Positions 1 to 64,000 of a DNA stretch of 64,000 bases are shown here, piece by piece (the stretch's first letter is position 1; each line of letters opens with the position of its first letter). The notes beneath the pieces are model-generated. The model saw nothing but the letters and a program-made list of their open reading frames with translations. It made no database searches and was not told the origin of the DNA. Position numbers and translations under genes: made by a program. This DNA comes from Candidatus Kapaibacterium sp. (GTDB lineage Bacteria > Bacteroidota > Ignavibacteria > Kapaibacteriales > UBA2268), in the NCBI GenBank assembly GCA_963664875.1, contig OY761611.1, positions 2,816,001-2,880,000 of the forward strand, in the 5' to 3' direction.

Positions 1-171
1 AATATTGACCTTGCATTTGGTTATGTAAACGGAAATAATTCTTCTAATGCAGGTAGCTTTTACAGCAAAGATTGGGGGGCTCAGGGCAATTTTTCCGGAT
101 ATTACATAGGTGTGGGTCTTAATGTACTTGATAGAATATTTTACTCAGAAGAACTGAGATATAACAAATGA
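1..171 (+). CDS. 3' end of a hypothetical protein, possibly outer membrane (partial)
   Basis: Frame 1 is open from base 1 (NIDLAFGYVNG...GYYIGVGLNVLDRIFYSEELRYNK*); TGA overlaps the next ATG (ATGA 168-171). Confidence 0.6.
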   Translation, partial: NIDLAFGYVNGNNSSNAGSFYSKDWGAQGNFSGYYIGVGLNVLDRIFYSEELRYNK

Positions 172-791
172 TAAAATACTTGTACATAATGCTCATAGTT
201 GTATTGTGGGGTTGCAATCCGTATGTTTTCGAACTCAATAAATATGAGAAAACACGAATGTACAACATAGCAGAGAATCTCAGCCGCTATGACGCCGTAG
301 AAAAAAACGCAGATAATGGTTTCATAATTTATGAAGATGCTACAGTTGCTATTCAGACTCCGAGGTTAACTCAGTCAATAAGCGATATGACAGTCAAATA
401 TTATGGCAACAATCACGGAAATTATTCAATTTTGCTGCGAACAACAGATAATGACTTACCGCAACAAAAGTATATAGAACTCGAGGTCAATTTTGAACAA
501 TCTGAGATAAGCATCGAAGATTTTGACTCGAAACAAAAAATAACTGTACCCGTAGAGCTTGATTTGGAGCAGGGAAACAGAATATTTGCAATTAATGACG
601 GAAAACACTTAAAGATATATTGGGATTGTGACGAAATATATAACTATAAAACAAATATTCCTTCGACGGAATACATAATAATTCGGACAGAAAAAAATTG
701 TAGCTTAGAGGTAACAGGTTGGGAGGTCAGATATCTTTATCAGGACGCAAGATACGAAGGCGCTCTCCCTTACTATATTCTTTTTGAATAA
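168..791 (+). CDS. Hypothetical lipoprotein
   Basis: 207 aa; hydrophobic N-terminus ending in lipobox LWGC. Confidence 0.7.
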   Translation: MIKYLYIMLIVVLWGCNPYVFELNKYEKTRMYNIAENLSRYDAVEKNADNGFIIYEDATVAIQTPRLTQSISDMTVKYYGNNHGNYSILLRTTDNDLPQQKYIELEVNFEQSEISIEDFDSKQKITVPVELDLEQGNRIFAINDGKHLKIYWDCDEIYNYKTNIPSTEYIIIRTEKNCSLEVTGWEVRYLYQDARYEGALPYYILFE

Positions 792-800
792 AAAAAAAGC

Positions 801-827
801 TAAAGTATAAGAAAATACTGCCGAATA
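801..827 (+). promoter_or_regulatory. Sigma28 (FliA/SigD)-type promoter of flagellin
   Basis: TAAA(801-804)-N15-GCCGAATA(820-827) versus consensus TAAA-N15-GCCGATAA, just upstream of fliC. Confidence 0.8.
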
Positions 828-856
828 AGGAAATAGTAGGAAAAGTAAACATTGTT

Positions 857-897
857 GGCAGGATGCCCGGAACCAAAATTATACTAATACACGGAGG
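857..897 (+). promoter_or_regulatory. Putative CsrA-binding sites in the flagellin 5' UTR
   Basis: GGCA-GGA-TGCC hairpin (857-867, core CAGGATG) and ACGGAGG overlapping the SD (891-897). Confidence 0.55.
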
Positions 898-903
898 TTG
901 ATT

Positions 904-1851
904 ATGCCAACAGCAATTGCAAGTGGTGGAAGAATACGCACCAATATCCCGGCGCAAAATGCTTATAATTCATTGGTGAAATCCAATAACATTATAGCAG
1001 ACAAACAATTGCGCTTGTCAACAGGTAAAAGAATTAACTCGGCAGCTGATGATGTGGCCGGTTATATTACTTCAAGAGCATTAGGTGCAAGAAACGGTGC
1101 TTTGCAGGCAGCTAAAATATCAACAGGCGATGCAAAAAACGTAACATCTATTTCTCAAGATGCACTTGACAATATCAACGGTCTTTTGACTAAAATCAAA
1201 GACGCTGCAGCTACAGCATCTTCAGGTGCGTTAGGCACAGACGAAAAAGTAGCTTTGGCAAAAGGTGCATACAGAATGGCTGAGCAAGTTCAGTTTATCG
1301 TTGACTCAACAGTATTCGGCGGGAACCAATTGCTTAAAGGTGATTATTCCGGGGATTGGGTTGTGGGTTACACTCATGACAACTCAATTTTAGAAATTGC
1401 AGTAGATTTGACTTCATCAAATACCTCAGAATTTAACGTTGTAGGTAGTGGTGCAGGCAACTTTGATTTGAATGCTACAGACAGCTCACTAACTTCATTT
1501 GCAGGCGTGCAAGGCCTAAGCCTTCAGTCTTTGAATGATGTTTCTGCTACAGATTTGGGTATGTTTAGCAAAGAAAATATCAACAGTACGCTTACAAGTC
1601 TATCTGATGCATTAAACAATGTAAATAAAGTAGCTTCATATTTAGGTGGTATCGAGAACAGACTTACTTCTCAGGAAGATTTGCTCAACTCTCAGATTAC
1701 AAACTATAAAGCTGCCATCTCAAGGATCGAAGATGCGGACGTGGCTCAAGAGCAGTTAGAATTAGTGAAAGCTCAGTTCTTGCAACAAACTTCACTTATC
1801 TCTTTGGCTCAGTCAAACCAGAATCCGCAATCATACTTGCAGTTGTTCTAA
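904..1851 (+). CDS. fliC: Flagellin
   Basis: RIRTNI, RLSTGKRINSAADD, SRIEDADVAQE, C-terminal NQNPQSYLQLF; ATG 904 follows GGAGG (ORF track starts at TTG 898). Confidence 0.96.
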   Translation: MPTAIASGGRIRTNIPAQNAYNSLVKSNNIIADKQLRLSTGKRINSAADDVAGYITSRALGARNGALQAAKISTGDAKNVTSISQDALDNINGLLTKIKDAAATASSGALGTDEKVALAKGAYRMAEQVQFIVDSTVFGGNQLLKGDYSGDWVVGYTHDNSILEIAVDLTSSNTSEFNVVGSGAGNFDLNATDSSLTSFAGVQGLSLQSLNDVSATDLGMFSKENINSTLTSLSDALNNVNKVASYLGGIENRLTSQEDLLNSQITNYKAAISRIEDADVAQEQLELVKAQFLQQTSLISLAQSNQNPQSYLQLF

Positions 1852-1896
1852 TAATTAGCAAAGTATTTAGGCGATCCTTGTTGCAAAGAGAAAACT

Positions 1897-1930
1897 AAAA
1901 GGCAGGCATAGTATTTGCTTGCCTTTTTTT
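1897..1930 (+). terminator. Rho-independent terminator after fliC
   Basis: AAAAGGCAGGCA-tagtatt-TGCTTGCCTTTT followed by a T-tract. Confidence 0.75.
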
Positions 1931-1960
1931 AAAAGGACTAAATATATAAGGATTATACTT

Positions 1961-2326
1961 ATGGCTAATGCAGCACAACAACTTGCAGCTTCAAGGGCAT
2001 ACGGAGGCGGCGGGAGTGGAGACAAGAAAAAAGTCCCTACTTACCTCGAACAGGAAGTAATGTCCTGGAATAAAGAAAAGATTATCCTTAAAATGTATGA
2101 TCTCTTTATAGTAAGTTGCAAGAGAAAGGACGTAACCAAAATGAGTCGCGTGCTGATTGAGCTTATGGGATCGCTCAATTTTGAATACGAAGAAACAGCT
2201 ACTCGCTTATACAGATTATATGAATACTGCCAGAGGTGCATATTCCAGAAAAAATTTGACGAAGCTCTTTACATTATCAAAGAACTTAGAGATACTTGGG
2301 CTAAAGCTTTTGATCTTGAACAGTAA
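1961..2326 (+). CDS. fliS: Flagellin chaperone FliS
   Basis: ILKMYD...LIELMGSLNFE...LYRLYEYC...ELRDTW; between fliC and fliD; ATG 1961 preferred to TTG 1919. Confidence 0.88.
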   Translation: MANAAQQLAASRAYGGGGSGDKKKVPTYLEQEVMSWNKEKIILKMYDLFIVSCKRKDVTKMSRVLIELMGSLNFEYEETATRLYRLYEYCQRCIFQKKFDEALYIIKELRDTWAKAFDLEQ

Positions 2327-2339
2327 GGAGGAGTAAAAA

Positions 2340-3776
2340 ATGGTGGACTTATTTGGCTTGGCAAGCGGAAATACTTCTTCTACTTCGCAGAGTGATATAC
2401 TTGTTGAGGCGTACAAGCAAACTCAGCAATCCAAGATTGATGCTTTAGACGATAAGCAGGCTGACCTTGAAAAAAGATCAGTATTCTATACTTCTTTAAA
2501 TAGTCGTATCAATAGCTTAGTCAGCACTTTGGATAAGTTCCAGGCAGACGATGTCGAAAGCAAATTTGTTACAAGACAAGTTTCTAATTCGGATACTTCA
2601 GTATTAAGCGTTTCGGCTGACGGCGATGCTATTATTGGTTTAAATACTGTAAAAGTAAATCGATTAGCTACAAATGATGTTCTCATCACTGAGAGACAGA
2701 CTCTCAGTGATGAGTTTGGTTTATCAGGTACTAAAAATTTTACTATCTCTGTCAAAGACAGGGATTTTGATGTATCTGTAGAGTTCGATGGTACTGAAAC
2801 CGTCGAAGAAGCTCTTAAAAAAATTACTAATGCTGTAAATGATATTGGATACGAAGATGAAGACGGCAATGATCAGAAGATTACTCTGTCTGCTTCTTTG
2901 ATTAAAGATACTAACACTACCGGGCGAATCACTTTTACTTCGAAAGAAGCCGGTAGCGAAAATCAAATCAAAATCAGTAATGCTGATAACGATTTGATGA
3001 AAAAACTTGGTCTGAATTCGGTTGTTAACGGTAATGACGGAAATAGGAAGCTCTCTTCGGGAGCCGGTGCCGGTTATCTGAAATCTGACACAGCAGAGCT
3101 TGACTCGCAGGTTACTATCAATGGGATAGAAGTTACTAGGTCTTCTAATACTTTGGAAGATGTATTACCCGGTTTGTCTATCAGCTTGCTCAAACCACAA
3201 GATGAAAATGATCAGCCGGTTACTTTACAAACTGAAGTAGGTACAGATAAAGTCGCAGACTTTATCCAACCTCTTTTAGACAATATCAATAATATTTTAT
3301 CGTATCTTTCTAAAGATAAGTCTTTGTTGAGAAGTGAATCTGCACCTAACAACATATTCTATCAGCTAAGATCGCTTTATTCCGAAAAAGTAGAAGGAAT
3401 AGAGGATGGCGACCCAGAATATCTTTCAGGTATCGGGATAAAGTTCGACAACCAACAGCTCACGATAGATGACGAAGAGACTTTGACGGATTTGCTAAAA
3501 GAAGATCCAAGCAAAGTTTATAATTTGTTTCTCGGAGAGAACGGGATTGTAAGCAAATTAGATAATATGTTCGCGGACATGCAGGGTTCTAATGGCTTGA
3601 TTTTGACAAAAACAAGAAGCCTTCAGGACAGAATAGCAGATAATAAGAAAAAAATTACAGAAACGGAAGAAAGAATAGCTAAACAGGCTGATGCACTAAG
3701 AAAGCAATACGAAGACATGCTACAGGTTTATTACAATGCGGAAGCTCAGTACTCGCAGTTTATGAACTATTCGTAG
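2340..3776 (+). CDS. fliD: Flagellar filament cap protein FliD
   Basis: VKVNRLAT, VTINGIEVTRSSNTLEDVLPGLSISL, C-terminal coiled coil LRKQYEDM. Confidence 0.93.
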   Translation: MVDLFGLASGNTSSTSQSDILVEAYKQTQQSKIDALDDKQADLEKRSVFYTSLNSRINSLVSTLDKFQADDVESKFVTRQVSNSDTSVLSVSADGDAIIGLNTVKVNRLATNDVLITERQTLSDEFGLSGTKNFTISVKDRDFDVSVEFDGTETVEEALKKITNAVNDIGYEDEDGNDQKITLSASLIKDTNTTGRITFTSKEAGSENQIKISNADNDLMKKLGLNSVVNGNDGNRKLSSGAGAGYLKSDTAELDSQVTINGIEVTRSSNTLEDVLPGLSISLLKPQDENDQPVTLQTEVGTDKVADFIQPLLDNINNILSYLSKDKSLLRSESAPNNIFYQLRSLYSEKVEGIEDGDPEYLSGIGIKFDNQQLTIDDEETLTDLLKEDPSKVYNLFLGENGIVSKLDNMFADMQGSNGLILTKTRSLQDRIADNKKKITETEERIAKQADALRKQYEDMLQVYYNAEAQYSQFMNYS

Positions 3777-3818
3777 GCAATAATCTCTGTACTATATTAG
3801 GCATGGAGGGATAATAAA

Positions 3819-4250
3819 ATGATAAATTCTATTGGAAATATATCCTCTCTAATTAACGAAAAGCCAAGTAATGAAAAATTTGGCGAGCCTAAGGTGCGTA
3901 TTTCTGTGGATAAAGAAGATAAGGAGACCATCCAAGTCAAATCTACAGAATCGGATAGCAAAAAAGCATCTTCATTAGCTAAAAGCGTTGAAAAGAGTGA
4001 TGATAGCACCGCCAAAAAAGACTTAGTGAAATTTACTGAGTTGGGCGAAAAACTAAAGCAAATTATGGGCGAAAATAACTTGAGCATCGAATTTGCGATT
4101 GACAAAGAAACAAAGCAGATGGTAGTGAAATTTCTTGATGCTGAAACAGAAGAGGTTATCCAGCAATTTCCTCCTGATGTTACTTTGAAAATTGCAAAAG
4201 TTATAGAAGACCATTTTGGTAACGGTCAGATTACAAATTTCAAGGCATGA
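3819..4250 (+). CDS. flaG: Flagellar protein FlaG
   Basis: IEFAIDKETKQMVVKFLDAETEEVIQQFPPDVTLKIA motif; flagellar context. Confidence 0.88.
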   Translation: MINSIGNISSLINEKPSNEKFGEPKVRISVDKEDKETIQVKSTESDSKKASSLAKSVEKSDDSTAKKDLVKFTELGEKLKQIMGENNLSIEFAIDKETKQMVVKFLDAETEEVIQQFPPDVTLKIAKVIEDHFGNGQITNFKA

Positions 4251-4582
4251 TGTACGATATGGAAGAATTGTTTGATAAAATGCTAAGTGCGGCAAATAAG
4301 ATAAATCTGCTCCTGAAAGAACCGGAAAACGAAAAAAATTCTCATAGAATAATCGACCTTTTTAACCAAAAAAAAGAGTTTTTGGAAGCTGCTATAGCTT
4401 TCGGAAAAAAAAATAATAAAGATAATAAAATTTTTTCCGATATTAGTAGTAATAAGCTTAATGAATACAAACGCTTAGAGGAAGAAAATCTTTCCCTTAT
4501 CCAAGCAAGGAAATCGCTCCTTGCAGATAAGCTAAAAAAACAGGCACAGCAAAAGTCCCTGTTGATATATTCGAAAAGGTGA
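4247..4582 (+). CDS. FliT-like helical flagellar protein
   Basis: 111-aa helical ORF coupled to flaG by ATGA; size and position fit FliT, sequence motif weak. Confidence 0.5.
   Translation: MMYDMEELFDKMLSAANKINLLLKEPENEKNSHRIIDLFNQKKEFLEAAIAFGKKNNKDNKIFSDISSNKLNEYKRLEEENLSLIQARKSLLADKLKKQAQQKSLLIYSKR
4417..4443 (+). promoter_or_regulatory. Internal sigma28-type promoter ahead of the flgM-like gene
   Basis: TAAA(4417-4420)-N15-TCCGATAT(4436-4443). Confidence 0.55.
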
Positions 4583-4586
4583 TGCG

Positions 4587-4841
4587 ATGACTATAGACAA
4601 TATAAAAAGTAGTGGGCTTTATAAAGCTTCGGAATCTTCTATAAAAAGTAAATATAAAGACAGCGATAAGTCTCGAGAAACAGAGGCTTCTTCTCTAAGT
4701 CGCGAAGATTCTTTAGTGCTTTCGAGCGAAGCAAAAAAATTGTCCCCAATAAAAGCTAAAATCGAAAGTGGCTTTTATAACCAACCTGATGTGCTACGCG
4801 AAGTAGCTCAAAAATTAGTAAAAGAGTTCAATTTAGAATAG
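4587..4841 (+). CDS. flgM: Anti-sigma28 factor FlgM-like protein
   Basis: DSLVLSSEAK and IKAKIESGFY...VAQKL resemble the FlgM C-terminal motifs; flagellar context. Confidence 0.6.
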   Translation: MTIDNIKSSGLYKASESSIKSKYKDSDKSRETEASSLSREDSLVLSSEAKKLSPIKAKIESGFYNQPDVLREVAQKLVKEFNLE

Positions 4842-5057
4842 TACTTATTGAACTCTTTTATTTCTATTCCTCAAAATAATTACCCGACAGTTCGGTCTAT
4901 TTATCATATTTGAAATGCTCTGCCGTTAGTTTTTTCCATGTGTAAAAAAAAATTTCATTCAAACCGTCTTATATTTTTTTTAATTAAGATTTGTTTTGTA
5001 TTTTATAGGTAGAGTTAGGGTGAGTTTAAGTAAATATTATAGTTTGGAGAAAAGCGT

Positions 5058-5507
5058 ATGTCGAGAACACTAAACAAAGTTATGTTGATTGGAAACGTTG
5101 GGAGAGATCCTGAGCTTAAATATACGCCAAGTGGTATTCCTGTAATTTCTTTCCGCCTTGCTACTTCCGAAACTTGGAAAGACAGAAGCAACAATCTGCA
5201 GGAACATACAGACTGGCATACTGTTGTAGCTTGGAGAGGGTTGGCAGAAGTGATACATAAGCTTGTTACGAAAGGTTCAAGAGTTTATATCGAGGGTCGC
5301 ATACAGACACGCACTTTTGACGATAAGACCGGAAGCAGACGACATGTGGTAGAAATTTTGGCAGATAATATGTTGCTGCTAGAAAACAAGAAAAAAGGCG
5401 ACTATGGTGATTACAGAATCAGAGATTACGCTTTGGATGATATTGATTTTGAGACTACATACTCTGATCATGATGCACCACCGGAACCTACCGATATGCC
5501 TTTCTGA
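5058..5507 (+). CDS. ssb: Single-stranded DNA-binding protein
   Basis: LNKVMLIGNVGRDPE, TDWHTVVAW, VYIEGRIQTR, acidic tail ending DMPF. Confidence 0.97.
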   Translation: MSRTLNKVMLIGNVGRDPELKYTPSGIPVISFRLATSETWKDRSNNLQEHTDWHTVVAWRGLAEVIHKLVTKGSRVYIEGRIQTRTFDDKTGSRRHVVEILADNMLLLENKKKGDYGDYRIRDYALDDIDFETTYSDHDAPPEPTDMPF

Positions 5508-5538
5508 TTTTGAAACTAAATAGTACAATAAACGTTTT

Positions 5539-5574
5539 GGAAGAAAGCCTTACACGGCTTTTTTCCTTTTTTTT
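5539..5574 (+). terminator. Terminator after ssb
   Basis: GGAAGAAAGCC-ttacac-GGCTTTTTTCC followed by a T-tract. Confidence 0.6.
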
Positions 5575-5771
5575 ATTATATTTACATTTTAGTATAGAGC
5601 AGATGAGTCAATAGATAATTGCTGCAAGGTTTTTATATTTTGCAGCATGGGACTAAACGATTCATATCTAAAATATGGGCTTCAAAGTTAGTGTTAGAAT
5701 ATAATTTCTTACTACAATATATGTGCTCAGCTTGACTTTTCTATGCTACAATACATCAGGAATAAATAAAT

Positions 5772-6719
5772 ATGAACGTGTCGAGAAATACTGAAATTAA
5801 GGTGGGGATTGTTTCTCTTGCTGCTTTGATACTTTTGATTTTAGGGATTAGCATGGGTAAGGGGCTTAGATTTTCTGCCGGCGAATCGATTATTAAACTT
5901 CGTTTTCCTGCTTCGGGCGGTATTCAAGCTTCATCGCCCGTGGTAGTAAACGGAGTCGATAGAGGCGATGTCAAAAGTATAGAAAACAATAATGGCTCTG
6001 TGCTTATAACTGCATCTATTGATAATATTGATGATTTGAGAGAAGATGCTCATGCGAGGATTACTATCCTTGAAATCACAGGTGGCAAGAAGATAGAAAT
6101 CTTCCCCGGGACTTCACCAAATAAACTAAAAGAAGGAAGCGAAATACAAGGAACTACACCTCCTGATTTATCCGAGCTTGTTGCCTTGTTTGGAGAAGTA
6201 AGCGGAGATGCCATAGGTTTGGTAAGAAGACTTGATACCATCGCTGCCGGAGTAACATATCTGCTCGAAGACGGAAAGTTGGCTGATGATATTAAAGTTA
6301 CGGTAAGCAATCTGAAAAATGTTTCTGCAAACGCAAATACTTTGTTAGATGACAATTACAATAATATCCAAAATTCTCTAAACAATCTGGCTATTATTAC
6401 ACAAGATCTAAAAATAGCCATAAAAAATAACGAGCCGAAGGTTTCTAATATCATTGCGGAATTAGAAAATACTATCAAAGATATTAAGCCAATTATCAAT
6501 AAAACTGATAATGCAATCGCAAATGCAGATAAGCTTATTCTGGATTTGAATAGCATCGCTTCAGAAGTTAAAGACGGAGAAGGTTTTGCCAATAAACTTA
6601 TTTACGACAAAAAGTTTGCAGGCACCCTTGATTCTGCCCTGACTGATATTTACAAATTTATCAAGTTTATAGAAGAGCACGGTGTAAATGTTAATCTAAG
6701 ACTTGGAACAAGACCTTAG
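5772..6719 (+). CDS. MlaD/MCE family protein
   Basis: EIKVG plus TM helix, GGIQASSPVVVNGVDRGDV MCE domain, helical tail. Confidence 0.9.
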   Translation: MNVSRNTEIKVGIVSLAALILLILGISMGKGLRFSAGESIIKLRFPASGGIQASSPVVVNGVDRGDVKSIENNNGSVLITASIDNIDDLREDAHARITILEITGGKKIEIFPGTSPNKLKEGSEIQGTTPPDLSELVALFGEVSGDAIGLVRRLDTIAAGVTYLLEDGKLADDIKVTVSNLKNVSANANTLLDDNYNNIQNSLNNLAIITQDLKIAIKNNEPKVSNIIAELENTIKDIKPIINKTDNAIANADKLILDLNSIASEVKDGEGFANKLIYDKKFAGTLDSALTDIYKFIKFIEEHGVNVNLRLGTRP

Positions 6720-6767
6720 TTTGTATTATTAGTAATTATTAAAAAAGATAACACAGAGGCAAAAAAT

Positions 6768-7427
6768 ATGAGTTTTAAACCAACTGAAATTTCTGATGAT
6801 ATATATGGCTTTATATTAGATAATTACTCTGCTGAAGATGATTTCCTCAAAAATCTAAGGTCTGAAGCAAGCAAAGAGAATATCCCTGAAATCTGCATCT
6901 CTCCTGACCAAGGAAACTATATGCAGTTTCTCATCAAATCTGCCGGGATTAAAAATATACTCGAGATAGGCACTCTTGCGGGCTATTCCGCTATTATTAT
7001 GGCTCGGGCTTTGCCGGAGGGTGGGAAAATTACAACAGTTGAGAAAAGCGAAAAGCATGCAGAATTTGCTAAAAAGAAAATATCTGAAGCAAATTTGAAC
7101 GATAAAATAGAGGTAATTGTATCAGATGGGAAGGATTATCTTAGATCTGTGGATTATAAAGAGCATTTTGATTTAGTTTTTGTAGATGCAGATAAGGCAT
7201 CGTATCCACAGTATTTAGATATGACTACTCCAATGCTGAAGAAAGGTGGAATATTCGCTGCAGATAATGCTCTTGCCTTCGGATGCCTGATGATGGAAGA
7301 GCCAACACGCAATCCTAAGCAGGTGAAAGCAATCTTGGAGTTCAATAAATATTTTACTCAAAAGGAAGAGTATTTCACTCATCTTTTGACTATTGGCGAT
7401 GGACTAATAATGGGTTATAAAAAATAG
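6768..7427 (+). CDS. SAM-dependent O-methyltransferase (COMT/CCoAOMT-like)
   Basis: ILEIGTLAGYS, FDLVFVDADK, DNAL, IGDGL. Confidence 0.92.
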   Translation: MSFKPTEISDDIYGFILDNYSAEDDFLKNLRSEASKENIPEICISPDQGNYMQFLIKSAGIKNILEIGTLAGYSAIIMARALPEGGKITTVEKSEKHAEFAKKKISEANLNDKIEVIVSDGKDYLRSVDYKEHFDLVFVDADKASYPQYLDMTTPMLKKGGIFAADNALAFGCLMMEEPTRNPKQVKAILEFNKYFTQKEEYFTHLLTIGDGLIMGYKK

Positions 7428-7430
7428 ATT

Positions 7431-8870
7431 ATGAAGTATTCTTATATCATTAAAGCAACTTTGGTGGCAGCGTTAGCCATATTTATACTCTCCTGCGGTT
7501 CATCGCGAAAGACCGGTTTTGAATTGCAGCAGGAGCTATACAGTATAGATGAAACAGATACATCGCAAAAAGAGGAAATTTATCTAAAAGGCACAAAGCC
7601 GATAGACTCCTCCGATGTTTCCAAGCTGATTTATGATATTTGGAGAATTAAAACAAATCAGTATCCCGATACAATCAAAGCATTCGCCCGCGTTTATGAT
7701 TCTTTAGGCTACTTTATTACCAACATGGCAGATCCGTATAAGAAAAATCCGGATGATAACTTCTTTATTCGAATGGATGAGAAATTAGGTAAGGTTTATA
7801 ATGTTAGAGATGTGAATGTACCGGAATTTACAGTCAGAGAGTTTGGAGCAAATGACTCAATAGCTTATAATATCGTCATGTCGGTTGATTACAGCGGCTC
7901 AATGGATGCAGTGATGCAGGCAATATTTGAGGGCACAAATCTTTTTGTGGATATGAAATTCCCTTATGACAAGATAGGTATTACTTCCTTTAATAAAGAT
8001 TTTGATGTAAAAGTGCCTCTTATTCAAGATAAACAGCAGATACTGACTCTTTACAATGCCAAAAAGGAGCAGGGTTTTGGGCTGTTTTCAGGAGTTTATG
8101 ATGCTGTAGCTGAGTGCCTTACTATGTACGAAAATACACCGGAAGACTCTCCGAGAGTTTTGGTTCTTTTCTCAGATGGCGACGACAACTACTCAAAATC
8201 TGAAATTGGAGATTTAATAGAAAAAGCCAAACAAGATAATATCAATGTATTTTCAATAGCTTTCGGCTATTCTAAAGATGACAACCTCAAATATCTATCT
8301 GAATATACAGGCGGAAAGTTTTACAAAGCAAAAACAAAAGAAGATTTGATTGCTATTTTCCGCGATATATATATGAGTCTGAGATATTACTATCTAATTA
8401 CCTACCATCCTCCTAAGTTTTGGGGACATCACGAGGTCATAGCTTCTCTTGAGTTGCCCGGAAGAGAGGATACTCTTCGCGGATATGCAGAGTATGGCAC
8501 AGGGGACTTATTCCCTTGGGATAAAATTGGTAAAGCATTTGAAAGGCCTATACTTTTCGATTTTGACAGTGCGACTGTTAAATCTGAATCATATCCGGTG
8601 ATTGATGAAATAGTAGATGCCATGCTTTCGCGCCCGAAACTGAGATTAGAAGTACAAGGCCATACCGATAATGTCGGCGGAATTGAGTACAACCAAACTC
8701 TTTCTGACTTAAGAGCCTATGCAGTTGTCGAAGAGATAGCTAAAAGAGGTGTAGAACGTCGCAGATTGCGTGCAAGAGGCTTCGGTATGTCAGTTCCTAT
8801 AGCTCCAAACTCAACCGAAGAGGGAAGAGCAAAAAACAGAAGAACAGAATTTGTAATATTAGCTAAATAG
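7431..8870 (+). CDS. Lipoprotein with VWA and C-terminal OmpA-like domains
   Basis: Lipobox ILSC; MIDAS DYSGSM and LFSDG; ILFDFDS...GHTDNVG...NQTLS...NRRTEF. Confidence 0.9.
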   Translation: MKYSYIIKATLVAALAIFILSCGSSRKTGFELQQELYSIDETDTSQKEEIYLKGTKPIDSSDVSKLIYDIWRIKTNQYPDTIKAFARVYDSLGYFITNMADPYKKNPDDNFFIRMDEKLGKVYNVRDVNVPEFTVREFGANDSIAYNIVMSVDYSGSMDAVMQAIFEGTNLFVDMKFPYDKIGITSFNKDFDVKVPLIQDKQQILTLYNAKKEQGFGLFSGVYDAVAECLTMYENTPEDSPRVLVLFSDGDDNYSKSEIGDLIEKAKQDNINVFSIAFGYSKDDNLKYLSEYTGGKFYKAKTKEDLIAIFRDIYMSLRYYYLITYHPPKFWGHHEVIASLELPGREDTLRGYAEYGTGDLFPWDKIGKAFERPILFDFDSATVKSESYPVIDEIVDAMLSRPKLRLEVQGHTDNVGGIEYNQTLSDLRAYAVVEEIAKRGVERRRLRARGFGMSVPIAPNSTEEGRAKNRRTEFVILAK

Positions 8871-9404
8871 ATGAGAAAAATGGAAAGAAAAGATTTGGCA
8901 AAAGCCATATATGATGCTGCCTATATCACAGGCGAATTCAAATTGCGATCAGGTGTAAAAAGCAACGAATATTTCGATAAATATCAATTCGAAGCTCGCC
9001 CGCAAATCTTAGATGCAATTGCGGACAAATTGAAAGATATGATTCCTGAGGGAACTGACATACTGGGTGCTTTAGAGATGGGAGGTATTCCAATCGCAAC
9101 TGCTATATCTTTGAAAACAGGTATCCCTTGCGTATTCGTTAGAAAAGAAGCTAAAGAATACGGCACAGCAAAATTTGCTGAAGGACCAAGCATTGAAGGA
9201 AAAAATGTACTTATTGTAGAAGACGTTGTAACAAGCGGTGGTCAGATTATAATCTCTACTAAAGACTTGCGCAACTTAGGTGCAAACATTACAAAAGCAA
9301 TTTGTGTAATCAACCGCGAATCGGGCGGTGTTGAGAAATTAGCCGAAGATGGAATAGAGCTAAATGCACTGTTTACAATGACCGAGCTAAAAGCAAGCAA
9401 ATAA
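8871..9404 (+). CDS. pyrE: Orotate phosphoribosyltransferase
   Basis: FKLRSG, VRKEAKEYG, PRPP motif VLIVEDVVTSG. Confidence 0.94.
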   Translation: MRKMERKDLAKAIYDAAYITGEFKLRSGVKSNEYFDKYQFEARPQILDAIADKLKDMIPEGTDILGALEMGGIPIATAISLKTGIPCVFVRKEAKEYGTAKFAEGPSIEGKNVLIVEDVVTSGGQIIISTKDLRNLGANITKAICVINRESGGVEKLAEDGIELNALFTMTELKASK

Positions 9405-9427
9405 AAAAAAATGCCTGTAAATATTTG

Positions 9428-9478
9428 AAAAGCAGAAACCTTAGTGATTTACTTCGGATTCTGCTTTTCTGTTTTTTA
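9428..9478 (+). terminator. Terminator after pyrE
   Basis: AAAAGCAGAA...TTCTGCTTTT stem followed by a T-rich tail. Confidence 0.55.
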
Positions 9479-9722
9479 TTGAAGCTAAAAGTTTATTACG
9501 CTTTATAAAAAGATTTACTATTGCTATAGAATATCTGAAAGTTAGAATCCAGAGAATAAAATAGTAACCTTGATATTTAGGTTTTGGGAAATATGCTTGA
9601 AAATTGTCAAAAGCAAATTGAAGCTCATGCTTTTAATCTCCGTGCAATTAATTTTAGTTTTGCAAAATATTATCTTATATTAAGTTAATTGGAAAATGTG
9701 TATTTATTTTGAGAGTACTGCT

Positions 9723-11783
9723 ATGAAAAGGTCTATGCTTTTGATGCTCGCAATTCTATTGACTTGCGCTTTTGTTTTAACTTCTTGTGGAGACTCTGAT
9801 TCTACCGGTCCGGATAATCCGCCAGTTGTCAATCCTGTATCTGAAACAGTAAAACAGGAAATATCTAAGGATTTCGACGGAGCTGACCTTGAGTTTACTT
9901 TTGAAAATGGATTGACAGTCTTTGTTAACTCGGCAGACAATCCTTCTGTCAAGGGCAAGATAACTATTAGACTAATGGACGAAGAACAGTTTTTCAATGG
10001 CGATAATCTGTTTGTGCTCGATTTTGCTAAAACGGCAATCGATGTTAAATATAAGTATGAAATAACTGCACTGCCCAATTTAGTCAAAGAAGATATTTCG
10101 ATTATTTCTTATTCTCCTGATGAGTCGCTCCAAGAGTTGAAGGCAGGACTAATCAACTTTAACTATGATGCAGGCACCGGGCTAATAAACGGGGAGTACA
10201 ATTTTGCAGGGAAACCATCTTCAGGCAAAGGGGCTACTTTGCTGGCAGGAAAAGATTATTCCCGTATTGTTGTTTCTTATACCGATAGGATGAAAATGGC
10301 TGAGGGCGACGAAGAACTTGCATTACAAATGCCTTTTTATGAGCAACCCGGCTCTTCTTGCTGGGCTACTTGTGCAGAAATGATGAGCCATGCCTATGCT
10401 AATCCTAAAGATAATTACTATACAAATAAAATTACAGAGTTTGTGAAGTATATCGGGCATAATTCTCTAAATGAGGGTATTGGTCTTTGGGATTTTAAAA
10501 GAAATTTGACTAAAGCTATAAATCTTTATGGAAAAACAAACACAGAGGTATCTACATTTGTCTCTAAGTCTTCACTGCTTGAAGAAATAATTACAAAACT
10601 CAACGAGCAGAAACCAATGATTCTGAATCTGACTTATCCCAATGTCGGACGCCATGCTGTAATGGTCATTGGCTATAAAAAAGAGCAGATATCAGCTTCA
10701 AAACTTGCTGTGAAACTGCTTATCCATAATCCGCAAAATATGAGCGGTGAAGCTATGAATAAGTGGGTGGATTTTGATTGGCTAATGAAAGAGAAAGCGA
10801 TGACAGAGGCTTATCAAATCCTTTACTCTAACTCGGCAATGCCTACACGAACTCCGGTTACAGTCGGTATGCCAATTGAAAGAGAACTTGGAGACATGAA
10901 TTTTGTGGTAAGCTCTAAAGGTAAGAAATACACAATAGGAATGGTTTACGACAAAGCTCAAGAAGATGGTTACAGCTGGGCTTTTGCAAATGGAGATATA
11001 TGCAAAGTGTTGCCGGATACGAGTTCTGCTTTTGCTTTTAGCCTACCTGTTTATAATGCCGGAGCTGCGGATAAAGAACTTAATTATATTATCAAGATGA
11101 TTAACAACACCTCAGGAAAGACTGTTGCTGAAATCAAAGAAACACATACGGCAATAATGGGTAATTCAAAAATAGATGGAGAGTTGCCAATAAATATTTA
11201 TGGTGGCAGTGATGTGGTGAAAGGTGCTATCTCAGTAACTATCGAAGACAAAAGCACCGGTGCATTTTTGGATGGTTTTAGAATAGATTTTCAAATTGAC
11301 AGAAGAAACTTGATAATACTTCCATACTTTAGTCTTGATTATGTCAAGCTTGTTGATGATAATGGAGTAGAATACTATAATATGGATGTCGCCATTTCTG
11401 ATTTGCCGTTGAAGAGAAGCGGTAAAGCTTACTCAGGCAGTAGAACAAGAACATTTGTCAATTCGTGGGGTGATCAGGTATTAGCGGAAGAAAATCTGGA
11501 ATTTGCATTTGACAAAGAAGATAATCCGACTAATTTCAATTACATCAATGTGTTTATTACATACTCTCATGCAGTGACAGGCAAATTGGCTGAAAGCTAT
11601 AATATTAAGTTTGTGAATGTTCCTGCGAAGTTAGCCCGTCAGGACATCAAAGGTTGGTATTCTGTCAAAGGAGATGATGTATGTGGCAATATAGACTTCT
11701 TTGAAGTAATCGATTCCGGTGTATTTACGAATTATAAATGCTCAAGTACTTCCGGAATGTCTATCAATTTTGTCGGCTTTTGA
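9723..11783 (+). CDS. Large lipoprotein with papain-fold (C39-like) cysteine peptidase domain
   Basis: Lipobox LTSC; PFYEQPGSSCWATC, GRHAVMVIGY, IHNP; ATG 9723 likely (ORF track 9696). Confidence 0.7.
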   Translation: MKRSMLLMLAILLTCAFVLTSCGDSDSTGPDNPPVVNPVSETVKQEISKDFDGADLEFTFENGLTVFVNSADNPSVKGKITIRLMDEEQFFNGDNLFVLDFAKTAIDVKYKYEITALPNLVKEDISIISYSPDESLQELKAGLINFNYDAGTGLINGEYNFAGKPSSGKGATLLAGKDYSRIVVSYTDRMKMAEGDEELALQMPFYEQPGSSCWATCAEMMSHAYANPKDNYYTNKITEFVKYIGHNSLNEGIGLWDFKRNLTKAINLYGKTNTEVSTFVSKSSLLEEIITKLNEQKPMILNLTYPNVGRHAVMVIGYKKEQISASKLAVKLLIHNPQNMSGEAMNKWVDFDWLMKEKAMTEAYQILYSNSAMPTRTPVTVGMPIERELGDMNFVVSSKGKKYTIGMVYDKAQEDGYSWAFANGDICKVLPDTSSAFAFSLPVYNAGAADKELNYIIKMINNTSGKTVAEIKETHTAIMGNSKIDGELPINIYGGSDVVKGAISVTIEDKSTGAFLDGFRIDFQIDRRNLIILPYFSLDYVKLVDDNGVEYYNMDVAISDLPLKRSGKAYSGSRTRTFVNSWGDQVLAEENLEFAFDKEDNPTNFNYINVFITYSHAVTGKLAESYNIKFVNVPAKLARQDIKGWYSVKGDDVCGNIDFFEVIDSGVFTNYKCSSTSGMSINFVGF

Positions 11784-11981
11784 TATTGAATATCTGATTT
11801 ATAGCTGAAATATCATTTGAATCGGAATTTATTCGACATAAGTAACAGTGGGAATAAGATATAAGTAAATTCTCCTTTTGACTGAACAGGTTTATTCTGC
11901 CGTTGTCCCTACAATACTGACGGCAGCTGTGATATTGAAGGGCTACTTTAATATTCCGGTTGAATATGCAGAATGTTATAA

Positions 11982-12089
11982 GTTCTATACTTTTATGACC
12001 TGAGGACAGAATTGAGAGCCAATAGTAATGCTGCCAATTATTTTGGTAAAGAGCATGGAGTTCATTGGAATTTTAGAAAATAGCCTTTA
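11982..12089 (+). pseudogene. Relic C-terminus of a polymorphic (RHS-type) toxin
   Basis: Start-less fragment VLYFYDLRTELRANSNAANYFGKEHGVHWNFRK*PL, resembling from memory the E-x-x-A-N...YFG...W...YP end of Bacteroidetes RHS toxin tips; ends just before a lipoprotein gene. Confidence 0.45.
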
Positions 12090-12108
12090 TTATTGGAGGA
12101 ACAAATTG

Positions 12109-12531
12109 ATGTACAAATACTATATATATATAATTTTATCATTATTGTGTTCGTGTAAAGATATTTCAATGGAACCGACTGATTATACTTTATATTTCCA
12201 AAACAAAGGAAATCATAGTATTGTATTATTATTTGGAAATGGACAGTGCTCTACTGTATCTTATCCAGAATTGTTACCACAATCTGACCTTTGGAAAAAA
12301 TGTTCCAAAACCTTACTCAAAGAAACAAGTTTTGTTTATTCCATTGATAGACATTGGGATGAATATTTAGATACTTTCCCTAATGATACAATGGCAGTAT
12401 TTGTTTTTGATCCGGATACTCTAGAAGCGTATCCATGGGAAGTTATCCGAGACGAATATAAAGTTCTTAAGACACATTTTATTACAATAGATGATGTTTT
12501 GAAGTCAGATACGATTGTAATTTATCCTTGA
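12109..12531 (+). CDS. Hypothetical lipoprotein (candidate immunity protein)
   Basis: GGAGG then ATG 12109; lipobox LCSC; DTMAVFVFDPDTLEAYPWEVIRDEYKVLK...IYP. Confidence 0.75.
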   Translation: MYKYYIYIILSLLCSCKDISMEPTDYTLYFQNKGNHSIVLLFGNGQCSTVSYPELLPQSDLWKKCSKTLLKETSFVYSIDRHWDEYLDTFPNDTMAVFVFDPDTLEAYPWEVIRDEYKVLKTHFITIDDVLKSDTIVIYP

Positions 12532-12535
12532 TAAA

Positions 12536-12567
12536 GAGAAAACCAAATGAAAATTAAACACAAAAAA
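12536..12567 (+). repeat. Inter-gene repeat copy R1 (truncated)
   Basis: GAGAAAACCAAATGAAAATTAAACACAAAAAA; 29/32 identical to 13179-13210. Confidence 0.85.
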
Positions 12568-12637
12568 ATAACAAATAAGATAGGGTTGTTAGAACTAATT
12601 GTACAAGTCAATTTGTATTTCAATTATGAGATGTTTA

Positions 12638-13174
12638 ATGAAAGAATTTAATATAAATTTCTATCTACACTTCACAGTGTTTATGCTTTTATTGCAAGGT
12701 TGCGCGATTATGTGTGATTGTGATCAAGAACCAGCTCCCACATTAGAAGTAGTGGAAAATAATAGTGATATTTTGCGGCTTGATGGATATTATTTTGATA
12801 GTCCTGAAGATATTGATTATATAAGTTATTGTTTTGTACTATACAAAAATGGAATTGCTTTATATTCTTTTGGAGTAGATAGGGGTGATGCAATTTCTGG
12901 TAATATAGAATTCGACAATGCCCCAGAAGATAAACAAATATGGTATAGTTATTTTTTGACTGATGACGATATTCTGATACAGGGATGGGCACCTTCAATG
13001 AAATGCAATGGCACATTAATTACACATAAAGGGAAAGTCTTAAGTGATACTACATTTGAATTGACACATAGAGCATATGACACAGACGAATTTTATAAAT
13101 TAGACAAACCTATTCTTTATACTTTTGTCCCGTATGAAAATAAACCAGATAGTACTAATATCTTCATTCCATAA
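12638..13174 (+). CDS. Hypothetical lipoprotein (candidate immunity protein)
   Basis: Lipobox LQGC; LRLDGYY, FVLYKNG, GKVLSDTTF, KPDSTNIFIP; ATG 12638 likely. Confidence 0.75.
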   Translation: MKEFNINFYLHFTVFMLLLQGCAIMCDCDQEPAPTLEVVENNSDILRLDGYYFDSPEDIDYISYCFVLYKNGIALYSFGVDRGDAISGNIEFDNAPEDKQIWYSYFLTDDDILIQGWAPSMKCNGTLITHKGKVLSDTTFELTHRAYDTDEFYKLDKPILYTFVPYENKPDSTNIFIP

Positions 13175-13178
13175 TACC

Positions 13179-13263
13179 GAGAAAACAGAATGAAAAATAA
13201 ACACAAAAAACTAGTCATAATGCTACTATTAGCATTGCTGCAAACTTGAAGTTTGCTCGCACA
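13179..13263 (+). repeat. Inter-gene repeat copy R2 (signal-peptide relic with internal TGA)
   Basis: Encodes MKNKHKKLVIMLLLALLQT*SLLAQ from ATG 13190; 67/74 identical to 14104-14177. Confidence 0.9.
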
Positions 13264-13339
13264 GCACACGATAACTTTAGGATATGACACTTCAGATGCT
13301 CCATTCTTTTATAATGTTAATTTACCATTGAGAAAATAA

Positions 13340-14128
13340 ATGAAATATCTAATTTTATTTTTGTTTTGCTTTCTTAGTTTGAAGTCTAACGAAGTTGGTA
13401 TCAAAGGGTACAAAGAATTTTGGAATAACAATACACAAATAGAGGATTTTCCGTGTTTGTTCTTGATTTTAGAAGGTAATAATTATGAGGTAGGCCTAAA
13501 TACAGGCGAAGAATTTTATCACCATACGATTCTTGGAGGGCAATTTTCTATTAAAAATGACACGGTAAAATTTAAAGATTTATTTTATAATGTGGAGTTT
13601 ACAGGCACTATATCTGATAGTACTTTTGTGTTTCACAATACAAGAACATTTCTTGACAGCATGCAATTATCTCTATTTACTCAGGATACAGCCACTCAAT
13701 TCGTTCACACAGTTCTAGAAGATACTGTAAACGCAAAACATTATTTGGTTCAATGGTTAACAAATAGCAAGAAAGGTTTAGAAGAATTATCTGCCTTACA
13801 AAAGGAGACTAATCTCAAAGTACCAGGCAAATATGAAGTAATCATATATGGTGCAAAGAAATATAGATATGTGTTTGTCTTAAAAAACAATTCTACTTTT
13901 GAATATTATTTTAACAATAGAAAGATTGCTAAAGGAAAGTTTTACTGTAAGTCAGGTAGAATTTATTTTAAGTTTTTTGGAAAATATTTTGAGGGTATCA
14001 TCACTGGCAAGGACTCTTTTATCTACTGCCAATTACCTGGATTTCACAAAGATGGTTACAAATATTACCATTTTAATAAAGTAACACCTAAGGACACCAC
14101 AAAATGCAAAATAAACACAAAAAACTAG
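13340..14128 (+). CDS. Hypothetical exported protein with two similar beta-rich halves (candidate immunity protein)
   Basis: Signal-like MKYLILFLFCFLSL; GQFSIKNDTVKF versus GKFYCKSGRIYF; 3' end runs into repeat R3. Confidence 0.7.
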   Translation: MKYLILFLFCFLSLKSNEVGIKGYKEFWNNNTQIEDFPCLFLILEGNNYEVGLNTGEEFYHHTILGGQFSIKNDTVKFKDLFYNVEFTGTISDSTFVFHNTRTFLDSMQLSLFTQDTATQFVHTVLEDTVNAKHYLVQWLTNSKKGLEELSALQKETNLKVPGKYEVIIYGAKKYRYVFVLKNNSTFEYYFNNRKIAKGKFYCKSGRIYFKFFGKYFEGIITGKDSFIYCQLPGFHKDGYKYYHFNKVTPKDTTKCKINTKN

Positions 14129-14177
14129 TTATAATGTTACTATTGGCATTGTTGCAAACTTCGAGTTTGCTCGCACA
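14104..14177 (+). repeat. Inter-gene repeat copy R3 (signal-peptide relic)
   Basis: Start of mini-ORF 14104-14199, MQNKHKKLVIMLLLALLQTSSLLAQNTFHNG*. Confidence 0.9.
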
Positions 14178-14335
14178 AAATACCTTTCATAATGGTTGAG
14201 GCTTCCATAAACATATTGTATCATTTTATTGCACAAAAAGGTGGATTTTATTATCCTGTTGGTGTTGCCCCGGGGCAAATATCTGCAATAAAGACTTAAC
14301 AGTATTTTCTAAAGGCATTTTATATTGACACAGAA

Positions 14336-14372
14336 AAGCCCTTCAGCATTTACGATATGTGTTGAAGGGCTT
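14336..14372. terminator. Terminator between the array and cheV
   Basis: AAGCCCTTCAGCA...TGTTGAAGGGCTT inverted repeat between convergent units. Confidence 0.65.
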
Positions 14373-14414
14373 GTAGATTTATGTTTTAGGAGTAATACTC
14401 ACATAGAGTTTTGA

Positions 14415-15365
14415 CTAAACAGTCGCCATATTCCTTTCAATTAGAGTTCGGACTACATCTAATAATTCGCCAATCTGAGGTTTTGTCATTTGTGCATCTG
14501 CACCTACTGATTGACCTTTATGCAAAATATCATCTGAAACTATCGAAGAGAAAATTACAACCGGTAATTTCTTGAGTTTATCATCATTTTTAATGTGTTT
14601 TGTTAAAGTATATCCGTCCATACCCGGCATTTCAATATCAGTAATAACCACATTCACCAAATCGTCAAGGTTAGCACCATTTGCTACCGATTGGGAAATT
14701 TCACGCATTTTATTCCAAGCTGACTCTCCGTCTCTGAAAGATATAATTTCGAAGCCTGCTTTTTTTAGCCTTTCAGTTATCAATTTGCGGATAAGGGAAG
14801 AATCTTCAGCTGTTACGGCAATAGGTTTATGGTCAAAGAACTTTTCTTGATTAGAAGCGTCCATCGCACTTGCAGGATCAATGTCTGCCACAATTTTTTC
14901 GACGTCAAGCATCAAAATGTGTCTATCTTCAAAGTTGATTAGACCGACAACTGTGGATTTTTCGGGATTGAATTCTTCCATAGTGTCCGGCGACATAATT
15001 TGCTTCCACGATATTCTGTGTATTCGCTGCACATCTTCTACAATAAAGCCAACCTGCACTTTGTTAAATTCAGCAATTATCATTTTCTTTTTATCGAAGT
15101 CTTCTTCGATGCCATAAAGAAATTTTCCTAAATCTACAGCCGGAATTACATGACCTCTGAGGTTGAATACACCGCAGACCATATCCGGCAAGCTTGGCAT
15201 ATATGTCAAATCAGGCATCCTTATGATTTCTCTTACCTTAGCAACATTCACACCATAGGATTGCTTCTTAGGACGCCCGGCTCTATCATTGAAACCAATA
15301 ATAAACTCTACGATTTCTAATTCGTTAGTGCCTGACTCTAAAAGGATGTTGGTCTTTACACTCAT
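14415..15365 (-). CDS. cheV: Chemotaxis protein CheV (CheW plus receiver domain)
   Basis: ILLESGTNELEIVEF, YGVNVAKVREII, AEDS, ITDIEMPGMDGY; ATG 15365 after GGAG. Confidence 0.95.
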   Translation of the reverse strand: MSVKTNILLESGTNELEIVEFIIGFNDRAGRPKKQSYGVNVAKVREIIRMPDLTYMPSLPDMVCGVFNLRGHVIPAVDLGKFLYGIEEDFDKKKMIIAEFNKVQVGFIVEDVQRIHRISWKQIMSPDTMEEFNPEKSTVVGLINFEDRHILMLDVEKIVADIDPASAMDASNQEKFFDHKPIAVTAEDSSLIRKLITERLKKAGFEIISFRDGESAWNKMREISQSVANGANLDDLVNVVITDIEMPGMDGYTLTKHIKNDDKLKKLPVVIFSSIVSDDILHKGQSVGADAQMTKPQIGELLDVVRTLIERNMATV

Positions 15366-15826
15366 ATACAACTCCGGAATAAGCTTAAATATATAGTAAT
15401 ATACGATAAATCTGTTTATAAATTATAAAGAATATCCACTTTATTTTGCAGGCTCTCTTGCTTAGGTATATCTATGTGTATTTAGTACTTTAAAAATTGA
15501 GTGAAGAGACGGCTCCAAAATATAATTTGCACAGTTTGAAAACAATCTGCATCGTCTAAATTTGTCTTTGCCATAAGCCATGCACATATTCTCACAAAAT
15601 CTAATATACATTAAGAAAAAGTAGGTAATTTGCGGAATTGTGTTTAGCAGAAAATAGAAAGAACATACCTGCTAAACTGCTATGTATCTTTAAAATTGAG
15701 TATGCCTGTTAATAACAAAAACAAGAAAATTACGTAAACAAACTTTGGGTTTCATCACTCATTTTATTTTAAACCACCAGAGTTATGATTGGGTCTAAGA
15801 GAAAATCACTATTCATCGGAGAAAGA

Positions 15827-18280
15827 ATGTACAAACACATTAGCATTATAATGATGCTTTTACTGGTCTATTCCGCTTCTGCTCAGCAGGGAAGAGGAAG
15901 GAATCTTGAGGATTTTAAAATTGGTACTATACAGGGCAAAGTTATAGCTGCTGACACAAAAAAAGCTCTACCTTATGCAAATATCTTTATAAAAAGCGTA
16001 AAAGACGATAAAACCGTTACCGGTGCTATCGGCAAGCAGGATGGTAGCTTTCTGATAGAAAAAGTACCGGTTGGTAAATACTATGCGGAAGTAAAATTTA
16101 TAGGCTACGAAAAGAAAGTTATTAAAGATATAACAATATCGCCCAAAAGCAACTTTAGAGATTTTGGTGTGATTTCACTCGAGCAGGCTGTTACTCGCAC
16201 GGGGACTGCGGTGGTTACTGCTGAAAGAGAAAGAGTGGAATTCAAAATTGATAAAAAAGTAGTAAATATATCTACGGATATTGCTTCTCAGGGCAAAACA
16301 GCTGCGGAAGCTCTTGAAAATGTTCCTTCTATAAATGTAGATGTTGAAGGTAATGTGAGCCTCAGAGGTAGCTCAAATTTTACTGTGTTTATAGATGGCA
16401 GACCGAGCGTACTCGATGGCAATGAACTGTTGCAACAGCTCCCTGCTTCTGCAATAGAGAATATTGAGATAATTACCAACCCATCTGCCAAATATGATCC
16501 GGATGGTATGGCGGGCATTATCAATGTTATCACAAAAAAAGATATGCTCAACGGGCTAAGCGGTTTGCTTAATATGTCTGTGGGCACAAAAGACAAATAC
16601 AGCTCTGATCTTACATTGTCTTACAGAACTTCTGACCTCGAATTTTTCGGAGGGTTCGACTGGAATGACAATACTTCTGACGGTAAAGGAGAAATGCGTC
16701 AGGAGACATATTATGCAGATAGTACCGTATTTAGAAGCAATGATGGTAGCAGACTCTTTGCAAGGAATGGTCTAAACGGAAAATTTGGTATCGGATTGAA
16801 CGTTACAGATGCCACAAATATCAAATTAGAAGGTAATGTCGGCAATCGTGGTTTCAACAGAAATGCCTATACAGAAGCAAATCAGTACTCTGACGTTAGA
16901 GATGTGATAGATTATTACGTAAATGATAATAAAGCGAATCGTGATAGAGACTACTATAGCACTTCACTTGACTTCCTGCACCAGTTTGATAAAGGTGGAC
17001 ATCAACTAACCGGTATGGTTTATTTCTCTTCTCGAGAAGCAAACGGAACTGATTTTCAAAGTAAATATATCACTGACAACTTATTTGATAATAAAGTGAT
17101 AGACTATGAGAATAAATCAGTAGAAGACGAGACCGATAAAGACTACCGTTTCAAATTGGATTATTCCCTACCAATTTCTGAAACTGACAAATTTGAAGCC
17201 GGCTGGCAAAGTACAATTGAGGAAGAAAAAGAAAATTTTGTTTTTTACAATTTGCTTGATGGCATTTGGCAGGTAGATGACAAATATACCAATATGATGG
17301 ATTTCAAACTCAATATACAAGCTATGTATGCAACTTACAGCGGGGCTTTTGACCAATTTGGCTATCAGCTTGGGCTAAGAGGCGAATATACTAATAGAAC
17401 TATTGACGTGCAGTTAGCCAATCGCGAATATAAAATAGATAGATTCGACATATTTCCAACTTTACATCTTTCTCAAAAAGTCGGCAAAAAAGACCAGATT
17501 CAAGCAAGTTACAGCCGAAGAATAAACAGACCGAGCGGCAGAGATTTGGATCCATTCCCTTCGTTTATCAATGATTATAATATTCGAATCGGTAATCCGG
17601 AATTGGAACCTGAATATGTTAACTCTATGGAGCTTGGCTACCAGAAAATGTTTGAAGGCGGTATGGTGTCATTAGAATCATTTTATAGGTTGTCAGAAAA
17701 TCTAATCACTCGAACAATCAATACAAAAGATGATGAGCCGGGTATTTTTTATCATACAGTATCTAACTTAGATAAATCGCACACTGCAGGCTTAGAATTG
17801 ATGGCAAATTATGCTTTTACAACTTGGTTCAACTTTAACATAACAGGCTCATATTTCTATTACAAATTAGATGGCAAACTCCAAGATGATGATGCAGTAA
17901 ATAAAAGCACTAACAGCTGGAATTTGAGAGCAATGGGCAATTTTATTCTTGGAGCTGACACAAGGCTGCAATTCAATTCGTTCTACAACGGACCTTCTGT
18001 TTCTGCTCAGGGCGATGTAGAAGGTTTCTTTGATATGTCTGCTTCACTTAGACAAGATTTCATGGACAAAAAGCTATCACTTGCATTAAATGCAAGAAGC
18101 ATCATCGGAAAGATGAAACATGAATTCACTACAAATGGTGCAAATTATTATACTTACAATATGTTCGAAAGAGAAGCACCCGTTATTTCTTTATCTTTGA
18201 CATATAGATTCAATAACTTCAAACAAGAAAAGAAAAACGACAGAGATGGCGGCGGCGATGGAATGGACATGGGATTCTAA
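15827..18280 (+). CDS. TonB-dependent receptor with N-terminal CarboxypepD_reg-like domain
   Basis: LPYANI, LENVPSINVD, IENIEIITNPSAKYD, GNPELEPEY, SLTYRF; ATG 15827 after GGAGA. Confidence 0.92.
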   Translation: MYKHISIIMMLLLVYSASAQQGRGRNLEDFKIGTIQGKVIAADTKKALPYANIFIKSVKDDKTVTGAIGKQDGSFLIEKVPVGKYYAEVKFIGYEKKVIKDITISPKSNFRDFGVISLEQAVTRTGTAVVTAERERVEFKIDKKVVNISTDIASQGKTAAEALENVPSINVDVEGNVSLRGSSNFTVFIDGRPSVLDGNELLQQLPASAIENIEIITNPSAKYDPDGMAGIINVITKKDMLNGLSGLLNMSVGTKDKYSSDLTLSYRTSDLEFFGGFDWNDNTSDGKGEMRQETYYADSTVFRSNDGSRLFARNGLNGKFGIGLNVTDATNIKLEGNVGNRGFNRNAYTEANQYSDVRDVIDYYVNDNKANRDRDYYSTSLDFLHQFDKGGHQLTGMVYFSSREANGTDFQSKYITDNLFDNKVIDYENKSVEDETDKDYRFKLDYSLPISETDKFEAGWQSTIEEEKENFVFYNLLDGIWQVDDKYTNMMDFKLNIQAMYATYSGAFDQFGYQLGLRGEYTNRTIDVQLANREYKIDRFDIFPTLHLSQKVGKKDQIQASYSRRINRPSGRDLDPFPSFINDYNIRIGNPELEPEYVNSMELGYQKMFEGGMVSLESFYRLSENLITRTINTKDDEPGIFYHTVSNLDKSHTAGLELMANYAFTTWFNFNITGSYFYYKLDGKLQDDDAVNKSTNSWNLRAMGNFILGADTRLQFNSFYNGPSVSAQGDVEGFFDMSASLRQDFMDKKLSLALNARSIIGKMKHEFTTNGANYYTYNMFEREAPVISLSLTYRFNNFKQEKKNDRDGGGDGMDMGF

Positions 18281-18310
18281 ACTCTAAAATAGAATCGCAA
18301 TTATAAGATC

Positions 18311-18355
18311 AAAAAAAGCCCGAAATAATAAAAGTAATTATATTTCGGGCTTTTT
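18311..18355. terminator. Bidirectional terminator
   Basis: AAAAAAAGCCCGAAATA...TATTTCGGGCTTTTT between convergent genes. Confidence 0.75.
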
Positions 18356-18521
18356 CTTAAATAAGGTTATTACAAAGGATTTGTCTTTAGAAAACAATAT
18401 TGTCTCAGAGTCAATTTTCGTAAACAAACATGTCAAAAGCAAAGAAACAAAATGCTTAACAAACCGAAAAGCTAAGATTTTTATAGCAAGGAAGTTAAAT
18501 ATTAGAATAAACAAAATAGCA

Positions 18522-19868
18522 TTACTTGCCAATGCAAAAGCGAGAGAAGATAGTATTTAATACGTCTTCGTCCCAAGTATCACCGACAATATCACCAAGA
18601 ATTTGTGCAGCTTCTTTGATATCAATAGCTATAATTTCGTTTTCAGTGTATATATCTAATGCGTTTAAAGCATTTTGCAATGACTCAGCTGCCTTGGTTA
18701 GCAGCTCTGCGTGTCTTTTATTTATTAGAATGTCTGTGATTCTATCAGCAGACTTTTCTGCCTCATCGCCAATTGTCCTTCGTAAAGTGTCCACGCCTTC
18801 ATTGAGCTTAGCAGAGATAAAGTAGGTTTCATCGTCATTACATTGAGTAATATTTACAAGATCGACTTTGTTTTGTAATAATAAAACTTTTCTGTCGGAA
18901 TATTTCTCTTTGAGTCTTCGATATAAGCTATCTGAGTGCTTTACAGACTCGGAGACATCGTTTAATACAAGTATCAGATTGGATTGCTCCAAAACAGATT
19001 CCACAAGCCTAATGCCCTCTATTTCGATTAAATCCTTACTGTCTTCACGTAAGCCGGCAGTGTCAGTAAGTTTGACCGTTATGCCACCAAGTATTATATT
19101 TTCTTCGAGGTAATCACGTGTAGTGCCGGGAGTAGGACTGACAATAGCACGTTGACGGCTCAGCAGAGTGTTAAATAGAGTTGATTTACCTGAATTAGGA
19201 TAACCTGCCAAAGCCACATAAAATCCGGATCTTAGGATTTCTGCGGAGCTGTATGAGGAAGCTAACTCTTTGCAAAAATCTATAGCGTCATTTACTCGCT
19301 GCTTAAATTCTGTTTTATCTACAAACTCCAATTCTTCTTCTGAAAAATCTAATTCTAACTCGAGTAACGCAGCAGTATCTAAAAGCTTTTGCCTGAGTTC
19401 GGCGAGCCTTAGAGTAAAATTGCCTGATAGCTGACGTGCTGCAGTTTGAGCTCCGGGAATAGATGTAGAGTGAATTAAATCCGCAACTGCTTCTACCTGA
19501 GTCAAATCCAATTTACCATTTAGAAATGCTTTCTTAGTAAATTCTCCGGGTTCGGCAGGGTAAGCTCCATTCTCAAAAAGTACTTTTAGTATTTCCTGGG
19601 AAACAATCTGACCTCCATGACAGCCAATCTCTATTACATTTTCACCTGTATAAGAGCGAGGGGCTTTGAAAGTAGAAACTGTAACAGTATCTATTACTTT
19701 GTCAGATGAGACTATTTTGCCGTAAATAATCCTATGGGAAGCAGCTTCTAAAAGATTTCCTGAAAAACATTTGTTGACAATCTCAAATGATTCTTCACCG
19801 GAAATTCTGATTACGTGAAGTCCGCCCGTACCCGGTGGAGTTGCCAGTGCAGCTATGGTTCTACTCAT
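18522..19868 (-). CDS. mnmE: tRNA modification GTPase MnmE
   Basis: TIAALATPPG, PRSYTGEN, GYPNSGKS, PGTTRD, DTAG, FSRFCIGK. Confidence 0.97.
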   Translation of the reverse strand: MSRTIAALATPPGTGGLHVIRISGEESFEIVNKCFSGNLLEAASHRIIYGKIVSSDKVIDTVTVSTFKAPRSYTGENVIEIGCHGGQIVSQEILKVLFENGAYPAEPGEFTKKAFLNGKLDLTQVEAVADLIHSTSIPGAQTAARQLSGNFTLRLAELRQKLLDTAALLELELDFSEEELEFVDKTEFKQRVNDAIDFCKELASSYSSAEILRSGFYVALAGYPNSGKSTLFNTLLSRQRAIVSPTPGTTRDYLEENIILGGITVKLTDTAGLREDSKDLIEIEGIRLVESVLEQSNLILVLNDVSESVKHSDSLYRRLKEKYSDRKVLLLQNKVDLVNITQCNDDETYFISAKLNEGVDTLRRTIGDEAEKSADRITDILINKRHAELLTKAAESLQNALNALDIYTENEIIAIDIKEAAQILGDIVGDTWDEDVLNTIFSRFCIGK

Positions 19869-19870
19869 TG

Positions 19871-20347
19871 CTAACCTATTTCATAATATTTTGTCAAAGT
19901 CAACATATCGCTTTCTTCTGTAAGGATTTTACATATTTCAGAAAACAGCTGCTCTTCCTGCTCTGAAAATCTCTCAAAAACCGGACTGTCGCAATCAAGT
20001 ACACCATAAAATTTGTCATCTTTCATCAGAGGAACTACGATTTCTGAATTGGAGGAGGAGTCACAGGCAATGTGTCCCTCAAATTTATGAACATCAGGTA
20101 CAATTATCGTTTTAGTTTCTAAAGCAGAAGTACCACATACACCTCTTCCCAAAGGAATGCGGATGCAAGCAGTTTTGCCTTGGAACGGGCCCAAAACAAG
20201 TTCATTTCCAAGTTTCATGTAAAAGCCAATCCAGTTTATATCCTGCATTTTTTCGTAAATAAGAGCAGATATATTTGCTGCATTTGCAATAAAGTTAGAT
20301 TCACCTTTGCAAAGAGATTTTGCCTGAGCTATAATTTCAGAGTACAT
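19871..20347 (-). CDS. msrC: GAF-domain free methionine-(R)-sulfoxide reductase
   Basis: NWIGFY, LGPFQG, ACIRIPLGRGVCG, HIACD, SEIVVP. Confidence 0.88.
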   Translation of the reverse strand: MYSEIIAQAKSLCKGESNFIANAANISALIYEKMQDINWIGFYMKLGNELVLGPFQGKTACIRIPLGRGVCGTSALETKTIIVPDVHKFEGHIACDSSSNSEIVVPLMKDDKFYGVLDCDSPVFERFSEQEEQLFSEICKILTEESDMLTLTKYYEIG

Positions 20348-20353
20348 AGTTGT

Positions 20354-20998
20354 TTACCTCAATTCCATTTCTTTTCGATACTGATATATATCTTCAATAG
20401 TAACAACTGGCATGCCATGTTTTTCTGCAAAGTTAACTATTTCGGGTAGTCTTGCCATGGTGCCGTCTTCATTTGTTAGTTCGCAAAGCACAGCACTATC
20501 TCCGAGATTTGCTAACTTAACCAAATCAATGCTGCCTTCGGTATGCCCTCTTCTTTCGAAAACGCCTCCATTTTTCGCTCTAAGAGGAAAAACATGCCCC
20601 GGATGGACAAGATCATTCGGTACAGCATTGTCAGCGATTGCTGTTTTAATTGTTGTTATACGGTCAGAAGCAGATACACCTGTGCTGACACCCTTTCTTG
20701 CTTCGATAGAAACAGTAAATGCTGTTTGATTTTTGCTTTCGTTACATTGAACCATAGGAGGCAAGCCAAGAGTTTGGCATCTTTCCTCAGTTAGACATAG
20801 GCAAACGATGCCGCTACATTCTCTAATCATAAGTGCCATATCTTTCACATCCATTTTTGCAGCAGGGAAAATAATATCGCCTTCGTTTTCTCTGTTTTCA
20901 TCATCTACGAGCAATATACCTGTACCTTTTTGTAACGCTTTTATTGCTTTAGTTATGCGTTCAGAATAGCTCTGGCCAAACTTACTTAATAAATCCAT
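20354..20998 (-). CDS. ribB: 3,4-dihydroxy-2-butanone-4-phosphate synthase
   Basis: [40 protein letters not shown]; downstream of an FMN riboswitch. Confidence 0.97.
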
Positions 20999-21120
20999 CG
21001 AATAATCCGAAATAATATGAAAAACTCAGAATTTGAATTAAATTCAAACGGAGCTAATAAAGAAGGAGCAATCGCAGCTTGGACGCAGCAATTACAAGCA
21101 GGATGCAAACACAGACCTGT

Positions 21121-21412
21121 TTCTTCTCTCATCCGGACTATAACCGTCGGTATCGGATTTTCACCGATTCAATGGTGCTGTCTCATTCGTTTAGTTTTGA
21201 AGATATTTTGCAGGTTTGTATTTATTATCTAATTTCGGTGAGCTAAGCTCATTTTCTAAGATGAATATTATTACTGCCGCTTCTTTGTTGTAAGTTCGGC
21301 ATGTGTTTTCTGCTTTTTAAGTCAATATCTTCTGTCTATTTGATTTGTACATGAGACAGCCCCGGTCGCGGACTTTAACCGCCGGTGGGGAATTGCACCC
21401 CGCCCCGAAGAA
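21121..21412 (-). ncRNA. FMN riboswitch (RFN element) with a long variable-region insertion
   Basis: Minus strand TTCGGGGCGGGGTGCAATTCCCCACCGGCGGTTAAAGTCCGCGA...TGAATCGGTGAAAATCCGATACCGACGGTTATAGTCCGGATGAGAGAAGA, upstream of ribB. Confidence 0.93.
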
Positions 21413-21480
21413 TATATGTAATTTATACTTTTTTATTGAAAAATAAAAAGCTCAAAAATATTTTGAGCTGAGTATAAACT

Positions 21481-21513
21481 AAAAAAAAGCCTTGAATCGA
21501 AATTCAAGACTTT
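21481..21513 (-). terminator. Terminator after tRNA-Arg
   Basis: Minus strand AAAGTCTTGAAT-ttcg-ATTCAAGGC followed by T8. Confidence 0.65.
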
Positions 21514-21521
21514 GGTAAGTG

Positions 21522-21595
21522 TACACCCGAAAGGATTCGAACCTTTAACCTTCTGATCCGTAGTCAGATACTCTATCCAGTTGAGCTACGGGTGC
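21522..21595 (-). tRNA. tRNA-Arg (ACG)
   Basis: GCACCCGTAGCTCAACTGGATAGAG...TCTGA-CTACGGA-TCAGA...GGTTCGAATCC...CGGGTGTA; CCA not encoded. Confidence 0.96.
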
Positions 21596-21610
21596 AACCT
21601 TGTCAATTTT

Positions 21611-21871
21611 TTAAGCAGTCTTCAAAGAATCTACAAATTTTTGTAGAGAAGACTTGCGGTTAGCAGCAGTATTTTTATGGATGATACCTTTGCAGCTAAC
21701 TCTGTCTAACAAACGTGTAGCAAGTCTGAATTTTTCGAAAGCTTCTTCGTATGTAGCAGCTTCACGAACAGCTTTGATAGCATTCTTAACTAATTTCTTG
21801 TTAAGTCTGTTATAAAGTTTGCGTTTTCTCGTTTGTCTAATTCTTTTAATCGCTGATTTGTGATGAGCCAT
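21611..21871 (-). CDS. rpsT: 30S ribosomal protein S20
   Basis: MAHHKSAIKRIRQ...KGIIHKNTAANRKSSL. Confidence 0.97.
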   Translation of the reverse strand: MAHHKSAIKRIRQTRKRKLYNRLNKKLVKNAIKAVREAATYEEAFEKFRLATRLLDRVSCKGIIHKNTAANRKSSLQKFVDSLKTA

Positions 21872-21923
21872 GTCGTCTTCTGTATTTTAAACTTTAAAAA
21901 TCAATCACTGTTTTTAAGAATCA

Positions 21924-21955
21924 CAAATTTATACAATTTTTTGCATTCCTGCAAA
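21924..21955 (-). promoter_or_regulatory. Bacteroidetes-type housekeeping promoter of rpsT
   Basis: Minus strand TTTG-N20-TAAATTTG, matching the -33 TTTG / -7 TAnnTTTG consensus. Confidence 0.6.
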
Positions 21956-22183
21956 ATATTTTTTCTCAAATTGTCAAATATTGAATTCTTATTGCTATCG
22001 ATTGCGTTTCGATTAGCAGACAAATATAAGGAAGAATCGATAATATGCAAAAAACTTTTTTCGATGTACGCAATCCAAAGAAAAGAATCTTGCTTATAGT
22101 CTGATATTGTTTATTTTTGTTATAATAATGTAAATACCTTCTACGTTTCCAAAACATCATTTGCACAAAAGAAGGGGGCAAAA

Positions 22184-23578
22184 ATGCTTAAAGAACTCTT
22201 GAAGCCGGAAATATTGGAACTCATTGCAAACAGAGACTGGAATAATCTAAAAGATGTTCTGATTACCTGGCCTGCTCCCGAGATTGCTGACTTACTTTTA
22301 GACTTAGACAAGACTGATAGAGTATTTATTTTCAGGTCTCTCCCGCGAGACTTTTCTGCTGACATTTTTTCGTACTTAGAATACGAACAAAGAGACAGTT
22401 TACTGCATGACCTTACTGACCATGAAACACGACTGTTGCTCGCTGATTTGTCTCCTGACGATAGGACGGAGCTATTAGAAGAGTTGCCTGCCAAGGTTAC
22501 ACGGCGAATGCTTAATCTACTTTCCCCGGAAGATTTGATAGAAGCAAGGCAGCTGCTTGGCTACCCCGAAGATAGTATCGGACGTCAAATGACTCCTGAT
22601 TTTGTAGCGGTTCGACCGGACTGGACTGTCAGAGATGCACTAAACCATATAAGGCAATTTGGAAAAGATAGTGAGACTATTTACAGAATATATGTTACTG
22701 ATAAAGATGGTAAGCTTTTAGATGATATTTTGCTTAGGTCATTTATTGTTTCAAATGAAAACCAAAAAGTATCTTCCCTTATGGACTACAATGTGGTAAG
22801 TGTTTCGGCTTTCGAGGATCAGGAAGAGGCTGTAAGGAAAATGGAAAAATATGACCTTTTTGCTATTCCGGTTGTAGATTCTGTCGGGATGCTTGTAGGT
22901 ATAATAACATTCGATGATGTTCTTGATATTTCCGAAGAAGAAGCTACCGAAGATATTCAAAAACTTTCTGCGATTAACCCTGTTGAACAGTCTTATTTAA
23001 ACGTAAATCCAATTAAATATTGGTCTAAGAGATTGCCTTGGCTCATCACCCTGTTAGTTGCAAACGTAATCACTGCTTCAGCGATGCAGAACTATAATGT
23101 TGTCATTGCGAAAGTAGCTCTTCTCTCGAATTTTATTCCTCTTATATTAGGAACAGCCGGAAATTCCGGTTCGCAATCTTCAGTTCTTGTTGTAAGAGCT
23201 TTAGCATTAGATGATATCAAACTCAAAGATTGGCTTAAAATTGTAAAAAAAGAAGTAGTTGTTGGGGTTTTACTTTCGAGCATTTTGGGCTTGATTAGCT
23301 TTGCGATAGCACTGTTTATTCAATATATAGATTCCAATGCTATTGCCGGTATGATGAGTATCAGAGTGGCATCTGTGGTTAGTTTGTCTTTATTTATTAT
23401 GATAATTTGGTCATGCACAATTGGGAGTGTTTTACCTCTTTTATTCAAACGAATTGGTTTTGACCCCGCGGTTATTTCAAATCCGTTTATCACAACTATT
23501 ACTGATATATCGGGTATTATTATTTATTTTAGCATTGCAGTCTGGCTCTTAGGGGATTTAATAAATGCAGTGCCATAA
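22184..23578 (+). CDS. mgtE: Magnesium transporter MgtE
   Basis: LLGYPEDSIGRQMT, CBS pair, EEATEDIQK, GNSGSQS, DPAVISNPFITTITD. Confidence 0.95.
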   Translation: MLKELLKPEILELIANRDWNNLKDVLITWPAPEIADLLLDLDKTDRVFIFRSLPRDFSADIFSYLEYEQRDSLLHDLTDHETRLLLADLSPDDRTELLEELPAKVTRRMLNLLSPEDLIEARQLLGYPEDSIGRQMTPDFVAVRPDWTVRDALNHIRQFGKDSETIYRIYVTDKDGKLLDDILLRSFIVSNENQKVSSLMDYNVVSVSAFEDQEEAVRKMEKYDLFAIPVVDSVGMLVGIITFDDVLDISEEEATEDIQKLSAINPVEQSYLNVNPIKYWSKRLPWLITLLVANVITASAMQNYNVVIAKVALLSNFIPLILGTAGNSGSQSSVLVVRALALDDIKLKDWLKIVKKEVVVGVLLSSILGLISFAIALFIQYIDSNAIAGMMSIRVASVVSLSLFIMIIWSCTIGSVLPLLFKRIGFDPAVISNPFITTITDISGIIIYFSIAVWLLGDLINAVP

Positions 23579-23639
23579 GGCAAGCACGAGTTTTTTTCCT
23601 GATAATCAAAAAGTAAGTTCTAAAAGCAGTTTCTGGCAG

Positions 23640-24746
23640 CTAATCTCCGGATACTGCTTTTAGTATAATATTAGCACATTCTTTTGCTGCAAATGGTCTG
23701 CCGAGAGTTCTTGCTCTGCTCGACATATTAGCAAGTTTAGTATCGTCATTAATCAAAGACATCAAAGCTGAGAAAAGTTTATCGCCGACTTCTTTATCAT
23801 TTAGCATTATAGCGGCATTGTTTTCCATCAACGCTTTGGCATTATGAGCCTGTTCGTTGTTCGAAGCAGTTGAGAGAGGTACCAAAATAGAAGGTTTACC
23901 AATTGCAGCAATTTCTGCAACAGTTGTGCCGCCTGATCGGCATACTAGCAAATCAGAAGCTGAGTATGCTATATTCATATCATCAACAAACTCAACTACT
24001 TTAATATTTTTGGGTATTAGCTTAGGTGCTTCAAAATTTTTCCCGGTTTGCCAAAGAATATTTAAACCGGATTCTGCAAGATTGTTTAAATATTTGAGCA
24101 TTGCCTGATTGATGGATTTTGCTCCAAGGCTTCCGCCAAAAACAAAAACCATTTTACGCTCTCTATCGAAACCCAATTCTTCTTTTGCTTTACCCTGCTC
24201 CGGCATAACAAGAATATTGTCTCTGATTGGATTGCCGGTGTGTATTATTTTAGATTGTGTTTCAAAAGGAAAGTACTTTTTACTTTCTTCGTAGGAAGTG
24301 AAGATAAATCGAGCTTTATTGGCAAGAGACATAATAGTTTTGCCGGGGTTTACATTCGCTTCTAAGAGGAACAAAGGAGTTCTTGTAATAGAAGAAGCTA
24401 TGCCCGGAGGATAACTAATGTAAGCACCTGCTGCAATTACTGCATCTATCTTTTCTTTTTTAATCAGTTTTTTTATTTTGCGAGTAGAGCATAGTATTTT
24501 AAAGGGTAAAGCCAAAGTAGCAAATGAGAATTTTTTGACTAAACCTGATATATTCATAGGTATAAATGGATATCCCATAGCCGGAATTTTTTCTGCTTCA
24601 ATTTTGTCAGGTCTTCCTGTAAAAAAAAGTTTTACCTTTTTGTCCGAAGTTTTTTCTATTTCTTTAGCGACTGCCAACGCCGGAAAAAGATGCCCCCCGG
24701 TTCCGCCTGCCGCCACAAGGATATTGATAGTTTCTTTTTGTTTCAT
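23640..24746 (-). CDS. murG: MurG N-acetylglucosamine transferase
   Basis: AGGTGGHLFPALA, TGNPIR, FGGSLGA, WQTG, RSGGTTVAE, EQAHNA. Confidence 0.95.
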   Translation of the reverse strand: MKQKETINILVAAGGTGGHLFPALAVAKEIEKTSDKKVKLFFTGRPDKIEAEKIPAMGYPFIPMNISGLVKKFSFATLALPFKILCSTRKIKKLIKKEKIDAVIAAGAYISYPPGIASSITRTPLFLLEANVNPGKTIMSLANKARFIFTSYEESKKYFPFETQSKIIHTGNPIRDNILVMPEQGKAKEELGFDRERKMVFVFGGSLGAKSINQAMLKYLNNLAESGLNILWQTGKNFEAPKLIPKNIKVVEFVDDMNIAYSASDLLVCRSGGTTVAEIAAIGKPSILVPLSTASNNEQAHNAKALMENNAAIMLNDKEVGDKLFSALMSLINDDTKLANMSSRARTLGRPFAAKECANIILKAVSGD

Positions 24747-24894
24747 GCTGCTTTTTTAAGTGTAGTTTTTTTGTGATGATAATTTGTTTTAATAAGAAAG
24801 TGCAATAGGTACTTGATCGTAAATCGATGAAAATAACAGTACCATTCCTTTTTAAAACGAATTATATTAAGTAGTCAATTAAAGCAATTAGGTC

Positions 24895-26277
24895 TTAGTT
24901 TGCAAGTGTTTTTTTACGAATTTCATCTAAATCTGAAGTGCCTGGTATTTCTATATTGCCCTCTTCATCTATGAGAAAGTAAATTGGTAAGTCCCTAATA
25001 AGTAATTTTTCTGCTAATTCGGAATAAAATCCATTAGGTTCGTAGAGATTTGTACCTGCAATTTTATAGTTTTCTATCAGAGATTTCCACAATTTTTTGT
25101 TGTCATTCCCGAGAGAAATTGAAATAGCAGCAATGCTGTCATTTGGAGGGAAGTTTTCATATAACTGTCTGAGTGCAGTCAGGTCTTTTTCGCCTGCATC
25201 TCTGAACATGATAACAAGTTTATTACCTTTAAAGCGGAATAGATTGTTTTGATATGTTTTGTTGTCTTGTAGTAGAAATTCAGGGAAAGCATTTCCCGGT
25301 TGAAACTTGAAGTGTTTATCAATAAGATCAATCAAATAATCACGGTAATCAGTCTCATGCATTTCAGGAGTGATAGTTTGGCGTTTCCCAAAAATATATA
25401 GCTCATCTGTGTAGCTCCATTCGCGAGGAATTATCTTTTCGAATAGGCTGACTATACATATATCTCGGAAGCTATAAATTGTTTTGCTCATGATGCTGTC
25501 TATGACAGCGTCGTACTTTTCAGCACCTGTTTCGGTGGTATCCATACCGACTGTTTTTAGAAAATAATCTGTCATAAGATTGGCAAAATGGAAAAAGGCT
25601 CTGTCATTTTTATAAATTGCACCTTTGATATTATATTTCTTTACCAGTCTATTAAAATTGCTGTCGCTATAGTCGGATTTGAAGCTGCAAATATCAAAAA
25701 GCAAATCAAAGTGTCTTGCCCAATCTTCTTTCAAAGAAGCGTGAGCCTCTCTAAATTCAGCAAAATAATCTTTAACAAATAATTCAATAGATTTTTGAGA
25801 CTGCATAAGAATTGGATTGCAGTTAAAATCTCTACTCATCATATTATCTTCGAAAGTTCTTAGCCTGTCAGAAATGTTATAGAGTGAATCTCTAAAAAAA
25901 ATCTTTTTATAGCCTTCTCCACCAATATTGAGAATCCTACCCTGAGCCAAATCTAAATCTAAATAAACAGAGTCTCCTTTGCTTATATAGATTGGCAGGC
26001 TATAATTATATTTCCTAAAATTGAGAGTTGCAAAAACATCATCTTCCTTAGCAGAAGAATAAAATTTGAAAACGCTGTCTTTTCCGATATAAATTGTGTC
26101 TATAATTGAAGGAAGAGAGTATTTGAAAAATAGATTTTGCGAAGTGATAAACATCTTATCAGTATATGAATTGTGCAGTTTGCCCTGCACAATTATATCC
26201 GGTCGAGAAAAAATATTTTCACGACAAGACGCCAATAACAACAGAAGCAATAATAAACAGATATTTTTCATAAGCAT
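24895..26277 (-). CDS. Lipoprotein with degenerate C-terminal TlpA/redoxin-like domain
   Basis: MLMKNICLLLLLLLLASC lipobox; PGNAFPEFLL...FKGNKLVIMF...LPIYFLIDEEGNI; no CXXC. Confidence 0.65.
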   Translation of the reverse strand: MLMKNICLLLLLLLLASCRENIFSRPDIIVQGKLHNSYTDKMFITSQNLFFKYSLPSIIDTIYIGKDSVFKFYSSAKEDDVFATLNFRKYNYSLPIYISKGDSVYLDLDLAQGRILNIGGEGYKKIFFRDSLYNISDRLRTFEDNMMSRDFNCNPILMQSQKSIELFVKDYFAEFREAHASLKEDWARHFDLLFDICSFKSDYSDSNFNRLVKKYNIKGAIYKNDRAFFHFANLMTDYFLKTVGMDTTETGAEKYDAVIDSIMSKTIYSFRDICIVSLFEKIIPREWSYTDELYIFGKRQTITPEMHETDYRDYLIDLIDKHFKFQPGNAFPEFLLQDNKTYQNNLFRFKGNKLVIMFRDAGEKDLTALRQLYENFPPNDSIAAISISLGNDNKKLWKSLIENYKIAGTNLYEPNGFYSELAEKLLIRDLPIYFLIDEEGNIEIPGTSDLDEIRKKTLAN

Positions 26278-26314
26278 ATTATCGGAACAAGATGAAGAAA
26301 ATTGAGCTAATAGC

Positions 26315-27982
26315 CTAAAAATTACCCTCATCAAACTCCTTGTTTGCGATATGCTCTAAATATTTATTGTTCAATCTGATAGTAAATAGGGAAGAAGTTT
26401 TTGTCTTGCTGCACTGTATATCGCCCGCAAAGTATTTAATAATTCTTGCAGCATCTAAAAAATGCATTTCGTTGTCAAACTGATTGCAATTATCAGTTAA
26501 TTCAAATTCGATATTGATTATGTAACAGTTACCTTCTTCGAAAGCACTGATTCTCCTTATCTGTTCAGGCAGATTCAATATTTTTCTCAGGCTATCTCTA
26601 AATAGATCAGTTTTTAGATAAATAGGTTTTGCCGGAGGTATATCTTTTTCAAGGATATTGTCGAAGCTGTCAAGTATCTCTTCGAGGATAAGATTTGGAG
26701 AAGCGAGTGTAAAGTAAGAATTGCTACAATTCACTTCGCACAGAGATGCAATATCTTGCTTCAGATTGGCGAGTAGATTCTTTGTTTCATCATCTAAAGA
26801 TGATTGCTCAATCAATTCTTCTATTTTGCCGTAGTTATGTTTAATTCTCTGAGACACATGCGATAAGTATTTTGCTTCCGCAAGAGCTTTTTCCGATTCG
26901 TAGGTTTGGAAACCCTGAATCAATTTTTTTCTCAAATCTTTGAAAAAGCCAACTCTTCCGAGAACTTCTTTTTTAGTAGTAAGCTCGAAAGCATCTAAGA
27001 TTACCGGAATTGAAGTGCTGTTGCTGCTAATGATTTGAGTTTCCACATTGGATGCTATAATTCCATTTCTGTTAGCATCTCTCAAAAATTCAGGAGGCAA
27101 CATCGTGAAAATTTTATTGAGAGGTGGTTTTCTTGTAGAAGCCCATCCTAAAAGCTCTTTTGCTGCAGGATTCATTATTTTTGTTTTGCCTTTTTTGTCA
27201 ACGGCAATAATAGCATCAGAAACATGATGTATAAGTGCACTGTAAAAATCGTGAACAGTACTGAGTTGCTCCTGCAGTTTGTTAATTTCCGTTATGTCCT
27301 GAGCAATTTCCATCACCAATTCTACCTGATCGCCTTTTTTGCTGATAGGAATAGTTTGGACTATGTAATTACTCTTGTCTCCCGTGCTGGTAACTCCTAT
27401 CTGAGTTGAGATATTATCAGCGTTGTGTCTGAATGAATGTACAGCAGGGCAGTTGGCACATTTATGCTTTTTCTTTTTATAAACCTCGTAGCAGTGGGTG
27501 CCTATCTTATTACCAAAAGTTTCACGGAATTTGGCATTGGATCGAATAATCTTAAAATCTTTATCGATAACAGTGATATAATTAGGAACTTTCTCAAAGA
27601 GCATATTATACTCTTTGAGCCAATGGCTATTGTCAGTAATATCCGATGACATTTCAAGTACATATAGAACATTTCCATTTTCATCTTTAATAGGAGTTAG
27701 ATGCACTACCGTATGGGTAGAAAACCCGCTTTTGTTTATGGTTGTTTCGTCTGCAACCCTTGTGTGGCCGGTTTCGAATACCTGCTGCATTTTACATTTG
27801 GGGCATGGATCAGAAAGCTGTTTGCAGTTGGTATAGCATTTTTTACCTTCGATGTCTCCGAAAGCCTCTCTATATCTTTGATTTGCAGCAACTATATTAT
27901 AATCTTTATCTACAATAGATAATCTAAACGGCACCAAGTCAAATAATGTACTTGACAAAATGTCTGTTAAAATTCCGCTCAT
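26315..27982 (-). CDS. Multi-PAS sensor with degenerate histidine-kinase-like C-terminus
   Basis: Three PAS repeats (IVDKDYNIVAAN, VIDKDFKIIRSN, IAVDKKGKTKIMN); no clear H-box or G-boxes. Confidence 0.75.
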   Translation of the reverse strand: MSGILTDILSSTLFDLVPFRLSIVDKDYNIVAANQRYREAFGDIEGKKCYTNCKQLSDPCPKCKMQQVFETGHTRVADETTINKSGFSTHTVVHLTPIKDENGNVLYVLEMSSDITDNSHWLKEYNMLFEKVPNYITVIDKDFKIIRSNAKFRETFGNKIGTHCYEVYKKKKHKCANCPAVHSFRHNADNISTQIGVTSTGDKSNYIVQTIPISKKGDQVELVMEIAQDITEINKLQEQLSTVHDFYSALIHHVSDAIIAVDKKGKTKIMNPAAKELLGWASTRKPPLNKIFTMLPPEFLRDANRNGIIASNVETQIISSNSTSIPVILDAFELTTKKEVLGRVGFFKDLRKKLIQGFQTYESEKALAEAKYLSHVSQRIKHNYGKIEELIEQSSLDDETKNLLANLKQDIASLCEVNCSNSYFTLASPNLILEEILDSFDNILEKDIPPAKPIYLKTDLFRDSLRKILNLPEQIRRISAFEEGNCYIINIEFELTDNCNQFDNEMHFLDAARIIKYFAGDIQCSKTKTSSLFTIRLNNKYLEHIANKEFDEGNF

Positions 27983-28256
27983 ATTCCCACACAGTAAACT
28001 AAAAGAGAAAGTGGATTATTTCACATAATACTATATTTTTTATTGAAATCAAAATGTAAATCATGCAAATATGAGAATTGTTTTGTAAAAAAAATATTGC
28101 TACTGCCTATTAACCAATAGAAATAAATAATACAGAAGAGGTGCTTGCAAAGAGGGCACTCGAGGCATGGGTGTAAAGCGGAATAAATAAAGGGGAAAAA
28201 ATCCCCCTATATCTTCAAATTTGGCCTAAAGCTTGTAGCGAAAGCTAAATGCTTTT

Positions 28257-28802
28257 TTATTTTATAATTTTGGATATTGCTTTGAATTCCGGAGTGCCTG
28301 AGTATCTGCAAAGTTCAAATAGAACAGACTCGTAAGAGCTGACTACGGCGCCTTCCTGCAGTAATCTTCGGATTGCTGTTTCTTTATCGCTAATTTTGCG
28401 AGAAGAGACACAGTTCTCTATTACTACAGGTTTTAATCCTATTTCTAAGAGATCCAGTGCTGTTTGCAATATACAAATGTGTGACTCGATACCGCAAATC
28501 AGAACATTTTTTTTGTTGGTCTCTTTTAGAAAATGCTTGAATTCGTCCATATCCATACAGCTAAATGCCATTTTTTCAATAGGCTTGTAGGCATCTCCCA
28601 ACGCTATTTGAACATTCTCTGTAGTTTCGCCCAATCCTTTTACATATTGCTCAGAAACAAATATAGGCAAACCAAGAGCTTTTGCACCCTCAATCAGCTT
28701 GCAGGTACTATCTTCAAATTCCTGATATTGATGAATATGAGGGAATAGGCGTGATTGGATATCGATAACAAGTAAGCAGCAGTCTTCTTTTAATAATCGC
28801 AT
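28257..28802 (-). CDS. Isochorismatase family hydrolase (YcaC-like)
   Basis: LLVIDIQ, SEQYVKGLG, KMAFSC, GIESHICILQT. Confidence 0.9.
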   Translation of the reverse strand: MRLLKEDCCLLVIDIQSRLFPHIHQYQEFEDSTCKLIEGAKALGLPIFVSEQYVKGLGETTENVQIALGDAYKPIEKMAFSCMDMDEFKHFLKETNKKNVLICGIESHICILQTALDLLEIGLKPVVIENCVSSRKISDKETAIRRLLQEGAVVSSYESVLFELCRYSGTPEFKAISKIIK

Positions 28803-28951
28803 AATGCTTATACTCTTCTATATTTATGTATTAAAAAATTTACAAAATAAAAAAGCAATTTACAGCAAATGCAAATAATATCGAAATAGAAATTAGAGAA
28901 CTAATATTGATTAGGTAATTTGATTTGAAGCAATTTTCAAAATCCTTACGA

Positions 28952-29356
28952 CTAAAGTTCCTTTTTTGGAGTCAAATTTAACTTATGAAAAATGTAGGCA
29001 GCTACAAAAGATTCGAGCAGACTTAAGGGAATGGCGTAAGGTAAGATTGAAAAGGGCAACACACCCATATTCCCTACTACCTGCCACATCATAACGAATC
29101 CAACGAGCCATGATATAAGTGCTGTTTGTATCCAGCTAAAGCGTTTTGAGATGATATAAATCGCTATGGCAAATGACATAGACCAAAGTCCCCATACAGC
29201 ACCATTAATTGGCTCGGATGGAAAAACAATTCCCATCGATGCATAGTGCTGTGTCCAATAAGATTTGAGTAGGAACTCATTCCTTACAAATTCACTTATG
29301 CTTATCCATAAAGTTGCCACTATGATTGAAACTATAGAGCGGTAAGGCAGATTCAT
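28952..29356 (-). CDS. Hypothetical membrane protein
   Basis: 134 aa with about four hydrophobic segments; WISISEFVRNE. Confidence 0.75.
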   Translation of the reverse strand: MNLPYRSIVSIIVATLWISISEFVRNEFLLKSYWTQHYASMGIVFPSEPINGAVWGLWSMSFAIAIYIISKRFSWIQTALISWLVGFVMMWQVVGNMGVLPFSILPYAIPLSLLESFVAAYIFHKLNLTPKKEL

Positions 29357-29571
29357 ATTTTGCTAAACCAATACTGTCAATACTTCTTAATTCAATATTA
29401 GAAAAATACACTTACAAATGCAAATCATTATTTGAATAATACTTTACTTTCTTTAGTTCGGAGCATAAAAGAGGTAATTAACATCATTTAACACAAAATT
29501 GTCAAAGTATAAACAAGCTATTCTCAGATTTTTCGTAATTTTGTATTTTCCTAATAATAGGCATTTAAAGA

Positions 29572-31386
29572 ATGAGAAAAAGCAATTTTAGAAATATTGC
29601 AATTATAGCACACGTTGACCACGGCAAAACTACACTTGTGGACGGCTTGCTTCGCCAAAGCGGCACTTTCCGTGACAATCAGCAGGTAGCTGAAAGAGTA
29701 ATGGATTCCATGGATCTCGAAAGAGAGCGCGGGATTACTATTACCGCAAAAAATACTGCTGTATGGTACAAAGATATCAAGATTAACATTATGGATACCC
29801 CTGGTCACGCCGATTTTGGTGGTGAAGTAGAGCGAAGCCTTAATTTGGTTGACGGAGCTTTGCTCTTAGTTGATGCCAGCGAAGGGCCTTTGCCTCAGAC
29901 TCGATTTGTGCTCAAAAAAGCACTCGCCAAAAGCTTGCCTATTATTTTGGTAATCAACAAAATAGACAGAGCAGATGCAAGGGTACAAGAAGTTATAAAC
30001 GAAGTTTATGACCTCTTTATAGACCTTGATGCTAATGAATCGCAGTTAGAATTCCCTATTTTATATACAGTTGCTAAAGAAGGCGTGGCTCATCTCGAAC
30101 TCGGTGATGACAGCAAAACATTAGAGCCTTTATTTGAAACTATTATCAATCATATCCCGGGACCTGAAGTTAGCGATGATGCTACTCCTCAGTTCCTCGT
30201 TACATCTTTGGATTATGATTCGTATGTAGGTCAGATAGCAATAGGTAGATTGTCAAACGGCAATCTTAAGCTCAATGAACAATACACATTATGTGGCGAA
30301 AAAGAGAACGTAAGCCCTGTAAAATTTTCAGCTTTATATACTTTCAGAGGTTTGGAAAAAACTAAAGTTGAAGCAGTCGAAGCCGGTGATATCATTGCTG
30401 TAGCCGGTATCGATAATGTAAACATTGGTGATACGATATCTTCTTTTGAAAACCCAATACCTTTACCGCGTATCTATGTAGATGAACCTACTGTTTCTAT
30501 GATATTTTATGTCAATAACGGTCCATTTGCAGGTACTGAAGGTAAATACCTTACTTCACGAAACCTATCCGGAAGACTCCAACAGGAAACTTTGAAAAAC
30601 GTTTCGCTCAGGGTTAGCAACTACGAAGAAAGAACAGATGCTTTTGAAGTTGCAGGTCGTGGCGAATTGCAGATGGCTGTTTTGATTGAGACTATGAGAA
30701 GAGAAGGCTATGAGTTTATGGTATCAAAACCGCAGGTTATTATCAAAGAGATAGACGGAGTTAAGTGTGAACCTGTGGAAAGAGTTTTTATAGACTTGCC
30801 TGAAGATCACGCAGGCACTATTACCGAAAGACTACAGCTTCGCAAAGGTATAATGGTTAACTTTGTAAATAATGGTTTTGGTCGAGTTGATTTAGAATTT
30901 TTGATACCTTCTCGCGGTCTAATTGGCTTCCGTTCGCAATTTTTGACGGAAACTAAAGGTGCCGGTATCATGAATACTCTTTTTGAAGACTACCAACCTT
31001 GGTTTGGTGTAATTCCTCAAAGGAAAAATGGTGGTATCGTTGCTGACAGAGCCGGAAAAGTTACAGCTTACGCTTGCTTGGGTATGGAAGACAGAGGCGA
31101 ACTTTTTGTCGAAGTTGGTACTAATGTATATATGGGAATGATAGTCGGTGAAAGGAACAAACAGGAAGATCTGAATGTTAATATTACCAAAGAGAAAAAG
31201 CTCACAAATATGCGTGCTTCAAGCTCTGACCAGACTGTAGTCCTTAAAACTCCAAGAAAAATGTCATTAGATGAAGCTATAGAATTTATAGCCGAAGACG
31301 AATTAGTGGAAGTTACTCCTCTGAATATTCGTCTCAGAAAAGCTAAACTTGATCCACATGACAGAAAAGTCAAAACCAAGATATAG
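29572..31386 (+). CDS. typA: Translational GTPase TypA/BipA
   Basis: [49 protein letters not shown]. Confidence 0.97.
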
Positions 31387-31389
31387 TTT

Positions 31390-31430
31390 AAAAAAAATCG
31401 GATGATTATCGTAATCATCCGATTTTTTTT
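31390..31430. terminator. Bidirectional terminator
   Basis: A8-TCGGATGATTA-tcg-TAATCATCCGA-T8, a perfect inverted repeat. Confidence 0.85.
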
Positions 31431-31443
31431 ATTCACTGTAGTT

Positions 31444-33066
31444 CTATTTTTCTTTTATCAGATATAGCTCATCCCGATAATTTTGATCTAGAAGTACACT
31501 ACCATTGCCAACAGGATAAAGTGAGTTATAAAAGACTTTACGACTTTTATCAACTGTAGTGATAAGTTTTTTCTCAGATTTTCCGGTTTCTAAGTCGTAA
31601 CTAACTTTGAAAAATCCCATATCTACATAGTTGAATTGTTCCTGTTCAGGCTGAATAACAATATGACCTTCCAATTTGTCATCTTTTATATAAAATTGGC
31701 TTGATCCCTGCATTCGATAGCTGTCTGTATAGTTGCCGCCTCGCATAATAAATCTATGCCAGAGATTGTAGGCATCTGCCCATTTTACATTGAAATTACT
31801 ATCAAGGGCTACTATATATTTGTTACCTGAATATCCGAGATAGTAGGAGCGGTATTCAGTGACTAAAAACTGAGTAGAGAAGTTTTCTAAAACTAAATAA
31901 TAGTTACCGTTATGTTCTATAAGGTTTGTAATATCCAACTCAGGAACATATTTGCATCGGAATTCATTATTTAAACTCTTGGTGGAGTCAAATATTACAT
32001 GATATGGTATGAGTTTGATATTAGCAATCTTCCCTGATTTTTTATCAAATTCGCTTATTGTAATTCCACCATTGCCTCTGTAGCAAAATATATAATTGAA
32101 AAATAATGCTTTATTTTCGTGAAAAATCTGCTTTTGGTTTGTAGGGTAAAAAGTATTGCCATACTCTCTTTCACCATTTGCATAATTGTCTGGGTTAACT
32201 GTTTTAAGCATATCTATGTTGGTTTTGTCCTGATGGTCAACTAATGGCATTTTGATATAATCACCCATGTAATTATTGCCTCTAAGGTGTTCTACCTGAA
32301 AATAATGCGCATAATTTTTGTATTTCAAGCCGGTGATCCAAATAGAACCATTGTCATCGATAGAAAAATCAATAGTGCCAAACCTGTCGATCTGCTTAGT
32401 TTCTATTCTATTGGCATTTTTATCAAAAATGTTTACATCCCACACAGACATTATTCTTTGATAATAATGGTTGATATAGATAGCAAAATATTCTTTGTTT
32501 GGCGAGACCTTTATCGAAGGAGTATAACTTAATATATTCTCACTTTCTCTGAAGTAAGATATTTCTTCAAGATACTTTCTGAATAGCACTTTCTCAGAGA
32601 TTAGCTGTTTAGAACCCAAATCAAAAATTCTAAGGAAAACGCTAAAAGGAACCTGAATATTATTAGACGAAAAGCACGAAAAGAGATAAAGTTTGTTATC
32701 TCTAACGTAGCTATGGAAATAGTTTTCATCTTCAAGTGATGATATACTTCCTATCGTAACTATGTTGTTATCCTCTATTTCAGAAATAGTAAATGTTGAT
32801 AGATAACTTTTGATATCAGGGTTTTCTATCGGAGTCATTTTTGTTTGAGGCATTGTATTTGATTTATCGGAAATAGATATCAAATATGAAATGTTTTTGT
32901 CCTCGTCCACAACTATATCACTTATCTTCTCCGGTGCATCCAATTCTGCCAACTTATCGAAATATTCATTAGATTCGACAGATAGCGAACGAATAGCTAT
33001 ATCATTCATGCAAGACATGAACAAAGTAGTGATTAGGAGAAGAATCAGACTGATTTTATAATTCAT
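31444..33066 (-). CDS. Hypothetical lipoprotein, beta-propeller-like
   Basis: Lipobox FMSC; IKVSPNKEY, FSIDDNGSIW, IVALDSNFNVKW blade-like motifs. Confidence 0.7.
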   Translation of the reverse strand: MNYKISLILLLITTLFMSCMNDIAIRSLSVESNEYFDKLAELDAPEKISDIVVDEDKNISYLISISDKSNTMPQTKMTPIENPDIKSYLSTFTISEIEDNNIVTIGSISSLEDENYFHSYVRDNKLYLFSCFSSNNIQVPFSVFLRIFDLGSKQLISEKVLFRKYLEEISYFRESENILSYTPSIKVSPNKEYFAIYINHYYQRIMSVWDVNIFDKNANRIETKQIDRFGTIDFSIDDNGSIWITGLKYKNYAHYFQVEHLRGNNYMGDYIKMPLVDHQDKTNIDMLKTVNPDNYANGEREYGNTFYPTNQKQIFHENKALFFNYIFCYRGNGGITISEFDKKSGKIANIKLIPYHVIFDSTKSLNNEFRCKYVPELDITNLIEHNGNYYLVLENFSTQFLVTEYRSYYLGYSGNKYIVALDSNFNVKWADAYNLWHRFIMRGGNYTDSYRMQGSSQFYIKDDKLEGHIVIQPEQEQFNYVDMGFFKVSYDLETGKSEKKLITTVDKSRKVFYNSLYPVGNGSVLLDQNYRDELYLIKEK

Positions 33067-33078
33067 TATTCTTTCTCC

Positions 33079-34812
33079 CTACTTAGAATATATATGGAAA
33101 ACAAATTCTATACCAGTAGAAAAGTATAAACCGGGCAGAATGATGGATTTTGCCAAGAGAGAGAATGTTGGGTTGTTGCCAAGAGAAATGCTAAGTGCTT
33201 TAAGTGAAAAAATCAGACTTAATTTTTCTTTAGCATCAAATTCTCTAGAACGCAGATCTAAATTATGATAGCCTATCCCTACTTTAAAGCCGTTTGTTTG
33301 ACTGTAGAACCCATCACTTACAAAGCTCAAGGCAGCACTTGGAGTTGTTGCTGCAAGGTCAGGATCAGCTAATACATTAAAGTCAAACTCAACAGATGAG
33401 TAACGCAAATGCCCTGTGAGAGCCCACTCGCCAGCCTCTTTCTTACTAGAGTTAAGAAAATGAAGCCCGCAGCCAAACTTATTGGAATTTAAATAGGCTC
33501 CAAAGCTGACAAGTTTTATTACTTCCATCTGCACAAGTATATCATTATTCCTGCCCCAATATTCCAAGCCATTTGTCCATAATGCTCCGGCATGGAAACC
33601 GTAATTGCTTTTCTTTTCCTGATCTATATATGATATTTCAGCACCAATAGCATCTCCAAGCATTACCGGTCTTTTACCCCTGTAGATATAGTCGTCAAAT
33701 TCTTCTATGCGTTCATCTTTTTTGTCTAAGCTCTCTTTGGCATTTCTAACCATATCGTTCCATTCTTCACAATCTACAGAGTTGCCGTCAACATACTCTT
33801 CGAGTTCGGCATTTATAGTAGTGTTATAATAGTCATACTTCCCTATAGGATTGTCGAGTTCTCGAGCTTTAGAAAGGCTTGTTTTAAATTTTGATGCGTA
33901 AAGAGATGACTGCTCAGGGTTGTTTTCTTCGCAGTTATAAATCGCATAGTACAATTCATAAGATGCTTTGAAGAAATAAGCTAAAGTATAATTCGGATCT
34001 AAACTGATTGCTTTATCAATGTGAATAAGTGCCGCATCGAGATATTGCGTTTTTTCCTGGCTTTTCAGAAAGTAGTTAATTCCCTGAAATGCAGTTTCTG
34101 CCTTGCAAAGCTCAGCATAAGCTTCCTTATTAGGAGTTCCGATTATATTTTTTATTTCTTCTTTGTTTTCTTTAGCTTTTTCTATCGATGATGTGGCATA
34201 ATCTACAGAACGGAGGAAGCCTGTTGCTTCTACAGAAATAGAGACTTTCTTTGCGTAAATTGTACCAACTACTTTGCCTTGTAGATTGATACAAGGACCG
34301 CCACTGTTTCCACTATTAAGTGCGGCAGTTGTGTTAAGTGTAGAATCATTTGGAATTCCGGAGATAATACCCCAAGTAACTTTGATGTCTTTACTTCCGC
34401 CCGGGAAACCCAAAGCTAATACTTCATCACCGGGAGCAATTTTTGATTTTTCCTCAAATTCGAGAAATGGTAAATTGTCTTGGTCAATCTTCAGAACAGC
34501 CATATCCATTTCACTGTCAGACCAAAGAGTATAGGCAGGGATAGTATCTATATTGTTTCCTTTTGTGATTATAACACTGATCGCTACAGCCTCGTCTATG
34601 ACGTGGTGATTTGTGATAATATATCCGTCTTTGGAAACTATATATCCGGTACCACTCCCGTAATTTGAATTGAAGCCTAATTCGGGCAAGTCAGAAGAGA
34701 TTACTTTAACAACAGCATCTTTTGTTTTAGAGAACGCATCTTTTTTAGTTTGCCCCAAAAGTGAAAAATGGAATAGGGCAAGTGCCATGATGCTCAAAAA
34801 TAATAATTTCAT
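33079..34812 (-). CDS. Secreted trypsin-like (S1C/HtrA-type) serine protease with TPR and C-terminal beta-rich region
   Basis: GSGTGYIV, ITNHHVI (His), DMAVLKI (Asp), LNSGNSGGP (Ser); KAISLDPNY. Confidence 0.85.
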   Translation of the reverse strand: MKLLFLSIMALALFHFSLLGQTKKDAFSKTKDAVVKVISSDLPELGFNSNYGSGTGYIVSKDGYIITNHHVIDEAVAISVIITKGNNIDTIPAYTLWSDSEMDMAVLKIDQDNLPFLEFEEKSKIAPGDEVLALGFPGGSKDIKVTWGIISGIPNDSTLNTTAALNSGNSGGPCINLQGKVVGTIYAKKVSISVEATGFLRSVDYATSSIEKAKENKEEIKNIIGTPNKEAYAELCKAETAFQGINYFLKSQEKTQYLDAALIHIDKAISLDPNYTLAYFFKASYELYYAIYNCEENNPEQSSLYASKFKTSLSKARELDNPIGKYDYYNTTINAELEEYVDGNSVDCEEWNDMVRNAKESLDKKDERIEEFDDYIYRGKRPVMLGDAIGAEISYIDQEKKSNYGFHAGALWTNGLEYWGRNNDILVQMEVIKLVSFGAYLNSNKFGCGLHFLNSSKKEAGEWALTGHLRYSSVEFDFNVLADPDLAATTPSAALSFVSDGFYSQTNGFKVGIGYHNLDLRSREFDAKEKLSLIFSLKALSISLGNNPTFSLLAKSIILPGLYFSTGIEFVFHIYSK

Positions 34813-34838
34813 TTTGATTTCTTTATTTTCTTAAACAA

Positions 34839-36005
34839 TTAGTCATTTAGTATTTTTTTAAAGAGTTTCGGCGTTGTGCCGTAGTAAAGGTATCCATAAA
34901 AATCGGCTCTGCGAATACTGGTAAGTATTCCGTCCAGTCTGTAATGAGCTTGCTCCATTCTTGCTTCATCAGCAGCAAAACTCATCTTCGGATAGTACTC
35001 TTTTTTTAATTTGATGCGTTCGGTTTCGGGAATAATCCCGTCCGGATAATTTCGTTTTAGAATCTCTTCCTTAACTTTTATGGCATTGTCCAAAAATTCG
35101 TCGTAAGTTTTAGAAGCTAATTCTTCCTGATAATCTTGTGCTAAAGCATTGAAAAGAAGATGGTAAAAGTATGTTTTTAAATAAGCCGGTGATAAAGAGG
35201 AGGCATTTACGTATTTGTCCGATTCGTTTGCGTACTCTTTGGCTTGTAATAGCAGCTCGATTTCATCTTTAATCTTTTCAGCTTTATAACTAAGCATTTC
35301 ATTTTCGAAAGCCTTGCCAATCAACTCTATAAGTTTATAATCCTTAATGGCTCCTATCGGAGTTTTGTTGTAGTCAATATCTGCCAAAGCCGCATGAATC
35401 AAATCAATATTTACCATATAGGCTATACCTTCAGTAAATAGATTTACTTCTTTATCGACTATAACTCCTGCAAGAGAGCCATCCATTGTAATAACCGGTG
35501 CTCCAATCCCACCCGGATTGACAGCAGCGCCTACAGTTATTAGTGTATCAGCAGGACTTCCACTTAGAATGCCCCATGTGCTTTCTAAATAAGTAGAGTC
35601 TCTTCTGCCGCAATTCATAATCATTATCTCATCAATTTGAGACAAATCACTGCTTTTCTTCATCTTGATAGGCTGACATTTCAATTCAGGTACCATGAAT
35701 ATTGCTATATTATTCACAGAGTCTTTCCAAATCAAACCTGCTCCGTATGGCGTTTTGGAATTATGCCGAAAGACATTTACTATCGTACTGTCATTGACTG
35801 AATTCAAAGAAGAGAGCACAAGTTTGTTACCTATAACAACACCACTCTGTATTGCAAGGGAACTTTTGGTAGCATCTTCTGACAAGCGATGGCATTCGAG
35901 GCTTACAAGATATTCTGAGCTAGATTTGATAAGTTCAGTTTTGTTGCTATACAAATTAGAATGAGTTGAAATAAATATACAGATAGTGAGCAAAAGATAT
36001 TTCAT
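34839..36005 (-). CDS. Secreted trypsin-like protein with degenerate catalytic triad
   Basis: SGVVIG...VLSSLNSV...NNIAIF...TWGILSG...AAVNPGGIGAPV aligns to the neighbouring protease but lacks His/Asp/Ser. Confidence 0.7.
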   Translation of the reverse strand: MKYLLLTICIFISTHSNLYSNKTELIKSSSEYLVSLECHRLSEDATKSSLAIQSGVVIGNKLVLSSLNSVNDSTIVNVFRHNSKTPYGAGLIWKDSVNNIAIFMVPELKCQPIKMKKSSDLSQIDEIMIMNCGRRDSTYLESTWGILSGSPADTLITVGAAVNPGGIGAPVITMDGSLAGVIVDKEVNLFTEGIAYMVNIDLIHAALADIDYNKTPIGAIKDYKLIELIGKAFENEMLSYKAEKIKDEIELLLQAKEYANESDKYVNASSLSPAYLKTYFYHLLFNALAQDYQEELASKTYDEFLDNAIKVKEEILKRNYPDGIIPETERIKLKKEYYPKMSFAADEARMEQAHYRLDGILTSIRRADFYGYLYYGTTPKLFKKILND

Positions 36006-36228
36006 ATTTCTCCTAATAAATGTAAAATCATAAAATCTGCATTTCTGTTCTTATATCGTGACAAATATAAATAAATAATTTATATTCTCTGTATAAAATA
36101 TATAATAAATACAACTATAAGGATTTATATCTTAAGATATGATAGCAGTTATATTAACAACTCGTCTTCTAAGACTGTATTTTCTCATTGATATGTTTTA
36201 TTGTTGTGGTAAGATTTACAGCGAAAAA

Positions 36229-36260
36229 AAAAGAACTACTTTTAGTTTAAGTAGTTCTCT
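36229..36260 (-). terminator. Terminator after the FIST gene
   Basis: AGAACTACTT...AAGTAGTTCT stem with a preceding A-run on the + strand. Confidence 0.6.
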
Positions 36261-36320
36261 TATTTGCAAAAATTGCATGAAATGTATTAGCGGTTAGCCA
36301 AAACATTTATAAAATACGCT

Positions 36321-37631
36321 CTATTTGAAAATCAGCATTGTCGCAGTCTGATTGACATGACCAAGGAATTCTTCCCCATAAGTAGAAAAACCTATTGTCG
36401 GATAGTCAGCAAAAAGACCTGCATACTCTGTTTCAATATCTTTAGCTTTTAGTTCAAGTGTTCGAAGGATGCAATTAAAATTGATAATACCGGAGATGGA
36501 GCCGAGAGACTTTTCTGCTCTGTCTATTGCATCTTTTGTTTCTTTAATAATATCATGACTTTCCAACAGATGAAGCTCCATACCTTCCTTAACTGCACAA
36601 TAAAATTTCATTTTGGTATCGATAATTCTCTGAGGGGAGCGAACAAAAGGCTCTCCGTCAATAATGAGTCCTACCGGATTTGTTATGAAATAATCAGACA
36701 CTTCATCGGGTTCAACTCCCAAAACTCTGGCATATTCCAAGGCAGCAGGTTTATTATTGAAAGTAATTATTTCCCTGTTTTTCTCATCTACTTTTGTTGC
36801 TATTAGCACTTCGTCGAGGCATTTAAAGCTTTGAGTTTTGATAAATTGGAAATCAGTATCAGGTTTAATTACACAAAGCACAGCCGCATCTTTATAGGCA
36901 TAACCATTAGCATGCACGAAGGTTTCTTTAAACTGCAAATCATCGCCTGCAGAAGCTCCTACAAAAATCAAATCGCTAGTAGCTCCAAGCTTTTCCATTA
37001 GTTTTTCTTCGTTACCCGTTACTCCATCTATCAAGACAAGACCTGCATAAGTGTCCAAGTCAAGGCTGCTTAGAGGCTTGCTAAAATCATTTTCGAAGCC
37101 CTGAAGAGCCGGAGCAAGATTGATACCGTCAGAAAGGTTTTCAACTACTTGTACGGATATTCTCTCCATAATATGACCACCGAGACCCATTGCTACTATA
37201 TTGCCTTGCAGCATCTTTCCTGAAAATATTTCACCGGCAGTGGAGCAACCAATGACTTGTGCGTCGTTGAAAGCATATCTCATTTCAGCAGCCAGCCACC
37301 TATGATCATATTCCGAAGATGCAAAATAAATAACTAATTTCGGATTGACCGGCATTAAGCTAAAACGTATTTGGGAAACAGCTTCTATAATGTTTTTGTT
37401 AGATGTATGAAATATTTCTATATGATTCTGATTGTTATTACCCAATGCATCAGCAGCAAACTCTTCCAACTTTTTGATAACATCCTTATCATCGTCTGAA
37501 GTATATGTATAATTATCGGGATTGATGCCGCTAAGTATGAGCTTGTTGCGCATGAGATTTGCTACTAAGGGATTCCCTTTGGAACGCCTTTGTATTATGT
37601 TATCTATCATGAACTTAATCAATCCTGCCAT
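36321..37631 (-). CDS. FIST signal-transduction protein with an extra N-terminal ~60-aa domain
   Basis: VIYFASS, IGCSTAGEI, GASAGDD, FNCILR, GFSTYGE, NQTAT. Confidence 0.9.
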   Translation of the reverse strand: MAGLIKFMIDNIIQRRSKGNPLVANLMRNKLILSGINPDNYTYTSDDDKDVIKKLEEFAADALGNNNQNHIEIFHTSNKNIIEAVSQIRFSLMPVNPKLVIYFASSEYDHRWLAAEMRYAFNDAQVIGCSTAGEIFSGKMLQGNIVAMGLGGHIMERISVQVVENLSDGINLAPALQGFENDFSKPLSSLDLDTYAGLVLIDGVTGNEEKLMEKLGATSDLIFVGASAGDDLQFKETFVHANGYAYKDAAVLCVIKPDTDFQFIKTQSFKCLDEVLIATKVDEKNREIITFNNKPAALEYARVLGVEPDEVSDYFITNPVGLIIDGEPFVRSPQRIIDTKMKFYCAVKEGMELHLLESHDIIKETKDAIDRAEKSLGSISGIINFNCILRTLELKAKDIETEYAGLFADYPTIGFSTYGEEFLGHVNQTATMLIFK

Positions 37632-37763
37632 ATCTCTACTTTAATATACTGTAACATTTAGAAATATTTGTTTAAACCTAAAACACTAACTTACTAAAAG
37701 TTGTTTTACATTAGACACAAAAAATGCCTGCAAATTGTAAAAAAAACTGATGTTCGCTTTTTT

Positions 37764-40538
37764 TTATTTGATAATCACAAACGCAAAAGAATCTCTGCTG
37801 TCCTCAGTTTTAATTGTAACAAAGTATTGTCCCTGAGGCAATTCTGCAATGTTATGATTCATAAAGTGAATGCCTTTAGAAAACATTTTTTCTTTTTCTA
37901 AAACTGCAACTTCTTCACCAATTGAATTATTGATTGTTATTGTGTACTGTTGGGTTTTGTTTACGTGCAGTTTAATATTTAGTGTTTCTTTCGTAGGGTT
38001 TGGATATATAGAAACTTCAGCCGCAGCTTGCATCTCTCTGTTAGATGTATCTATCGAATTGAGCAACACCCCGGCTTTTGCAAACAAGTCATTTGCCTGC
38101 TTGTCATCATCGGCAAACGTTATTGCGAAAGTAAGTGAAGCAGTGTCACCGGCATCTATGTTTATCGGCCCTGCACCTATGACCATCGAACAGTCATTTA
38201 CGCTTGAGCTGAGAGCTGCAATGCCGTTACTAAGAGTAGCCCATTTTTCAGATTCAGAAAAACCGTCATAAATTGAAAAACTATTTCCACTACCGGCATT
38301 ATCTATAGGATAAAAAATGTTGTTGTACTCGGACAAGTTTTTAACATATACCTTCTCTATATCATTATTTTCAGAGTGCTGTGCTTTTGCAAAATCATAA
38401 ACAGCGTTGTAGCTCATCAAATCAGAGCCACCATTGAGACTAATGTCCCAATCGTAAAACTGGCCAAAAAGCAGTGAAGTAATCTTGTTGCCATCTGACG
38501 AGCTGATATTATATTTTACGAGCAAAATATCTGAATACTCAGGTTTGTTGGATTGGAAGACTTCCTGCTTGATATGTATATTAGTATTCATAGGAGAGTT
38601 GAAATCCGTAAATTCTGTATTGCCATAGAGGAGATTTTGCTCTTTAAAAAACTTACTAAAAGCAGAAATTTTGCTAAAGTCTCTGTTCTTAGCACCTCCG
38701 GAAGAGCCTCTTGCATTATTAGATAGATTTTCCTCCGAAACAGCTGCTATAATTGCACCTTCAAAAAGATAGTTCAGATTGTTGTAAACCAAACCATTCC
38801 CTTGGCTATTAGTAGAGAAGTCATTGTATCCTATGTTTCCTTCGCTGTTGAAAGTGGCAGTGATGTTGTTATTATCCATATCCAAATAAGAAGGATTGAC
38901 TGTAACTGAAAAGATTCTTGTATCAGTAAAACCTTCTTCCGATTCAATATAAAGATAGACGAATAATGACAAGTCCAAATTAGTGTCTTCCGGTAAAACA
39001 AAACTTAATCTTTTATCAAAAGATAGTGTTTCTTTGGAGCTGATTTTGTCGATAGTAAATGAGCTGTCTATATATTTAGGTTCCAAAGTTGAAGTGGATA
39101 TTGAGAAAGTTACGTTTTTCATGTCATCAAAATAGTTTTTGACAGTAAAATCTAAAAATACTGTATCTTTACTTTCTTCTCTAAACTGATTAAAATTATA
39201 AGAAAGTTTCGCAGATACTATATCTAATAATTGCGGATTGGGTTCTGTGATTGCTCTCATTGGATTTACTTCGCCTCTGCCCATAGCTCCCAAAAGAGGC
39301 TTTGTTGTAAAATTGTTATCTGCAGTTGCCTTTAGTCTTGCAGTTAATTCTTCAGCTGTGAGTTCAGGGTATTTTGCCTTTACCAAAGCAGCCACACCTG
39401 AAAGCACTGGAGTAGCCATTGAAGTCCCACTTTTAAAACCATAAGAATTGTCAGTAATTGTGGACAAAATAGATGAGCCAAAAGCAGCGATATCTACCGA
39501 AACACCATAATTTGAATATACTGCCTTTGAGCGGTCAGGATCTAAAGACGCAACAGAAAGAACGCCCGAATAGGACGCTGGATATATATCGGAAAAAGAA
39601 TATTCGTTGCCGGCGGCGGCTACTATCAAAGCACCATAATCCTGAGCTGCTTTAATAATTTCTTCCTCTGCTCTTGAGTAGCCGCCACCACCGAAAGAAC
39701 AGTTAATTATATCTGCTCCCATCATAGCTGCATACAATATACCTTGGTAGCCATTGTTTATTGAAGTCGAATTTGGGTTGTCCGGAGCTGCCTTAACAGG
39801 AAGAATTTTTGCATTTGGAGCTACGCCTGCTACACCAATGAAATTGTTTGTAGAGGCAGCGGAAATGCCGGCAACGTGTGTGCCATGATCTTTACCCGGA
39901 GTTGGGTCATTATCTCCGGTGCCGCTTTCTCCATAAAAATCCCAGCCTTGCCAATCATCTATATATCCGTTATTATCATCATCTATTCCATTGCTTTTTT
40001 TGTCTTTGCCGTTGGCGTCTTGTCCTATTTCACCGGGATTATGTTTGATTTTGTCTTCCAAATCGCTGTGATCTAATTCTACACCTGTATCGACTACCCC
40101 AATAACAACTTCTTCTGAGTCATCAATCAAATCCCAAACAGCGAAAATATTCATAGAATCGAGATGGTACTGCTGAGCAAGAAGCATATCATTAGGTCTT
40201 TCAACAATTTTCATTTCTGGTACTTCTTCGATATACATAAGGTCATAATTCGAATGTAAATACTCAAAATCTGAATTCGATAGATTCTCAGCTTTGTATA
40301 TTAGACTTAATGACGTATAACTCTCTTTGGATAAAGTTTGATCTAAAGCAATATTGGGTGGAACTATAGGGACTAATTTGATTTTATTAACTTTGCTGAG
40401 AGTTGTTACAATTTGAGTCAATTTCCCCTTGGTTTTAGGATTAAACTTAATATAATAATCTTTAGAAGTACTTGTTTCAGCAAAAGCGAAGTTCCAAGAG
40501 AGGATTGCAATCAGGATAATATATCTAAATAATTTCAT
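37764..40538 (-). CDS. S8 (subtilisin) serine peptidase with T9SS C-terminal sorting domain
   Basis: VVDTG, HGTHVAG, AAAGN, SGTSMATP; IYPNP...GQYFVTI; ATG 40538. Confidence 0.93.
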   Translation of the reverse strand: MKLFRYIILIAILSWNFAFAETSTSKDYYIKFNPKTKGKLTQIVTTLSKVNKIKLVPIVPPNIALDQTLSKESYTSLSLIYKAENLSNSDFEYLHSNYDLMYIEEVPEMKIVERPNDMLLAQQYHLDSMNIFAVWDLIDDSEEVVIGVVDTGVELDHSDLEDKIKHNPGEIGQDANGKDKKSNGIDDDNNGYIDDWQGWDFYGESGTGDNDPTPGKDHGTHVAGISAASTNNFIGVAGVAPNAKILPVKAAPDNPNSTSINNGYQGILYAAMMGADIINCSFGGGGYSRAEEEIIKAAQDYGALIVAAAGNEYSFSDIYPASYSGVLSVASLDPDRSKAVYSNYGVSVDIAAFGSSILSTITDNSYGFKSGTSMATPVLSGVAALVKAKYPELTAEELTARLKATADNNFTTKPLLGAMGRGEVNPMRAITEPNPQLLDIVSAKLSYNFNQFREESKDTVFLDFTVKNYFDDMKNVTFSISTSTLEPKYIDSSFTIDKISSKETLSFDKRLSFVLPEDTNLDLSLFVYLYIESEEGFTDTRIFSVTVNPSYLDMDNNNITATFNSEGNIGYNDFSTNSQGNGLVYNNLNYLFEGAIIAAVSEENLSNNARGSSGGAKNRDFSKISAFSKFFKEQNLLYGNTEFTDFNSPMNTNIHIKQEVFQSNKPEYSDILLVKYNISSSDGNKITSLLFGQFYDWDISLNGGSDLMSYNAVYDFAKAQHSENNDIEKVYVKNLSEYNNIFYPIDNAGSGNSFSIYDGFSESEKWATLSNGIAALSSSVNDCSMVIGAGPINIDAGDTASLTFAITFADDDKQANDLFAKAGVLLNSIDTSNREMQAAAEVSIYPNPTKETLNIKLHVNKTQQYTITINNSIGEEVAVLEKEKMFSKGIHFMNHNIAELPQGQYFVTIKTEDSRDSFAFVIIK

Positions 40539-40748
40539 TTTTTCAGGCCGTAAAGTTGACAAATTAGATTTAAAAAAATGGAGACTACTATAAATTCAAG
40601 TATAAATTTGACTAAAACAGCTTTTTTAGTGATAAATATTTTTGCCAAAATATAGAAATCTAAATAGCTCTCTATCGAAACTACACATAAAATACAAAAA
40701 TGTTTGAAAAATATTTTTCGTAAACTGGAATTTCTACATTATAGATAA

Positions 40749-40782
40749 AAAAACCTCGGCAACAGATACAGTTCCGAGGTTT
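40749..40782 (-). terminator. Terminator between the two S8 genes
   Basis: AAACCTCGG...CCGAGGTTT with a preceding A-run on the + strand. Confidence 0.6.
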
Positions 40783-40810
40783 GTGACAATGTCAATATTT
40801 ATAAATCAAA

Positions 40811-43612
40811 TTATCTGACTACACAAAATTTACCTAAAGTAACTTCACCCTTGTGTGATATTTTTACTATATAGATTCCCGGTGCGAGGTTTAAATCGGA
40901 TAAATCTACTGTATAATTGGTTCCGTCAAGCAATGCATCTTGTTGAATGATTCTATCACCTAACATAGATACTATTTCAATTTGTGCTGCACCACGGAAA
41001 CTTTGCTTCAATTTGAGATTCAAATTTTCTGCGACAGGATTAGGGAAAACTACAAACTGATTGTCTGTTTCTTCAGCTACAGAAACTAAACCAAGAGCTA
41101 TAGATTTGAGAGAATTAGCAAGTTCAGTTTCAGAGTCAGCTGCAGCAAGAAGTACTACAAATTGCAAACTATCGTTTGCTTGAAGCACCTTATTAAAACG
41201 CATACCTATCGCCATAGCTCTATCGTTAAAGCCTACTACTTGCTTGCTGATTCCACTATTCAGAAGTTCTACAATCATTGCACTTGAAGGATTGTCAGGT
41301 AGTACATCAGTACCGGCCGCCTGAGCCACCGCTCCATCAACTGAAGAATAAGCTGCTGCAGCTACGAGAGGCATACCGTCAGAATTCTCTTTCATCATTT
41401 CGACTGCATAATTAGGCATTCCCATCAATTCCGGTGGAATTGCATCTGCAAAATATCGGGCAAGGTTATTGTCATAATCACCGTTAACATCCCAATCTAA
41501 GTAATAGCCACAAGATGGATTTGCTATATTACCGCCCGATTTATTGTAAATCGTAAAGTCGATGCGTGCGACATTGCTTACCTCAGATGGGAAGCTAACT
41601 TTCTGCTTGATTTCGATACCTACTTTATTGCCGGAAGCAAATTCATCCGAAACCAGTGAGCTACTATTGCTACTGTTCCAAGCCTCTACTGTTTTGAAAT
41701 GTCCTTGGAACGAAGTAACAGCTTTTGAGTCCCCGGCTGTAAAAATTAGTCCGGAGCCTGGTATAGATAGCTGATTGTAAGTATCCTTAAACAAAAATCC
41801 TTTGCCGTATTGAGTTTGACTTCCGGTGTAACCAAATTCACCTCTGTCGCCAAAGGACAAAGTCAAATCGCCATTTTGGAATGTAATAAAGTTTTGAGTA
41901 GGTACTACATCGAACTTAAAGAAATCATGGTAGTCACCATCTGCAAAAACATCTATACGCATAACTACCGGGCTAAATGACTCATTTGCAATTTTTATCT
42001 CGAAACCGTTTAAACCCAAGTACGAAGTAGGCTGAATTTCAGAAATAAGAACTTCTTCTTTTGTAACCTCTATAGCATTTTGAGGGTCGTAAGCCTGTGA
42101 AAGCAAAAATCTTACATTTTTCAAACCGCCTAAGTAGTTTCTTGCTTTTATCTTCAGGGAGTATGTTTCGCCAAGGACAGTTCTTAAAGACAGTTTACCA
42201 TCCTTTCCGTAAAACTCTTTATCTTCGAACCGAATACCTGCCAATGACATAGGATCAGTATTTACAACTTTTAAGAGATTGACTCTGCCCGGCAATAAAT
42301 TTGCATAAGCCCCATTTTTTGAGGAAACATCATCTGTACATTGTCTGACAAATTCAATAACCTGATTAGGATTCAGATTCGGATGCTTGCCCAAAGCTAA
42401 TGCGGCTGCACCTGCAACAACCGGAGATGAGTATGAGGAACCTTCACCCATGGTTCCGTAAGAGCTACCTGTGGTTGTGTAATTCCCTTTTCCGGGAGCT
42501 ACAATTCTAACTTGCGATCCAAATAGCGATTCGCCCGTAACTTTATCGATATTGTCCACTTCACCTACGCCTAACACTCCGTCGTATCCGGCAGGGAAAC
42601 AAACAGAGCTATGTCTGTCCGTGATGCCTTGTTGGCTATTGTTCCCACCAGAAGCTATTATAACAACACCTTTGGAAACAGCAAAGTCAATGATAGACTG
42701 ATCAATAGGAGAATAGTCTTTGATAGAGCCCCAGCTGCAATTCAGTACATCTAACTCTGCAAGAGCAGCATATCTTATAGATTCATAGCTATAAGAGAGT
42801 TGACCTTCGTTTTGAGGTGCAATTTTTATAGGGAAGAATCTTGTTTTGGCTCCAATTCCCGCAAGACCTCTATTGTTACTGTAAGTCGCACTTGCAATGC
42901 CTGCAACTTCTGTGCCGTGCGAATCAGAATGGTAAGTGTTGTCCCAGCCTGCACCATCATCTAAATGGGCAAGATTGCAACCTTTATAGTCGTCGATATA
43001 ACCATTATTGTCATCATCAATGCCGTTATCGGGTATTTCATCGTTATTAAAAGCAATATTTGCCTGCAAATCACTATGATCTTGGTTTATTCCAATATCA
43101 CTGATACCAATTACTATTTCAGAGTTACCGTCAAAAATCTGCCATGCTTCCAATGCTTTAATATTTATCAGCATATTTTGTTTATTTATGTCAGGGTCAT
43201 TTGGGGTTGAGCCGGTTATCTGTGGCAAATAGTATGGTTCTGCGATTTCTACCAAATTGGGATAATGCGAACTCAGATGAGCACAATATTCCAAAGGATT
43301 TTTACCTTCAGGCACCGGTAGGATATAAGTCCTGAAAAGAGGTTCTTCAGCTTTTTCTATTTTTTTTATTTGCTCAAAAGAGTAACTTTTTCGAGATAAT
43401 TTTGTTTCTTTGATTGAGAGATTTCTGTGCAGGAACGGGGCAGGAGAAAATTTGATATTTTCGCTTTTGCTGAGCACTTCAATATTTTCTGAATACAATC
43501 GCACAAATATTTTCTTTTCGGAAATTGTAGCTCCCGACTTAAGTGTTAAAGCCGAATTTGCACTGAATTGAATCAGGCATAAAAGTGATAAAAGAGTAAA
43601 TATCTTTGCCAT
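40811..43612 (-). CDS. S8 serine peptidase with T9SS C-terminal sorting domain (paralog)
   Basis: ISDIG, HGTEVAG, ASGGN, GSSYSSPVVAG; VFPNP...PGIYIVKI. Confidence 0.9.
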   Translation of the reverse strand: MAKIFTLLSLLCLIQFSANSALTLKSGATISEKKIFVRLYSENIEVLSKSENIKFSPAPFLHRNLSIKETKLSRKSYSFEQIKKIEKAEEPLFRTYILPVPEGKNPLEYCAHLSSHYPNLVEIAEPYYLPQITGSTPNDPDINKQNMLINIKALEAWQIFDGNSEIVIGISDIGINQDHSDLQANIAFNNDEIPDNGIDDDNNGYIDDYKGCNLAHLDDGAGWDNTYHSDSHGTEVAGIASATYSNNRGLAGIGAKTRFFPIKIAPQNEGQLSYSYESIRYAALAELDVLNCSWGSIKDYSPIDQSIIDFAVSKGVVIIASGGNNSQQGITDRHSSVCFPAGYDGVLGVGEVDNIDKVTGESLFGSQVRIVAPGKGNYTTTGSSYGTMGEGSSYSSPVVAGAAALALGKHPNLNPNQVIEFVRQCTDDVSSKNGAYANLLPGRVNLLKVVNTDPMSLAGIRFEDKEFYGKDGKLSLRTVLGETYSLKIKARNYLGGLKNVRFLLSQAYDPQNAIEVTKEEVLISEIQPTSYLGLNGFEIKIANESFSPVVMRIDVFADGDYHDFFKFDVVPTQNFITFQNGDLTLSFGDRGEFGYTGSQTQYGKGFLFKDTYNQLSIPGSGLIFTAGDSKAVTSFQGHFKTVEAWNSSNSSSLVSDEFASGNKVGIEIKQKVSFPSEVSNVARIDFTIYNKSGGNIANPSCGYYLDWDVNGDYDNNLARYFADAIPPELMGMPNYAVEMMKENSDGMPLVAAAAYSSVDGAVAQAAGTDVLPDNPSSAMIVELLNSGISKQVVGFNDRAMAIGMRFNKVLQANDSLQFVVLLAAADSETELANSLKSIALGLVSVAEETDNQFVVFPNPVAENLNLKLKQSFRGAAQIEIVSMLGDRIIQQDALLDGTNYTVDLSDLNLAPGIYIVKISHKGEVTLGKFCVVR

Positions 43613-43757
43613 ATTAAACCTCTATATTTTTAGATATAAGTTATTTCTATAATTAAAATTAAATATAATTATTGCGAGAAATATATACAACTATTTAGTT
43701 ATATCAGACGTATAACATTCGAACTTATAATGTACAAAAAAAATCGGGACAAATGAC

Positions 43758-43994
43758 ATGAAAATTGCAGTTGATATCAGCTATTACCCTTTAGTAGAAG
43801 AATTTAAAATTCCAATCAAAGCATTTATTTCAAAATTAGAATCGATAGAAGGTGTCGAAATTGAAAAAAATTCTATGAGTACTCAAATCAGAGGTGAACA
43901 TAGCATCCTTATGCCATTGCTTACAGAAAAGATTATAGAAGAACTCGAGTCATACAGAGCTTCGTTTGTAATCAAAATTATCAAAGGTGAATAA
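43758..43994 (+). CDS. YkoF/MTH1187 thiamine-binding family protein
   Basis: VDISYYPL...PIKAFI...NSMSTQIRGE. Confidence 0.7.
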   Translation: MKIAVDISYYPLVEEFKIPIKAFISKLESIEGVEIEKNSMSTQIRGEHSILMPLLTEKIIEELESYRASFVIKIIKGE

Positions 43995-44200
43995 AATCCA
44001 AGGTGGATTTTTTCTTAGTTTATCAATATTAAATTCTCATATAGTCTGCTTCGCTATATATAGATTTTTATTGCACAGGGACTTATTGTATTTTGAAATA
44101 ACTAAGAATGAAAGACCTAAATCTATACCTATTATAGAAAATTAGCTTCTGAAAAGTATTGAGACCACTCAATATAAACTCAAACATCCAAAAATGAGAG

Positions 44201-44758
44201 ATGTATATGAAAACTTATTACTCATTGAGTATCTTGGCATTGTTACTGCTTTTTACCGGTATATTTGCCGAAGAAAAAGAAAACACTTGGTTTGCGGTAG
44301 AATCAAAAGGAGGGAATTATAAAATGGAATTTCCTGAGTATCCTATTGAGAGTCACATACCAAAAGTCGGAGGCGGAATAGATGCTGAGGCTTTTATTCA
44401 CGAATATTCAAGTATTCCTTATGCAGTAGCTTTTGCCTGCAAGTGTTTTGTATATGATGACTCAAAAACACCTAAAGAACGATTGGATAATGTCCTGGAA
44501 GCTTTCAAAGTGAATTACAAAGAAGGGACTTTCAAATTTGTGGATAGTGTTTCGAATAAAAATTTTGAGAATAAAGGCGTTGAATATTCCGGTATTATGC
44601 TTACATACTCTGCTCTTAAGAAAAAAGACATTAGAGGGTATCTTAGAGTGTACTATACTAAAGACAGAATCTATCTTTTTGAAGTATTAGGTGATGACTT
44701 TATTTTTGAATCTAATTTTCCTGATAGATTTTTTAATTCCTTTGAATTGCAGAAATAG
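44201..44758 (+). CDS. Hypothetical exported protein
   Basis: Signal peptide; W...GGNYKMEFP and C-terminal RFFNSFEL. Confidence 0.7.
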   Translation: MYMKTYYSLSILALLLLFTGIFAEEKENTWFAVESKGGNYKMEFPEYPIESHIPKVGGGIDAEAFIHEYSSIPYAVAFACKCFVYDDSKTPKERLDNVLEAFKVNYKEGTFKFVDSVSNKNFENKGVEYSGIMLTYSALKKKDIRGYLRVYYTKDRIYLFEVLGDDFIFESNFPDRFFNSFELQK

Positions 44759-44780
44759 AAACATAGATTGAGTAAAAGAG

Positions 44781-45545
44781 ATGATTCCTAATAAGAAAAG
44801 CATGAATGTACATATTTTCCAACACATCAAATCTGATGTGCCACACAGTATAACTGACTGGTTGGAAATGAGAGGTCATAGCTACGAAATAACTAAGTTC
44901 CCTTTGGATCCTTCTTTGCCAAACGCAGAAGATATTGATTGGCTGATTGTACTGGGGGGACCTTTGAGTGTTCATGATGAGGCAAAATTTCCGTGGTTGA
45001 AAAGTGAAAAGAGTTTTCTAAAAGCAATGATAGATTCCGGCAAACCTGTGCTGGGATTTTGTTTTGGTGCTCAGCTAATTGCGGAAGCATTGGGAGCAAA
45101 AGTTTATGTTTCCAAATTCCCTGAAATAGGCTGGTTACCTGTTTATACCAAAAAGAGTATGGGTAATAGTAAAATATTCAAATATTTTCCTGACACTTTC
45201 ACTGCCTTTCACTGGCATAATGAGGCATTTTCTTTGCCGGAAGGAGCTAATGTTGTAGCTTCATCTCCTGCATGTGAAAACCAAATGATAGTATATAATA
45301 ACAATATTCTCGCTATCCAATGCCATCTCGAATTGGGAATAGCTGAAATTGAAAAATATATTGAGAAGAATGCTGATATTTTAGTAAAAGATGAATATGT
45401 GCAAACAGCAGAAGAAATAAGAAATAATATAAATTATGCTAAATTGACTCAGGATTTGCTACACGAGGTGCTTTATAAAATGGAAAAAGAAGCAAGAGCT
45501 GCTAAACGCAAAATCCTTAAAGAAAAAGAATTTGAGCTCAACTAA
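44781..45545 (+). CDS. Type 1 glutamine amidotransferase
   Basis: LIVLGGPLSVHD, PVLGFCFGAQL, EIGW, FHWH, QCHLE. Confidence 0.9.
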   Translation: MIPNKKSMNVHIFQHIKSDVPHSITDWLEMRGHSYEITKFPLDPSLPNAEDIDWLIVLGGPLSVHDEAKFPWLKSEKSFLKAMIDSGKPVLGFCFGAQLIAEALGAKVYVSKFPEIGWLPVYTKKSMGNSKIFKYFPDTFTAFHWHNEAFSLPEGANVVASSPACENQMIVYNNNILAIQCHLELGIAEIEKYIEKNADILVKDEYVQTAEEIRNNINYAKLTQDLLHEVLYKMEKEARAAKRKILKEKEFELN

Positions 45546-45596
45546 AAGCATAATACTATTTGATTATAAGAAAAGACAAAATTAGAGCTGGAAACA

Positions 45597-45634
45597 AAGG
45601 CAAGCAGAATTAGTATATTCGACTTGCCTTTTTT
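45597..45634 (+). terminator. Terminator
   Basis: AAGGCAAG...CTTGCCTT followed by a T-tract. Confidence 0.55.
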
Positions 45635-45758
45635 CGTATTTTGATTGGACTAAATATAGTAAAATATATTACTTGCCATTTATATTCCAATCCAATATAT
45701 TAGTGTTTTATTCGATTGTAATTTTTAGTTTGATATAAATTATTAATAGAGAAAAACT

Positions 45759-47528
45759 ATGAGAAAACTTGCTTTACTTATTCTTTTCGCACTGCTTTAT
45801 GTCTATACTACTGACGCTAAAGATATTAAAAAAGAAGACTTGCGTGAGTATGTCAAATACCTTGCTTCTGATAGCCTGCAAGGGCGTTTCCCCGGCTCAC
45901 AAGGTATTGAAGCAGCTGCAAAGTTTATAGAAAATCATTTTAAAAAAGCCGGTGTGAAGGCAATCAACGATTCATACAGACAAAAATTTGAAGTTATTAC
46001 AGGCATTGAGTTGGGTGACCACAATATAATGCGAGCAGGGGATATTGAGATTGAAGCCGGTGGTCAGTGGTTGCCTACTGCATTCTCAGAAAATGGAAAT
46101 ATCGAAGGAGAGCTAGTGTTTGTTGGGTATGGAATAACCGCCCCTGACCTGAAATATGATGACTATGACGGGATTGATGTTAAAGATAAAATTGCTGTTG
46201 CTTTGACTTCTACTCCGAAAGGAAACGGAACAGATACTGATTTCTATGCTTATAGTCAACTTCGTTACAAAGCCACCAATGCAAGAAATCATGGTGCTAA
46301 AGCTGTGATATTTGTGAACTCTGTCAAAGGGGAAGATCATGTACCTGAGTTAGAGTATGCAGCTATGACAAAAAATTCCGGTGTTGTTGCAGTCCATGCT
46401 TCAAGAGAAGCTTTTGATCAGCTTCTTGCTCCAGGAATGATACAGCAGCTGGAAGAAAGCATGATCCAATCAAATACCACTGCAAGTAAGACTTTAGAAA
46501 AAACCTTGAGCATGAATGTTGTCCTACGGGATGTTGTTTCGACTACTTCTAATGTGATTGGAGTGATCGAAGGTACAGATGCAAAATTGAAAAACGAATA
46601 TATAGTAGTTGGTGCTCATTATGATCATCTTGGCTGGGGAGGCCCCTCATCAATTTTTAAAAGTGGAAAAGCAATTCATAACGGAGCAGACGATAACGCA
46701 AGCGGGACTTCCGGCATCATTGCCTTAGCTCATAAAATTGCTGCAAAACCAATGAAACGCTCTGTTGTACTAATGGCATTTAGTGCTGAAGAAATGGGGC
46801 TTTTAGGGTCTGCATTTTATGTGAATAATCCTTTGAAAGAGCTACAAAATACAGTCGCTATGTTTAATATGGATATGATTGGAAGATTGAGAGACGACAA
46901 ATTAACACTTTTCGGTATAGGCTCATCTTCTTATTGGAAACAGATTACTGACTCTTTAGCAAAAGTCAGCAATTTGACTTTGATAGAAAACAATGAAGGT
47001 TACGGACCGAGTGACCATTCTTCATTTTATAAAGAGCATGTGCCTGTAATTATGTTCTTTTCCGGTACACACGGAGATTACCACCATCCGAATGATGACT
47101 GGGACAAACTGAATTATGAAGGCATGGAAAAAGTAGTGAATCTTGTTTATTCTTATGTTGAATGCGTAAGTAATAAATCTGAAAGACCTGATTACATTAA
47201 AGTGCAGGAGTCAGATGACAAAACTGGAAAAGGCAGACATAGCTATGGATCAGGTGCTTGGTTTGGAATTATTCCTAATTTCGAAGAATCGCCTCTCGGA
47301 TGCAAAATTTCAGGAGCAAGCCCGGGTAGCCCTGCAATGAAAGCCGGTTTGATCGAAAATGATATAATTACTACTATCAACGGCAAAGAAATCAAAAATT
47401 TGCACGATTTTATGTACACTGTAATGGAACACAAAGTTGGGGACGTCCTTGATGTAGAAGTGCTTAGAGGAAAAGACTACACAGAGAAACACACATTTAA
47501 AGTAAAACTTGCTGCAAAAGTCAAATAA
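45759..47528 (+). CDS. M28 peptidase with PA and PDZ domains
   Basis: GAHYDHLG, NGADDNASG, AEEMGLLGS, NMDMIGR, SDHSSF, DYHHP; SPAMKAGL. Confidence 0.93.
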   Translation: MRKLALLILFALLYVYTTDAKDIKKEDLREYVKYLASDSLQGRFPGSQGIEAAAKFIENHFKKAGVKAINDSYRQKFEVITGIELGDHNIMRAGDIEIEAGGQWLPTAFSENGNIEGELVFVGYGITAPDLKYDDYDGIDVKDKIAVALTSTPKGNGTDTDFYAYSQLRYKATNARNHGAKAVIFVNSVKGEDHVPELEYAAMTKNSGVVAVHASREAFDQLLAPGMIQQLEESMIQSNTTASKTLEKTLSMNVVLRDVVSTTSNVIGVIEGTDAKLKNEYIVVGAHYDHLGWGGPSSIFKSGKAIHNGADDNASGTSGIIALAHKIAAKPMKRSVVLMAFSAEEMGLLGSAFYVNNPLKELQNTVAMFNMDMIGRLRDDKLTLFGIGSSSYWKQITDSLAKVSNLTLIENNEGYGPSDHSSFYKEHVPVIMFFSGTHGDYHHPNDDWDKLNYEGMEKVVNLVYSYVECVSNKSERPDYIKVQESDDKTGKGRHSYGSGAWFGIIPNFEESPLGCKISGASPGSPAMKAGLIENDIITTINGKEIKNLHDFMYTVMEHKVGDVLDVEVLRGKDYTEKHTFKVKLAAKVK

Positions 47529-47587
47529 TCTTGAAACTTTAAAAAAACATTAGCGTATTAGTATATAAATCATACGCCCCTTTTGGA

Positions 47588-47629
47588 GCCTGCCTGAGGA
47601 TTAAAAAAACTTCGGCAGGCACTTTTTTT
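47588..47629 (+). terminator. Terminator
   Basis: GCCTGCC...GGCAGGC followed by a T-tract. Confidence 0.65.
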
Positions 47630-47710
47630 ATAATCCTATTCATTTTGACTTTCTATTCAATATTTTAAAATGTGAAGAAGATTCAGAGTCTTTTTTGTTG
47701 AAATTGATAG

Positions 47711-48877
47711 TTAGAGTGAAAGCTCAATCTTGGTGCCGAAATCCGGCGTTGATGTAACATTTACAGCAATATTGGCTTGATCTAAAAGTTCTTTTACAAG
47801 CATTAGACCGATGCCATGCCCCTTCTCATTTGCAGTGCCAAAAGTGGGAGACATCACGGATTTAAACAGTTTCTCTAATTGTTCCTGTCCCATTCCAATT
47901 CCTTTGTCTTCAATCAGCAATTTCGAACCAGTGTACGCAATACGAAGTTCACCGTTTTGATTGGAGTATTTGATTGAATTTGAAAGGAAGTTTCTAACTG
48001 CAATCCTAAGTATTGCTGCGTTTGCAACTACTTTTGTGTTCTGAGGTATAAGCACAGAACCGGTTAGATTTTTCTCTTTGATTTGCAAGTCAAACTCTTC
48101 GAGGATATCAAAAATAAAAGAATTCAAATCCAACGCCTGCCTATCTACTCCTAAATCTCTTTTTGCTTTTGTCCAATTGATAAGTGTCTTAGTGATATTT
48201 ATAGCATTGGTAGAGGATTGATACATAATATCAACAAATCGTTTCACGGTATCGTCGCAATCATTGTGTTCCATTTCATCTTTCAAAATTCTTGCGAATC
48301 CTATGACACTATTAAGTGGGTTTGCCAAATCATGAAATATAACAGAATATATGTTTTCCTGTAATTTCATCTGCTCTGATAGCATTTCAATCAGTTTGTT
48401 TTGCTTTAGCTCTACTTCCTTTTTTTCAGTAATATCAAAGACAATGCCTGCAAGAAAAATTGGTTCGCCTTTATCAGTTCTTCTGGTTACTTTTCCTCTG
48501 TCATGGTACCACTTCCAATCACCGTTTTTTGCTTTGATGCGATACTCCACTTCGTACATAGCAGAGTTGTTATAAAGGTGGTCGCGCATATTTTGCATCA
48601 CATACTCATAGTCATCAGGGTGTAGCTTTTCGGTAAACCATTGGAAACCTACATTGTCAGGGATTTCATCATCAGAATATCCCAAAGCAGTTGCCTTTTT
48701 CTTGTTAAATTTCACAATATTAGCCTGCACGTCCCAATACCAATGCCCAAGATTACCTGTCCAAGCAAAGGCAAGGTCAAGTTCTTTTTCTTTTTCTTCT
48801 TCGTATATTTCTATGAATCTGTCACGAGAAAGGAGCTCTCGCAGAAGTTCATCTTTGCTTAGCTTTGAATAGTCCAT
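47711..48877 (-). CDS. Cytoplasmic PAS-domain sensor histidine kinase
   Basis: LHPDD...VEYRI PAS; FHDLANPL; NFLSNSIKY; DKGIGM; GHGIGL. Confidence 0.9.
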   Translation of the reverse strand: MDYSKLSKDELLRELLSRDRFIEIYEEEKEKELDLAFAWTGNLGHWYWDVQANIVKFNKKKATALGYSDDEIPDNVGFQWFTEKLHPDDYEYVMQNMRDHLYNNSAMYEVEYRIKAKNGDWKWYHDRGKVTRRTDKGEPIFLAGIVFDITEKKEVELKQNKLIEMLSEQMKLQENIYSVIFHDLANPLNSVIGFARILKDEMEHNDCDDTVKRFVDIMYQSSTNAINITKTLINWTKAKRDLGVDRQALDLNSFIFDILEEFDLQIKEKNLTGSVLIPQNTKVVANAAILRIAVRNFLSNSIKYSNQNGELRIAYTGSKLLIEDKGIGMGQEQLEKLFKSVMSPTFGTANEKGHGIGLMLVKELLDQANIAVNVTSTPDFGTKIELSL

Positions 48878-49099
48878 AAAGACGTAAATATTATGAGTAT
48901 AACATATATTAAATATACTATTTTAAGACGAGAATTCAAATTGTTCTATTTCAAAAAAAAATCGACTGTGAAAAGCATGATTGCTTTTGCATGTTTTCTT
49001 TATCTTCTTTAGTCAAATAAAAAAAATCGAAAAGAAAAAAAAATTGTTTGCTTTTTTGAATAAAAAAAGATATTTTGTGTCACTCTTTGAGAGACAAAC

Positions 49100-49172
49100 T
49101 GCCCTGTGGTGTAACTGGCAACACGTCTGACTCTGGATCAGAAGAGTTCAGGTTCGAGCCCTGACGGGGCAG
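49100..49172 (+). tRNA. tRNA-Gln (CTG)
   Basis: TGCCCTGTGGTGTAACTGGCAACACG-TCTGA-CTCTGGA-TCAGA...GGTTCGAGCC...CGGGGCAG. Confidence 0.95.
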
Positions 49173-49173
49173 C

Positions 49174-49206
49174 AAATCCTTCGATTAAATCGGGGGATTT
49201 TTTTTT
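49174..49206 (+). terminator. Terminator after tRNA-Gln
   Basis: AAATCCTTCGAT...ATCGGGGGATTT followed by a T-run. Confidence 0.65.
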
Positions 49207-49251
49207 AGTAAATACTATATTTCTCTTCAAATTATAATGTAAAAAGCAACA

Positions 49252-49731
49252 ATGATATCAAGTGATGCATTCCAAAGAGAAGAAAAACTCGTAGCTAGCA
49301 ACAGAAAAGCTCGCCACGACTTCGCGATTGTGTTTACCTTAGAGGCAGGCATAGCTTTGACCGGTACGGAAGTCAAATCTCTCAGACAAGGCAAATGCAG
49401 TCTTGTTGATGCTTATGCTGCATTCAAAAACAAAAATGATGATACATTTGTGCTTTACAACTGCCATATCAATGAATATACTCATGGTAATATCCAAAAT
49501 CATCAGCCTAAACGTGATAGGATATTACTGATAAATGCTAATGAAATCAAGAAACTTCGCAATCTGACTCAGGAAAAGGGTATGACTATCGTGCCACTTA
49601 GAATTTACTTCTCAGGTCAGTTTGCCAAAGTTGAGCTCGGCGTAGCAAAACCTAAGAAAAAATACGATAAAAGAGAAGCTCTCAAAGAAAGAGAACAAAA
49701 ACGCGAAACTCAAAGAAGTTATAAAATGTAA
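49252..49731 (+). CDS. smpB: SsrA-binding protein
   Basis: NRKARHDF, EAGIALTGTEVKSLR, IVPLRIYF, KKKYDKRE. Confidence 0.97.
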   Translation: MISSDAFQREEKLVASNRKARHDFAIVFTLEAGIALTGTEVKSLRQGKCSLVDAYAAFKNKNDDTFVLYNCHINEYTHGNIQNHQPKRDRILLINANEIKKLRNLTQEKGMTIVPLRIYFSGQFAKVELGVAKPKKKYDKREALKEREQKRETQRSYKM

Positions 49732-49740
49732 TTCCTGCTT

Positions 49741-50406
49741 TTATTCTTTCCAAACAAAATCGAACAAAAGAAAAGACACTGATACTATCAAACCGGCATA
49801 AGCTGTCATTAGTCGGAAATTGCTATCTCCTCCGCTTACACCGCCATCGATAGTATAGCGGAATGACTCTATACCCAAAAGAATCAGGGGCACTAAAATA
49901 GGAAAAGCCAAAACAGGAAACAAAGCGTTCTTGCTGCTGCCTTTTGCTATCAATGCAGAAATGATGGTAGTAGCACCTGCCAATCCGATAGAAGCCAAAG
50001 TAAGCGAAAGTAAAAATTCCCAAACAAAGCTTATCGATATGTAGTCGTTAAACAAAAGAAAAAGTGCCGTAGCAAAGAAATTTAGAAATATCGAAAGAGT
50101 TATATTGAATAACAATTTGCCGAAAAAGACAGAATAGGAATCAGCACTTATTTGCAAAAGGAAGCCTGTACCTCTCTCTTCTTCGCTAATAAATGATTTG
50201 GATAATCCTGTCATAGCGGCAAAAAACATTATAATCCACAAAATGCCGGAAGCTGTGGCGGTTTCCAATTTGATGCCTGCAGTTGAAAATGCAATCATTA
50301 TAATCGTAGTAAATATAAAAAGAAGAATTGCCGAAACAGCATATCTGGTCTTCAATTCACTTTTCAATTCCTTTTTAAATACAGCAAATATCTTTTTGAG
50401 ATTCAA
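49741..50406 (-). CDS. ccmB: Heme exporter protein CcmB
   Basis: KKELKSELK, SFISEEERGT, LFPVLAFPILVPL; about six TM segments. Confidence 0.85.
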   Translation of the reverse strand: MNLKKIFAVFKKELKSELKTRYAVSAILLFIFTTIIMIAFSTAGIKLETATASGILWIIMFFAAMTGLSKSFISEEERGTGFLLQISADSYSVFFGKLLFNITLSIFLNFFATALFLLFNDYISISFVWEFLLSLTLASIGLAGATTIISALIAKGSSKNALFPVLAFPILVPLILLGIESFRYTIDGGVSGGDSNFRLMTAYAGLIVSVSFLLFDFVWKE

Positions 50407-50780
50407 ATCTTACTCCCTTGCGTATAAATTCAAACACAATATAAATAAAATCCATGAATTTCGGATTCTTTCTTTATTTACTCACATTTCTTCAGACCTC
50501 TGAACTTAGAATCAAAATGTGAAGAAATATCATTGTTATTTATTCCTAAGTGCATAAGCTTTATTGTGAGTGAATCCTTTGAGTGCTATCTTAAAGTTCT
50601 GTTGAAAAAATATCTCACTTTGTAAAGTCGGATTTGGTTATTAGTTGCGGTCATCAGACAGCAAAAAGATGCTACTTTTTTGAGGCTTTTAACGATTTGA
50701 TATTTTATATCAGAAAATCTTTTTTAAATTGCTTTTGGTAATGAATAAGTCTTTATGATAAATAAAATTGAGGGCACTTG

Positions 50781-52415
50781 ATGAAAAAGATTCTTTTATC
50801 TCTGATTTTAGCTGCTTCTGTAATGGGAATGTACCGAGCGGAAGCATGTACTAATTTCCTAATTACAAAAGGAGCCTCTGCAGATGGTTCTACAATGATA
50901 ACCTATGCTGCAGATGCAGGCGGCTTTTTAGAACCGCTTTTCTTCCTTAACCCTGCTGACCACAAACCCGGCGATATGCTTACTATACACGATTGGGACT
51001 CACATAAATATCTTGGCAAGATACCTCAGGTGCCTCATACCTATGGCGTGGTTGGCAATATGAATGAGTGGCAGGTTTCTATCGGTGAAACTACTTTCGG
51101 CGGTCGTGACGAATTGAGAGATACAACAGGTCTTATTGACTATGGTACTCTTATTCAATTAGGACTTCAAAGAGCAAAAACTGCCAGAGAAGCTATCAAA
51201 GTTATGACTGATCTTGTCAACACTTATGGTTACTATTCCGGTGGCGAATCGTTTTCGGTTGCTGACCCTGATGAAGTTTGGATACTGGAGATGATTGGCA
51301 AAGGTCCCGGCAGCAAAGGTACTGTGTGGGTTGCTCGTCGCATTCCTGACGGCTATGTAGCTGCACACGCTAATCAGTCAAGAATCCGCAAAGTCATCAT
51401 GAACGATCCTGAAAACTGTATGTATTCAAAAGATGTTATTTCTTTTGCAAAAGAGAAGAATATCGTAGTAGAACACAACGGCGAATTTAGCTTTGCAGAT
51501 ACATACAATCCTTTGGATCCGGGTGGTGCTTTGTTCTGCGAAGGTAGAGTCTGGAGATTCTTCTCTTTGGCTGCTCCGAGCAACAAACTAAATGAAGATT
51601 ATTGGAGAGCAGTTAAGGGAGCAGAGCCGTATCCTCTTTATATCAAACCGGATAAAAAACTAACTCCAAGAGACTTGCAAGCCTTCATGAGAGACCATTT
51701 TGAGGGTACAGAATATGACATGACAAAAGGTGTGGGTGCTGGTCCATTCGGTTGCCCTTACAGATGGAAAAATTTAACATGGAAAGTTGACGGCGACACT
51801 GTAAACTCCTATGGTTGGGAACGCCCAATTGCAACTCAACAGTCGGCTTTCACTTTTGTTTCTCAGATGCGTTCATTTATGCCAAGAGAAATTGGTGGTG
51901 TTTTCTGGTACGGCGTTGATGCTGCTTCTACTTCATGTTATATTCCTCTTTATTGTTCTATGACAAAATGTCCTGAACCTTTTGTTGGCGGATCTATCAA
52001 AGAATTTGATATGGATAAAGCATTTTGGGTATTTAACGCAGTTGCAAACAAAGCATACTCAAAATACTCTTACATGATAGAAGACATCAAAAAAGTACAA
52101 AAACAGTATGAAGATAAATTTGAATTATTCCAAAAGCCTATTGAAATGGCGGCACAGGAGCTTTACAAAAAAGACAAAAAAGCTGCTATAGAATATTTAA
52201 CAGATTATTCTGTTTCTTCTTCAGAAAACGTAGTAGAAGCTTGGAGACAGCTATATAAAGATTTGATGGTAAAATACAATGATGGTTACATCAATGACTT
52301 CACAGCCCCGGGCAACGAAAACGGCAGACACCCTAAAGGCGTGGGCTATGGCAACGAAACATTCAAAAGAGCAATAGAAGAAAGACCCGGTTACTATGAT
52401 GTAAAATGGCGTTAA
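50781..52415 (+). CDS. C69 family dipeptidase (Ntn-hydrolase)
   Basis: Signal peptide then ACTNFLI; MNEWQVSIGETTFGG, RAKTAREAI, HANQSRI. Confidence 0.9.
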   Translation: MKKILLSLILAASVMGMYRAEACTNFLITKGASADGSTMITYAADAGGFLEPLFFLNPADHKPGDMLTIHDWDSHKYLGKIPQVPHTYGVVGNMNEWQVSIGETTFGGRDELRDTTGLIDYGTLIQLGLQRAKTAREAIKVMTDLVNTYGYYSGGESFSVADPDEVWILEMIGKGPGSKGTVWVARRIPDGYVAAHANQSRIRKVIMNDPENCMYSKDVISFAKEKNIVVEHNGEFSFADTYNPLDPGGALFCEGRVWRFFSLAAPSNKLNEDYWRAVKGAEPYPLYIKPDKKLTPRDLQAFMRDHFEGTEYDMTKGVGAGPFGCPYRWKNLTWKVDGDTVNSYGWERPIATQQSAFTFVSQMRSFMPREIGGVFWYGVDAASTSCYIPLYCSMTKCPEPFVGGSIKEFDMDKAFWVFNAVANKAYSKYSYMIEDIKKVQKQYEDKFELFQKPIEMAAQELYKKDKKAAIEYLTDYSVSSSENVVEAWRQLYKDLMVKYNDGYINDFTAPGNENGRHPKGVGYGNETFKRAIEERPGYYDVKWR

Positions 52416-52436
52416 GATTTCAATATACTTATTTAT

Positions 52437-52475
52437 AAAAGGCTGCTTACGATATTGAAAGTGAGCAGCTTTTTT
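52437..52475. terminator. Bidirectional terminator
   Basis: AAAAGGCTGCTTAC...GTGAGCAGCTTTTTT. Confidence 0.7.
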
Positions 52476-52482
52476 GATATTT

Positions 52483-52923
52483 TTACACACTTTCCACAAA
52501 TTCCTTAAACTGCTTCATCCATTTCTCGCCCTGCTTTTTGAACATCCCCGGAAAGAAAATAAACAGCATTTTTGGTATCAATCCGCTGACTCGTGTATAT
52601 TCAAATTCGTAAGTGTAGCGAGTCGAATTTGGACTGAGCTCGGAGAAGCTACACTTCATTGTGTTGTCCATGTGCTTATGCTCGTAAAATGCTTCGAAAG
52701 TCTCGGGGAGATTGTTTTCTATAATCGTTTCTTTGAGTTCTAAAGGACGATTATTCATTAGGTAGTATAAGTTTGAGACAGAACCTTTTTCGCCTTTCTC
52801 ACCGCTTATATGTTCGATTTTTTGAAAGCCGTCCTGCCACTTCGCAAGACTATTTGGATCTTTAAATAACTCGACAACAAGTTCCCTTGGTTTGGCAATA
52901 TCTATATAGCCCTGATACTTCAT
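52483..52923 (-). CDS. SRPBCC family protein
   Basis: IDIAKPRELVVELF...KWQDG...FKEFVES. Confidence 0.85.
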   Translation of the reverse strand: MKYQGYIDIAKPRELVVELFKDPNSLAKWQDGFQKIEHISGEKGEKGSVSNLYYLMNNRPLELKETIIENNLPETFEAFYEHKHMDNTMKCSFSELSPNSTRYTYEFEYTRVSGLIPKMLFIFFPGMFKKQGEKWMKQFKEFVESV

Positions 52924-53014
52924 ATTTATACCTCACTCTTAGCTAAGTATTATTTATATAAATACGAAAAATTGTTTATGCTATTTCAATATAACATAAA
53001 CAAGATAGAGAGAG

Positions 53015-53674
53015 TTAATAAAAGCCATTGAGCTCTTGGTATGCATTGTAGTTTTTGCAATTTGTTTCTCCCAAATCCAAATCGAGCTCACCTATTTTTT
53101 TAGCAACTTTCAGAGCGTGTGCCAGCAAATGTTCGTTTCGCTTACCAATATTGATGAGGGCAATATTCATAGATTGCTTTGCTCGGTTGGGAGCCTGCAT
53201 TATTTCTTCTTCAATTTTGTCGAGAAAATGCATCATAGTGTCGTTGTTGATAGTTTTGCCGGATTTGCAAAGAAATGAAATGATGTCGTATGCAGTTCTT
53301 TTTACGTATTCGTAAGGGCTATCTGCCCATTTGAAAGCCTTTTCTAAGGCTAAATCAGTCTTTACCACAAGGTTATTGGCAAATATCTCTGAAAGATAGT
53401 AGAAATCAATATCGTGGACCCATTTGTCTAACAAATCACTTGTCATTTGTTTTGGGTCAGCAAGGAGACAGGCAAGTAGTCTCGCTTCCATGTAAGATGT
53501 ATCCCAAAGCTCTAAAGCAACCTCATGGTTTGTCTTATATTTTTTCTTTAGCCTTCTTATACTGCCGAGTTTAATACCCAGGATTCTGTCATTAGCACCA
53601 TGTTTTTTGTAAGTTTTATAAGTTTGAGTATTAGAATAGCTAAGTAAGTCTTGGTATATAATCTCAAATGTCAT
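53015..53674 (-). CDS. DNA alkylation repair protein (AlkD-like HEAT repeat)
   Basis: GIKLGSIR, HEVALELWDT...EARLLA, SMNIALINIG. Confidence 0.85.
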   Translation of the reverse strand: MTFEIIYQDLLSYSNTQTYKTYKKHGANDRILGIKLGSIRRLKKKYKTNHEVALELWDTSYMEARLLACLLADPKQMTSDLLDKWVHDIDFYYLSEIFANNLVVKTDLALEKAFKWADSPYEYVKRTAYDIISFLCKSGKTINNDTMMHFLDKIEEEIMQAPNRAKQSMNIALINIGKRNEHLLAHALKVAKKIGELDLDLGETNCKNYNAYQELNGFY

Positions 53675-53778
53675 TATATCTCATTCAGAATTTACAATAC
53701 ACATAAATCAAACAAATTTAAGCAGATTTTATTGTAAAAAAAAGAAATAATAACGTCTTATTTGAATAATATTAGAAG

Positions 53779-54864
53779 CTATATATATTGCATTATCACC
53801 AGCGACATGTCGTCATTTGGCTTGTTTTCTCCAAGAAACAGCATTATATCAGATATAATTGCTTCTGCTAATTCTTCTATAGAAGATTTTTTTGAATTGT
53901 TTACACACTCTTTCAATCTATCAATTCCGTAAAGCTCTTTGGTGTTATTCATTGCTTCTGTGAGACCGTCAGAATAAATAATAAAATAGTCGCCGATATT
54001 TAGTTTACATTCATTGACTTGGAAATTTACTGATTTTAGAATACCAAGAGCAGGGGATTTGCTCTGAGCAAAATTCACCTCATTATTACTTACGTACATC
54101 GGTGGCAAATGCCCTGCGTTAAAAAAAGATATATGCCCTGAATCATCAGGCTCAGCATATACTAATGAAGCAAAACTGCCTTTGGGTTTATCTCGATAGT
54201 AGATTTTGTTGATTTTTTGAGCGAGTACAGCAAGATCAGTATTATTATCAGCAAGTGCTCTAATTGTAGCCTGCAACTTGACCATAAGTAGTGCAGCTGC
54301 TAATCCTTTGCCTGATATGTCGCCCAGTGAGATTGCTCTCCTCGATTCATCAATTTCCTGATAGTCTATTATGTCACCTCCGACTTCCTTTGCAGGCCTC
54401 GAAAGCATCCAAATGTTCCAGTGATTTATTTGTTTTATGGTATCAGGCATCATCGCAAATTGCACAGCTCTGCCGGCGTGCAGTTCGTCTTGGGCAAGCA
54501 TTTTGTCTTTCAGTTCGAGCATAAGCAGAAAAATAAGTCCGGCAATAGCGGCAATTAAAACTATCGCAGCATCATCTTCACCAGATTTGATTAAATGCTG
54601 ATAGTGAAAAAACATCACCAGAGATACTACCAAAACTATTCTTCTGTTCGCTGATAGCTTTAAAAACATATCTCTCAGTAGCCAATAGACAATGTAAAAC
54701 AACCCACGAGCTTTGCTCATATTCCTTATTTTGTCTTTTTGAGAGTCGTTTAGATAATACTCTTGAGAATCTGACCAATCCTGTTTGGAATTTTTCCAAA
54801 AATCATGCTCAAGGAAATCGCTAACTATAGTTTTTCTGATTGATTTTTTGTCTTTTTTTGGCAT
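53779..54864 (-). CDS. PP2C/SpoIIE-type phosphatase with N-terminal TM segments
   Basis: PAKEVGGD, GDISGKG, NAGHLPP, YSDGLTEA, DDMSL. Confidence 0.92.
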   Translation of the reverse strand: MPKKDKKSIRKTIVSDFLEHDFWKNSKQDWSDSQEYYLNDSQKDKIRNMSKARGLFYIVYWLLRDMFLKLSANRRIVLVVSLVMFFHYQHLIKSGEDDAAIVLIAAIAGLIFLLMLELKDKMLAQDELHAGRAVQFAMMPDTIKQINHWNIWMLSRPAKEVGGDIIDYQEIDESRRAISLGDISGKGLAAALLMVKLQATIRALADNNTDLAVLAQKINKIYYRDKPKGSFASLVYAEPDDSGHISFFNAGHLPPMYVSNNEVNFAQSKSPALGILKSVNFQVNECKLNIGDYFIIYSDGLTEAMNNTKELYGIDRLKECVNNSKKSSIEELAEAIISDIMLFLGENKPNDDMSLVIMQYI

Positions 54865-54972
54865 TTGTTTTCTATCTGCTGTTAAAATATTTATTCAAAA
54901 ATAAAGTTTTTGTTTTATAATCATATAGTTTTTTTATCTTTGAAAGTTAGGGCTTTTTTACTCTCATTAATA

Positions 54973-56886
54973 ATGCAAAAAATCATGACATTTCCTGAGA
55001 GATATAGAATTACTTTTAGAATCAATATTGTAGCCTTGCTGTTGTATTTGTTGCTTCCGAATGTAGCGAAGTCATTGCAGCAAGACTCTATAGAGATAGG
55101 TTCGGAAGAGTACCATAAAATTGTAAAACAAAACTTTTTACAATCAAACCGAGAAGAATTAGATTATTGGCTGCAAAAAGGAGAAAAAAAGGGAAAACTC
55201 GACCGCGATACTTTGCTCTTAGTCAAAGTATATGAGTACTATGCTCGTAAATTTTTTGAGACAAGAGAGATTGATTTTGCCCTTGACTATATGAAACGTT
55301 CTTATCAGCTTACTAAAGCTTACAGAGACACGAGTTTAATTATAAAAAGTAACATTCTTCTTGCTACTATGTATAGCTACGGTAATGATGACTCCCTTGC
55401 TATTGATTATTTTTTAGAAGCCGAACGTTTGAATACCGTATCAAAAAAAGGAGACAATATCAATGGATTATATGTCAACCTCGCTTTGTCTTATAGAAAA
55501 ATAAAAGATTACGATAGAGCATTTCGCTATTTCAAACTTGCCAAAGAAAAAATAGACACAAATAATTTGGTTCTGTATTCAAACTACCACTTGAATATAG
55601 CAAACTTATATGCAGATTTAAAAGAATATAAAAAGGCACAGTACCACGGCAATAGCGCAATCATGATGAAAAAACGACTTGGGGATATACCCGGAACTGC
55701 CCGCTCGTTGATGACTGTCGGTTACATTTTTCTGGAGTCAAAAAAAACATATATGGCTGTGAACTACTTTGAAGAAGCCTTAGAATATGGCAAAAAGCTA
55801 AATGATGTGTTTTTATTTCAAGATGCTTATAAAAAACTATACGAATCATATTCAACTTTGAACAGACATAAAGAAGCTTTAGAAGCACATATAAAATATC
55901 ATGAAATAAAAGACTCTTTAGAATACTCTGCAAAACAAAAAGAAATCAACGAACTTAAAGCTATCACAAGACTGCAGTCAAAAAATGAGTCCTTATTGAA
56001 AGAAGCAGAACAAAAACGAGACATTGAAGACAGCTTGCAAAAACAGAAAAACATTACTTATATATTGCTAGCTTTTGTAGTTATTGCTTTGTTTCTTGGT
56101 GCATTCATTATTCAACTCTACCGCCAAAAGGAAAGATTTGCTGCTCTGTTGACTCAGAGAAATAAAGAATATCAATCGATGAATTTGAAACTTAAAGATT
56201 CTAATGCAGCTAAAGACAAATTTATGTCTATCCTTGCTCACGATATGATTAATCCATTTAATGCTTTCCTTGGGATTACTCAATTCATACAGCGCAGTTT
56301 CAATGAGCTAAGCAAAGAAGAAATAAAAGAATCTATCAATGATATAGCCGAATCTGCAAAAGGATTATATACTCTTTTGGAAAATTTGCTGAAGTGGGGA
56401 CGCTCACAGTCCGGAAGGATAAACTTTTCTCCAGAGCATTATAATCTAAAGATGTTAGTTACCGGTACTATTTCAGTGTTAAATACTAATGCTATGGCAA
56501 AAAGCATTGAACTTGTTACTGATGTGCCGGAGAGCGTCAAAGTTTTTGTTGATCCTAATATGATTACCACAGTGATTAGGAACCTTGTATCCAACGCAAT
56601 TAAATTTACACCTCAGGGAGGTAAAATAAAAGTAGAAGCTTTTCAGTCTAACAAGATTACAACCGTTACTGTTACTGACACCGGGATGGGCATATCAGAA
56701 AGCGATATTAAAAAGCTTTTTGACTTAAGTAATCACCACTCTACGGTCGGCACTTCTAACGAAAAAGGGACTGGTTTAGGTTTGATTTTATGCAAAGATT
56801 TTATCGAGAGACATGGCGGAAAGATTTGGGTAGAATCTCAAAAAGGCAAAGGTAGCGTTTTTACTTTCACATTACCGGAAATGTAG
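54973..56886 (+). CDS. TPR-containing membrane sensor histidine kinase
   Basis: Signal, TPRs, TM helix, LAHDMINPF, NLVSNAIKF, DTGMG, GTGLGL; start uncertain (54910-54985). Confidence 0.92.
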   Translation: MQKIMTFPERYRITFRINIVALLLYLLLPNVAKSLQQDSIEIGSEEYHKIVKQNFLQSNREELDYWLQKGEKKGKLDRDTLLLVKVYEYYARKFFETREIDFALDYMKRSYQLTKAYRDTSLIIKSNILLATMYSYGNDDSLAIDYFLEAERLNTVSKKGDNINGLYVNLALSYRKIKDYDRAFRYFKLAKEKIDTNNLVLYSNYHLNIANLYADLKEYKKAQYHGNSAIMMKKRLGDIPGTARSLMTVGYIFLESKKTYMAVNYFEEALEYGKKLNDVFLFQDAYKKLYESYSTLNRHKEALEAHIKYHEIKDSLEYSAKQKEINELKAITRLQSKNESLLKEAEQKRDIEDSLQKQKNITYILLAFVVIALFLGAFIIQLYRQKERFAALLTQRNKEYQSMNLKLKDSNAAKDKFMSILAHDMINPFNAFLGITQFIQRSFNELSKEEIKESINDIAESAKGLYTLLENLLKWGRSQSGRINFSPEHYNLKMLVTGTISVLNTNAMAKSIELVTDVPESVKVFVDPNMITTVIRNLVSNAIKFTPQGGKIKVEAFQSNKITTVTVTDTGMGISESDIKKLFDLSNHHSTVGTSNEKGTGLGLILCKDFIERHGGKIWVESQKGKGSVFTFTLPEM

Positions 56887-56889
56887 TTA

Positions 56890-57324
56890 ATGGTAGAGTT
56901 TACTTCCTGTGGGATATTACTGTTCAAGGATGAATGGAAAAAATTTTTGCTGATGAAGCACAAAGACCGTTGGGATTTGCCTAAGGGGCATATCGAAGAA
57001 GGTGAAAGTTTCATAGATTGTGCAATAAGAGAGTTTGAAGAAGAAACCGGAATAAAAAGAACTTATATCAGGATTATTCCTGCTTACAGATTTGAATTAA
57101 TATACTTCCCGAGACTAAAAAAATATCCAAGGCAAGTAGTAAAAAAGCATCTTTATATTTATCTTGCAATATTAGAAAAAAATAAAGACATAAAACCAAC
57201 TGAGCATGAGTCCTTCAAGTGGTTTAAGTGGGATCCGCCTCATAAATTACAAGAAAAGACTATCAATCCTCTATTGGACTATACGGATAAATTTTTCAAG
57301 GCAAACGGTAAACCTAATGTTTAG
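56890..57324 (+). CDS. NUDIX hydrolase (Ap4A hydrolase-like)
   Basis: WDLPKGHIEEGE...AIREFEEETG; EHESFKW. Confidence 0.9.
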   Translation: MVEFTSCGILLFKDEWKKFLLMKHKDRWDLPKGHIEEGESFIDCAIREFEEETGIKRTYIRIIPAYRFELIYFPRLKKYPRQVVKKHLYIYLAILEKNKDIKPTEHESFKWFKWDPPHKLQEKTINPLLDYTDKFFKANGKPNV

Positions 57325-57997
57325 ATTTTCCATTCCAATCATACAGGCTGCCGGAGTCAAATCTGCCAAAGAAGCAGAATTGATGGCGGCATGTGGCTTT
57401 AAGTATTTAGGATTTCCTCTTAGATTAGACAGGCACGCGGAAGATATAAGCGACGCAGAAGTCAGAGAAATCAATCTTTGCTATCCAAATATATATTCTC
57501 CGGTGCTGATTACTTATCTTGAAAACGGATTAGATATTGTAAAACTTTGCACTTTTACTCAGTGCAAGATAGTACAAATTCATGGAAATATTGAGCTTGA
57601 AGAATTGCAAAAAGTCAAACGCGCAGGCATAGATGTTATTAAATCTCTGGTCATTGCTGATAACAATACAAAAGAGATTTTCTATCAATTGTCACTCTTT
57701 GACAAAATGGTCGATGCTTTTATTACCGATACTTACGACCCTTCCACAGGTGCTTCGGGAGCTACAGGGAAAGTACACGACTGGGACATAAGCCGAAGAA
57801 TAGTAGAAAAAACTAAAACTCCTATAATTTTGGCAGGAGGTCTCAATCCTGATAATGTCATTGATGCTATTAGATATGTAAAGCCCGCCGGAGTAGATAC
57901 TCATACAGGCATTGAAGATGAAAACGGCAATAAGTCCGAAGAGTTAATGAGAGAATTTGTATTATCAGCAGAGTATGGTTTCCGTGAGATATTTTAA
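57317..57997 (+). CDS. trpF: Phosphoribosylanthranilate isomerase (TrpF)-like protein
   Basis: VQIHG, FITDT, GATGKVHDW, ILAGGLNPDNV, GVDTHTGIE; ATG 57317 overlaps the NUDIX stop; N-terminal Cys absent. Confidence 0.75.
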   Translation: MFRFSIPIIQAAGVKSAKEAELMAACGFKYLGFPLRLDRHAEDISDAEVREINLCYPNIYSPVLITYLENGLDIVKLCTFTQCKIVQIHGNIELEELQKVKRAGIDVIKSLVIADNNTKEIFYQLSLFDKMVDAFITDTYDPSTGASGATGKVHDWDISRRIVEKTKTPIILAGGLNPDNVIDAIRYVKPAGVDTHTGIEDENGNKSEELMREFVLSAEYGFREIF

Positions 57998-58565
57998 AAC
58001 TATTTGTTTAGTACTTCTATTTTTACTTGCTAAAGGCGAACTTGAGGCAAACAATTCCAGACGTTACCCAAAACATCAATTTGGCTTAGGTTTTTCGTCG
58101 ATAAGCGGTGCAGGTTTGACATATCAGTTAGATGTAAGTAAAGTAAGCTCCATTCAGACCATTTTTTTTGCATACTATCAGGGCGAAGAACCGCCTGACA
58201 AAGTCAAGTTATATGCCAATATCGGTTTAGAATACCAGTATAATCTATTCAATGACAGAGAAACACGCTATTATCTCTTTTCAGGTGCGAGCTACTGGCT
58301 TATAGAAAAAAGAGATTACAAATTGGGCTATGTCAATGATATACTTACTAAGCTTGCCGAAAATGATTTGCACAGACTCTATAATTTTGGGTTAGGCATA
58401 GGCTACGAAATAAAATTTTGGGGTCATGCTGCCTTTAGTGCTTCTTTAGGTCTGCAATTTCAAAAGTCAGATGAGAGCAATCTTGATAAACTTTTCGATA
58501 GAAATCCATCCGGTACTTCTTTCTTCGGATTAGGGGGTGGGATAGGTCTTAGATATACCTTTTAA
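57984..58565 (+). CDS. Hypothetical outer-membrane beta-barrel protein
   Basis: Signal peptide, amphipathic strands (IGLEYQY, GLGIGYE), C-terminal GLRYTF; start uncertain. Confidence 0.7.
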   Translation: MRYFKTICLVLLFLLAKGELEANNSRRYPKHQFGLGFSSISGAGLTYQLDVSKVSSIQTIFFAYYQGEEPPDKVKLYANIGLEYQYNLFNDRETRYYLFSGASYWLIEKRDYKLGYVNDILTKLAENDLHRLYNFGLGIGYEIKFWGHAAFSASLGLQFQKSDESNLDKLFDRNPSGTSFFGLGGGIGLRYTF

Positions 58566-58694
58566 CAATACCTTTCGAATATTTATAAATAACAAGATAA
58601 ACACCTTAATTACGTGTAATTTAGTATAATTTCGTTCAGCTTCAAGATTTGGCATTGATTTTGAATGTAATTATCAAAATATACTGAGGTGTTT

Positions 58695-59996
58695 ATGGCA
58701 AATAATATGCAAGAAGCGGAACTTTGGATAGATAGAGGCGACGGATTTTTCAAAGCCCAGGATTATGAAAAAGCTGTGGAATGTTTTTCCAGAGCGATAG
58801 ATATGAATCCCCGTGCAGCTTTTGCTTTTTTTAAAAGAGGCAATGCTCTTTACGCTATGGACAAATTCAAAGAGTCGATTCCTGACTATAACAATGCCAT
58901 AATATTAAACAAAGAATTCTCATTTGCCTATTTCAAAAGAGGCTCTGCTTACTACGAAATAAGACACTATCAAAATGCTGCAGATGATTTGTCAATTGCT
59001 TTGCAGCTCAATCCTGACTTATCTTTTGCTTATTACAAGCGGGGTATGTGCCGAAAAGTCTTTAAAGACTACAAAGGTGCTATCGAGGATTTTACTACGG
59101 CAATAGAAAAAAATCAAACTTATATGCTTGCTTATTTCAATCGTGCAAATTGCTATTTCGAACAGCAAGACTACGAAGTTGCTATAAAAGATTATAGTAA
59201 GGTGGTAGAGCTCGACCCGTCAAACGAACAGGCTTATACCTCAAGGGGTATTGCTCATGGTGCCCTTGGTAATTACTCCCAAGCCGTTATGGACTATTCC
59301 TCTGCTATAAATGTAAAATCAGATGCATGGTTGCCTTATAACTATCGTGGATTGGTGTATAGTAAACAAAAAGATTATTCAAAAGCTATAGATGATTTCA
59401 ACAAAGTAATTGAACTCAATCCTAAGTTGCCTGATCCTTATAACAATAGGGGTATCGCACACTTTGCTCTTAAACAGTTCGATAAAGCTATTGCGGACTA
59501 TACTCGTGCAATGGATTTGAATCCGAACTCAGCTCGATTATATTACAACAGAGCAAACTCGTACTACAACAATAAGCAGTTTTCAGAAGCCATAAATGAT
59601 TTTTCTTTTGCTTTGGAATTAGATCCTCAGTTGGAAACAGCATTTCTCGGAATAGCCAACTCGTATTTTAATCTTGGTCAATTCAAAGAGGCTATTAAAG
59701 AATATAGCAAGGCAATAACAGTCAATCCTAAACTCTTTCATGCTTATATAGGTCGTGGCAATTCTTTTATGAAGATAAAGCACTACAAAAAAGCATTGGA
59801 AGATTTTACTCTCGCTATTGAGCTGAAACCTGATAGTGCTCAGGCTTATATGAATAGGGGGATTGCATTTAGAGCAGAAAAAATGATTGACGATGCCGGC
59901 AATGATTTCAAAAAGTTTTTGGAATTTTCTCCGAAAAATACCCGCGCATCTATTCAGGTGAAACAGTGGCTCAAAAAGCAGGGAATTGCTTTCTAA
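58695..59996 (+). CDS. Tetratricopeptide repeat protein
   Basis: About 12 tandem 34-aa AY.NRG...AI.DY..AI.L.P repeats. Confidence 0.93.
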   Translation: MANNMQEAELWIDRGDGFFKAQDYEKAVECFSRAIDMNPRAAFAFFKRGNALYAMDKFKESIPDYNNAIILNKEFSFAYFKRGSAYYEIRHYQNAADDLSIALQLNPDLSFAYYKRGMCRKVFKDYKGAIEDFTTAIEKNQTYMLAYFNRANCYFEQQDYEVAIKDYSKVVELDPSNEQAYTSRGIAHGALGNYSQAVMDYSSAINVKSDAWLPYNYRGLVYSKQKDYSKAIDDFNKVIELNPKLPDPYNNRGIAHFALKQFDKAIADYTRAMDLNPNSARLYYNRANSYYNNKQFSEAINDFSFALELDPQLETAFLGIANSYFNLGQFKEAIKEYSKAITVNPKLFHAYIGRGNSFMKIKHYKKALEDFTLAIELKPDSAQAYMNRGIAFRAEKMIDDAGNDFKKFLEFSPKNTRASIQVKQWLKKQGIAF

Positions 59997-60053
59997 TTAT
60001 CTTCACTATATTTGATTAGCTTTACTATCCGGGGAAGTTATATCTAAATGTGA

Positions 60054-60437
60054 TTATTGCTTATTTATAGCAGATTTCAAAAAATTCTTAAACGACAAAG
60101 ATTCAGGTAAATTTGTATTTTCGTGATATGTCTTTGCCGGTAGATTCTTTCCGATTTCTTCACTTTGCGAAATGATTTTTTGATTTTCATCGCTTAGATC
60201 TGTAATCAGACTAACATTTTTTTCGGACACACCTATCAATAGTGTTTTTTCACCAGCTTCTATTACAAATAGACTACTTTTAGGTTGTAAGTGTAGCTTA
60301 GAAACAATTTTTAGATTTAATTTGCCGGAAGAGTTCTGGGCTTTAAGAGTGTACTTTTTAAGATAATAGAACATAAGCCCTATTATCCCTACACCTGCGA
60401 CCAAGGTAAGGAGAGATTGTAGCATCGTGCTATCCAT
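60054..60437 (-). CDS. fliO: Flagellar biosynthesis protein FliO
   Basis: TM helix then LHLQPKSSLFVIEAGEKTLLIGVSEKNVSLI; follows fliN. Confidence 0.88.
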   Translation of the reverse strand: MDSTMLQSLLTLVAGVGIIGLMFYYLKKYTLKAQNSSGKLNLKIVSKLHLQPKSSLFVIEAGEKTLLIGVSEKNVSLITDLSDENQKIISQSEEIGKNLPAKTYHENTNLPESLSFKNFLKSAINKQ

Positions 60438-60581
60438 AACTGTACTTCCTGTATTTGATGAATTAAGCTAACACATTCGCCGGATTGAAAGCTAAAGACC
60501 GGAAAATTATAAATATGAAATCCAAATTAAGTCGGCAAAAAGCCCTATGGTATTATTTCCAAACAAAATAGGGCTTGCCGC

Positions 60582-61010
60582 TTATCTTCTGAGATTACGC
60601 AATCTGTCTGCAGGGTCAACCAAAGTAGTAATCCTGATACCAAAATGTTTATCGATAACTACTACCTCACCCTCTGCAACCTTTTTGCCGTTAATAAGCA
60701 CGTCAACAGGCTCAGAGACAAGTTTATCAAATTCGATCACAGAACCTCTACCTAATCGCAGAATATCACGAATAAGCATATTGGTTCTGCCTAATTCAAT
60801 AGATACAGGCAGCTGAAGGTCATATAATAATTCGAGCTTAGGATCCAATGGCGAATATATAGTATCACTTTCGCCATAATCCATGTCTGCAAATTCTGCA
60901 CTTTCTGTATCTATATCACCGGAATCATGATCCGCTTGCATCCCCTCGCCAATATCATCGATGCCTCCACTCGAAATCAGAGCATCAATCTCTTCCTGAG
61001 TCATTGTCAT
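60582..61010 (-). CDS. fliN: Flagellar motor switch protein FliN
   Basis: [33 protein letters not shown]...FGIRIT. Confidence 0.95.
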
Positions 61011-62041
61011 TTTTTATCCTCCTTGTATGTAATATCCTGATCGACTAAGTCATCTTCTGTAAGCGGACGGGTAACTCGCACCGCCTTTTTGCCATCGACG
61101 CTTCCTGGTCTGCCGGCAAGTTTTCTTTTATCACTAATGATGAGTTCGATTTCCTGATTTATGCGTTTATTTAGTTTAACAACATCACCAATTTTCAAAT
61201 CCATCAATTCTTTAACTGATATAGCTGCTTTACCCAATTCGGCAATTATCGGCAAATAAGTAGTTGACATTTGCTGATTGAGTATATTCATATTGTCTTT
61301 TTTACGAGCTGCAGAGAGTTTCACTGCCGAAGAAGTTACCTGCTGTCTGTTAAGCTTAGCTAGAACTTCCTCCAGAGCAAACGTAGGAAAACAAAGATTC
61401 ATCAGGTAAGTATTCGTTCCGATATTCACATCGAAAGAAACTACCACCACAATCTCTGATGAAGGTGCGATTTGCACAAAATCTGCTTCCATTTCCAAAC
61501 GCTGAAACTTAAACTGCAAATCCGCAATTGCTTTCCATGCATTTCTCAAATCAGAAAGAGCATGCTCCACTATGCTGCGAATAACAGCCTGCTCTATTGG
61601 TGTGATTGTGCGTGCATTAGATTGAGTTTCTGCAGCGCCACCAAGTAATCTTTCAACAATAGTCAGTGCAAGCTGAGGGCTAATTTCCAAAATACCGCTA
61701 CCATCCGTGCCCTCTATGTCAAAAACATATAAGCAGCTTGGATTGGACACAGACAAAATAAACTCGGAATAGAATAACTGATCCACAGATGTTACCGTTA
61801 TGGGAACAACCGTTTGCAGTTTAGAAACGAGATAATAACCAAAAACCTCTGCAAAACTTTCGTGTACTGTCTGCAGTGTTCTTACTTGGTTTTTGGAAAT
61901 ACGGTTAGGTCGTCTAAAGTCATAGTTAGAAATATCGCCCTTAGGCAAATTCCCACCAAGCACCTCTTCGACATCGACCCTACCGCTGGTCATCTCCGAG
62001 AGTAAACTATCTATCTCATTTTGCGATAAAACGTCAGTCAT
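61007..62041 (-). CDS. fliM: Flagellar motor switch protein FliM
   Basis: [10 protein letters not shown] CheY-binding motif, [17 protein letters not shown]. Confidence 0.96.
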
Positions 62042-62072
62042 AGCCTTCCTTTGCTACAAGATTACAATCATC

Positions 62073-62720
62073 CTATTGAATCAAAAATTCAACCAACACT
62101 ACATCTCTCAAATAGATTTTGTGTTTTTTATATACAACTCTTATGTCATCTCTAAGTTTTGTTCTGAGAGCTTCTCTGTCTTGAAGCTGCTCAACAGTCA
62201 TTGAGCCTATTGTGTTATTGATTACCCCTTTGACTCTCGCCATGACCGGATCAGGCCCCGCAGGAGCACCACCACCGTGACCTCCGCCACCTTCTTCTTC
62301 GCCCTCAGTGTGTTTTTTTCTATACTCTAACCCCAAATTTAGTATCACAAAAGATGTACTACCTTTCGGGTTAGTAGTAATTCTGCCGGTTTCCATAAAC
62401 TCAACATTATCGTCACCGTGCAAAACATTTTCTTCTTCCAAATCATCTACAGATGCTTCATCGCCTTCTTCTGCGTGTTCATCTGAGGACTTATGTTTAT
62501 TATCGACCTTTTCCGTATGTTCTTTACCACCTTCTTGTGGCTCTGCAGCAGTTGGCTGCCCGACAAAGAACTTTATAGCCAGTATAATGATAACTGTATT
62601 TAAAATCAAACCACCCGCAATCACACCAATCCACATTGGAGTAGAAAGTCCACCTCCGCTTTTCTTGGGTTTTTTCGTGGGCATTTCCGGTTCTTGTACG
62701 CCTTGTTGTTCTTCAGCCAT
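62073..62720 (-). CDS. fliL: Flagellar basal-body protein FliL
   Basis: Single TM helix, ITTNP...LNLGLE, C-terminal DVVLVEFLIQ; upstream of fliM. Confidence 0.85.
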   Translation of the reverse strand: MAEEQQGVQEPEMPTKKPKKSGGGLSTPMWIGVIAGGLILNTVIIILAIKFFVGQPTAAEPQEGGKEHTEKVDNKHKSSDEHAEEGDEASVDDLEEENVLHGDDNVEFMETGRITTNPKGSTSFVILNLGLEYRKKHTEGEEEGGGGHGGGAPAGPDPVMARVKGVINNTIGSMTVEQLQDREALRTKLRDDIRVVYKKHKIYLRDVVLVEFLIQ

Positions 62721-63000
62721 TGTGTACTTCTGTTATATTATTAAACATACTATTCCGTAATATCAATAAAGTTAGCTTGAAAAGCAAGCTATAAGGCAAA
62801 ATATTTTTATCCTTATTCTTTACAACGAAAATAATGCCAATCTATGGTATGTTTACTAAACAACTTATATATAAAGAGGGCGGTAAGGGAAGCCGGATAA
62901 AGTAGTGTCGAATAATTGTCAAACTAAAAAAGTATGAGGCTAATAATATCCATTATTGTAGTAATAGCAGATGTTTTCTTTTGGGCTTTATATTATCTAA

Positions 63001-63040
63001 AAAAACAACCGGTTCAAAATAATTCTGACCGGTTGTTTTT
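63001..63040 (-). terminator. Terminator
   Basis: AAAAACAACCGGT...ACCGGTTGTTTTT. Confidence 0.75.
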
Positions 63041-63075
63041 ATAAATGCTTTTATGTAAAATGCTTCGGACTATTG

Positions 63076-63999
63076 CTAATCTTCTAAAGCATCTAAAATA
63101 TCAAGTACTATTTTTTCTACAAGTTCTTCTTTGTAGCCTTCTTCTGCAAGATCTTCAGCCAATACAGGAAGAATGTTGTAGTCTAATTCGCAAGCTTCAG
63201 TAAAAAAGTTTACAGCACTGTCATACTTGTCTCTGCTTAGCTCTATGCGTCCGATATAGTAATAAGACTCTGAATGCTCTGGGCTAAGCTGAATGCTTTT
63301 ATTCAAAGCGTGTTCTGCCTTTTTAAAAAACTTGAGTTCGTAACAAGTACGTGCATAATCGAACCAACAATCTGCATTATTAGGATTGACATCACAAGCC
63401 TTTTCATAAGCCTTGCAGGCTTTTTTTAGTTCGTTATTGTTGTAGTATGCATCACCAAGAGAGTATAGCACTTCGAAACTATACGGATTGATTTCAAGAG
63501 CCTTATTGTAGTCATCTATTGCTTTGTCGAACGATTCGATTGCGTCGTAGCATATCGCTCTGCCAAAGTAAGAAGAACTTTTTTTAGGATTTTTAGTCAA
63601 AATCTGAGTAAAGATTTCAATTGCAGCTACGTAGTTCCCTGCATCGCCAAGTGCACTTGCAAGAAACTGTTTGGCTTCCAAATCATTGGGATTGACAGCA
63701 AGAGCTCTACGGAAACAATCAGTAGCTTCTTCCAACTGCTCGAGGTGCATCAAAGAGTGACCTTTATGTACCCAAGCATCAGCGAACTCCTCTTCAATCA
63801 GCACCGCATAGTCAAAAGCTTTTATTGCTTCCTCGTACTTCCCTGTGTGATTGTAGAGCAAACCACAATTATACCATAAATCACTATCGAATGGGTTTTC
63901 ATCAACAGCTTTGATGTAATACTCCAATGAGAGTTCAAATTCGCCAATGCAATTATAGGAATAAGCTATTTCCTGATATACATCTTTGACAAACTCTTT
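63076..63999 (-). CDS. Tetratricopeptide repeat protein (partial; 5' end outside the window)
   Basis: TPR repeats; frame stays open from 63927 to the window edge (KEFVKDVYQEIAYSYNCIGEF...). Confidence 0.88.
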   Translation of the reverse strand, partial: KEFVKDVYQEIAYSYNCIGEFELSLEYYIKAVDENPFDSDLWYNCGLLYNHTGKYEEAIKAFDYAVLIEEEFADAWVHKGHSLMHLEQLEEATDCFRRALAVNPNDLEAKQFLASALGDAGNYVAAIEIFTQILTKNPKKSSSYFGRAICYDAIESFDKAIDDYNKALEINPYSFEVLYSLGDAYYNNNELKKACKAYEKACDVNPNNADCWFDYARTCYELKFFKKAEHALNKSIQLSPEHSESYYYIGRIELSRDKYDSAVNFFTEACELDYNILPVLAEDLAEEGYKEELVEKIVLDILDALED

Positions 64000-64000
64000 G

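Follow-up and report, generated by a model that had tools for sequence, protein, structure and literature searches.

A repeat-punctuated array of exported genes

The window, by which we mean the whole 64,000-nt stretch of Candidatus Kapaibacterium sp. DNA analysed here, carries three forward-strand genes, starting at 12109, 12638, and 13340, each with one copy of the same repeat directly 3′ of it. Gene 1 (12109..12531) encodes a 140-aa lipoprotein-like protein, gene 2 (12638..13174) a 178-aa lipoprotein with a predicted eight-stranded beta-barrel (model pLDDT 90.9), and gene 3 (13340..14128) a 262-aa exported protein of a family seen in this genus alone. All three begin with an N-terminal signal or a lipobox-like start, as judged by eye, and they are mutually unrelated in an all-against-all phmmer comparison; the repeat search and phmmer together reproduced the arrangement of three unrelated exported genes, each followed by a repeat, that had been given in a preliminary description of this DNA. 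Pfam and NCBIfam assign none of the three to a family, and a search for related loci with single proteins as queries returned no relatives.

The array sits between a gene for a C39-like peptidase, its upstream neighbour, and cheV, with no RHS gene upstream. The flanking C39, cheV, OPRT, and TonB-receptor genes are unlinked from each other in 4/4 congeners, and the flanks of the relatives' arrays map to scattered sites in this genome; lying at a synteny breakpoint therefore does not set this array apart. A promoter and terminator scan gave 21 promoter-like sites, which is not above the 16.7±5.2 found in shuffled sequence, and no terminators.

The repeat itself is a segment coding for a Sec signal peptide. 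In the window, the repeat search delineated one family of three copies (D1: 12525-12570, 13168-13213, and 14082-14127) and another of two 79-nt copies that are 90% identical (D2: 13185-13263 and 14099-14177). The 3.83-Mb genome (G000) holds 11 copies in four places, and three of the four congeners carry the repeat as well, which argues against a chance resemblance. Copies R2 and R3 differ at 7 of 74 nt (Lys/Gln, GTC/GTT, CTA/TTA, TTA/TTG, CTG/TTG, and a two-base TGA/TCG change), exactly the set listed previously, and these differences fall 3/1/3 by codon position. Across 14 copies and 72 nt, the variable columns are distributed 10/3/14 over the codon positions, as is typical of coding sequence.

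The repeat is the start of a secreted-protein gene beside an RHS toxin locus

One genomic copy of the repeat is the genuine beginning of an intact gene of 698 aa, whose product starts with MKNKHKK and ends in a T9SS sorting tail (Por_Secre_tail), in agreement with the earlier view that the repeat stems from the beginning of a protein-coding gene. Three genes run up to it: first a TcB-like gene, then an RHS toxin gene, and, immediately before it, a homolog of gene 1 with 139 aa. The link between the repeat and toxins is therefore real. The locus (G000 3532440-3539904) has the order TcB-like gene, RHS gene whose C-terminal toxin domain varies, gene for an exported immunity protein, and a conserved T9SS-sorted gene whose product opens with a signal peptide and a YD motif. 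Its TcB-like protein contains SpvB (3.4e-10), FG-GAP_3 (6.8e-12), and TcdB_toxin_midN (2.3e-5) domains, the last with 24.2 bits, slightly below the 24.8 cut-off. The RHS protein of 1158 residues features RHS_repeat (2.4e-12) and Rhs_assc_core (aa 780-872), and its tip carries an HExxH motif; a Pfam search of the tip found no toxin family. The 139-aa lipoprotein gene begins 3 nt past the RHS stop. The locus thus combines a first protein of the SpvB/propeller/TcdB kind with an RHS core, a variable end, and a small downstream gene, as defines TcB/TcC-type polymorphic toxins.

The same gene order recurs in relatives. A 698-type gene directly follows an RHS-immunity pair at G000 3.54 Mb, G003 L036, G118 L059, G007 L071, and G658 L075, and stands behind a truncated or interrupted RHS gene at G003 L044 and G429 L064, so that the secreted gene is 3′ of the immunity gene at 7/7 loci having an RHS gene or an RHS piece. 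At G003 L036, the toxin tip and the immunity gene differ from those of G000, and the RHS proteins are 30-34% identical, compared with 71% for the downstream gene. At the two loci inspected (G000 and G003 L036), the gene ahead of TcB is unrelated and lies on the opposite strand. The preliminary description had placed the repeat at the 5′ end of the first gene of the operon, with an RHS gene expected after the intact gene. That gene was indeed found beside SpvB and RHS genes, but no RHS gene follows it, and the position of the 698-type gene after the RHS-immunity pair at the seven loci contradicts the proposed order.

With the intact gene as a reference, the copies in the window can be read as fragments of different length. 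Every copy has the same left end, an RBS-like AAGGA followed by ATG, and the right ends fall at nt 22-24, 42, 64, 71-82, 132, 171, 193, 281, or 305 of the 698 gene. The parts of the repeat ORFs that follow the signal peptide bear no relation to one another. An additional piece, R0 (11868..12008, forward strand), is a decayed internal fragment of a 698-type gene that lacks the signal-peptide part; it aligns with two stretches of the intact gene, nt 124-180 and nt 245-305, and carries stop codons as well as an internal deletion (11868-11924, 91% identical to G000 3540043-3540099; 11948-12008, 85% identical to 3540164-3540224). R1 (12532..12582, forward strand) comprises about 15 nt of leader and the initial 24 nt of the ORF (nt 1-24 of the 698-type gene, 96%), after which 12 nt agree with the beginning of the “SSEEKR” immunity family; its segment 12546-12581 shares 89% identity with 3699159-3699124, where L2_174m starts. 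Judged by these matches, R1 is the stub of a lost cassette.

R2 (13175..13288, forward strand) consists of the leader and the initial ~99 nt of the gene, comprising the signal peptide and the start of a YD motif, and contains a TGA at 13247-13249. Because position 13248 is a C in three metagenome runs, which turns the codon into TCA (Ser), this stop is recent. By repeat comparison, R3 (14086..14185, forward strand) consists of the leader and the initial 82 nt. Its ORF has 31 open codons, and in related strains it runs on in frame to give a 40-odd-residue product. The array ends with a piece that was delimited by translation (14186..14299, forward strand; ..KGGFYYPVGVAPGQISAIKT, stop) and is fused in frame to the signal peptide in related strains; the contigs of metagenome runs X7 and X9 read repeat and CACGAGTTTGC, then 14229 onward. 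A homolog search with this end piece found none. No intact 698 gene lies downstream of the array.

Probable toxin partners of the array genes

Immediately upstream of gene 1 lies the 3′ tip remnant of an HExxH-type RHS C-terminal domain (12004..12083, forward strand), which retains the final ~26 codons (...TELRANSNAANYFGKEHGVHWNFRK) and a stop at 12081-12083. Over 12004-12062 it shares 80% identity with 3539382-3539440 at the 3′ end of the RHS gene, and tblastn aligns the tip with RHS aa 1127-1158 (47%), in line with the toxin-tip fragment already suspected ahead of gene 1. The tip shares 5 nt with R0, an overlap that looks like a microhomology junction. Gene 1 is homologous to the gene that follows the HExxH RHS toxin: its product shares 56% identity with the 139-aa protein encoded immediately behind the intact RHS gene (phmmer E 1e-46), and it also matches a 141-aa gene behind an in-frame toxin chimera in G003 (E 2e-54). 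The final ~52 aa are near-identical among the three proteins. Members of the family thus occur behind the HExxH toxin at two loci and behind its remnant in the window, from which we infer that gene 1 is an orphan member of an immunity family for this toxin. A complex prediction that paired the HExxH domain with a gene-1 family protein returned a score of 0.00, which speaks neither for nor against the pairing, and the structure model of the toxin domain has a mean pLDDT of 33.

The family of gene 2 is wide in Bacteroidota, with 420 representatives at E<=1e-3. At 5/7 testable loci, all in other genomes, an ORF with the Pfam Ntox23 domain lies directly upstream of the family member; the other two (G118:C5 and G510) have no upstream toxin. 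The family would accordingly occupy the immunity position of Ntox23 toxins. In the window, gene 2 is preceded by the final ~12-16 codons of a candidate toxin (12583..12629, forward strand; ..RTNCTSQFVFQL, stop), and homology with congener G001 begins 45 nt ahead of the gene-2 ATG. A longer remnant at the same place in G001 is picked up by a purpose-built HMM of five Ntox23 toxins (12.5 bits; E 3.5e-6 for a single target), whereas a Pfam scan of the remnant gave no match. By position and homology, 12583..12629, a tip of about 12 codons that is not recognisable by itself, is probably the end of the partner toxin of gene 2.

Foldseek found no match for the gene-2 model in the pdb at E<=0.001, and a wide VIA comparison returned lipocalin/avidin-like eight-stranded barrels as the best hits (Z 7.4), along with two protease-inhibitor barrels (Z 5.3-5.5). 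These Z scores fall in the common range of the tool, and the model accordingly describes gene 2 as a small beta-barrel lipoprotein and nothing more. In the protein atlas, the protein scores 0.96 to a Bacteroidota lipoprotein cluster. For Bacteroidetes, the 2012 toxin catalogue lists both Ntox23 and a TcdB/TcaC mode of trafficking, and its passages on Ntox23 name no immunity family (Zhang et al, 2012; PMC3482391). Two unnamed lipoprotein families gain their first testable toxin partners, the HExxH RHS tip for gene 1 and Ntox23 for gene 2.

Gene 3 is linked to toxins less directly. Between R2 and this gene lies a short tail (13289..13339, forward strand; TSDAPFFYNVNLPLRK, stop) that, by its position, is possibly a toxin 3′ tip remnant; a homology search with it found no match, and no toxin remnant is recognisable ahead of gene 3. 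Its last 8-13 codons (PKDTTKCKINTKN) come from the repeat leader and start, since ATGA is ATGC in R3 and the gene consequently reads through into the repeat. A weak paralog of gene 3, the 265-aa gene at 3697599-3698396 (25% identity, phmmer E 5e-8 to 1e-8), lies directly behind a signal-peptide/RHS-CT chimera, and a third family member in G002 again has the repeat 3′ of it. With these queries, the family was absent from 300 class-level and 400 phylum-level genomes, a set of 5.8 billion proteins yielded nothing beyond two proteins, and the protein atlas gave no match of 0.9 or higher. We regard gene 3 as a candidate orphan immunity gene, with the weak paralog as its one connection to toxins. 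Inspecting the neighbourhoods of homologs, as suggested earlier, therefore associated gene 1 (two toxin loci) and gene 2 (Ntox23 loci) with toxins, and gene 3 only through a weak paralog behind a toxin remnant.

Unit structure and variation among relatives

Comparison of the copies reveals a common build, in which a 5′ fragment of a 698-type gene is joined to a toxin 3′ remnant and an immunity gene. Wherever the sequence after the repeat is recognisable, it is a toxin C-terminal piece: the tip in the window (12004-12083), a piece at G000 3698689 that resembles RHS aa 1067-1095 with HEYGH changed to HEYGQ, a 292-aa ORF in G003 that forms an in-frame chimera with a complete HEYGH domain, and a Tae4 piece in G003 (Pfam 5e-11). 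Toxin homology in the units begins inside the C-terminal domain, at RHS aa 963, 1067, or 1127. The matches on both sides of the junction overlap by 3-5 nt at two junctions and are separated by a 7-nt gap at a third. Other families occupy the same position, with the SSEEKR family after Tae4 remnants and the L2_264 family after an RHS CT in G003.

The units vary between strains. Congener G003 has an array of the same build with five units, among which two junction types occur twice each, and the nt-193 junction with the same toxin piece is common to G002 and G003. A contig of run X9 joins 12545 to 13189 and omits 643 nt, which is exactly the gene-2 unit (one contig, depth 2.8). In X7, X8, and X9, cover is zero over 12764-13171, with the flanks covered. 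The arrays of G001-G003 differ in content and place. The proposed comparison of cassettes among relatives thus uncovered variable content, including the X9 array without the gene-2 unit.

Assembly of the array

Taken together, these observations make it probable that 11868-14299 is a heterogeneous orphan-immunity (polyimmunity) array of TcB/TcC-type RHS toxin systems, whose units were built by illegitimate joins and moved by homologous recombination at the repeated 5′ ends. A new unit would arise when a 5′ piece of the downstream gene is joined illegitimately to a toxin 3′ piece with its immunity gene; the join is seen in the junctions, and its cause may have been tandem duplication, deletion, or a circular intermediate, each of which fits the data. 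Whole units would then be gained, lost, duplicated, and relocated by homologous recombination without an integrase, as the strain comparison shows in part. The repeated 5′ ends can act as homology arms because each unit stops at the next copy of that downstream gene's translation start. The toxin pieces would decay and the exported immunity proteins stay; to judge by position and homology, the latter would neutralise envelope-acting HExxH, Ntox23, and Tae4-type toxins of related strains.

The preliminary description explained the array differently, by tandem [secreted adaptor - TcB/RHS - immunity] units that each suffered a deletion from the 5′ part of the adaptor to the toxin 3′ tip. Such deletions would leave the observed junction order of secreted-gene 5′ end, toxin tip, and immunity gene, and independent events would produce unequal end points like those seen among the units. 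Leftovers of RHS/SpvB loci and retained toxin 3′ tips agree with this part of the proposal, but no tandem full-length units turned up, the neighbour of TcB being an unrelated gene at the two loci inspected there; at each of the seven loci with an RHS gene or RHS piece, the secreted gene comes after the immunity gene, and every deletion would require a loss of ~9 kb. Moreover, junctions identical within G003 and between G002 and G003, as well as the unit missing exactly at the repeats in a related strain, speak against separate events. Given this recurrence of junctions and the loss of one unit precisely at the repeats, shuffling of ready-made units by recombination between repeats fits better than independent interior deletions, which we consider quite improbable; as they predict the same junction order, they are disfavoured only. 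It is highly improbable that there is no immunity array at all and that the genes are unrelated exported proteins with a duplicated leader, or the short signal-peptide ORFs functional small secreted peptides. The absence of Pfam and NCBIfam families for genes 1-3 would suit this reading, as would the R3 ORF, open for 31 codons and longer in related strains; yet the gene-1 and gene-2 families stand directly behind toxin domains elsewhere, R2 is interrupted by a stop, R1 keeps only 24 nt of the ORF, and the peptide tails are unrelated.

A further alternative holds that these are integron-like or rAID-like cassettes, in which the repeat serves as the attachment site of a recombinase encoded elsewhere. 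The cassette-like order with a repeat between genes would be expected, a 7-bp palindrome (GCAAACT..AGTTTGC) occurs in some copies, and a tyrosine integrase is encoded 1.5 kb beyond the genes that follow the main RHS locus. However, ORFs of at least 130 aa in window positions 1-28000 include no integrase family, and of the eight genome-wide matches to PF00589, none lies within 300 kb of the window or near the arrays at 3.69-3.70 Mb, so that the earlier remark that no integrase is nearby holds. The palindrome is missing from the intact genes and the G003 copies and, not being conserved, was ruled out as a recombinase site. The repeat, furthermore, is a coding start with coding-type variation, and its right end ranges from 22 to 305 nt. 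We therefore find this alternative barely credible.

Beyond the assembly by illegitimate joins and homologous recombination favoured here, the 698-type gene invites a wider, rather unlikely reading. The T9SS-sorted class, with its signal peptide, one or two YD repeats, variable middle, and T9SS tail, could serve antibacterial RHS toxins of the TcB/TcC type in Bacteroidota as a dedicated partner at the cell surface, for example by tethering or presenting the RHS shell through its YD strand. Its first 20-300 bases would have come to act as a docking arm that needs no recombinase and by which immunity cassettes are captured and shuffled. The latter role would follow from the 698-type gene being the constant right-hand neighbour of a hypervariable toxin-immunity module. 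On this reading, the same joins also yield signal-peptide-toxin chimeras such as the 292-aa G003 ORF with its intact HEYGH domain, which might be exported and render their immunity gene indispensable. If this were true, Tc-like cocoons would be tied to type IX secretion. A literature search of titles and abstract openings found no work that treats toxin systems of Kapabacteria or a T9SS/YD partner of RHS toxins. The T9SS-sorted, YD-starting neighbour of TcB/TcC-type RHS toxins recurs in a poorly studied lineage.

Comparison with known immunity arrays

Orphan immunity arrays decide strain survival in contact-dependent warfare, and their assembly route is still debated. Classical Rhs/CDI orphan modules are reportedly strings of toxin C-terminal pieces and immunity genes left by module exchange, which are said to start with a conserved RHS core or CdiA pretoxin piece and to follow a full-length gene. 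The window array resembles them in that a toxin C-terminal piece directly precedes the immunity gene, as seen for gene 1, with short tips before genes 2 and 3. Its units differ in lacking a core piece and beginning with the signal-peptide end of a 698-type gene; among 22 genome matches to Rhs_assc_core, none is in the window region, and no full-length rhs gene lies upstream. Arrays of the classical kind are present elsewhere in the same genome, at 2.077-2.093 Mb and 3.210-3.214 Mb.

In the T6SS clusters of Vibrio cholerae, immunity-gene arrays are described as the result of sequential displacement, with homologous and illegitimate recombination as their proposed origin (Kirchberger et al, 2017; PMC5361080). 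As portrayed there, they share with the window array varied orphan immunity genes, partial effector remnants, and no integrase. Their homology anchor, however, lies upstream, in a conserved part of the effector or of vgrG, with the arrays placed behind the active effector (PMC5361080); in the window, the arm comes from the start of the gene that follows the immunity gene at the intact loci. Unlike them, the window array is away from any RHS gene, and its toxins are of the TcB/TcC RHS type in a T9SS-bearing Bacteroidota relative.

Polyimmunity loci are characterised as tandem, co-directional, unrelated immunity genes whose set differs from strain to strain and which are presumed to guard against non-kin toxins, and several of the loci adjoin XerC/D recombinases (Zhang et al, 2012; PMC3482391). 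The window array likewise has co-directional genes, toxin-adjacent homologs for genes 1 and 2, and strain-variable content. Compared with these loci, it is small (three genes), contains toxin remnants and a coding-derived junction repeat, and has no XerC/D-type recombinase found beside it. The rAID-1 arrays of Bacteroidales, summarised as having a conserved XerD-like recombinase and non-coding intergenic repeats, are also orphan immunity arrays with repeats between genes and come from the same phylum-level group (Ross et al, bioRxiv 10.1101/471110). Unlike rAID-1, the window array has no XerD-family recombinase at its head and its repeat is a gene start; unlike an integron, it has no nearby integrase, and a coding start of variable length takes the place of attC.

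The type of array is thus already known, and the junction repeat is what is unusual. The assembly route proposed here would require neither an integrase nor the conserved core of the toxin, as the next gene supplies the shared arm with its translation start and signal-peptide part. Because the start of a downstream gene serves as the arm, such arrays can sit far from any toxin gene.

A repeat derived from the start of a gene downstream of toxin and immunity genes

The repeat lies directly 3′ of each of three exported-protein genes in the window (genes 1, 2 and 3), as the preliminary description had proposed; a repeat search places it at 12525-12570, 13168-13213 and 14082-14127. It reads ATG AAA AAT AAA CAC AAA AAA and onwards, encoding MKNKHKKLVIMLLLALLQTSSLLAQ. 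The long copies at 13185-13263 and 14099-14177 are 90% identical, and the copies after genes 2 and 3 (R2 and R3) show the same seven differences over 74 nt that were read initially from the sequence. Variable columns in the first 72 nt, counted over 14 copies in four genomes, are distributed 10/3/14 over the three codon positions, indicating that the repeat evolved as coding sequence. The source genome, a single 3.83-Mb contig of 36% G+C, holds 11 copies: three in the window, one at 3539920, one at 3690639, and six on the minus strand at 3696630-3701105, the latter spaced at about 1 kb and forming a second array. Three of the four same-genus genomes carry the repeat (one match in G001, two in G002, seven in G003), and none of 56 genomes searched outside the genus does.

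The copy at 3539920 opens an intact gene beside SpvB and RHS genes, as anticipated. The product of this 698-aa ORF (hereafter the 698 gene) begins with a signal peptide and then the YD-type motif NTYTYGYDDAGNRIQ; a Cys-rich body comes next, and the protein closes with a sorting tail for T9SS (Por_Secre_tail, 28.4 bits; TIGR04183). Upstream lie a 1189-aa protein with SpvB, FG-GAP and TcdB middle/N matches and a 1158-aa RHS protein with RHS_repeat and, at aa 780-872, Rhs_assc_core. Since the core ends at aa 872, the last ~286 aa represent the variable part, which contains PKYMHEYGHYLDS, an HExxH motif. Directly upstream of the 698 gene is a 139-aa lipoprotein gene whose product is 56% identical to that of gene 1. 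The order is thus toxin, immunity, 698 gene, and the earlier placement of the MKNKHKK gene as first in the operon does not hold. Farther downstream come genes for a 441-aa protein with BNR and T9SS-tail matches and for a tyrosine integrase. In two places outside the window (3,519,070-3,521,141 and 3,543,583-3,544,095), an RHS locus is succeeded within a few kb by a tyrosine integrase encoded on the other strand. Such an arrangement raises the possibility that, in contrast to the arrays, the main toxin loci are carried on integrative elements; none of the eight tyrosine recombinase matches in the genome falls within 300 kb of the window.

The same gene order recurs elsewhere. In the congener G003, one locus (L036) encodes a TcB-TcC fusion of 2330 aa, then a different protein of 202 aa and, after it, one of 697 aa that is 71% identical to the 698-aa product, with only 30-34% identity between the RHS parts; another (L044) encodes a 346-aa RHS end piece, a 257-aa protein and a 709-aa protein. 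In a different genus (G118, L059), a 2031-aa SpvB-RHS-Ntox23 protein is followed by a gene-2 homologue and a 659-aa gene whose product has YD at its start and carries a T9SS tail, and in a different family (G429, L064) an RHS core and Ntox23 piece is followed by a gene-2 homologue and a 161-aa protein that has a signal peptide, a YD motif and a T9SS tail. G007 (L071) and G658 (L075) also show the order toxin, immunity, 698-type gene.

Anatomy of the array and its junctions

To the left, the array is bordered by the gene of a C39-like peptidase lipoprotein (9696-11783; Pfam Peptidase_C39_2), and to the right by a convergent cheV-like gene (14415-15371). The C39-like product, a 695-aa lipoprotein with a papain-like domain, is encoded directly upstream of the array; its homologues in congeners lie at other places, so it is probably outside the system. 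Genes 1 (12109-12531, 140 aa), 2 (12638-13174, 178 aa) and 3 (13340-14128, 262 aa) are co-directional and mutually unrelated (phmmer, all-against-all), and by eye all three have signal-peptide or lipobox-like starts. To the left of gene 1, a decayed piece of 698-type sequence (R0, 11868-12008, matching 698-gene nt 124-305) joins, with a 5-nt overlap, the last ~26 codons of an HExxH-type toxin tip (12004-12083). Gene 1 is followed by R1, in which 24 nt of the 698 start are joined to 12 nt of an SSEEKR-family start, identifying R1 as the stub of a lost cassette. The ~12-16 codons before gene 2 are conserved with sequence upstream of its G001 homologue. R2 (698 nt 1 to ~99) carries a TGA codon that is TCA in three metagenome runs; a 16-codon tail separates it from gene 3, which is followed by R3 (698 nt 1-82) and an end piece. 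At the left edge of the array, 11803-11860 shares a 16-nt exact match (11825-11840) and short neighbouring matches with an Ntox23-like remnant before the G001 gene-2 homologue, and may be a further, weakly supported toxin scrap (E 0.008 in a small search). Between the array end and the cheV-like gene, a 10-bp perfect inverted repeat (AAGCCCTTCA / TGAAGGGCTT; 14336-14372) was passed over by the terminator scan owing to its long loop of 17 nt.

The left end, a purine stretch resembling AAGGA plus the ATG, is common to all repeat copies. In many, the TGA of the preceding ORF overlaps this start as ATGA; in those with ATGC, R3 among them, the preceding ORF continues for several codons, and gene 3 thus appears to end in PKDTTKCKINTKN by read-through into the repeat. 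The right ends of 698 homology vary: nt 22-24, 42, 64 and 71-82 in the source genome, nt 132 in G001, and nt 171, 193 or 281 in G002 and G003. Beyond these points, wherever recognisable, the sequence belongs to the 3′ portion of a toxin gene. At 3698689 of the source genome, the signal peptide reads in frame into sequence that shares 79% identity with RHS aa 1067-1095 and has HEYGQ in place of HEYGH; a 265-aa gene comes next. In G003, a 292-aa in-frame ORF links aa 1-93 of the 698 product to an entire HEYGH domain, 67% identical to the RHS tip of the source genome, and precedes a 141-aa gene-1 homologue. In other G003 units, SSEEKR-family proteins are preceded by a fragment of a Tae4 amidase (Pfam, 5e-11).

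Two more arrays with the same repeat, at 3,689,183-3,690,710 (plus) and 3,696,560-3,701,640 (minus) of the source genome, flank ~5 kb of housekeeping genes in opposite orientation. They have in common a paralog pair of 264 and 261 aa (38% identical), and two of their SSEEKR immunity genes take the first seven codons of the repeat as their own start.

Proposed pairing of genes 1-3 with toxins

Gene adjacency and homology pair genes 1 and 2 with toxins as predicted immunity genes. Members of the gene-1 family immediately follow the HExxH toxin in the source genome and the intact chimera in G003. The last ~52 aa of the three family members are nearly identical, and their first halves diverge. At the DNA level, 12347-12570 of the window, spanning the 3′ half of gene 1 and the repeat leader, is 87% identical to 3539720-3539943 of the source genome, and the 5′ halves of gene 1 and this cognate immunity gene cannot be aligned. 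The pattern would fit a gene-conversion tract that entered from the repeat; alternatively, the C-terminal half may be conserved while the N-terminal half diversifies.

Gene 2 appeared orphan-like in a word-based search (three matches), and a full HMMER search returned 420 representatives (E ≤ 1e-3). A profile built from 50 of these, run against a phylum-level sample of 400 genomes, gave 10 matches in six further genomes, corresponding to seven testable loci and one at a contig start. An Ntox23 (Pfam) ORF lies directly upstream at five of the seven (G118:C3, two in G497, G414 and G429; E 1e-11 to 7e-25), G414 having four tandem gene-2 homologues after it; no upstream toxin was found at the other two (G118:C5 and G510). 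The remnant before the G001 homologue matches an HMM of these five Ntox23 toxins (12.5 bits, E 3.5e-6 for a single target). The 2012 catalogue (PMC3482391), in its accessible portion, gives no immunity family for Ntox23. The structure model of gene 2 is a confident 8-stranded beta-barrel (pLDDT 90.9) with only generic, lipocalin/avidin-like matches.

The case for gene 3 as a candidate immunity gene is thin. Its family has three members, all within the genus and all followed by the repeat, one of which (3697599-3698396, source genome) comes after the HEYGQ chimera; no relatives outside the genus were found in 300 class-level or 400 phylum-level genomes.

Probable gain and loss of units

Units are present or absent as wholes, with repeats as their boundaries. 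The five-unit array of G003 contains two junction types twice each, and G002 shares with G003 the nt-193 junction and the toxin piece attached to it. Three wastewater-metagenome runs contain a relative 95-97% identical to the window, in which the C39-like gene, gene 1, gene 3 and the cheV-like gene are covered in every run and 12764-13171 has zero depth. In a single X9 contig (depth 2.8), 12545 is connected directly to 13189, the two sides having 11 letters in common; what is missing corresponds exactly to the gene-2 unit between R1 and R2. The array is flanked by housekeeping genes unrelated to it, and synteny around it is poor in all four congeners, so no empty site can be defined.

Each junction would have a single origin, in an illegitimate join of the 5′ part of the downstream gene to the 3′ part of a toxin gene. 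The simplest route would be a tandem duplication, at a main locus, from the toxin tip to the 698 5′ end; deletion between tandem units or a re-integrating circle would yield the same product. Homologous recombination, with the repeated 5′ ends as partners, could then add, remove, duplicate and relocate ready-made units. Protection against envelope-acting toxins from related strains would be the role of the exported immunity proteins.

T9SS-tail genes behind RHS toxins

Among 18 3′ flanks of long RHS genes within the taxonomic family, three of them shortened by contig ends, eight have a Por_Secre_tail gene within the next one to four genes (four matches above and four below the Pfam cut-off). 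Six of these eight genes start with a signal peptide and a YD/RHS-repeat, and at five of the eight loci no ORF of at least 70 aa lies between this gene and the RHS gene. T9SS-tail genes follow TcB/TcC-type RHS genes at L067, L068, L069, L071, L072, L075, L077 and L084, and also at L059 and L064. The frequency of such genes and their mostly YD starts form the basis of a bolder reading, in which T9SS-sorted, YD-starting proteins would be dedicated surface partners of TcB/TcC-type RHS toxins. A search of titles and abstract starts found no literature on such a partner.

Comparison with known immunity arrays

Earlier work has documented both orphan immunity arrays and polyimmunity loci (PMC3482391, PMC5361080 and bioRxiv 10.1101/471110). 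Classical orphan arrays led by RHS core fragments also occur in the source genome, at 2,077,000-2,093,400 (minus) and 3,209,900-3,214,200 (plus), with repeated ORFs of 290-470 aa that start with an RHS core fragment (containing YELTDHLGNVRLTFADYKYRENYSLPR) and a small gene after each; Rhs_assc_core has 22 matches genome-wide, 12 above the cut-off. Thus, two architectures coexist in one genome. In Rhs/CDI arrays, and in Vibrio (PMC5361080), an upstream conserved part of the toxin serves as the homology arm, whereas here the arm comes from the 5′ end of the gene that follows the immunity gene. rAID-1 (bioRxiv 10.1101/471110) uses a recombinase site, in contrast to the coding gene start serving as the arm here. 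The arrays described here further differ from known ones in their detachment from any toxin gene and in joins that create signal-peptide-toxin chimeras.
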